This document shows, piece by piece, positions 1-27,950 of a DNA stretch of 27,950 bases. The first letter of the stretch is position 1. Every line of letters begins with the position of its first letter. Under the pieces are notes generated by a model. It searched no databases. It saw only the letters and a list, made by a program, of their open reading frames with translations, and was not told where the DNA came from. Origin of the DNA: a virus (lineage: Duplodnaviria > Caudoviricetes); IMG/VR virus record IMGVR_UViG_3300037458_000735, positions 1-27,950 of that record; one strand, given 5' to 3'. The position numbers were made by a program, and so were the translations under genes.

Positions 1-1
1 G

Positions 2-385
2 GTCCGAAGACCGCTGATCTGGGCGGGCTGGCAAGATCCGCTCGGCCCGGCGGAGGCGATGCGGGAGCAGGATCACGAGTTGGTCGGCATGCGCGAGTTC
101 TTGGCCGCCTGGCACAAGGCGTGCCCTGAGCCGATCACGGCGGCCGACCTATCTGACCTAGTGCGGGCTCGGGTGCCCATGATGGGGGACGGCTGGGCGC
201 CGCAGTGGCCGGCGCTGCAAGACGCCGCGATCCAGGTCATGGGTGATCTGCCCAAGTGGGGGGCCCGCGAGTTGGGCTATCGCCTGCGGGCGATGGCCGG
301 GCGCCTCTTCGACGGGGCGCGGGTCGCCAAGCGCAAGGGTGACCGTGACGGCAAAACCCGTTGGCTCGTGGAGGTCGAGGGCTGA
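2..385 (+). CDS. C-terminal part of a phage replication protein (primase/helicase-like), 5'-truncated by the window edge
   Basis: The frame is open from base 2 (VRRPLIWAGWQDPLG...). It resembles the C-terminus of phage primase/helicase proteins and is followed directly by an iteron-like inverted repeat. The function is inferred mainly from context. Confidence 0.5.
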   Translation, partial: VRRPLIWAGWQDPLGPAEAMREQDHELVGMREFLAAWHKACPEPITAADLSDLVRARVPMMGDGWAPQWPALQDAAIQVMGDLPKWGARELGYRLRAMAGRLFDGARVAKRKGDRDGKTRWLVEVEG

Positions 386-502
386 GTGCGGGTGATGCGG
401 GTGATGCTGGGGATGTTTCTCCCTTCGACGGAAAAGTGTCAGTGTTTGAGAAAAAAATAGAAGAGATGGAAATATCACCCGCATCACCCGCATCACCCGC
501 AC
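386..502. repeat. 34-bp inverted repeat made of 3x 9-bp units (GCGGGTGAT / ATCACCCGC) around an A-rich spacer; candidate replication origin
   Basis: 386-419 GTGCGGGTGATGCGGGTGATGCTGGGGATGTTTC matches the reverse complement of 469-502 with 3 mismatches. The spacer contains GAGAAAAAAATAGAAGAG. Confidence 0.75.
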
Positions 503-521
503 CATGTCCGAGTGAGGCTAC

Positions 522-704
522 ATGCTGACCAGTGACGAGAAGCTGCAGATCGCCAGGGCGCGCGGCGTGTCGGTCAAGACCGTGGAGCGCTGGGCGCGCG
601 TTGGTGGTGAGGATGCGGCGAGGACAAGGCGGCCTGTCTCCAGATCGGAGGCGGGGCGGATGGGCGGCAAGAAATCGCGGTGGGGGGAATCGCTGTGGAA
701 GTGA
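522..704 (+). CDS. Small HTH DNA-binding protein
   Basis: 60 aa with HTH-like IARARGVSVKTVERWAR. GAGG precedes the ATG, and the stop overlaps the next GTG (GTGA). Confidence 0.55.
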   Translation: MLTSDEKLQIARARGVSVKTVERWARVGGEDAARTRRPVSRSEAGRMGGKKSRWGESLWK

Positions 705-1099
705 CATCGGTCTATGTCCGGGCCTGTCTGGTCCGGTGGGGTGAGTGGCTTAGGCACGGCGGTGGAGGCGCCTGCGGGTACCCGTCGACGACGTGTGAGG
801 GGAGGCTGCGGCGCGATGGGACCCTGGTGCGTGGGTCTGGGGTGCGTGTCGTTGGGGATGATCCGCTGGCAGAGCGCCTGGATCGCATCATCGCCCGCCT
901 GTCGTGCGATGACCGGCGCTGGCCGCTGATGCTGCGCCGCTACTACGGGTCTGAGGCCACGACCTACGAGCAAGTGGCTGAGGCGGTCTGTCGGGAGTAT
1001 GGGGATCGGGTCTCTGGCGAGTGCGTGCGCCGATGGATGCGCGAGGCGGAGGCGACCATCCGCGGCGAGCTACGCGCACATCAAAGCATCGGGGCTTGA
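701..1099 (+). CDS. Late-gene antitermination protein, Q-like
   Basis: N-terminal LxxWGEWxR...GYPS motif and C-terminal HTH-like segment. It sits directly before a promoter/terminator pair and cos/terminase, the lambdoid Q position. The start was chosen from the GTGA overlap. Confidence 0.7.
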   Translation: MTSVYVRACLVRWGEWLRHGGGGACGYPSTTCEGRLRRDGTLVRGSGVRVVGDDPLAERLDRIIARLSCDDRRWPLMLRRYYGSEATTYEQVAEAVCREYGDRVSGECVRRWMREAEATIRGELRAHQSIGA

Positions 1100-1127
1100 C
1101 AACCGGTACGGCGCAAGCTACTAAAGT
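1096..1127 (+). promoter_or_regulatory. Putative late promoter (pR'-like)
   Basis: Perfect TTGACA at 1096-1101, overlapping the Q stop. A -10-like TACTAA lies at 17-bp spacing (1119-1124), or TAAAGT at 1122-1127. Confidence 0.55.
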
Positions 1128-1147
1128 AGCCAAGCTGAACAACTCCG

Positions 1148-1185
1148 CCCGCACGCACCACAACGGTGCGAGCGGGTTTTTTTTT
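1148..1185 (+). terminator. Intrinsic terminator (tR'-like)
   Basis: Stem CCCGCACGCACC / GGTGCGAGCGGG with one mismatch and a 5-nt loop, followed by 9 T. Confidence 0.85.
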
Positions 1186-1236
1186 GGGTCCTTCCCGGCC
1201 CTCTCGCCGTCTGCGCAACGGAAGGCCGCGGGCTTT
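1186..1236 (+). other. Candidate lambda-like cos (cosQ plus cosN region)
   Basis: GGGTCCT (identical to lambda cosQ) at 1186-1192, then 23 nt ending in CG, an 11-nt core and CGCGGGCTTT. This mirrors lambda GGGTCCT-23nt-12nt-CGCGGGTTTT and lies just upstream of the small terminase. Confidence 0.6.
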
Positions 1237-1266
1237 GGGTGGTTCGAGTGGGCTAAGCGGGGATAC

Positions 1267-1821
1267 ATGGTTGCCGTGACTGATCTCGATGGGCTTGCCA
1301 CCGTGGTCGGATTCGGTGGCCTGGTCGGGATCTCGCACGTCAACGTCATCAAGGCGCGCGATGCCGGGACCCTGGTCGAGGGCGCGACTTACCGCCAGTG
1401 GCTGCTGGCCTACTGCCATGCGCTGCGCGAGGTCGCGGCCGGGCGCTCGGGCGAGCATCAAGCGTCCTTGACCTTGGCGCGGATCGACCAAGCCAAGGCC
1501 GATACGGCCTGGAAGCTGATGCAGACCTACGAGCGCACCAACCAGGTGGCCGCGGCGGTGCAGCCTTTGATGGACGCCTGGGCCGACTTCCTGCGCTCCG
1601 CGGTGATGGCGGGCGGCCAGCGCATCCTGGAGAACCTTGCCGAGATCGGCGCCGACGTGAGCCCAGATGTCATCCTTGCCCCCCTGCGCGCTGCCCTCCG
1701 AGCTGGCGCGCAGTATCCGTGCGGCCTTAATCCGGACGATGGTCAGCGCGGGACAGAGGCTGGTGCCATCGGCGCCGATGCCGACGGCGGAGTGGGCGAG
1801 CCGCTACCTGAGGCTGCCTGA
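1267..1821 (+). CDS. Terminase small subunit (Nu1-like)
   Basis: N-terminal wHTH-like FGGLVGISHVNV...WLLAYCHALREVAAGR followed by a coiled coil. It lies between cos and the large terminase and overlaps the latter. Confidence 0.8.
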   Translation: MVAVTDLDGLATVVGFGGLVGISHVNVIKARDAGTLVEGATYRQWLLAYCHALREVAAGRSGEHQASLTLARIDQAKADTAWKLMQTYERTNQVAAAVQPLMDAWADFLRSAVMAGGQRILENLAEIGADVSPDVILAPLRAALRAGAQYPCGLNPDDGQRGTEAGAIGADADGGVGEPLPEAA

Positions 1822-3766
1822 CTCGCAAGCCGACGTGCCAGGGGAGTATTCCCCGCACTATGCGCCCTACCTTCTCGGGGTGTTCCACTCCCTGGACTCG
1901 GACGACCCAGAGACGGTGTGCATGAAGGCCGCTCAGATCGGCTGGACCTTCGGCCTGCTGGCCTACTTGGGACAGCGGATCGACCGCGACCCCTGTGCCA
2001 TGGTCGGGCTGTTCTCGGGCGAGGAGGCCGCCAAGGAATTCGTCGACGAAAAGCTCGTTCCGGTGATCGAGGCGACGCCGGTCCTGGCCGGTAAGGTGGA
2101 CACCTCGCGGGCCCGCAAGACCGGGAACAGGGCGCTGTACAAGCAGTTCCCTGGCGGGTTTCTGAAGCTCGGCGGGTCAAGAAGCGTACACAAGGTCAAG
2201 TCCACCCCGGCCGCGTTGGTCCTGGTGGAAGAGCCGGACGACGCCAAGGAGAACCTGCGCGACCAGGGAGACGCGATCAAGCTGCTCTGGGAGCGCGCCA
2301 AGCGCTTCCGGCGCGGCAAGCGCATCCTCGGCGGCACGCCCTCGCTCAAGGGCCTGTCCCGGGTCGAGGCGCACCTTGAACGTTCGGACAAGCGGGTCCT
2401 GCCGATTCGCTGTCACGCTTGCGGTGAGGCGCACGTCCTGTCCTGGGACAACGTCTCCTGGTTAGATGCCGAGGAAGGTCCAGAGCATGCGGTCTACGGT
2501 CGCGCCCGGCCAGAGACTGCGCTCTATGTCTGCCCGGCCTGCGGTGATGGGTGGGGCGATGCCCAGCGCAAGGCCAACATCCGCGCCACCGTGTTCGAGG
2601 CCCGTGACGCCGGTGACCCCTGGTGCGGCTGGACGCCGACCGCCGACTACCACGGCGTGCGCGGCTTCCACGAGCTCGGCGAGGTCTACTCCTGCCTGCC
2701 TGGGGTCGGCCTGGCGGAGCTGGTCCGGGACTACCTGGAGGCCCAGCACCGCCGCGGCCAGGGCGATGAGAACGCCTGGATCGTCTTCGTCAACAGCAAG
2801 CTCGGGCGGCCCTACGAGTTCCAGGGCGACGAGATTCAGGCCGAGACCTTGGCCGAGCGTGGCGAGGCCTACCCGGAATGGGTCATCCCGTCCGGCGGGC
2901 TTCTGGTCACGGTCGGTATCGACGTACAGCACGACCGGCTCTACGTGGTGTTCCGCGCCTGGGGTCGCGGGGCGGAGAGCTGGCTCTTGTGGTTCGGCGA
3001 GGTGCCTGCCGAGAAGACCACCCTCGACAAGACCGACCGCTGTTGGACCGATCTTGACGACCTGGTCTTTCGCCAGATCCGCTCGGCGGACGGGTGGGTG
3101 ACCTCGGCGGCGGCGGTCAGCATCGACAGCTCCGACGGCTACACCTCCGAGGCCGTCTATGACTGGGTACGCACCCGTAACCGCAAGCGCGGACGGGTGC
3201 ACGTCATGGCCATCAAGGGCGACGCCAATCGCATCGATGCGGAGCCCTTCCGGACTCCGAGCAAGCGCATCGACCATCGCCGCCCGGATCGCCAGACCAA
3301 GGCCGACCGGCACGGCGTCCTGGTCTACCTGGTCGGCACTCACAAGGCCAAGGACTGGCTGGACGGTCACATCCGTCTGACCGGTGCCGGCCCGGGCCGC
3401 TGGCACTGGTACTCGGGCGTGCGCCCCGAGTACCTCGAACATCTGACCGCCGAGGTGCGCGCCCCGCACCGTCACTACGGCGGACGCAAGGTCTGGCAGC
3501 TCAAGGTTGGGCGCGAGAACCACGGCCTGGACTGCGAGGTGTACGCCCTGCATGCGGCCTGGTCGCAGCAAGTGCACACCAAGACCGATGCCAAATGGGC
3601 CGAACTGGAGACGGCGTTACGCCAGCCTGACCTGTTCGGCCAAGAGACTGCTCCCGCCGCCATCGCGGGACTCCAGGCGCGGCCGGATGCGCCCGCAGAG
3701 CAAGTTCCGGCAACCCTTGCGCCGGGTCGCGACCTCGCGGCCCTGGCCAGACAACTGAACGGGTGA
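1667..3766 (+). CDS. Terminase large subunit, lambda GpA family (start uncertain, possibly 1739)
   Basis: Walker A-like MKAAQIGWT, Walker B VLVEE, GGTP coupling motif, CxxC...CxxC Zn motif, nuclease VGIDVQ and ENHGLDCEVYA. Confidence 0.95.
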   Translation: MSSLPPCALPSELARSIRAALIRTMVSAGQRLVPSAPMPTAEWASRYLRLPDSQADVPGEYSPHYAPYLLGVFHSLDSDDPETVCMKAAQIGWTFGLLAYLGQRIDRDPCAMVGLFSGEEAAKEFVDEKLVPVIEATPVLAGKVDTSRARKTGNRALYKQFPGGFLKLGGSRSVHKVKSTPAALVLVEEPDDAKENLRDQGDAIKLLWERAKRFRRGKRILGGTPSLKGLSRVEAHLERSDKRVLPIRCHACGEAHVLSWDNVSWLDAEEGPEHAVYGRARPETALYVCPACGDGWGDAQRKANIRATVFEARDAGDPWCGWTPTADYHGVRGFHELGEVYSCLPGVGLAELVRDYLEAQHRRGQGDENAWIVFVNSKLGRPYEFQGDEIQAETLAERGEAYPEWVIPSGGLLVTVGIDVQHDRLYVVFRAWGRGAESWLLWFGEVPAEKTTLDKTDRCWTDLDDLVFRQIRSADGWVTSAAAVSIDSSDGYTSEAVYDWVRTRNRKRGRVHVMAIKGDANRIDAEPFRTPSKRIDHRRPDRQTKADRHGVLVYLVGTHKAKDWLDGHIRLTGAGPGRWHWYSGVRPEYLEHLTAEVRAPHRHYGGRKVWQLKVGRENHGLDCEVYALHAAWSQQVHTKTDAKWAELETALRQPDLFGQETAPAAIAGLQARPDAPAEQVPATLAPGRDLAALARQLNG

Positions 3767-4146
3767 ACATGTACAGACTGAGCCAGCGCAGTTGGCAGCG
3801 ACTCAAGGGCGTAGACCCCCGCCTGGTGGCCGTGGTCGCCGGTGCCTTACGCCATGCCACCAACGATTTCACCGTCCTCGAATGCCTCCGGACCCAGGAG
3901 CGTCAGCGCGAGTTGGTCGCCGCCGGCAAGAGTCAGACCCAGCGCAGCCGCCACCTCACCGGGCACGCGGTCGACCTTGGCGTCCTGGTGGACGGGCAAG
4001 TGTCCTGGCAGTTCGACCTCTACCGCGACCTGGCCGCGGCCATGCAGCGTTCCGCTGACGAGCTTGGCGTCGGCATCGTCTGGGGCGGCACCTGGACCAG
4101 CCTGCGCGACGGTCCCCACTTCCAGCTTGAGGAGCCCAAGCCCTAA
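3763..4146 (+). CDS. Endolysin, M15 family (L-Ala-D-Glu peptidase-like)
   Basis: LRTQERQREL, SRHLTGHAVD and DGPHFQL zinc-peptidase motifs. Confidence 0.9.
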   Translation: MNMYRLSQRSWQRLKGVDPRLVAVVAGALRHATNDFTVLECLRTQERQRELVAAGKSQTQRSRHLTGHAVDLGVLVDGQVSWQFDLYRDLAAAMQRSADELGVGIVWGGTWTSLRDGPHFQLEEPKP

Positions 4147-4148
4147 TC

Positions 4149-4364
4149 ATGGCCACTTGTGCCGAGAAGCTCGCCGAGGCCCGCGACGCCCTGCACGGCC
4201 TGTTGGTAGGCAAGGCGGTGGTCTCCATCGCCTTCGAGGGCGAGCGCACCGAGTTCGCGCGTTCCGACCTGCCCCGGCTGCGGGCCTATGTCCGCGAGCT
4301 TGAGGCCGAGTGCGGCGAGGACCTCGCCTCTGCCCGCCGCGCCCCGGCCCGGGTCCTGTACTGA
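4149..4364 (+). CDS. Head-tail joining protein, gpW-like
   Basis: 71 aa with the gpW pattern ARDALHGLLVGKAVVSI..EGERTEF...LRAYVRELE, located before the portal. Confidence 0.85.
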   Translation: MATCAEKLAEARDALHGLLVGKAVVSIAFEGERTEFARSDLPRLRAYVRELEAECGEDLASARRAPARVLY

Positions 4365-4660
4365 TGGACGTCGAACGCCTGATCGAGATCTTTGCCCCAG
4401 AGTACGCCCCCCCCATGGAAAACCGCGCCAGCTACCAAGTCGGTGGCCACCATTACGCCAGGCTGTCCGTGCAGCCCTGGGAGGCCATGGAAGCCTGGAT
4501 GGCGCCGGAGGAGTTCCGCGGCTTTCTGCGCGGCAACGCCATCAAGTACCTGGCCCGCGTCGGTCGCAAGCCGGGCGCGACGGAGGCCGAGGACCTGCGC
4601 AAAGCCAGGCACTACCTCGAACGCCTGATCGCCACCTATCGCCAGCCACCCGTGGTCTAA
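4364..4660 (+). CDS. DUF3310-family protein (T7 gp1.7/SaV-like)
   Basis: QVGGHHY...QPWE...GFLRGNAIKYLAR...K...EDLRKARHYLERLI signature. The ATG overlaps the gpW TGA. Confidence 0.85.
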   Translation: MDVERLIEIFAPEYAPPMENRASYQVGGHHYARLSVQPWEAMEAWMAPEEFRGFLRGNAIKYLARVGRKPGATEAEDLRKARHYLERLIATYRQPPVV

Positions 4661-4661
4661 G

Positions 4662-6254
4662 ATGAGCCCAAGCGCCCATAACCTGCCTCGCCTTCTGGAC
4701 GCAGACGGGCGCCCGTTGCGCGCCCTGGCCTCGGCCTACGACCCAAGCGCCTACCGCGGCGCCAGTCGGGTCGACCGCGAGCTGCACACCTGGGACGCGC
4801 TCCTGCGCAGTCCCGACGCCGCCCTGTTGCGCGACCTGCCGACCCTGGTCGCGCGCACCGAAGACCTGGTCCGCAACTCCGGGCTCATGTCCGGCGCCGT
4901 CCAGCTCTACCTGGACACCGTCATCGGCTCCGGGCTGCGCCTGAGCGCCAAGCCGGACTGGCGGGCGCTCGGCCAGTCCCCCGAGTGGGCGGCCGAGTGG
5001 GGTCGCAGCGTCGAGGCCAAGTTCCGCCTCTGGGCCTACGACATCGACCGCGCGAGCGACGCCGGCCGGCGCCTGTCCCTGGCCGGACGCCTGGGCCAGG
5101 TGTGCCGGTCGCTCCTGCTCAAGGGGCAATCCTTCGCCGTGGCCGAGTGGCGCCCGGAGCGCCCCTACGCGACTTGCATCCGCATGATCAACCCGGACCG
5201 GGTGGAGAACCCGCGGGGCTTGCCAGACGGTCTTTACCTGCGCCGCGGCATCGTTCTCGACCAGGATGGGGCCGCCGCGGCCTACTGGATTCGCGACGGA
5301 CACCCGACCGACTACCAGCTTGGCGCCAAGACCACGACTTGGCGCGAGGTCCCGGCCGCCACCCCCTGGGGGCGCCGCCGGGTGCTGCATGTCTATGACC
5401 AGGAACTCGCCGGTCAGAGCCATGGCAAGAGCCCCTTCGCGGCCCTCCTGCGGCGTGCCAAGAAGCTCGACCGCTGGGAAGACGTGACGCTCGAGTCCGC
5501 CATCATCAACGCCATGTTCGCCGCCACCATCGAGAGCGACCTCGCCTCGGCGGTGGACGCCATCGGCGGGACCGACCTGACCGACTACATGGGTCAGGTT
5601 CTCCAGTGGCAGAGCGGCAAGGCGGTCGAGTTCGACGGCGCCAAGATCCCGCACCTCTTCCCGGGCGAGAAGCTCAACCTCAACCGCCCGGAGCAGCCGA
5701 CCGCCAACTTCAGCGCCTTCGAGGACGCCTTCAACCGCCACTTCGCCGCTGGGCTTGGCATGTCCTTCGAGCAATACGCCAAGGACTACAGCCAGACCAA
5801 CTACAGCGGTGCCAGGGCCGGCATGCTCGATGCCTGGCGCACCTTTCAGGCCAAGCGCACTTTGATCCAGGAGGCCCACGCCACCCAGGAATATGCCCTC
5901 TGGCTCGAAGAGGCCATGGACCGCGGAGACGTGGAGACCCCGCCCGGTGCGCCTGCGTTCGCCGCGGCCAAGACCGCCTGGTGCTGGTGCGCCTGGATCG
6001 GTCCAGGCCGCGGCCATATCGACCCCCTCAAGGACGCCAAGGGTACCGCGCTCGAACTCGAATACGGCGCGACCACCCTGGAGCAGTGGTGCGCCGAGCA
6101 GGGCCGCGACTGGGAGGAGGTCATGGAACAGCGCGCCCTGGAATTGCGCCGCCAACGCGACCTCGAAGCCCTGCACGGCATCCGCTTCGAGTCCGATGCC
6201 CGCATCGCGGCGATGGCCGCCCCGACCGAAGACCATGGAGACGCACCGGCATGA
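4662..6254 (+). CDS. Portal protein, lambda gpB family
   Basis: 530 aa. Motifs ARTEDLVRN, IPHLFPGEKL, DYSQTNYSGARA and WIGPGRGHIDPLKD. Confidence 0.95.
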   Translation: MSPSAHNLPRLLDADGRPLRALASAYDPSAYRGASRVDRELHTWDALLRSPDAALLRDLPTLVARTEDLVRNSGLMSGAVQLYLDTVIGSGLRLSAKPDWRALGQSPEWAAEWGRSVEAKFRLWAYDIDRASDAGRRLSLAGRLGQVCRSLLLKGQSFAVAEWRPERPYATCIRMINPDRVENPRGLPDGLYLRRGIVLDQDGAAAAYWIRDGHPTDYQLGAKTTTWREVPAATPWGRRRVLHVYDQELAGQSHGKSPFAALLRRAKKLDRWEDVTLESAIINAMFAATIESDLASAVDAIGGTDLTDYMGQVLQWQSGKAVEFDGAKIPHLFPGEKLNLNRPEQPTANFSAFEDAFNRHFAAGLGMSFEQYAKDYSQTNYSGARAGMLDAWRTFQAKRTLIQEAHATQEYALWLEEAMDRGDVETPPGAPAFAAAKTAWCWCAWIGPGRGHIDPLKDAKGTALELEYGATTLEQWCAEQGRDWEEVMEQRALELRRQRDLEALHGIRFESDARIAAMAAPTEDHGDAPA

Positions 6255-7561
6255 GCTTTCGCTACGCCCGGCACTTCGCCCGCATCTACAACACCCCGCT
6301 GCTGATCGCCCCGCATGCGCTCGACGCCATGCTGCCGGCCGTGGAGCGGGTGTTGCGTGGCCAAACCGGCCAAGTATCCGACCCGGATGCCCCGGCGGAC
6401 GCCCCGGCGCTCGCCCGCCGCGGGGCGCTCGGCATCATCCCCGTGCATGGGGTCCTGACCCACCGCGGCCAGTACGACGCCGCCTGTAACTACCTGCTCG
6501 GCTACCAGGACATCGGCGCCCTGCTCGGCGAGGCCCTGGCCGATCCGCAGATCGGCGAGATCGTACTGGATCTCGACAGCCCTGGGGGCGAGGTCGCCGG
6601 CTGCTTCGACCTGGCCGACCAGATCCGCGCCGCCACCGCGATCAAGCCCATCCACGCCGCCATCAACGACCTGGGATGCTCCGCCGCTTATGCCTTGGCC
6701 AGCGCCTGTACCAGCGTGAGCCTCACCCGCACCGCGCTCGTGGGGTCCATCGGCGTCGTCATGCGCCATGTGGACATGAGCCAGTGGCTGGCCAACGAGG
6801 GGGTGAAGGTGACGCACATCTTCGCTGGCGCCCACAAGGTGGACGGCAACCCCTACGAGCCCCTGCCAGAAGCGGTGCGCGGTCGCTTCCAGGACGAGAT
6901 CGACGCCCTGTACGGCCTGTTCGTGGCCACCGTAGCGCGCTACAGGGGCCTCTCCGAGGCCGCCGTGATCGACACCCAGGCCGATACCTACCTTGGCCAG
7001 GCCGCGGTAGACCGCGGCCTGGCAGACCGCGTGGAGAACATCCACGACATGATCTACCGCCTGAGCGCTGCCCGCTCTGGCTCCACCCCCCGACCGGAGA
7101 TCGCCATGTCCGCCACCGAATCCGCCACCGCACCGGTGGCCATCCTGGATCCCATCGCCCAGACCGATGCCGAGGCCGCCGTGACCCTCGCCAGCGCGAG
7201 GGCCGACGGCTACGCCGAAGGTCTGACGGCCGGCGCCGCCGCCGAGCGTACCCGCATCGCCGCCATCCTCGACCACCCGGCCGCCGCCGGCCGCGATGGC
7301 CTGGCCCGGCATATCGCCCTGACCACGGCTCTCGACCCAGAGCAGGCCGCGGCCATCCTTGCCGCGGCCCCCCAGGGCGTGGCCAAGGGCGGCCTGGCGG
7401 CGGCCATGGCTGCACTGCCGCCGATTTCCATCGGCCCTGGCGGCGAGCCGGAGGCCGGTCCCCTCACCAAGACCAGGGAGGCGTTCGCCGCCATGGACCC
7501 CAAGGCACGTCAGCAGTTCATCACGGCCGGCGGTCGCGTCGTCGACGCCGCTGCCGCCTAA
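6251..7561 (+). CDS. Prohead protease S49 family (gpC-like) with C-terminal scaffold
   Basis: DLDSPGGEVAG, CSAAYALASA, VGSIGV and KVDGNPYEPL motifs. The start overlaps the portal stop (ATGA). Confidence 0.92.
   Translation: MSFRYARHFARIYNTPLLIAPHALDAMLPAVERVLRGQTGQVSDPDAPADAPALARRGALGIIPVHGVLTHRGQYDAACNYLLGYQDIGALLGEALADPQIGEIVLDLDSPGGEVAGCFDLADQIRAATAIKPIHAAINDLGCSAAYALASACTSVSLTRTALVGSIGVVMRHVDMSQWLANEGVKVTHIFAGAHKVDGNPYEPLPEAVRGRFQDEIDALYGLFVATVARYRGLSEAAVIDTQADTYLGQAAVDRGLADRVENIHDMIYRLSAARSGSTPRPEIAMSATESATAPVAILDPIAQTDAEAAVTLASARADGYAEGLTAGAAAERTRIAAILDHPAAAGRDGLARHIALTTALDPEQAAAILAAAPQGVAKGGLAAAMAALPPISIGPGGEPEAGPLTKTREAFAAMDPKARQQFITAGGRVVDAAAA
7106..7561 (+). CDS. Putative in-frame scaffolding protein (Nu3-like internal start)
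   Basis: GGAG-N6-ATG in frame within the protease gene, followed by an Ala-rich segment with AERTRIAAIL. Lambda Nu3 is made the same way from gene C. Confidence 0.6.
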   Translation: MSATESATAPVAILDPIAQTDAEAAVTLASARADGYAEGLTAGAAAERTRIAAILDHPAAAGRDGLARHIALTTALDPEQAAAILAAAPQGVAKGGLAAAMAALPPISIGPGGEPEAGPLTKTREAFAAMDPKARQQFITAGGRVVDAAAA

Positions 7562-7597
7562 CCCCTACCAACATCAGCCAGCCACCCGGAGACCATC

Positions 7598-8755
7598 ATG
7601 TCCGATCGCACCATTACCAACCTGATCCCGTCCATTCATGCTGCGGTCGACGTCGTCTCCCGCGAGCTGATTGGCTTCATCCCCGCCGTCGACCGCGACC
7701 CGGACGCCAGCCGGGCCGCCATCGGACAGACCGTCTATAGCCCGGTTGTGGCCGCCAAGTCCGCCGTCGATGTGACCGCCGCTGTGGCCTCCCCGGACGC
7801 CGGAGATACCAACGTCGGCAACGTCGGTGTTGCCATCACCAAGTCCCGTGGCTGCCCGATCCGGTTCACCGGCGAGCAGACCATGGCTCTTGGGCAGCAG
7901 AACCACCAAACCATCGTGGCGAACGAGATTGCCCAGGCCATGCGCACCTTGGTCAACGAGATCGAGACCGATCTCGGCGCGTCGTACATCTACGCCTCCC
8001 GGGCCTACGGCACGGCCGGTACGGCGCCTTTCGGCTCCACGCCCAAGCTCGGCGACGCGGTCGGCGTCAAGGGGCTGCTGGACGACAACGGCGCGCCCGC
8101 CATGGGCCGCTCGCTGATCATCGGCAGCGCGGCAGAGGCCAACCTCGCCGCCCTGGCCAATCTCACCCAGGTGGGAGACGCCGGTAGCTCGGACTTCCTG
8201 CGCCGCGGCGTCGTTGGCGACATCTTCGGCTTCGGCGTCCGCAAGTCGAGCAAGATCGCCACCCATACCGCCGGCACCGGCGCGAACGCGACGACCAACA
8301 ACGCAGGCTATGCGGTGGGGGCGACGGCCCTGACCCTGGCCTCCGCCGGTACCGGAACCCTGCTTGCCGGCGACGTGGTGACCTTCGCGGGCGACACCAA
8401 CAAGTACGTCGTGACCTCCGGCGATACCGACGTGTCCGACGGCGGTACCCTGACCATCGCGGCCCCAGGACTCCTGGTGGCCATGTCCGCCGCAACCAAG
8501 GCCATCACCCGCGGCGCAGGCTACACCGCCAACATGGCCTTCAGCAGCAACGCTATCAAGCTGGCGACGCGGTTGCCGGCGATGCCGGAAGGGGGTGACG
8601 CCGCGGACGATGTCTACGTGGTCACTGACCCCCTGTCCGGGCTGTCCTTCGAGGTGGCTATCTATCGCCAGTACCGCCAGGTTCTGCTGATGGTCTCCAT
8701 CGCCTGGGGCGTCAAGGTCGTCAAGCCAGAGCACCTGGTCCTCCTGCTCGGCTAA
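7598..8755 (+). CDS. Major capsid protein, P22-coat-like, with a beta-rich insertion
   Basis: 385 aa after the protease with a GGAG RBS. DVVSRELIGFIPAV and DPLSGLSFEVAIYRQYRQV...WGVKVVKPEH are typical of P22-coat-like capsid proteins. Confidence 0.88.
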   Translation: MSDRTITNLIPSIHAAVDVVSRELIGFIPAVDRDPDASRAAIGQTVYSPVVAAKSAVDVTAAVASPDAGDTNVGNVGVAITKSRGCPIRFTGEQTMALGQQNHQTIVANEIAQAMRTLVNEIETDLGASYIYASRAYGTAGTAPFGSTPKLGDAVGVKGLLDDNGAPAMGRSLIIGSAAEANLAALANLTQVGDAGSSDFLRRGVVGDIFGFGVRKSSKIATHTAGTGANATTNNAGYAVGATALTLASAGTGTLLAGDVVTFAGDTNKYVVTSGDTDVSDGGTLTIAAPGLLVAMSAATKAITRGAGYTANMAFSSNAIKLATRLPAMPEGGDAADDVYVVTDPLSGLSFEVAIYRQYRQVLLMVSIAWGVKVVKPEHLVLLLG

Positions 8756-8771
8756 TCGACGAAAGCCCCAG

Positions 8772-9089
8772 ATGGACCGTGCCACGGCCTTGGCCGCTCA
8801 CCACGCCGCCCCCTTCGAGGCGGCCGGCGTGGTGGGCACCTATACCCCGGTCTCTGGGACCGCCTATGCCGTCCCCGTGGTGCCCCGCTACGGCGCCCAG
8901 CGGGTGGACGCGCAGGGCTTCCTGGTCCGGCGCGACCTGATCCATGTCCTGCGTGCCGACCTGCTGGCCGAGCCCGCCCAAGGTGACCGCCTGACCATCG
9001 ATGGCGTTGTCCACGAAGTCGATGCCTGGGAGGAGGCCGGCAATGGCGCCCGCCGGGTGCTGACCGTGCGCCGCCTCTATGCTCCCTGA
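8772..9089 (+). CDS. Head-tail connector/closure protein (FII-like)
   Basis: 105 aa with PAQGDRLTIDGVVHEV, directly after the capsid gene. Confidence 0.65.
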   Translation: MDRATALAAHHAAPFEAAGVVGTYTPVSGTAYAVPVVPRYGAQRVDAQGFLVRRDLIHVLRADLLAEPAQGDRLTIDGVVHEVDAWEEAGNGARRVLTVRRLYAP

Positions 9090-9510
9090 AGAGTCGATGC
9101 CAATGGAAGATCAGACCGCGTGTCTCAAAGCCCGTCTCGATGCCGTCGACGGCAAGGTCGAGCGTGTCCTGGATGTCGTCATCGCGACCCAGAACAACCT
9201 ACTGGCGCGTGTGGAAGGGCTCTGTGCCTGGAAAGACGAGCACGAATCCGCCAGTCGCGAGTTGTTATCCATGACCGACGACATCAAGGATATGCGGGAA
9301 AAACTGACGGATCTCCTTGTCTGGAAACAGGATCACGATAACTCCGGCCGCGAGTTGCTTGCCATGACCGCGGATCTGCGGCACCTGGTTGCGGCCAAGC
9401 ACTGGGCCAATGCGACGCACCGCGTGGCGCTGTGGGTCATCGGAATCATCGTCGCGTTCTCCACCGCCTGGGTCTGGGTCAAGGCCCTGCTGGGCGGGCC
9501 GCGACCCTAA
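9079..9510 (+). CDS. Coiled-coil protein with a C-terminal TM helix (lysis/holin-associated?)
   Basis: Heptad-rich N-terminus, hydrophobic VALWVIGIIVAFSTAWVWV, adjacent to a holin-like gene. The start may be 9097 or 9103. Confidence 0.55.
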   Translation: MLPEESMPMEDQTACLKARLDAVDGKVERVLDVVIATQNNLLARVEGLCAWKDEHESASRELLSMTDDIKDMREKLTDLLVWKQDHDNSGRELLAMTADLRHLVAAKHWANATHRVALWVIGIIVAFSTAWVWVKALLGGPRP

Positions 9511-9549
9511 GCCGTCATTACCGTCATACCCCTCACTGGAGTGCAAGCC

Positions 9550-9717
9550 ATGCGACAGTATCTTCTTGATCGCCTGAAAGAACCATCGACATGGCGCGGA
9601 ATCGTCGCCTTTGTGACGGCTGCTGGCTTGGTCCTGAGTCCGGATCAGCAAGCCGCCATCGTCGCCGCCGGCTTGGCCATCATCGGGGCCATCGGGGCCT
9701 TTCTTCCCGATGCCTGA
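9550..9717 (+). CDS. Putative holin (55 aa, 2 TM; not in the supplied ORF track)
   Basis: Translated by hand: MRQYLLDRLKEPSTWRGIVAFVTAAGLVLSPDQQAAIVAAGLAIIGAIGAFLPDA. GGAG RBS present; RLKEPSTW plus two hydrophobic helices. Confidence 0.75.
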   Translation: MRQYLLDRLKEPSTWRGIVAFVTAAGLVLSPDQQAAIVAAGLAIIGAIGAFLPDA

Positions 9718-10183
9718 TCCGATCCCGGCCGCGCCCATCGAACAGGCCGTGGTGGACTATCTGGCCGCGGTCCTGGGGCGCATTGCCACGGCCAACGGCT
9801 ACCGCACCGCGGCAGGCAGCGCGGTGTGGACAGACGAGCCAGAGTTCGCCCCGGAGGGGGCGACCACGGACCGCGTGCGCCTGCTTCTGGTCGACGAAGA
9901 CATCGCCCCCCGCGGGGCCCACGCCTACACCCTGACCCTGCGCATCCTCGCACGGACCTACGCCGACCGCGAACACACCGCCTATCCGCGGCGCCAGGCC
10001 CGCGCGGTCCTGGCCGACATCCGCCAGGCCATGGACACCATCGACCTGATGGACGCCGACGCGCCGGTCGGGGTCGAGGCCGTGCGCTTCGGCGGCTCGC
10101 GCATCCCAGAGCGGGAGCTCGGCGACAACTGGCTTTGGCCGGAGGCTACCTACACCATCGACTTCAGCCAACGCGCTCCTTAA
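9710..10183 (+). CDS. Tail terminator/completion protein
   Basis: LGRIATANGYRTAAG motif typical of siphophage tail-completion proteins, placed before the major tail gene. Confidence 0.65.
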   Translation: MPDPIPAAPIEQAVVDYLAAVLGRIATANGYRTAAGSAVWTDEPEFAPEGATTDRVRLLLVDEDIAPRGAHAYTLTLRILARTYADREHTAYPRRQARAVLADIRQAMDTIDLMDADAPVGVEAVRFGGSRIPERELGDNWLWPEATYTIDFSQRAP

Positions 10184-10219
10184 CCCAGTTTCTTCCAACG
10201 CCCCATCGGAGATCATCCC

Positions 10220-11323
10220 ATGTCCGGTTACAAGTACCTCGTTGACCCCCGCGTCGACATCCACGAGCCCGATGCCAGCGGCGCCGACATGCCCGCAGGT
10301 TTCTCGACCAAGCTCAACCCAACCTCCATCACCTTCGAGCCCCAGGCCCCGGACGTGCAGGAGCGTATCTCCCACATGACCGACAACGAGGGCGCTGTCC
10401 TCGATGCCGACTACACCCCCAAGCCCCAAAAGCTCAGCCTGACGGTCGACGACCTCAAGGACGGCAACGACTCCATCCGCCTGTTCGCTGCCGCCTTCTC
10501 CGGCCGCGAGGTCTCCGTCGCCCAGGCGGCTGCCACCAAGGCCCCGTTCTCGGTCGCCGTCAAAGGCATTGGGCGGGGCTACTTCATGGGCCGGCGCAAC
10601 CTCAAGAGCACCGGGACCGTGGTCCACAAGCGCGTGGCGGCTCTGGTCGGCGGTGTCACCGAAGGCCAGGCGACCAGCGGCAACGGCACCACCCTGACCA
10701 TGACCGGGGCCGGGTGGACGGTAGATGACCTGATCACCAAGGCCAAATGCTTTATCTATGCCGGCACCGGCGCCGGGCAGATCGTTGCCATCACCGACAA
10801 CACCGCCGATACCATCACCGCCACCTTCAGTCCGGCGCTCGATGCCACCTCCAAGTTCCGCTTGGTCGCGCCCACGGCGCTGACCGCCGGTACCGATTAC
10901 ACGGTGGACACGGCCGAGGGCGAGCTGCGCGCCTTGGCGGGCGGTGCGGTGGCCGTGGACGACGTACTCGACGGCTACAGCGACTGCTATGCCATCGCCG
11001 GCACCGGCATTCAAGGCGCCGTCAAGGCTGTCCTGCACGCCTCCATCGCCGGCAAGGCCAAGAACAAGATCAGCGGTCAGCGCGGGGCCCTGTTCATCCC
11101 CAACCTGGTCGCCACCGCCACCGACAACGTCGAGCTGATCGGCGAACCGTTCTTGGCGACCAAGCTCTCGGGCTCGCCCCAGGTACCGACCCGCGCCCTG
11201 CTCGAGGCCCTCGGCTGGGAGTCCATGGTCGATGCCGACGGTAACAACCTGTGGGGGACCGATCCGCTCAACCCCACGGTGCCCTACCTGTTCGTCATCG
11301 GCGAGACCTACGCCACGGCCTAA
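10220..11323 (+). CDS. Major tail (tube) protein with an inserted beta-domain
   Basis: GGAG RBS, position in the tail module and the LTAGTDYTVDTAEGELRAL motif. A Gly/Thr-rich insertion (GQATSG...AGTGAGQIVAITDNT) is present. Confidence 0.7.
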   Translation: MSGYKYLVDPRVDIHEPDASGADMPAGFSTKLNPTSITFEPQAPDVQERISHMTDNEGAVLDADYTPKPQKLSLTVDDLKDGNDSIRLFAAAFSGREVSVAQAAATKAPFSVAVKGIGRGYFMGRRNLKSTGTVVHKRVAALVGGVTEGQATSGNGTTLTMTGAGWTVDDLITKAKCFIYAGTGAGQIVAITDNTADTITATFSPALDATSKFRLVAPTALTAGTDYTVDTAEGELRALAGGAVAVDDVLDGYSDCYAIAGTGIQGAVKAVLHASIAGKAKNKISGQRGALFIPNLVATATDNVELIGEPFLATKLSGSPQVPTRALLEALGWESMVDADGNNLWGTDPLNPTVPYLFVIGETYATA

Positions 11324-11341
11324 CCGCGCCGCCCGCAGATC

Positions 11342-11749
11342 ATGACCAGCCCCGTCCTCACCCACCCAACCCTTGGGGCCATCGCGCTTCCGGCGGACTT
11401 AGACTGGCCGGATCGTTACGGTCATAGCCCGGTGGTACAAACGGTGGCCACCAGTCTGACCGGGGCCGCGGTGGTGGAGACCTGGGAGCGGGTCGCCTGG
11501 CGGGCGATCACACTCGCCAGCGGGCCCGATCATGGGTGGGTGCCGACGCCGACGGTCGAGGCCCTCGCGGCCGCCTGGGCCGCGGGCGATGTCCCCATGG
11601 CCCTCGCCCTGGAGGGGCATACCTACGCGGTCCTCTGGGACCGCTCCGGGGGCGGCTTCCAGGCCGAGCCGCTCAAGCACCGCCCACTGGATGCCCGCCT
11701 CAGTAGCGACTGGTGGCGGGTCACCTTACCCCTGCGCGAGGTCGGCTGA
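11342..11749 (+). CDS. Minor tail protein (distal-tail-like, B3-type)
   Basis: LPADLDWPD...SPVVQ....SLTGAAVVE......RAITL pattern recalled from B3-like siphophage tail-tip genes. Confidence 0.6.
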   Translation: MTSPVLTHPTLGAIALPADLDWPDRYGHSPVVQTVATSLTGAAVVETWERVAWRAITLASGPDHGWVPTPTVEALAAAWAAGDVPMALALEGHTYAVLWDRSGGGFQAEPLKHRPLDARLSSDWWRVTLPLREVG

Positions 11750-11751
11750 CC

Positions 11752-12306
11752 ATGGTCAAAGGATCGGCGAGTGCCGACTTGCGGCGGGTTGCCAAACGCA
11801 TCGAACAGCAGCCAGCGCGCATCCAACAGGCCGCCGACCTGGCCGTGGCCTCGGCCGCGCGCCATGGCCGCGCCCTGTTCGGCCGAAGTATCCGCGAGCT
11901 GGCGCCGCTGCCGGCGCGCTATGTGGGCGGCAAGCTGTATCGCCGCCCGGTGGATGCCGGAGCCTGGGAGATCGGCGCGCCGCGGCAGGTCGGTGTCCCC
12001 GGGGTGGTCTATCCGCACCGGCGCATCCCCGGCGGACGCCGTGGCAAGGGCTGGCGGGTGCAGGCACACCCCGGGGCCTGGACCGACTACCCGACCGCCT
12101 TTGCGATGACCAAGCCGCGCACCATGACCAAGTACGGGCCCCTGATCTTTCGCCGCGTCGGGTCCCAACGCCTGCCGATCAGCGTCCTGACCGAGCTGTC
12201 CGTCTCGGACCTGTTTGCAGAGGTGCAGGACGCCGTTGGGGCGCAGATCGAAATCTATCTTGGGGCCGAATTGGCCCGCCAAATCAAACGCCTGGAGCAA
12301 GCATGA
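11752..12306 (+). CDS. Minor tail protein, gpZ-like
   Basis: Basic 184-aa protein with IFRRVGSQRLPI..L...SV..LF, resembling tail completion protein Z. Confidence 0.6.
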   Translation: MVKGSASADLRRVAKRIEQQPARIQQAADLAVASAARHGRALFGRSIRELAPLPARYVGGKLYRRPVDAGAWEIGAPRQVGVPGVVYPHRRIPGGRRGKGWRVQAHPGAWTDYPTAFAMTKPRTMTKYGPLIFRRVGSQRLPISVLTELSVSDLFAEVQDAVGAQIEIYLGAELARQIKRLEQA

Positions 12307-12635
12307 ACATGCCGACGCATGAGCCGACCCTGGTACAGGTCGGCCCCGCCACCGTCACGGTGCGCACCCTCAGCATTGGAGAGATCCGCGCCTGGTTGCG
12401 CGAGCTGGGGGAACGCCCCAAGGACCAGGCGGTGGACCTGGTGGGGGAGACCTTGTTCGAGGACATCACACTGCGCGAGCTGACCTTGCTGACCGACTTA
12501 AGCCCCATCGGCCTGGAGGCGCTCACCCCAAACGACCTGGCCCCCCTGGTGACGGCCGTGCTCGCGGCCAATCCGCACTGGGCCGCTTGCAGGCGCCGCC
12601 TGGCCTCCCTTGGCAGTGCCCTGCCAAAGACTTAG
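12303..12635 (+). CDS. Tail assembly chaperone
   Basis: VTVRTLSIGEIRAWL...LEALTPNDL......ANPHW. It starts at an ATGA overlap and lies just before the tape measure gene. Confidence 0.7.
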   Translation: MNMPTHEPTLVQVGPATVTVRTLSIGEIRAWLRELGERPKDQAVDLVGETLFEDITLRELTLLTDLSPIGLEALTPNDLAPLVTAVLAANPHWAACRRRLASLGSALPKT

Positions 12636-12642
12636 GCGCTGG

Positions 12643-12831
12643 CTACCGCGGCCGCTCGCCGCGCGCCAGGCGGTCCCCGACAGCCCCCGGCATGGGCCGG
12701 ACGGCCCAGCGACGAGCAGCCAGCACAAAGGCGATGACCAGCACGCCGAACAACGCCCCGGCGCCCAGGTCGAGCCACAGGACGCCGCCCCACACGACCA
12801 ACAGGGTCACCAGATAAAGCCACCCAAGCAT
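12643..12831 (-). CDS. Small antisense membrane protein (moron-like)
   Basis: 62 aa with two hydrophobic stretches followed by RR. AGGAG lies 8 nt upstream of the ATG, and a TATACT -10-like hexamer lies at 12864-12869 on the minus strand. Confidence 0.6.
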   Translation of the reverse strand: MLGWLYLVTLLVVWGGVLWLDLGAGALFGVLVIAFVLAARRWAVRPMPGAVGDRLARGERPR

Positions 12832-12875
12832 CTGACACACTCCTGACCTAACTCTGCATCGCCAGTATACAGTCC

Positions 12876-15800
12876 ATGGAAAGTATTAGCCTCCGCCTCC
12901 AGGCCGCCTTCGAGGGCGCCGCCGCCTATACGCAGGCATCCAATGCCTTGCGCGGTCTGGCCGCGGAGACCGACCAGGCGGAGCGCGGGATTGCCCAGCT
13001 CGACGCCCAGGGGCGGCAGATCCAGGGCCTGATCCAGCTCGAGGCGCGGCTCGAAGCCAGCCGGGGGGCCATGGAGCAGGCTCGGCGCGAGGTGGACTTC
13101 CTGCGCCGCGGCATGGAGCAGGCTGGCCCCCAGGGGGCCGCCCTCTTCAGCGCCGATCTGGCCAAGGCCATCGGCACGGTGCAGCGCTTGGGCACTGCGC
13201 AGACGAAGCTGACGACCGAGATCGCCGCCAGTCGCGAGTCCCTCAAGACGGCGGGCATCGCGGTTGACCGCCTGGCCGACGAGCAGGCGCGCCTGGCCCG
13301 GGAGACCGACACCGCCAAGGCGGCCTTGCTGCGCCAGACCGAGGCCCTGACCGAGGCGGCCAGGAAGCAACAGGCCCTGGCGGACATCGAAGACCGCCTT
13401 TCGCGCAGCCTGGCCAATGCCGCCAACCTCACCCGGGTGGCCGATGCCGCCACTGGGTTGGGGCGTGCGCTCGGGCAGACAGGTTTTGGCCTCCAGGAGG
13501 TTGTCGGCAAGGCCATCGCCTTCGAGTCGGCCATGGCCGACGTGCGCAAGGTGGTGGACACAAGCCCAGAGCGCTTTGCCGCCCTGACCGCCGACATCCG
13601 CGCCCTGGGGCGGGAGCTGCCCTTGACGGCCGTCGAGCTGGCCCAGATCGCCGCGGCCGGCGGACAACTCGGCATTGCCGCGGACCAGCTTGACGACTTC
13701 ACCCGGCTGGCCGCCAAGATGGGGATCAGCTTCGACCTCGGCGCGCAACAGGCCGGCGAGGCCCTGGCCAAACTCAGCAACGTATTCACCATCCCCATCC
13801 TGGAGGTGGAGCACTTAGGCGATGCCATCAATGCCTTGGGCAACACCACGGCGGCTCGCGAACGCGACATTGTCGATGTGCTCACCCGCATCGGCGGTAC
13901 GGCCAAGCAATTCGGGCTGACCGCGGAGCAGGCCGCGGCCCTGTCGGCCACCTTGCTCGCCATGGGGCGCCCGGCCGAGGTGGCCGCTACCGGCATCAAC
14001 GCCCTGCTCAGCAAGCTCCAGACCGCGGCCGTTCAGGGCGATACCTTCAAAGCCGCCTTGGTCCGCCTTGGGGTCCAGGCGGACACCCTGGCGCAACAGA
14101 TCGCCGCCAACCCCCAGCGCGCCCTGAGCGAATTTCTGGCCAAGCTCCAGCAGCTCGACAAACTCGCGCGTGCCGAGATCCTCACTCAGCTCTTTGGGGC
14201 CGAATACCAAGACGACCTGGCCCTGTTGCTCAATGGCCTGGGGCAATACGAGGCAGCCCTCAACAAGGTAGGCGATGGGGCGGCGAATGCCGGCGCCATG
14301 CAGCGGGAGTTCGAGGAACGGTCCAAGACGACCGAGAACCAGCTCAAGCTCCTGCGCAATGCCTTAGACGACCTGGCCGTTGGCCTCGGGACCGGACTAC
14401 TGCCACCGCTGCAGGCCGTGGCCGGTGCCTTGCGCGACTTTGCCGAGGCCGCGCCTGGGGTGGCCAGCGCCATCGGCGCGGCCGTGCTGGCCCTGGGGGC
14501 CCTGGGCATCGCGGCCGGGACGGTGGGCCGCGGCTTCGCCGTGGTCTCCGTTGCGCTGGCCGAGGTTGGGGCCGCCCTGGCCAGGTCCAGACTCATCGAA
14601 GCCGGGACTGGGGCCGCGCTCGCGCGCCTCGGCCTTGGGGCCACCGGGCTCGCAAGTGGTCTGACAGCGGCTGCTGGCGGTGCTGCCCTGCTGAGTGGCT
14701 ATGCCCTGGGGAAGACCTTCGGCGATTGGGCCTTTGGTGCTGATGAGGCGGCGGAGGCCGCCGCGCGCCTGGCCGAGACGCAGTCCCGCGTGGAGCAGAA
14801 GCTTGCCCTCGTGCGCGAGCAGACGGGGCTCGCCCTGCCGGACATGCAAGCCTTCAACAAGGCCGTGGAGGACGGAACCCTGTTCCTGTCCGAAATGACG
14901 GGGGAATGGACCCGGGTACCGCCGGAGGTCGTCAAGGCACGCGAGGAGCTGGAACGCCTCAAAGGTGGGCTCGCCGATCTCAAGGCCGAGGCGGGCACCG
15001 TGCCGGACTACCTGCGCGCCGCCTTCGCCGAGCTGGGCGAGGCGATTGGCCCGGCGTTCCGCGTCCCGCAACAAGAGATTTCGGCCGACCTGAAGCTGCT
15101 CAAGGTGGATGCAGGCGAGGCGGCGAACGGCATCCGCACCGAGTTTGCCACGATGGCACAAGCCTTCGACAACCTGGCCCTGCGCTCCGATGTCTCCGCC
15201 AGGACGGTCGGGCTCGCCGCCCGCACCCTGGCCGACCAGGCCAAGACCACCGAGGAGGCGCAAGCGGCCATGATCGCCATGGGCAACGCCTATGAAGCTG
15301 GCCGCCTGGAGGCGGAGGCATTCATTCCAGCCGCCGACAAGCTCAACAAGCTCCTGGCCGAAGGCTCGGTCCAGATCGCCGACGCGGCCCGCGAGGCCGC
15401 CGCAGGAATCGAACTTCAGATCCGGGCGAATGAACGCGCCCTGACCATTGACCAGGCCCGCCTGGCCTTGCAGAGCGACGAGACCGGGCGCCTGCGCGCC
15501 TTGGCCCTGGCCCGCGGCGACGAAACCAAGGCGGCCCAATACTCGCGCGACATGCTGCGCGATGAGGCCGCGGCCCTGGCCCTGGCCAGCGAGGCAAAGG
15601 GCCGCGATGCCGCCCTGCTCCAGGAGCGTGCCCGGCTGACGGAGATCGCCGCCCAGGCGACCGGGGGTTATACGGCCGAGGAGCGCGCCGCGGTCGATGC
15701 CATGCGGGACGCGGCGACCATGGCGGAGATCGAGTCGGAGCGCATGGCCGTCAACGCGGAGGCCAAGCGCGACGCGGCGCGGGCCGCGATGGAGCTGGAT

Positions 15801-16367
15801 GAGCGCAACCGGCGGCTCGGCGATGCCTTCGATGCGGCCGGCGTCAAGGGCGTCAAGGCCATGCAGGACATCAGCAGCGCCGTCTCGCGGGCCGCTACGG
15901 GGCCGGAGCTTGAGGCCCTGCGTGATGGGCTGGAGGCGGCGATTCAGGCGGGCGTCGATAAGGCAGGGGATCTGTCGGCGGCGCTCGCCGAGGTCGAGGC
16001 CAAGATGGACAAGCTCAACAAGGTGAGTCGCACGGCGACCACCACCTATGAGCAGATCTACGCGCAGTATGGCACCGACATTGGGCGGTACCAAAAATCC
16101 GCTTTCCAGGGGCTTGGACCAGGATCAGGTCCACAAGTCGAGAAAGAAATCGCGGCGTATGTCGAGTGGCTCAAGGCCAATAAAGGCTATGGGGCCAAGC
16201 CCGCGGCCACCACCAACCAACCCCAGCAAAGCCAAACCACCACTGTTAAAACCGTCCGCGTGGAATTGGCCAGCTTCGGCAAGCCCAGCACCACCGTCAA
16301 CGTTGTCGCGGGCCAAGAGACCGCGCTGCTGGACGCCCTGCGCAAGGCTGGCTTGTCCACTCGTTAA
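12876..16367 (+). CDS. Tape measure protein (TP901-type core)
   Basis: 1163 aa, Ala-rich and helical. AIAFESAMADVRKVV...ELAQIAAAGGQLGI...LGDAINALGN core. Confidence 0.95.
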   Translation: MESISLRLQAAFEGAAAYTQASNALRGLAAETDQAERGIAQLDAQGRQIQGLIQLEARLEASRGAMEQARREVDFLRRGMEQAGPQGAALFSADLAKAIGTVQRLGTAQTKLTTEIAASRESLKTAGIAVDRLADEQARLARETDTAKAALLRQTEALTEAARKQQALADIEDRLSRSLANAANLTRVADAATGLGRALGQTGFGLQEVVGKAIAFESAMADVRKVVDTSPERFAALTADIRALGRELPLTAVELAQIAAAGGQLGIAADQLDDFTRLAAKMGISFDLGAQQAGEALAKLSNVFTIPILEVEHLGDAINALGNTTAARERDIVDVLTRIGGTAKQFGLTAEQAAALSATLLAMGRPAEVAATGINALLSKLQTAAVQGDTFKAALVRLGVQADTLAQQIAANPQRALSEFLAKLQQLDKLARAEILTQLFGAEYQDDLALLLNGLGQYEAALNKVGDGAANAGAMQREFEERSKTTENQLKLLRNALDDLAVGLGTGLLPPLQAVAGALRDFAEAAPGVASAIGAAVLALGALGIAAGTVGRGFAVVSVALAEVGAALARSRLIEAGTGAALARLGLGATGLASGLTAAAGGAALLSGYALGKTFGDWAFGADEAAEAAARLAETQSRVEQKLALVREQTGLALPDMQAFNKAVEDGTLFLSEMTGEWTRVPPEVVKAREELERLKGGLADLKAEAGTVPDYLRAAFAELGEAIGPAFRVPQQEISADLKLLKVDAGEAANGIRTEFATMAQAFDNLALRSDVSARTVGLAARTLADQAKTTEEAQAAMIAMGNAYEAGRLEAEAFIPAADKLNKLLAEGSVQIADAAREAAAGIELQIRANERALTIDQARLALQSDETGRLRALALARGDETKAAQYSRDMLRDEAAALALASEAKGRDAALLQERARLTEIAAQATGGYTAEERAAVDAMRDAATMAEIESERMAVNAEAKRDAARAAMELDERNRRLGDAFDAAGVKGVKAMQDISSAVSRAATGPELEALRDGLEAAIQAGVDKAGDLSAALAEVEAKMDKLNKVSRTATTTYEQIYAQYGTDIGRYQKSAFQGLGPGSGPQVEKEIAAYVEWLKANKGYGAKPAATTNQPQQSQTTTVKTVRVELASFGKPSTTVNVVAGQETALLDALRKAGLSTR

Positions 16368-16384
16368 CCGAGAGCACAGAGACT

Positions 16385-18349
16385 ATGCCAATCACCGCCG
16401 ATACCCTGCGCTGGTATCAATCCGAGCGCATGACAGACGAGGACGATGGCGGAGGCCAGATGACCGGCGTCGAGATCATCCCGGGCGACGAAAACCAGAT
16501 CTTCGATGACCTGTCCGACGTGGACAGGGCCGCGGGCGATGTCAGCCTGCGCAAGGTCTATGCCGCCGTGGCCAGCGGGGATGACGACAAGTATCTCGAC
16601 GCCGGTGTGGTCGTCTTCCGCGCCCCGGCTGACCCCGACGTGTCCGTGACAATCTTCAGCACGGGCAGTTACTACGACGAGCGGCTGGCCCTGCAAACCA
16701 GCATGGAGTCGCAGGTCGTCAAAGGGGGCATCTACCCCGGCTATCTGTGGGGCGACCATATCGTTGGGCTCAGGGCGGTGACGTTCTGGGCGCGCCTGAG
16801 CACCAAGGTCCCGGTGGCAGGGGATCGGTTCGCCTTGGAGAACCGCGTCAACGGGGCCCTCTCAGGGTCGCAGTTCGTGTGGGTTACGCGGGTGACAGAG
16901 CAGGTGGTTGATCGTGTGGACCAACAGCGGGGGCAATACCAAGTGCGCCTGATAACCTGCGAGATCGCCGAACCCCTGCGCTACGAGTTCAAGGGGCTCG
17001 AACCGACATACCACGACCCCACGACCGTCAGCACCAATGGCACCCTGACCTTTGAGACCCGGTACAACCCGGATTCGGTCGCCATCACCGGCATCGCGCC
17101 CCTGGCAGTGGCCGCGGAGGTGGGCGACTACACCGTCCAGGTAGACAGCATTTACTCGCCGCTGATCCCGACCGCATTCGCCGAAACAGCGATCCCAGAC
17201 GCCAACCCCGGCGGAGGGGCCGCAGCATTGGTCTCGGCCGGCGATGACGACGCCACCATCACCTGGACTACCACCCTTGATGCTATCAAGCCCGGGGCCT
17301 CGCTATTCGCTGGCGGGCCCGTGCTGCCAGGAACACTTAGCATCACCGTGTCCGGATCGGCCATCACGGACCAGGGCGGGGTGCTGCTGATGTCCGGGAC
17401 CGACATCGGCGCCATCGACTACGGAAACGGGGTCATGGTCTGGAACAGTGCCTGCCCAGCGTTCAGCACGGCACTCAAGACAATCACCTATACCCCGGCC
17501 GCACAGCCGCTGCGCGTGGCGGATACCGCGCGCCTCTGGGTCACGCTGGAAAACCGGGGATTCGTCTGGGTGCTGACCCTTGCCCCCATTCCGGCTCGGA
17601 AGTCGCTCCGGGTCTCCTACCGCGCCAACAACGAGTGGTATACGCTGATCGAGCGAGGCGACGGTATCCTAAAAGGAGCAGATTCCAGTTATGGGTCAGG
17701 GACTTTGGTCTACGAAACCGGGACGGTGACGATCACGACCGGCGCACTACCGGACCCAGACTCCGAGATCCTCTTCGCCTGGGGGACCAACATCGCCTAC
17801 ACCGCCCGCGGGGGCTCCGCCGTCGATCCGCTGGTGGTGCGAGGGAAGACCGCGCATCCACAGGTGGCGCCATCGACGGTCAGCGTGACGTGGTCTGGCG
17901 GCAGCCTGACGGACGACGGGGCTGGGGTATTGACAGGGACCGGCGGAACCGGGACCATCGAGTATGCCTCAGGGGAATGGACCGTGACCCCCACCACCGT
18001 GCCAGCCAAGGGGACCGAATTCACGCTGGAATACGACTACGGGCCTGCACTGATCGAATTGTTCAGCCAAAACGAGCTCGTTCCAGACGGGTTCGGCAAT
18101 CTGAATCTGATGCTCGACAACCCGGTCCAGCCGCGATCGCTCAAGGTGAGCTTCACGGTGGGAAGGCCCGCAAGTGCGAGCATCAGTGCCGTGAGCGTCA
18201 GTCGCAAGGGGGAGGACAACGGATCTGGCGCCGTCATCATCCCGCTAGGGAACAACGGCACGGTCAACTACGCCACGGGGGAAGTCACGTTCAACCCCAC
18301 CACGACGGAAGATGTGGTGGTCCCGGTCTTTGGTCTAGTGGAGGTTTGA
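16385..18349 (+). CDS. Large tail-tip structural protein, N-terminal part (B3-like)
   Basis: SERMTDEDDGGGQMTG...FDDLSDVDRAAGDVSLRKVY and repeated DDGxGxL...GxIxYxxG units. Confidence 0.75.
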   Translation: MPITADTLRWYQSERMTDEDDGGGQMTGVEIIPGDENQIFDDLSDVDRAAGDVSLRKVYAAVASGDDDKYLDAGVVVFRAPADPDVSVTIFSTGSYYDERLALQTSMESQVVKGGIYPGYLWGDHIVGLRAVTFWARLSTKVPVAGDRFALENRVNGALSGSQFVWVTRVTEQVVDRVDQQRGQYQVRLITCEIAEPLRYEFKGLEPTYHDPTTVSTNGTLTFETRYNPDSVAITGIAPLAVAAEVGDYTVQVDSIYSPLIPTAFAETAIPDANPGGGAAALVSAGDDDATITWTTTLDAIKPGASLFAGGPVLPGTLSITVSGSAITDQGGVLLMSGTDIGAIDYGNGVMVWNSACPAFSTALKTITYTPAAQPLRVADTARLWVTLENRGFVWVLTLAPIPARKSLRVSYRANNEWYTLIERGDGILKGADSSYGSGTLVYETGTVTITTGALPDPDSEILFAWGTNIAYTARGGSAVDPLVVRGKTAHPQVAPSTVSVTWSGGSLTDDGAGVLTGTGGTGTIEYASGEWTVTPTTVPAKGTEFTLEYDYGPALIELFSQNELVPDGFGNLNLMLDNPVQPRSLKVSFTVGRPASASISAVSVSRKGEDNGSGAVIIPLGNNGTVNYATGEVTFNPTTTEDVVVPVFGLVEV

Positions 18350-18350
18350 C

Positions 18351-20015
18351 ATGGGTGGGATTGCAGCACCGCTGTACGATGGCCGCTGGCGAAACATTTC
18401 GACGCCGCCGCCGCAGCAAATACTGCGGTGGACGGGGCAGCAGACCGTCAGCACGCAACTGACCATCCAAACTATCCCGGGCGTGAAAGTCGAGTATCGC
18501 CCGGCCGGTGGCCTGAACTCTGCCACAGAGACCATCACCCTAGACACGATCCATCTCGACCTGACCAAGGAGGTCAACGAGACCATCGTGCCCGGGTCAG
18601 CGCGCTTCCGCTTCGGCGGGTCCACCTACCAGCACACTGCTGGCGCCCTGTACCGCGACCCGAGCCCAGCCACCGGGGCCGGCACCCAGTCAGGGAGTCT
18701 CGACGCCGCCACAGGCCGGGTCCTGCTGACCCAGTGGACGGCAGGCCCCAACACCGTGACACTGGACGCGCTGACGACGCAGATCGGGGGGCAGCCAATC
18801 GGAGAGGCGGTCTTCCGGACAGCCGCGAGCCCAATCAAGCCCGGGGCCCTCCAGATCCGGTGGACCTTGGTATCAGGCGACATCATCAGCAAGGTGGTCG
18901 GGCAAAGCGGCATCATCGAAGACGCAGACGCCACCATCTTGGTGGACTGGGCCAGGGGCGTGATCGCCATCCGGTTCGGCCTGTGGCGGGAGGACGCCGA
19001 CCTTACGCCGGAGGAAAAGGAGGAACCTTGGTACGACCCGGGCAGCGTGGTGGACATCGACGGCGTGGACATGATCTGGCAGACCAAGGTGGTCCAGGCT
19101 GACAGCCTGATCTACAACGCCGTGGCGACCACCATGCTGCCCCCAGACAGCAACCTGCTGGGGATCGACGCTGCCCGCCTTCCGCCAGACGGCAAGGCGC
19201 TGATCTACCGGGTTGGGATGCTGGCACTGATTCACCACACCGACAGCCTGGCCCAAGCCGAGCTGTTGGCAGGGGAGGTGATCGATTGCGGCCGGCTTCG
19301 GCTCTATCGCGTGGTGATCGAGGATGCCAACGGGCTGCGCCTGATGCCGGACCTCTACACCGTCAACCGGGAGCTTGGCACCGTCACGATGGCCGACCCC
19401 CTGGATCTAGGCGCGTATGAGGCCCCCTATACCGTCAAGCACACCGTCGCCGACCTTCAGCGGGTGCGCGACACCGACATCAACGGGCGCTTGACCTTCC
19501 TGCGCCCGGTCTCGCACGAGTACCCGGCAGACGGGGACAGCTACGTGTCCGGCATGCTCTACGTGGGCACGCTCCAGGGCCGCTACAGCAAGCTGTTCAA
19601 GCAGTCCACCTGGACCGGGGTATGGTCGGATGCCCTGATCGGTAGCGCCCCGCTGGCGAGCTTCAACGACGCCCTCTATCCCATCGAGGTGAGCAACGCC
19701 GGGGCCTATCAGGACCGCATCCTGGTGAGGTTTACCAGCGCCAGCGCCTTCGAGGTCATCGGCGAGGCCCTGGGCCTGCTCGGCATCGGCAACATCAACG
19801 CCGACTGCGCCCCGATCAATCCGCTGACGAACCAACCATACTTCACCATCCCTTACCAGGGCTGGGGCGGTGGCTGGGCCGCCGGCAACTGCCTACGCTT
19901 CAACCTACAGGCCGCCTGTTACCCGGTCGATTGCGTGCGGGCGGTGCAGCCTAGCGAGCCGACCGGACTTCAGGACAGCGTCGAGCTTCTGCTCGTCGGT
20001 AACGTGGACGCATAA
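18351..20015 (+). CDS. Large tail-tip structural protein, C-terminal part (B3-like)
   Basis: LLGIDAARLPPDGK and APINPLTNQPYFTI...GWGGGWAAGNCLRFN. GGAGGT RBS precedes the ATG. Confidence 0.75.
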   Translation: MGGIAAPLYDGRWRNISTPPPQQILRWTGQQTVSTQLTIQTIPGVKVEYRPAGGLNSATETITLDTIHLDLTKEVNETIVPGSARFRFGGSTYQHTAGALYRDPSPATGAGTQSGSLDAATGRVLLTQWTAGPNTVTLDALTTQIGGQPIGEAVFRTAASPIKPGALQIRWTLVSGDIISKVVGQSGIIEDADATILVDWARGVIAIRFGLWREDADLTPEEKEEPWYDPGSVVDIDGVDMIWQTKVVQADSLIYNAVATTMLPPDSNLLGIDAARLPPDGKALIYRVGMLALIHHTDSLAQAELLAGEVIDCGRLRLYRVVIEDANGLRLMPDLYTVNRELGTVTMADPLDLGAYEAPYTVKHTVADLQRVRDTDINGRLTFLRPVSHEYPADGDSYVSGMLYVGTLQGRYSKLFKQSTWTGVWSDALIGSAPLASFNDALYPIEVSNAGAYQDRILVRFTSASAFEVIGEALGLLGIGNINADCAPINPLTNQPYFTIPYQGWGGGWAAGNCLRFNLQAACYPVDCVRAVQPSEPTGLQDSVELLLVGNVDA

Positions 20016-20022
20016 GGGTGGC

Positions 20023-21207
20023 ATGATGGGAGTCAAGTGGTACACCTCGGCAATGCCATCTGCCCCGGTCCTCACGGGGCTGGCTGGGAGCTTGGTGGCT
20101 GTGCTGGACGCCTGTCTTGTGACCGGGTTCGGGAGCCGGACACTGACCTCGCTCAGCGTGACGAGCGAAGTAGCCACGGCGACGATCGGGGCCGGCCACA
20201 CCTATCAGCAACACTCGATTGTCAAAATCGAGGGGGCCACACCTACCGAACTCAACGGCGAGAAGCGCATCCTCTCGGTCACCGGGACGCAGTTCACGTT
20301 CGCCGCCGCAGACGTGGAGGACGGGAGTGCTTCGGGCACGATCACCGCCAGCATGCCGCCCGGCGGGTGGGACAAGGTCTATTCAGCCACCAACAAGGCG
20401 GTATATCGGCCGCAAGATCTGGTTGCTGCAACGGGCATCCTCACCAGGGTGGATGACACCGGGACCCGCCCAACCGAAGCAGGGAGAGTGGCCTTGCTCC
20501 GTGGCTATGAGGCGATGAGCGACATAGACACCGGGACTGGGCTGATCCCGACAGCAGCGCAAGATGCCGCGGGACCGCGCCTTCTCAAAAGCGACACGGC
20601 AAGCAGCGCTGGCAGGGCATGGTTTGTGGCAACGGACGGGCTCAGCGTCATTCTCTGGACCGCTACTTATGGGGTAAACCAGACCATAGGCGCGTTGCAC
20701 CTATTCGGCGACGCCATGACGTACAAGCTGAGTGGGGATGCCTATTGTTGGGTGGTGCAAGCTGGGGTGGGGTCAGTTACAAGTCTACAGCCTGGATATA
20801 CTTACGGTCAGGCGCATGGGTCTTCATACAGCACAGGAAGATGGATTGCGCGCAGCCATACAGGACTTGGCTCACCCATTGCTTTCTACGACTTGCCTGA
20901 TTTGGGGCTGGCGTCAGAAAGCCTGCGTGGCATAGGATTGGCGATTTACCCTGCTCCAATCGATGGCGGTCTGCTGATTACGGCATACCGAATCATGACG
21001 GCAACGGAAGACGGTCCACGGGGGGAACTGCCAGGACTATGGGCTCCGTGCCATACCGCCGCATCCATCACCGGGGTCGCGAACTTTGCAGTTTTCAGTC
21101 AGTTCCAGGGGCTCCCAGACAGAAACCTAATGTGGCTGAAGCTTGCCGGGACAGCCAATCAATTCACTGGGGCCTGCATGGTTGACCTTGCGGGGCCTTG
21201 GAGATGA
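20023..21207 (+). CDS. Tail fibre/receptor-binding-type protein
   Basis: N-terminal APVLTGLAGSLVAVLDACLVTGFG motif recalled from B3-like tail proteins. The C-terminal half has visibly lower GC. Confidence 0.6.
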   Translation: MMGVKWYTSAMPSAPVLTGLAGSLVAVLDACLVTGFGSRTLTSLSVTSEVATATIGAGHTYQQHSIVKIEGATPTELNGEKRILSVTGTQFTFAAADVEDGSASGTITASMPPGGWDKVYSATNKAVYRPQDLVAATGILTRVDDTGTRPTEAGRVALLRGYEAMSDIDTGTGLIPTAAQDAAGPRLLKSDTASSAGRAWFVATDGLSVILWTATYGVNQTIGALHLFGDAMTYKLSGDAYCWVVQAGVGSVTSLQPGYTYGQAHGSSYSTGRWIARSHTGLGSPIAFYDLPDLGLASESLRGIGLAIYPAPIDGGLLITAYRIMTATEDGPRGELPGLWAPCHTAASITGVANFAVFSQFQGLPDRNLMWLKLAGTANQFTGACMVDLAGPWR

Positions 21208-21488
21208 GCAGGGCATTCGGCCGCACCGTTAGAACAGATGCCCTGTTTGGCGGAGGGTACAAGCTGCGTGGCACAGTCTATGAGGCCGGCGCGCCTGTCA
21301 GAAGGCGTCTTCGGCTACACCAACGCTCCACCGGGCGGCCGATACGAGAGGTTGTCTCAGGCGACGACGGGGTATATGACATCCAAGGCATTGCATTCGA
21401 TCAGTATTATGTCGTCGCCTTCGACTACGGGGCCGAACCAGTCAACGCAGCGATCTCCGACCAACTGATTTTGGAGCCCATGCCATGA
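21204..21488 (+). CDS. Small tail-associated protein
   Basis: GTVYEAGAPVRRRLRLHQRSTGRPIREVVSGDDGVY...YYVVAFD...NAAISD, with ATGA coupling at both ends. Confidence 0.6.
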   Translation: MSRAFGRTVRTDALFGGGYKLRGTVYEAGAPVRRRLRLHQRSTGRPIREVVSGDDGVYDIQGIAFDQYYVVAFDYGAEPVNAAISDQLILEPMP

Positions 21489-21886
21489 GCGATCTGGTCA
21501 GCTTCGCTGGGGCCAGCCGCCAGTCCCGGGCCTCCTTGCTGGGGACCTGGCTCGACGGCGGCACCATCGATCTGTACGACGCCCCACGCGCAGCCGATCC
21601 AGACACAGCCATCGAGACCCAGATCCTGCTGTGCGCCATCGCGCTGGATGACCCTGCGGGAGCGGCAGAGGACGGCGTTTGGACGGCGGACCCGCTACCA
21701 GGCCAGGCCCTCATCCTGGCGTCTGGGACGCCGGCATGGGCCAGGGTGCGCGACGCTAACGGGGACGTGGTTGCTGACATTGATGTCGGTGCTAGCGGGT
21801 CAGGCGCCGCGCTGGAACTGGACAACCTCTCGCTGGTGGCGGGAGCCTACCTGACGCCGACCAGCTTGACCATCGTCGAGGGATAG
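21485..21886 (+). CDS. Tail structural protein
   Basis: IDLYDAPRAA...ASGTPAWARVRDANG...DIDVG pattern of virion proteins, translationally coupled. Confidence 0.65.
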   Translation: MSDLVSFAGASRQSRASLLGTWLDGGTIDLYDAPRAADPDTAIETQILLCAIALDDPAGAAEDGVWTADPLPGQALILASGTPAWARVRDANGDVVADIDVGASGSGAALELDNLSLVAGAYLTPTSLTIVEG

Positions 21887-23947
21887 GTGAGCAACGATCT
21901 CCGCCTTGGGCTTCACCCGGGCGGGAACGATCTGTACCTTGGGTACACGGGAGCCCCTGACAACGGGGTCCTCCTGCTGGCGCGCACCTCTGCCCCGCGA
22001 GCCCTGTTCCGGGCAGCCACAGCGCGCACCGTCCTAACAGCCCGTACCAAAGGCCCGACAGCCGTGCTGCGGGCCGCCTATGATCCCAACCTGCTCTCAG
22101 ATACCGTCCGCGCAACTACCGGGCGCTGGGCCGGCGCTGGGAGACAGCATCACGGCTGCCTATCTGTCCAGACGGATGCGCGCCCACTGCCCCAGGAAGC
22201 CGCCTGTCGCTGGCAGGAAGGCCGCCGGGTGCCAGGCGGGGCAGTGGCAGCATGGGCCGGCGCAGAGCCCGCGGCAGGGGAAAACGAGGCCGCCTGGCGC
22301 GTTGCGACGATGGAGTGTGGCACAACGGGATCTGCCTGGGCAGGTGCGCCACGGGTGGCGGATTCCGCTCGGGCCGCATGGCAGGAGGGCGACGCTACAG
22401 CAGGGCCAGCCCATGCCACCTGGTGGCGCGGTCTGCCTCTGGTGGATCTACCGGCATCGCCGCTGCACAGGGACGCCGGGCGCGAGCTATCGAGTGTCCG
22501 TGACCGCTTCCGGCACGGACGCCTGGTGCAGGACCCGTGCATCGAGAACTCCTGGAACGATGGCGCCTGGGTCGGCTACGTGCGGCGCAAGCCCGTGCCC
22601 TGGGTCCGCCCGCCGCGCCCCTGGGTCCCGCGGGGGAACGACCTGCACCTGTGCAATCTGGAGCCCGGCAACGATTTCCACCTCGGGTCCATCTGTCGCT
22701 GTCGCATCCCGCGACGCAGGAGCTACCACGTGCAACACAGCATCGCCGTCGTCCGCCTGTCCGACTCCGCGGAGGTTCCGACCGAATCCCTGTCCCTGAG
22801 CCTGGATGCCGACTCCTGGGCCTGGACCTGGTCCGCCGGCCTGCTGGGGCCGGATGCCTTGGCGCTGGTCCTGCCGTCCGAACTGGGCGAGCCCGTGACC
22901 CTGGAGGCCGCCATCGACGGGCACGTCTGGCACCTGGTGGTCGAAGACTGGCAGGAGGACCGCTCCTTCGGCTCCCGGTCGGTCAAGGTCTCCGGCCGCG
23001 GACTATCGGCCTGGCTCGGGCAGCCCTACGAGCCGGCGGCGAGCGGGTCCCTGGCCAACGCCCGCACCCTCAACCAGGCCATCGAGGAGTTCCTGCCGCT
23101 TGGCAGCGGCTGGACCATCGACTGGGCCGACGATACGCCGGACTGGCTCCTGCCGTCCGGGTCCTGGTCCTGGACCAACCAGGCGCCGATCCAGGTCATT
23201 CATGAGGCCGTGCAGGGGGTTGGGATGGTGGCGGTCCCTGGAGCGACCGCCAAGACTCTGACCATCCAGCCCCGCTACCCGGTCCTGCCGTGGGACTTCG
23301 CGGCGGCCACCCCGGATCTGATCATCCCAGATTCCGCCATCCTGAACCTGAGCCGACGCCAGGCGGTGCCGACCCAGGCCAATGCGGTCTATGTCCATGG
23401 CGGCGACTCTGGCGGTATCCTGGCGCGGGTCTGGCGCTCCGGCACGGCCGGAGACCGACTGGCGCCGACGGTCTCCGACTCGCGCATCACCCATGCCGAT
23501 GGCGCCCGCCTGCTGGGGTCTCGCCTGCTCGCGGCCCAGACACAGCAGCCCGAGATCCGGTCGGTTACGATCCCGTGTGGCGGCGTCTTCTGCCTGGCCA
23601 GCATCGGGCAACTGGTGTCCATCACCATCGGGGCCAGCGACATCCGCGGCATCGTCAACGCCGTGTCCATCAGCGCCCAAGGCGGCACGGTTCGGCAGAC
23701 GATCACCATCGGCGAGGAGACGCCCAACGTGTGGGCCATGTGGCGGAGCCTGCTACCGGCCTCGCCGCTGCTCTGGGGCCAGGTCCTGGCCGTGCACGAG
23801 GACGGCACTCGCACCGTCAGCATGGCCGGCGGCGGGACGCAGCGGGTGCGTGGGGATGGGTCAGCCGGGGCGGCTGTGTGGGTCAGGGCAGGGGTGATTG
23901 AGGGCCAGGCCCCGCAGTTACCCGTTGAGGACATCGAAATTCCATGA
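21887..23947 (+). CDS. Tail-tip/baseplate hub-like protein with Trp repeats and a fused C-terminal small domain
   Basis: 686 aa, last gene of the late operon. Motifs LSLSLDADSWAWTWSA, TIQPRYPVLPW and ANAVYVHG. Confidence 0.65.
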   Translation: MSNDLRLGLHPGGNDLYLGYTGAPDNGVLLLARTSAPRALFRAATARTVLTARTKGPTAVLRAAYDPNLLSDTVRATTGRWAGAGRQHHGCLSVQTDARPLPQEAACRWQEGRRVPGGAVAAWAGAEPAAGENEAAWRVATMECGTTGSAWAGAPRVADSARAAWQEGDATAGPAHATWWRGLPLVDLPASPLHRDAGRELSSVRDRFRHGRLVQDPCIENSWNDGAWVGYVRRKPVPWVRPPRPWVPRGNDLHLCNLEPGNDFHLGSICRCRIPRRRSYHVQHSIAVVRLSDSAEVPTESLSLSLDADSWAWTWSAGLLGPDALALVLPSELGEPVTLEAAIDGHVWHLVVEDWQEDRSFGSRSVKVSGRGLSAWLGQPYEPAASGSLANARTLNQAIEEFLPLGSGWTIDWADDTPDWLLPSGSWSWTNQAPIQVIHEAVQGVGMVAVPGATAKTLTIQPRYPVLPWDFAAATPDLIIPDSAILNLSRRQAVPTQANAVYVHGGDSGGILARVWRSGTAGDRLAPTVSDSRITHADGARLLGSRLLAAQTQQPEIRSVTIPCGGVFCLASIGQLVSITIGASDIRGIVNAVSISAQGGTVRQTITIGEETPNVWAMWRSLLPASPLLWGQVLAVHEDGTRTVSMAGGGTQRVRGDGSAGAAVWVRAGVIEGQAPQLPVEDIEIP

Positions 23948-24014
23948 TGTGCTGGGCCTGTTCGCGCCTCCCGATGGCGTCATGCGATGACATACGAAAC
24001 TCACACTTTGCGCG

Positions 24015-24107
24015 TAAGCCTGTGTTTCTCCGGCATATTTAACGCCCTTTCACGGCGGCGACCGGGGTTCGAATCCCCGTGGGGACGCCAATTCGATCAG
24101 GCAGTTA
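24015..24107. promoter_or_regulatory. IHF-like sites flanking the att core
   Basis: GATCAGGCAGTTA (24095-24107, +) and AAACACAGGCTTA (24015-24027, -) each match WATCAANNNNTTR with two mismatches. Confidence 0.35.
24043..24090 (+). mobile_element. att core: 3' 48 nt of tRNA-Glu(TTC), attP-like
   Basis: CGCCCTTTCACGGCGGCGACCGGGGTTCGAATCCCCGTGGGGACGCCA covers the anticodon arm, T-arm and CCA of tRNA-Glu. The 5' half (acceptor strand, D-arm) is absent, and the site lies next to an integrase. Confidence 0.92.
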
Positions 24108-24117
24108 TGCCACTTTG

Positions 24118-24142
24118 ACCCGGGCTCTCGCCCGGGTTTTTT
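24118..24142 (+). terminator. Intrinsic terminator downstream of the tRNA fragment
   Basis: ACCCGGGC-TCTC-GCCCGGGT followed by a T-run. Confidence 0.85.
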
Positions 24143-24215
24143 CTATCACACGCTAGCACAGGTCAAGGGGCCGTCACGCCCTCGACAACCGCCGCCCGGT
24201 GGCCCGTTCCATGAC

Positions 24216-24794
24216 CTATACGGCGTGCTTGCCGATGACCAACTGCCGCTCGACGATGTCGATACAGGCCGTCAGGGCAACAAGCTCCTGAAGGTTCACC
24301 AGCACATGCTGGCCGTGGTCGAGGTCTAACTGATGGACCCGTTCCAGGGCTGGGATTGGGTCGTAGGCATCGGATAGGCGCCGGACCCAGGCCTCCAGGT
24401 ATTCCCGGTTGTGCTCGAAGGCCGCAAGGCTCAAAGCATGGGCCTTGCGGTTGATGGCGCGGCGGACCTCTGGGGTGAGAGGATCGGCCGGCTCGGGCAG
24501 GAGCTTGGGCCAGCCGGACTCCACCGCCTTGGGCTTGGCCGGCTCGGGCACGCGGAAGTAGGCATCCTCCAGCCGCTCGAAGACCTCCCACGCCTGATCG
24601 GTGTCGAGCATCTTGGCGTGCCGGGCCGCGCCGCGTTCGGTCCAGAGGAGCAAGACGTTGGCGTTCTGGGTGATTTTCACGGCGTGACTTTTAGTCACGT
24701 CGCGCTTGAACTCACGCAGATCCGGGCCTTCCAGCCGGATGAAGTGCTTGCCGGCCTCGAAGCGGTCCTGGTTGCGGACGGGCGGCGTGGTCAA
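24216..24794 (-). CDS. ORF6N-domain (antirepressor-type) protein, apparently N-terminally truncated; possible pseudogene
   Basis: RNQDRFEAGKHFIRLEG...LLLWTERGAARHAKMLDTDQAWEVFERLEDAYF is the ORF6N signature. The first helices are missing and only a TTG start is available. Confidence 0.7.
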   Translation of the reverse strand: MTTPPVRNQDRFEAGKHFIRLEGPDLREFKRDVTKSHAVKITQNANVLLLWTERGAARHAKMLDTDQAWEVFERLEDAYFRVPEPAKPKAVESGWPKLLPEPADPLTPEVRRAINRKAHALSLAAFEHNREYLEAWVRRLSDAYDPIPALERVHQLDLDHGQHVLVNLQELVALTACIDIVERQLVIGKHAV

Positions 24795-24811
24795 GCGGCC
24801 CCCGGGCGCGC

Positions 24812-25837
24812 TCACAGGTCTAGCCTGGCAATGGCGTCTCGGAGCGTACTTGGGGCCAGGTGGGCATAGCGCTCGGTGGTCTTGCTGCTGGCGTGCCCGG
24901 CCAGGACCTGCACGGTGCGCAGGGGCACCCCAGCTTGGACGAGGTGAGCGCAGTAGGTATGGCGCAGGCAGTGGATGTGCCCGTCGAGGTCGCAGCGGTC
25001 GAGGGTGCGGACGAAGGCGCGGCTTAAGGATGTCTGGGCGACCTGGGGCAGGACGTAGCCGAGCTTCGGATTGTCGGGTGGAGACAGGGCCTCCAGGGCC
25101 TCGCCAGCGCCGCGGCTGATGGGGATGGACCGCCAGTGTCCGGACTTGGTGCGAGCGCCTTCTTCGCTGCGGATGCCGATCTCTTCGCGGCCCACGTCGC
25201 GCCATTGGAGTTGGAGTCCTTCGGTCCGGCGCAGCCCTGTGTTGGCGAACAACTGCCAGCCCCAGCGGTAGCGGCGGTGCAGCTCGCCGTCGGCCGCTGT
25301 GGTGCAGGCGGGGATGGTCAGCTCGGCGGCGTAGATCAGGGCGAGTTCCTCCCGGCTGTACCAGCGCGGCGGGCGGCTGGCGAGGTCGCGCGGTGGCTTG
25401 ACCTTGGCGATTGGGTTGCGCTGGATGAGATCCCAGGCCACCGCGGCGTTGAGGCAGGCTTGCAGGGTGCGCAGCTCTTTGACGACGGTTCCGGCCGCGG
25501 CGGCTTGAAGGCGGCGGGCCTTGTAGTCTTCGACCTGGGTCCTGGTCAGGGCCATCAGTGGGCAGGCACCGAAGGCGGGGATGAGGTGGCAGCGCAGGAT
25601 CTGCTCGACGCGGTAGTAGCTGTCTGGGTACTCGTGGCTGTGCCAGGTGGCGTAGCGTGCGGCCCAGGCGCCGAAGGCGGGCCCGGCCGCGGCGATGACG
25701 CCTAGGCTGGACTCGCGGGCGACCCGCGCCGCCTCGGCTTCGGCCTCGGTAACTGCACCGAGCGAGCGGCGGACCTGACGGCCATCTTCGACCCACGAGA
25801 GGTACCACTGCCGGCCCCGCTGGTACTTGCCCGCCAT
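24812..25837 (-). CDS. int: Phage tyrosine integrase
   Basis: TGLR, TKSG, HCLRH, LAGH and RY catalytic residues, plus an N-terminal arm-binding-type beta segment (WYLSWVEDGRQVRRSLG). No IntI-specific insertion is visible. Confidence 0.95.
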   Translation of the reverse strand: MAGKYQRGRQWYLSWVEDGRQVRRSLGAVTEAEAEAARVARESSLGVIAAAGPAFGAWAARYATWHSHEYPDSYYRVEQILRCHLIPAFGACPLMALTRTQVEDYKARRLQAAAAGTVVKELRTLQACLNAAVAWDLIQRNPIAKVKPPRDLASRPPRWYSREELALIYAAELTIPACTTAADGELHRRYRWGWQLFANTGLRRTEGLQLQWRDVGREEIGIRSEEGARTKSGHWRSIPISRGAGEALEALSPPDNPKLGYVLPQVAQTSLSRAFVRTLDRCDLDGHIHCLRHTYCAHLVQAGVPLRTVQVLAGHASSKTTERYAHLAPSTLRDAIARLDL

Positions 25838-25995
25838 GCTCTGTCTGCGGCCTCCTCGATGTCTGCCAGGCGGTAAAGGATAGCTCCCATGAGTGCAACC
25901 GGCGGGATGCCGGCCCCAGGGCCTCGGGTGCGCAGTTCCTCTGGGGTCAGGCCCAGCAGGGATGCTGCGGTGGCTTCTGGGATGTAGGGGAGCAT
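25702..25995 (-). CDS. xis: Excisionase-like HTH protein
   Basis: IPEATAASLLGLTPEELR...GIPPV..GAILYRLADIE is a MerR/Xis-type wHTH, and the gene overlaps the int start. Confidence 0.7.
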   Translation of the reverse strand: MLPYIPEATAASLLGLTPEELRTRGPGAGIPPVALMGAILYRLADIEEAADRAWRASTSGAGSGTSRGSKMAVRSAARSVQLPRPKPRRRGSPASPA

Positions 25996-25998
25996 TCT

Positions 25999-26039
25999 GG
26001 ATAACAATGCTAGGCAGATCTGTCTATTACCAGTTAGAC
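25999..26039 (+). other. Short terminal recombination site of the cassette array (degenerate attC or attI-like)
   Basis: GGATAAC-AATGC-TAGGCAGA/TCTGTCTA palindrome-TTACCA-GTTAGAC. GTTAGACC (26033-26040) is the exact reverse complement of GGTCTAAC at the next attC. Confidence 0.55.
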
Positions 26040-26726
26040 CTACAGCGCCAGAACCTGCTGGCACATCCGGTTGGCGGCGATCTCGCAGTATCGTTCCTCG
26101 CGCTCGATCAAAACGGCGCGCTTTCCAAGGTCCATGGCGGCGCGCCCCGTGGTTCCGCTCCCGGCCCATGGGTCCAACACCGTCGCCACGTCCCCAGCCA
26201 GCGACAGCGCCCACTTGATGACTTCAAGCGGCTTCTGGGTCGGGTGCTCGCGGTTCTCGCAGCCCTGGCGAAGCATACCGTTCCACATGTGCCTCTTGAT
26301 GCGCAGAGCGCACCCCAGATTGTTCCATGCCATCTCGCCATCTGCGAAGTCCCCGGTGTTTTCCTTGTCCCACACCAGGGGACCCTTGCAGGGCGGCAGG
26401 GCGTAGTAGTTCCCGCCAAAGATGATCTGCTTGTCGCATAGGGATCGTGCAAGGGCCAACGTCCAGTCCTGCACCGGTTCGTTGTCCCAATCGCTTTTCC
26501 CGTAATCGGTTACCGGGGCCTTGTTTGAAGATCCCCATTTTCCTTTGCTGGCTCCGATCCCATATGGTGGGTCAGTCAGCAGAAGGTCAAACCGTGGCAA
26601 CATCGGCATAATGTGGCGGCAGTCCCCGTGGTAAATCGTGATTCCGTGGTCCTCGAAGAAAGGTCTAACAAGCGGCTCAAAAGCGAGGCGCGCATCGGCC
26701 TGGTGCTCAATCTTCGGTGTCGTCAT
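26040..26726 (-). CDS. Orphan DNA amino-methyltransferase (N6/N4 family, beta-type motif order)
   Basis: TDPPY motif IV, HPTQKP and VLDPWAGSGTT motif I. No cognate nuclease is adjacent. Confidence 0.92.
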   Translation of the reverse strand: MTTPKIEHQADARLAFEPLVRPFFEDHGITIYHGDCRHIMPMLPRFDLLLTDPPYGIGASKGKWGSSNKAPVTDYGKSDWDNEPVQDWTLALARSLCDKQIIFGGNYYALPPCKGPLVWDKENTGDFADGEMAWNNLGCALRIKRHMWNGMLRQGCENREHPTQKPLEVIKWALSLAGDVATVLDPWAGSGTTGRAAMDLGKRAVLIEREERYCEIAANRMCQQVLAL

Positions 26727-26756
26727 GGCGCGCCCGCTTTAGCCTTTTCGTTAGGC
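26663..26756 (+). mobile_element. attC-like site 1 (94 bp)
   Basis: R'' GTCTAAC ... R' GTTAGGC. The left arm GGCT[C]AAA[A]GCG[A]GGCGCGC pairs perfectly with GCGCGCCCGCTTTAGCC once three extra bases are removed (G,T,T on the bottom strand). Confidence 0.88.
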
Positions 26757-26758
26757 AT
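26723..26758 (-). CDS. 11-aa coupling mini-ORF MPNEKAKAGAP inside attC1
   Basis: The ATG directly follows the TAG of the upstream gene, and its TGA overlaps the MTase ATG (ATGA). Confidence 0.45.
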   Translation of the reverse strand: MPNEKAKAGAP

Positions 26759-26977
26759 CTAAAGCTCGTCTCCAAGCGAGATCTGAACCTTTACTCCGCG
26801 GTCCGTGGCGTCCTCATCCAGGCACCATGTCACCGACAGCACGGGGCGCAGAATGTCCCGGAAGACGCAGTTATCGCCTTGCCGCGGAACATGGTATAGC
26901 CGGCGCAAGGCATGCATGCGCGGCTCCCCGTCAACGTAGAATTCCACCTTTGCCGTCCGATCCAGATCAGTGTACAT
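26759..26977 (-). CDS. Hypothetical protein (72 aa), cassette B
   Basis: Strong RBS GAGGTG before the ATG. The ORF fills the space between attC1 and attC2. Confidence 0.75.
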   Translation of the reverse strand: MYTDLDRTAKVEFYVDGEPRMHALRRLYHVPRQGDNCVFRDILRPVLSVTWCLDEDATDRGVKVQISLGDEL

Positions 26978-26980
26978 TGC

Positions 26981-27082
26981 TCACCTCAACAAAAATTGCC
27001 TAACATCAGCCTCAACCGCGACCCGCGTTACGGGCGCCGGTGCAGTCGGGAGGGGATCTGTGGGCGCGGGCGCGTTAGGCAT
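26981..27082 (-). CDS. 33-aa leader ORF traversing attC2
   Basis: MPNAPAPTDPLPTAPAPVTRVAVEADVRQFLLR starts 4 nt after the upstream TAA and stops 3 nt before the next ATG. Confidence 0.4.
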   Translation of the reverse strand: MPNAPAPTDPLPTAPAPVTRVAVEADVRQFLLR

Positions 27083-27092
27083 GACGTTAGGC
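26998..27092 (+). mobile_element. attC-like site 2 (95 bp)
   Basis: R'' GCCTAAC ... R' GTTAGGC. GCCT[C]AAC[C]GCG[A]CCCGCG pairs perfectly with CGCGGGCGCGTTAGGC, leaving three extra bases. Confidence 0.9.
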
Positions 27093-27341
27093 CCCTATCC
27101 TGGCGGGGCATGTCTGAAAAACCGCCAGTGGCGGGACCATCATCACCGATCTCATCGGATCGTTGGGTGGCGCCAGGCGGCGCGCACATCGCTTGCACTC
27201 AGGCATCCAGTCTCCGCACTGCTGCATGCCTGCGCACCTCGCTACATCGTCCGGAAGCCTAACATCAGCCTCAACCGCGACCCGCGCCACGGTGTCGGCG
27301 ATTTGCTGTACGGTCACAGGTGGCGCGGGCGCTTTAGGCAT
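27087..27341 (-). CDS. Cys-rich small phage protein (84 aa), cassette C
   Basis: LPDDVARCAG..C....C..C....CP core. The ATG is inside attC3, just before the stop of the upstream gene, and the TAA lies in the R' box of attC2. Confidence 0.65.
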   Translation of the reverse strand: MPKAPAPPVTVQQIADTVARVAVEADVRLPDDVARCAGMQQCGDWMPECKRCARRLAPPNDPMRSVMMVPPLAVFQTCPARIGA

Positions 27342-27351
27342 GACGTTCGGT
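27257..27351 (+). mobile_element. attC-like site 3 (95 bp)
   Basis: R'' GCCTAAC ... R' GTTCGGT. The first 30 nt are identical to attC2. The 20-bp arm has one mismatch and the same three extra bases. Confidence 0.88.
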
Positions 27352-27561
27352 TGCCTTGGCCGCAAATTCACCTAGCAGCCTGCCCCATGCCAGCAGCCCG
27401 CGCTTACGGTTCCCGCCGTTGATTTTCACCAGCAACGCAACCTGCTGGTATTCAGGCCACAGAGCCTTTTCAGAGAGCCAGTCTCCGCTAGGCATCCGCA
27501 CCACGCCGTTCATGTGCACGCGAATCTGTCCGCGCTTTAACCTTTGCGTTAGCTCCAACAA
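27334..27561 (-). CDS. Hypothetical protein (75 aa)
   Basis: AGGAG RBS before a TTG start. The stop codon lies inside the right arm of attC3. Confidence 0.6.
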   Translation of the reverse strand: MLELTQRLKRGQIRVHMNGVVRMPSGDWLSEKALWPEYQQVALLVKINGGNRKRGLLAWGRLLGEFAAKATERHA

Positions 27562-27806
27562 ATGCGGTCTCCTACAAATGGCAAACCGTGCACCGCGATG
27601 AACCAGCTACGCATGTGCACGGCATCACGGAATCCGTCACGCACTGCCTCATCGTCGTCGCTGAAGTCCTCACTGATTTCGATCCTTGTGACGCTCTCGC
27701 AGATCGCTTGCCGGATCTCACGCTGCTTGCTCCGGTACGGTGCCCCGACCCAAACGCGCAGCGACAGACGTTGGCCTGGCCTGATCTGGTTGCGGCGCGG
27801 CGGCGA
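27549..27806 (-). pseudogene. ASCH/PUA-like gene lacking its 5' end
   Basis: Translated by hand: SPPRRNQIRPGQRLSLRVWVGAPYRSKQREIRQAICESVTRIEI...AVRDGFRDAVHMRSWFIAVHGLPFVGDRICWS. An in-frame TGA at 27807-27809 precedes it and there is no start codon at its 5' end. Confidence 0.6.
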
Positions 27807-27948
27807 TCAGGTCGGCATCGGCCTTGGCGCTGGCGTTCGAGGGGTGCGGCTCTGGCTCCTGGTCGTCTGTGTCTGAACGCTTCCAGCCGATCCAATCTGG
27901 CAGCTTGCTTGGGTGCAGCAACCAGAGATGGCGCATGTTGGCGTCGTT
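27718..27948 (-). CDS. C-terminal part of a hypothetical phage protein, 5' end beyond the window
   Basis: The frame is open from the window edge (NDANMRHLWLL...WIGWKR). Its tail runs out of frame into the ASCH remnant. Confidence 0.5.
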   Translation of the reverse strand, partial: NDANMRHLWLLHPSKLPDWIGWKRSDTDDQEPEPHPSNASAKADADLIAAAPQPDQARPTSVAARLGRGTVPEQAA

Positions 27949-27950
27949 GA

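What the first reader, a model, noticed from the sequence alone, without database searches (positions are those of the whole stretch)
25999..27841. Phage-borne array of integron attC-like cassettes in the early operon, with no IntI
Seen: three 94-95 bp imperfect palindromes (26663-26756, 26998-27092, 27257-27351), each with RYYYAAC...GTT ends, an unpaired spacer and three extra bases at identical positions in the left arm. Established: this is the anatomy of integron attC sites, and site 1 gives bottom-strand G,T,T as in Vibrio VCRs. Seen: the sites separate single small genes next to xis/int. The cargo is phage-like (orphan MTase, Cys-rich protein, ASCH-like), and the adjacent recombinase is an arm-type phage Int. 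Inference: the phage keeps accessory early genes as excisable, shufflable cassettes, probably using a host IntI in trans. This would link integron and phage gene pools.
Basis: partly seen in the sequence, partly recalled or inferred. Interest (0 to 1): 0.93.

Follow-up and report, generated by a model that had tools for sequence, protein, structure and literature searches.

The report
Phage array of backward integron cassettes
A wetland phage carries three integron-type DNA hairpin sites (attC) between small early genes that face the opposite way from bacterial integron genes; the sequenced part has no integron enzyme, so it likely swaps these genes with an enzyme borrowed from another phage or its host, which would make phage and bacterial integrons share genes.

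Summary
The three sites are real attC sites. A covariance model built only from bacterial chromosomal-integron sites finds them on one strand (46.5, 46.1, 28.5 bits), with extra bases at positions 16/20/24. The array ends at a short docking site (G|TT at 26033) beside xis. Sister phages in the same wetland carry other genes from that point. The adjacent Int is an ordinary tRNA-Glu integrase. Other phages show the same layout with a true IntI between array and Int; most near-complete array carriers lack it (11 of 13). Two backward cassettes, one homologous to phage early genes, sit in a bacterial chromosomal integron. Best reading: an IntI-less phage integron array, reshuffled by IntI in trans (0.6), or a fossil (0.27). 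Phage CALINs are in print (Qi 2023); my ten searches found no description of the backward form. This scan has noted that form many times on other DNA. No recombination was shown for these sites.

The parts
24043..24090 (+). attP core: 3' 48 nt of a tRNA-Glu gene, the likely target of the phage Int
   Evidence: Contig loose ends continue into a tRNA 5' half and depth jumps above 1000; exact match in 2 of 151 genomes of one family, inside a tRNA-like context. The Glu label rests on my reading of the TTC anticodon.
24812..25837 (-). Phage tyrosine integrase, 341 aa, not IntI
   Evidence: PHROG 1, PF00589 with N-terminal SAM-like domain; TIGR02249 43.6 bits against a cut-off of 265
25702..25995 (-). 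xis/AlpA-like small gene overlapping the int start (label inferred from position and conservation)
   Evidence: Conserved in front of int in relatives; no PHROG, NCBIfam or Pfam hit
25999..26039 (+). Terminal docking site ('site 0'): inverted box GTCTATT 26022-26028, crossover G|TT at 26033/26034, further inverted box at 25999-26005; stands where attI stands in IntI-bearing phages
   Evidence: Sister-phage contigs leave the window at 26036/26037; its GTTAGAC is the exact complement of site 1's left end. Against: scores -1.1 on the phage attI matrix (training 2.1-20); no significant fold; no model hit
26040..26726 (-). Cassette 1 gene: orphan N6/N4 DNA methyltransferase; start codon and first ~21 codons lie inside attC site 1
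   Evidence: PF01555, PHROG 67; the closest relative L022 (67%) has no attC and lacks this N-terminus; a 66% relative lies in the array of IntI-relative phage L396
26663..26756 (+). attC site 1 (top strand +, recombining bottom strand -); an 11-codon leader (26758-26723) has its stop overlapping the MTase start
   Evidence: 46.5 bits; z -3.25; sequence
26759..26977 (-). Cassette 2 gene: 72-aa protein of unknown function with its own ribosome-binding site
   Evidence: 8 homologues at 62-81% identity
26998..27092 (+). attC site 2; encodes a 33-codon leader (27082-26981) ending 3 nt before the cassette 2 start
   Evidence: 46.1 bits; z -3.59
27087..27341 (-). Cassette 3 gene: 84-aa Cys-rich protein; first 28 codons lie inside attC site 3, stop codon is the TAA of site 2's R' box
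   Evidence: P0132 and P0133 share only the site-encoded N-terminus and carry other bodies; P0130 and P0131 share more
27257..27351 (+). attC site 3; right end GTTCGGT
   Evidence: 28.5 bits; z -4.68
27334..27513 (-). Cassette 4 gene, 5'-truncated member of a ~90-aa family; its stop overlaps the cassette 3 start
   Evidence: 20 homologues; in most of them the match starts at residue 22-51
27529..27554 (+). Half attC site (L' and R' arm only); loop, left arm and the 5' end of gene 4 likely deleted
   Evidence: Repeat family D3; no model hit; z +0.9; the apparent left arm is coding sequence of gene 4
27549..27803 (-). Open frame without a start codon at its 5' end, ASCH-like as a lead only; stop codon lies in the half site

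Best explanation
This temperate phage carries three attC sites and a terminal docking site between small early genes coded on the attC bottom strand, and these one-gene units were likely assembled, and are likely still swapped, by an integron integrase (IntI) supplied by another phage or by the host. Shown: site anatomy and strand; gene orientation; no intI in the contig; other cargo at the docking site in sister phages; the same layout with intI in other phages. Inferred mechanism: the bottom strand of each attC folds, IntI cuts at G|TT, and the unit (gene plus the hairpin at its 5' end) is excised or inserted at the docking site or at another attC. Because the genes face the int end, the phage's leftward early transcript would read them without a Pc promoter, and a newly captured gene would come last before xis-int. 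Start codons and short leader frames inside the hairpins would keep ribosomes moving across each site, whatever the gene order. The array is most likely a backward phage integron that lost intI from the slot between docking site and xis-int. The adjacent Int likely only integrates the prophage at tRNA-Glu.
For: Model from 18 attC sites of bacterial chromosomal integrons hits the three sites on the - strand only. Extra bases at 16/20/24 match PMC5027507. Recombination footprint: in the window the left end of site 1 matches the docking site's GTTAGAC perfectly but its own right end with 1 mismatch, and site 3 matches site 2's right end perfectly but its own with 2 mismatches. Across 125 distinct phage cassettes the left end matches the preceding site's right end perfectly in 94 and its own in 41; random pairing gives 38 on average, at most 51 in 5000 shuffles. 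Contigs from three wetland runs share xis and the docking site, leave the window at 26036/26037 and rejoin at the left end of a site-1-, site-2- or site-3-like hairpin. Orientation: PHROG hits in 36 of 123 longest bottom-strand ORFs against 1 of 118 top-strand ORFs in phage cassettes; in bacterial cassettes 3 of 8 top and 1 of 9 bottom, that one a Phd/YoeB pair. IntI above cut-off in 3 of 49 array-bearing viral records, at the docking end; 112 viral contigs encode relatives. In 58 of the 80 kept loci, 148 of 149 attC hits have their bottom strand on the intI strand. In 20 of 80 a second tyrosine recombinase follows within about 350 nt. 12 of 30 pairs with near-identical platforms have unrelated first cargo, diverging 3-7 nt after the G. 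Host side: 85 of 151 genomes of the family holding close Int relatives have IntI above cut-off; both genomes with the exact attP core have a partial IntI hit above cut-off. One chromosomal integron holds two backward cassettes, one 51% identical to a phage early gene.
Against: No recombination test exists for these sites. No contig showed precise loss of a cassette in this phage (contigs drop rare variants), and the alternative-cargo contigs come from related phages whose middle sequence I could not read. The docking site fails the phage attI sequence profile and was found nowhere else (0 hits). Sites 2 and 3 have a largely paired spacer, and a passage in PMC5027507 indicates that a paired spacer hampers IntI1. 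The far end of the array is decayed (half site, truncated gene 4). The contig is 60% complete, so intI could lie in the missing part. The host is not established: only one family was searched for the attP core. No host genome among 301 holds a site of the site-2/3 sequence family (2 hits, neither detected as an attC). At least one of the 18 training sites (L444:10777-10836) itself belongs to a backward cassette.
Confidence: 0.6

Rival explanations
1. Fossil array: an ancestor with intI assembled the cassettes, and the array is now inert to IntI. Differences among sister phages come from homologous recombination between the similar hairpins, used as linkers by the phage's general recombination system.
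For: Decayed far end; docking site off the attI profile; paired spacers; no precise excision product; sites 2 and 3 share 30 identical bases at their left end, enough for homology-driven exchange; published view of CALINs as degraded integrons (PMC9024848 passage).
Against: The break in sister phages falls 3-4 nt after G|TT of the docking site, where cargo shares no homology. All three sites keep the 16/20/24 extra bases and the exact match to the preceding site. 11 of 13 near-complete array-bearing viral records lack IntI, many for a transient decay state.
Confidence: 0.27
2. The phage has its own intI elsewhere, in the unsequenced ~40% of the genome.
For: CheckV completeness 60%; a 33,359-nt contig with this Int exists but could not be read; phage-borne IntI is common.
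Against: In the IntI-bearing phages examined, intI lies directly at the docking site (63 of 76 loci show the attI-type motif within 260 nt of the gene). Here xis starts 38 nt from G|TT.
Confidence: 0.07
3. The adjacent phage Int (with Xis) recombines the hairpins, as a non-IntI cassette system.
For: It lies where intI lies in integrons. Two distant relatives (35% identity; L074, L147) have four-site backward arrays upstream.
Against: TIGR02249 matches only model positions 237-301, so the IntI-specific region seen is not matched. It has its own attP. 12 of 13 loci with the closest Int relatives (54-75%) have no attC hit, and one has a single hit.
Confidence: 0.03
4. The hairpins are RNA-level elements (translation or processing signals) and not recombination sites.
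For: They lie on the coding strand, hold start codons and leader frames, and fold best on that strand.
Against: An RNA role does not explain the match of each left end to the preceding site's right end, the 16/20/24 extra bases, or cargo changes at G|TT. No Rfam family matches the sites.
Confidence: 0.03

Closest known systems
Phage-borne CALINs (Qi et al. 2023, PMC9892861; read: main text parts 1-4 of 7 and supplement passages)
   Same: Clusters of attC sites without intI in phage genomes; orphan DNA methyltransferase cargo; they showed IntI1 recombines 5 of 6 phage attC sites.
   Different: In their model case TJE1 the two sites my model finds have genes on the top strand, the canonical way. 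Here all genes are on the bottom strand and start in or next to the hairpin, at the end of an early operon by xis-int. The parts I read do not describe inversion as a rule (they note divergent attC directions in one phage). Their annotation file S1 was not seen.
Canonical integrons: IntI, attI, attC cassettes, Pc (Nivina et al. 2016, PMC5027507; read: part 1 of 7 and passages)
   Same: attC anatomy, bottom-strand asymmetry, G|TT crossover footprint.
   Different: No intI and no matching attI here; genes antisense to the top strand, so a Pc-type promoter would not read them; spacer largely paired in two sites.
Inverted-integrase ('reverse') integrons (PMC13323075 passage; listing)
   Same: An unusual orientation within an integron.
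   Different: There intI is flipped relative to attC. In the phage arrays intI keeps the usual orientation to attC (148 of 149 hits) and the cargo genes are flipped.
Cassettes inserted backwards by top-strand recombination (PMC5027507 Fig. 1D legend) and self-promoted toxin-antitoxin cassettes
   Same: A cassette gene facing the integrase end.
   Different: A top-strand event flips gene and attC together. Here each gene is flipped relative to its own attC, throughout the array. The one TA example seen (L452) is a single exception in a canonical array.
[quoted passage not shown]
   Same: Reading frames across attC hairpins linking successive genes.
   Different: Here they run on the bottom strand and can supply the gene's own start codon and N-terminus.

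Membership tests
attC site | RYYYAAC left end and GTT-containing right end that pair | tested here: met
   site 3's right end GTTCGGT departs from GTTRRRY but keeps GTT
attC site | Extrahelical G at 16, T at 23/24, optional base at 20, 6-bp stem between first and last | tested here: met
   against PMC5027507
attC site | Unpaired central spacer | tested here: inconclusive
   Unpaired in site 1; largely paired in sites 2 and 3
attC site | Covariance-model match on one strand | tested here: met
   Own model from 18 bacterial sites: 46.5, 46.1, 28.5 bits; other strand at most 10.4. IntegronFinder's own model was not available.
attC site | Recombined by IntI as a folded bottom strand | not testable with these tools
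   Indirect only:
CALIN | At least 2 clustered attC sites | tested here: met
   3 sites within 690 nt; threshold from PMC9024848
CALIN | No intI nearby | tested here: met
   the contig ends 600 nt beyond site 3 and is 60% complete
Complete integron | IntI integrase | tested here: not met
   43.6 bits against cut-off 265
Complete integron | attI site | tested here: inconclusive
   Site 0 has the position, G|TT, inverted arm (5 of 6) and cargo turnover, but scores -1.1 on a matrix from 37 phage attI-type sites (rank 7 of 465 GTT in the window)
Canonical gene cassette | Gene on the attC top strand, ending at or before the attC | tested here: not met
   All cargo on the bottom strand
Inverted-integrase integron | intI on the same strand as the attC top strand | tested here: not met
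   No intI here; in related phages intI is in the usual orientation
Phage tyrosine integrase with tRNA attP | Phage Int domains and a tRNA 3' segment next to int | tested here: met

The most novel reading that the evidence does not exclude
Temperate phages run their own integron gene pool. Early genes are packaged as backward cassettes whose attC doubles as the gene's translation start. Phages without IntI, like this one, keep a docking site outside the known attI sequence family and reshuffle with IntI borrowed from co-resident phages or the host. The same cassettes move into host chromosomal integrons, which would make phages a source of new integron cassettes and offer a handle on how cassettes are first made.
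Probability: 0.4. Interest if true: 0.85.

Novelty: new variant of a known kind. Interest (0 to 1): 0.68.

Why it matters
Mosaic swapping of small early genes is a hallmark of temperate phages and is usually put down to homologous or illegitimate recombination (own knowledge). A site-specific route for it would be new. Where integron cassettes come from is a long-standing open question (own knowledge). Here a phage methyltransferase exists both without attC (L022) and fused in frame to one, and one attC family heads different gene bodies, so cassette formation can be studied by comparison. Backward cassettes, one homologous to phage early genes, in a chromosomal integron point to traffic between phage and host arrays. 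For this locus alone the advance is moderate: phage CALINs are published, activity is unproven, and IntI-bearing phages would be the better experimental model.

Tried and rejected
Rfam: nothing on the sites (1 chance hit on the tRNA part); ARAGORN found no whole tRNA. No close relative of this phage's array in IMG/VR: Int alone 0 loci, site-2 pattern 0, site-0 pattern 0 in viral contigs and in 420 loci. blastn of the region against GenBank phages gave only short matches, mostly in the methyltransferase. I first read 27495-27554 as a degenerate fourth attC with a 5-of-7 match to site 3; rejected, because the apparent left arm is coding sequence of gene 4, the fold is not significant and the model does not hit it. 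Site 0 as a folded mini-attC: rejected (z -0.3, no extra bases). Gene orientation by ORF coverage (39 bottom, 18 top, 57 unclear of 114) and by tblastn counts was too noisy; replaced by PHROG scans, which left out the window's own ORFs. Test of which hairpin travels with a gene: only 1 full-length pair, uninformative; partial pairs lean to the hairpin at the gene's 5' end, with two counter-examples. The end-complementarity test does not decide that question; the attI-type comparisons do. Site-2/3 family in 301 host-family genomes: 2 hits, neither detected as an attC. Five MAGs with close Int relatives have no IntI above cut-off. No sigma-70-type promoter in 23900-27950; the early promoter would lie beyond the contig end. 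One RNA-run contig covers 151 nt of the methyltransferase: not evidence of expression. The joint 26755-26999 has only 26 letters on its short side and is not relied on. Qi's phage MW202573 gave no hit with my model in 24000-34630, so its orientation is untested. No structure or complex prediction was run, as no claim needs one.
Full report
Setting. The window is a 27,950-nt virus record, about 60% complete, from wetland metagenomes: three runs hold 91-95% of the sampled words of 24000-27950, one of which may be the source. It encodes terminase, portal, head and tail genes on +, then a tRNA 3' segment, an antirepressor fragment, int, a xis-like gene and small genes on -. The order tail-attP-int is that of an excised temperate phage (own knowledge).

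Observation. Their extra bases lie at top-strand positions 16, 20 and 24 with a 6-bp stem between first and last, as described for attC in PMC5027507. Bottom strands fold with z -3.25, -3.59 and -4.68. I aligned 18 attC sites from chromosomal integrons of one bacterial family, built a covariance model and scanned the whole window without filters. The three sites score 46.5, 46.1 and 28.5 bits on the - strand; everything else scores 10.4 bits or less. So + is the top strand. One caveat: at least one training site belongs to a backward cassette, and all 18 were picked with my own detector. Departures from the textbook: the spacer is largely paired in sites 2 and 3, and site 3 ends GTTCGGT.

Every cargo gene is on the - strand, the attC bottom strand. 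The methyltransferase starts at 26726 inside site 1; its closest relative (L022, 67%) has no attC and lacks these first ~20 residues. The Cys-rich gene starts at 27341 inside site 3, and two database proteins carry the same site-encoded N-terminus on unrelated bodies. Reading frames cross every site: an 11-codon leader in site 1 whose stop overlaps the methyltransferase start, a 33-codon leader in site 2 ending 3 nt before the 72-aa gene, and gene 4's stop overlapping the Cys-rich start. That these act as a translational relay is inference. Two more elements belong to the array: a terminal site with G|TT at 26033, touching the methyltransferase stop and 38 nt from the xis start, and a half site at 27529-27554 left by a likely deletion that also cut gene 4.

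Footprint of recombination. A cassette that entered by crossover at G|TT should have a left end complementary to the preceding site's right end. This holds exactly for all three complete cassettes here, and better than to their own right ends for sites 1 and 3. I collected other viral arrays with two patterns (the second returned 80 stretches) and with IntI. Among 125 distinct phage cassettes, 2 of them from the window, 94 match the preceding site perfectly and 41 their own; random pairing gives 38 on average and at most 51 in 5000 shuffles. Contigs of three wetland runs share xis and site 0, leave at 26036/26037 and rejoin at the start of a site-1-like hairpin (3 runs), a site-2-like one (2 runs) or a site-3-like one (1 run), with unknown sequence between. 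These contigs differ from the window by several bases, so they are sister phages with other first cassettes. They are not excision products of this phage; no precise deletion was seen.

The class. In phage cassettes the longest bottom-strand ORF hit PHROGs in 36 of 123 cases and the longest top-strand ORF in 1 of 118; in bacterial cassettes 1 of 9 and 3 of 8. Of 49 array-bearing viral records 3 have IntI above the curated cut-off, 2 of the 13 that are at least 90% complete (50 of about 75 candidate loci were submitted). In those three, intI lies at the docking end, on the same strand as the cargo. A search with their alignment found 112 viral contigs and kept 80; I did not score each against the IntI model. 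Of 76 with upstream sequence, 63 have a motif ending AAT-N4-G|TT close to the gene. 12 of 30 pairs with near-identical platforms carry unrelated first cargo, diverging 3-7 nt after the G. In 58 loci scanned, 148 of 149 attC hits have the bottom strand on the intI strand. In 20 of 80 a second tyrosine recombinase follows intI closely. The window has this layout minus intI. Site 0 shares position and arm geometry with these attI-type sites but not their sequence (score -1.1), so I do not file it as attI.

The enzyme. The window's Int scores 43.6 against a cut-off of 265 for IntI and has an attP core: 48 nt identical to a tRNA 3' end in 2 of 151 genomes of the family that holds several close Int relatives. 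Of 13 loci with its closest relatives, 12 have no attC hit. Two distant relatives have IntI-less backward arrays upstream. In that family 85 of 151 genomes have IntI, so a host enzyme is plausible, but the host is not established. In genome G154 a chromosomal array of at least 19 sites holds two adjacent backward one-gene cassettes; one is 51% identical to an early gene next to an Int relative (L107) and 36-44% to genes in five other viral loci. This single case supports traffic between the pools; its direction is inferred.

Known or new. Qi et al. 2023 (PMC9892861; main text parts 1-4 of 7 and supplement passages) report 17 CALINs in 10,705 phage genomes, methyltransferase cargo and IntI1 recombination of 5 of 6 sites. 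Their example TJE1 is canonical in my test; their file S1 was not seen and may hold backward cases. Ten literature searches found no description of backward phage cassettes; subscription papers are not covered. Of PMC5371416, PMC11511950, PMC9024848, PMC13323075 and PMC13366799 I saw passages only. This scan's earlier notes describe the backward form many times (441 notes for one word set) and none on look-alike DNA. I had seen the inversion and IntI in cis before reading the respective notes; I reuse their wording 'backward' and the point that new genes land last in the message.

Verdict. Real attC sites forming a CALIN by the tested criteria, of a backward phage-type variant, most likely an IntI-less phage integron served in trans (0.6) or frozen (0.27). 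New variant of a known kind; interest 0.68.

Noticed in passing
window 24216-24791 (-): 5'-truncated antirepressor-like frame between int and attP; contigs in run X1 join 24091 to 24827/24858 with unknown sequence between, so sister phages likely lack or replace it.
   Followed up: partly
window 27549-27950 (-): The ASCH-like frame has no start codon and overlaps the end of an upstream gene, which suggests a second deletion at the far end of the array. Contigs of runs X1 and X3 carry the same sequence.
   Followed up: no
L444:10777-11594 (G154 chromosome): Two adjacent backward one-gene cassettes in a bacterial chromosomal integron of at least 19 sites; one is homologous to phage early genes. 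The first cassette of that array is a reverse transcriptase.
   Followed up: partly
L341-L420: Many viral contigs with IntI relatives and a conserved attI-type motif; two sequence subtypes; first cassette differs among near-identical phages.
   Followed up: partly
L011:1808-5970: Ten-site backward array with eight consecutive exact end matches over six different right-end sequences, and a duplicated cassette whose 5' hairpin stayed with the gene.
   Followed up: partly
L147:2306-4090 and L074:7239-8890: IntI-less backward arrays upstream of xis-int; L147 is in the genome of Mizugakiibacter sediminis, a named strain, and ends in a site resembling the attI-type motif by eye. A possible experimental model.
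   Followed up: partly
window 16385-20015 (+): Two adjacent ORFs (654 and 554 aa) match the two halves of one 1200-position family, PHROG 6128: a split gene or a frameshift.
   Followed up: no
L283 (G021): Complete 43-kb element with terminal repeats, IntI, a backward array, a second recombinase and a large primase; its docking site differs in spacing from the others.
   Followed up: no
Chromatiaceae-family genomes: Many IntI frames are 460-510 aa long, and L444's has two SAM-like domains, longer than the 315-position model.
   Followed up: no
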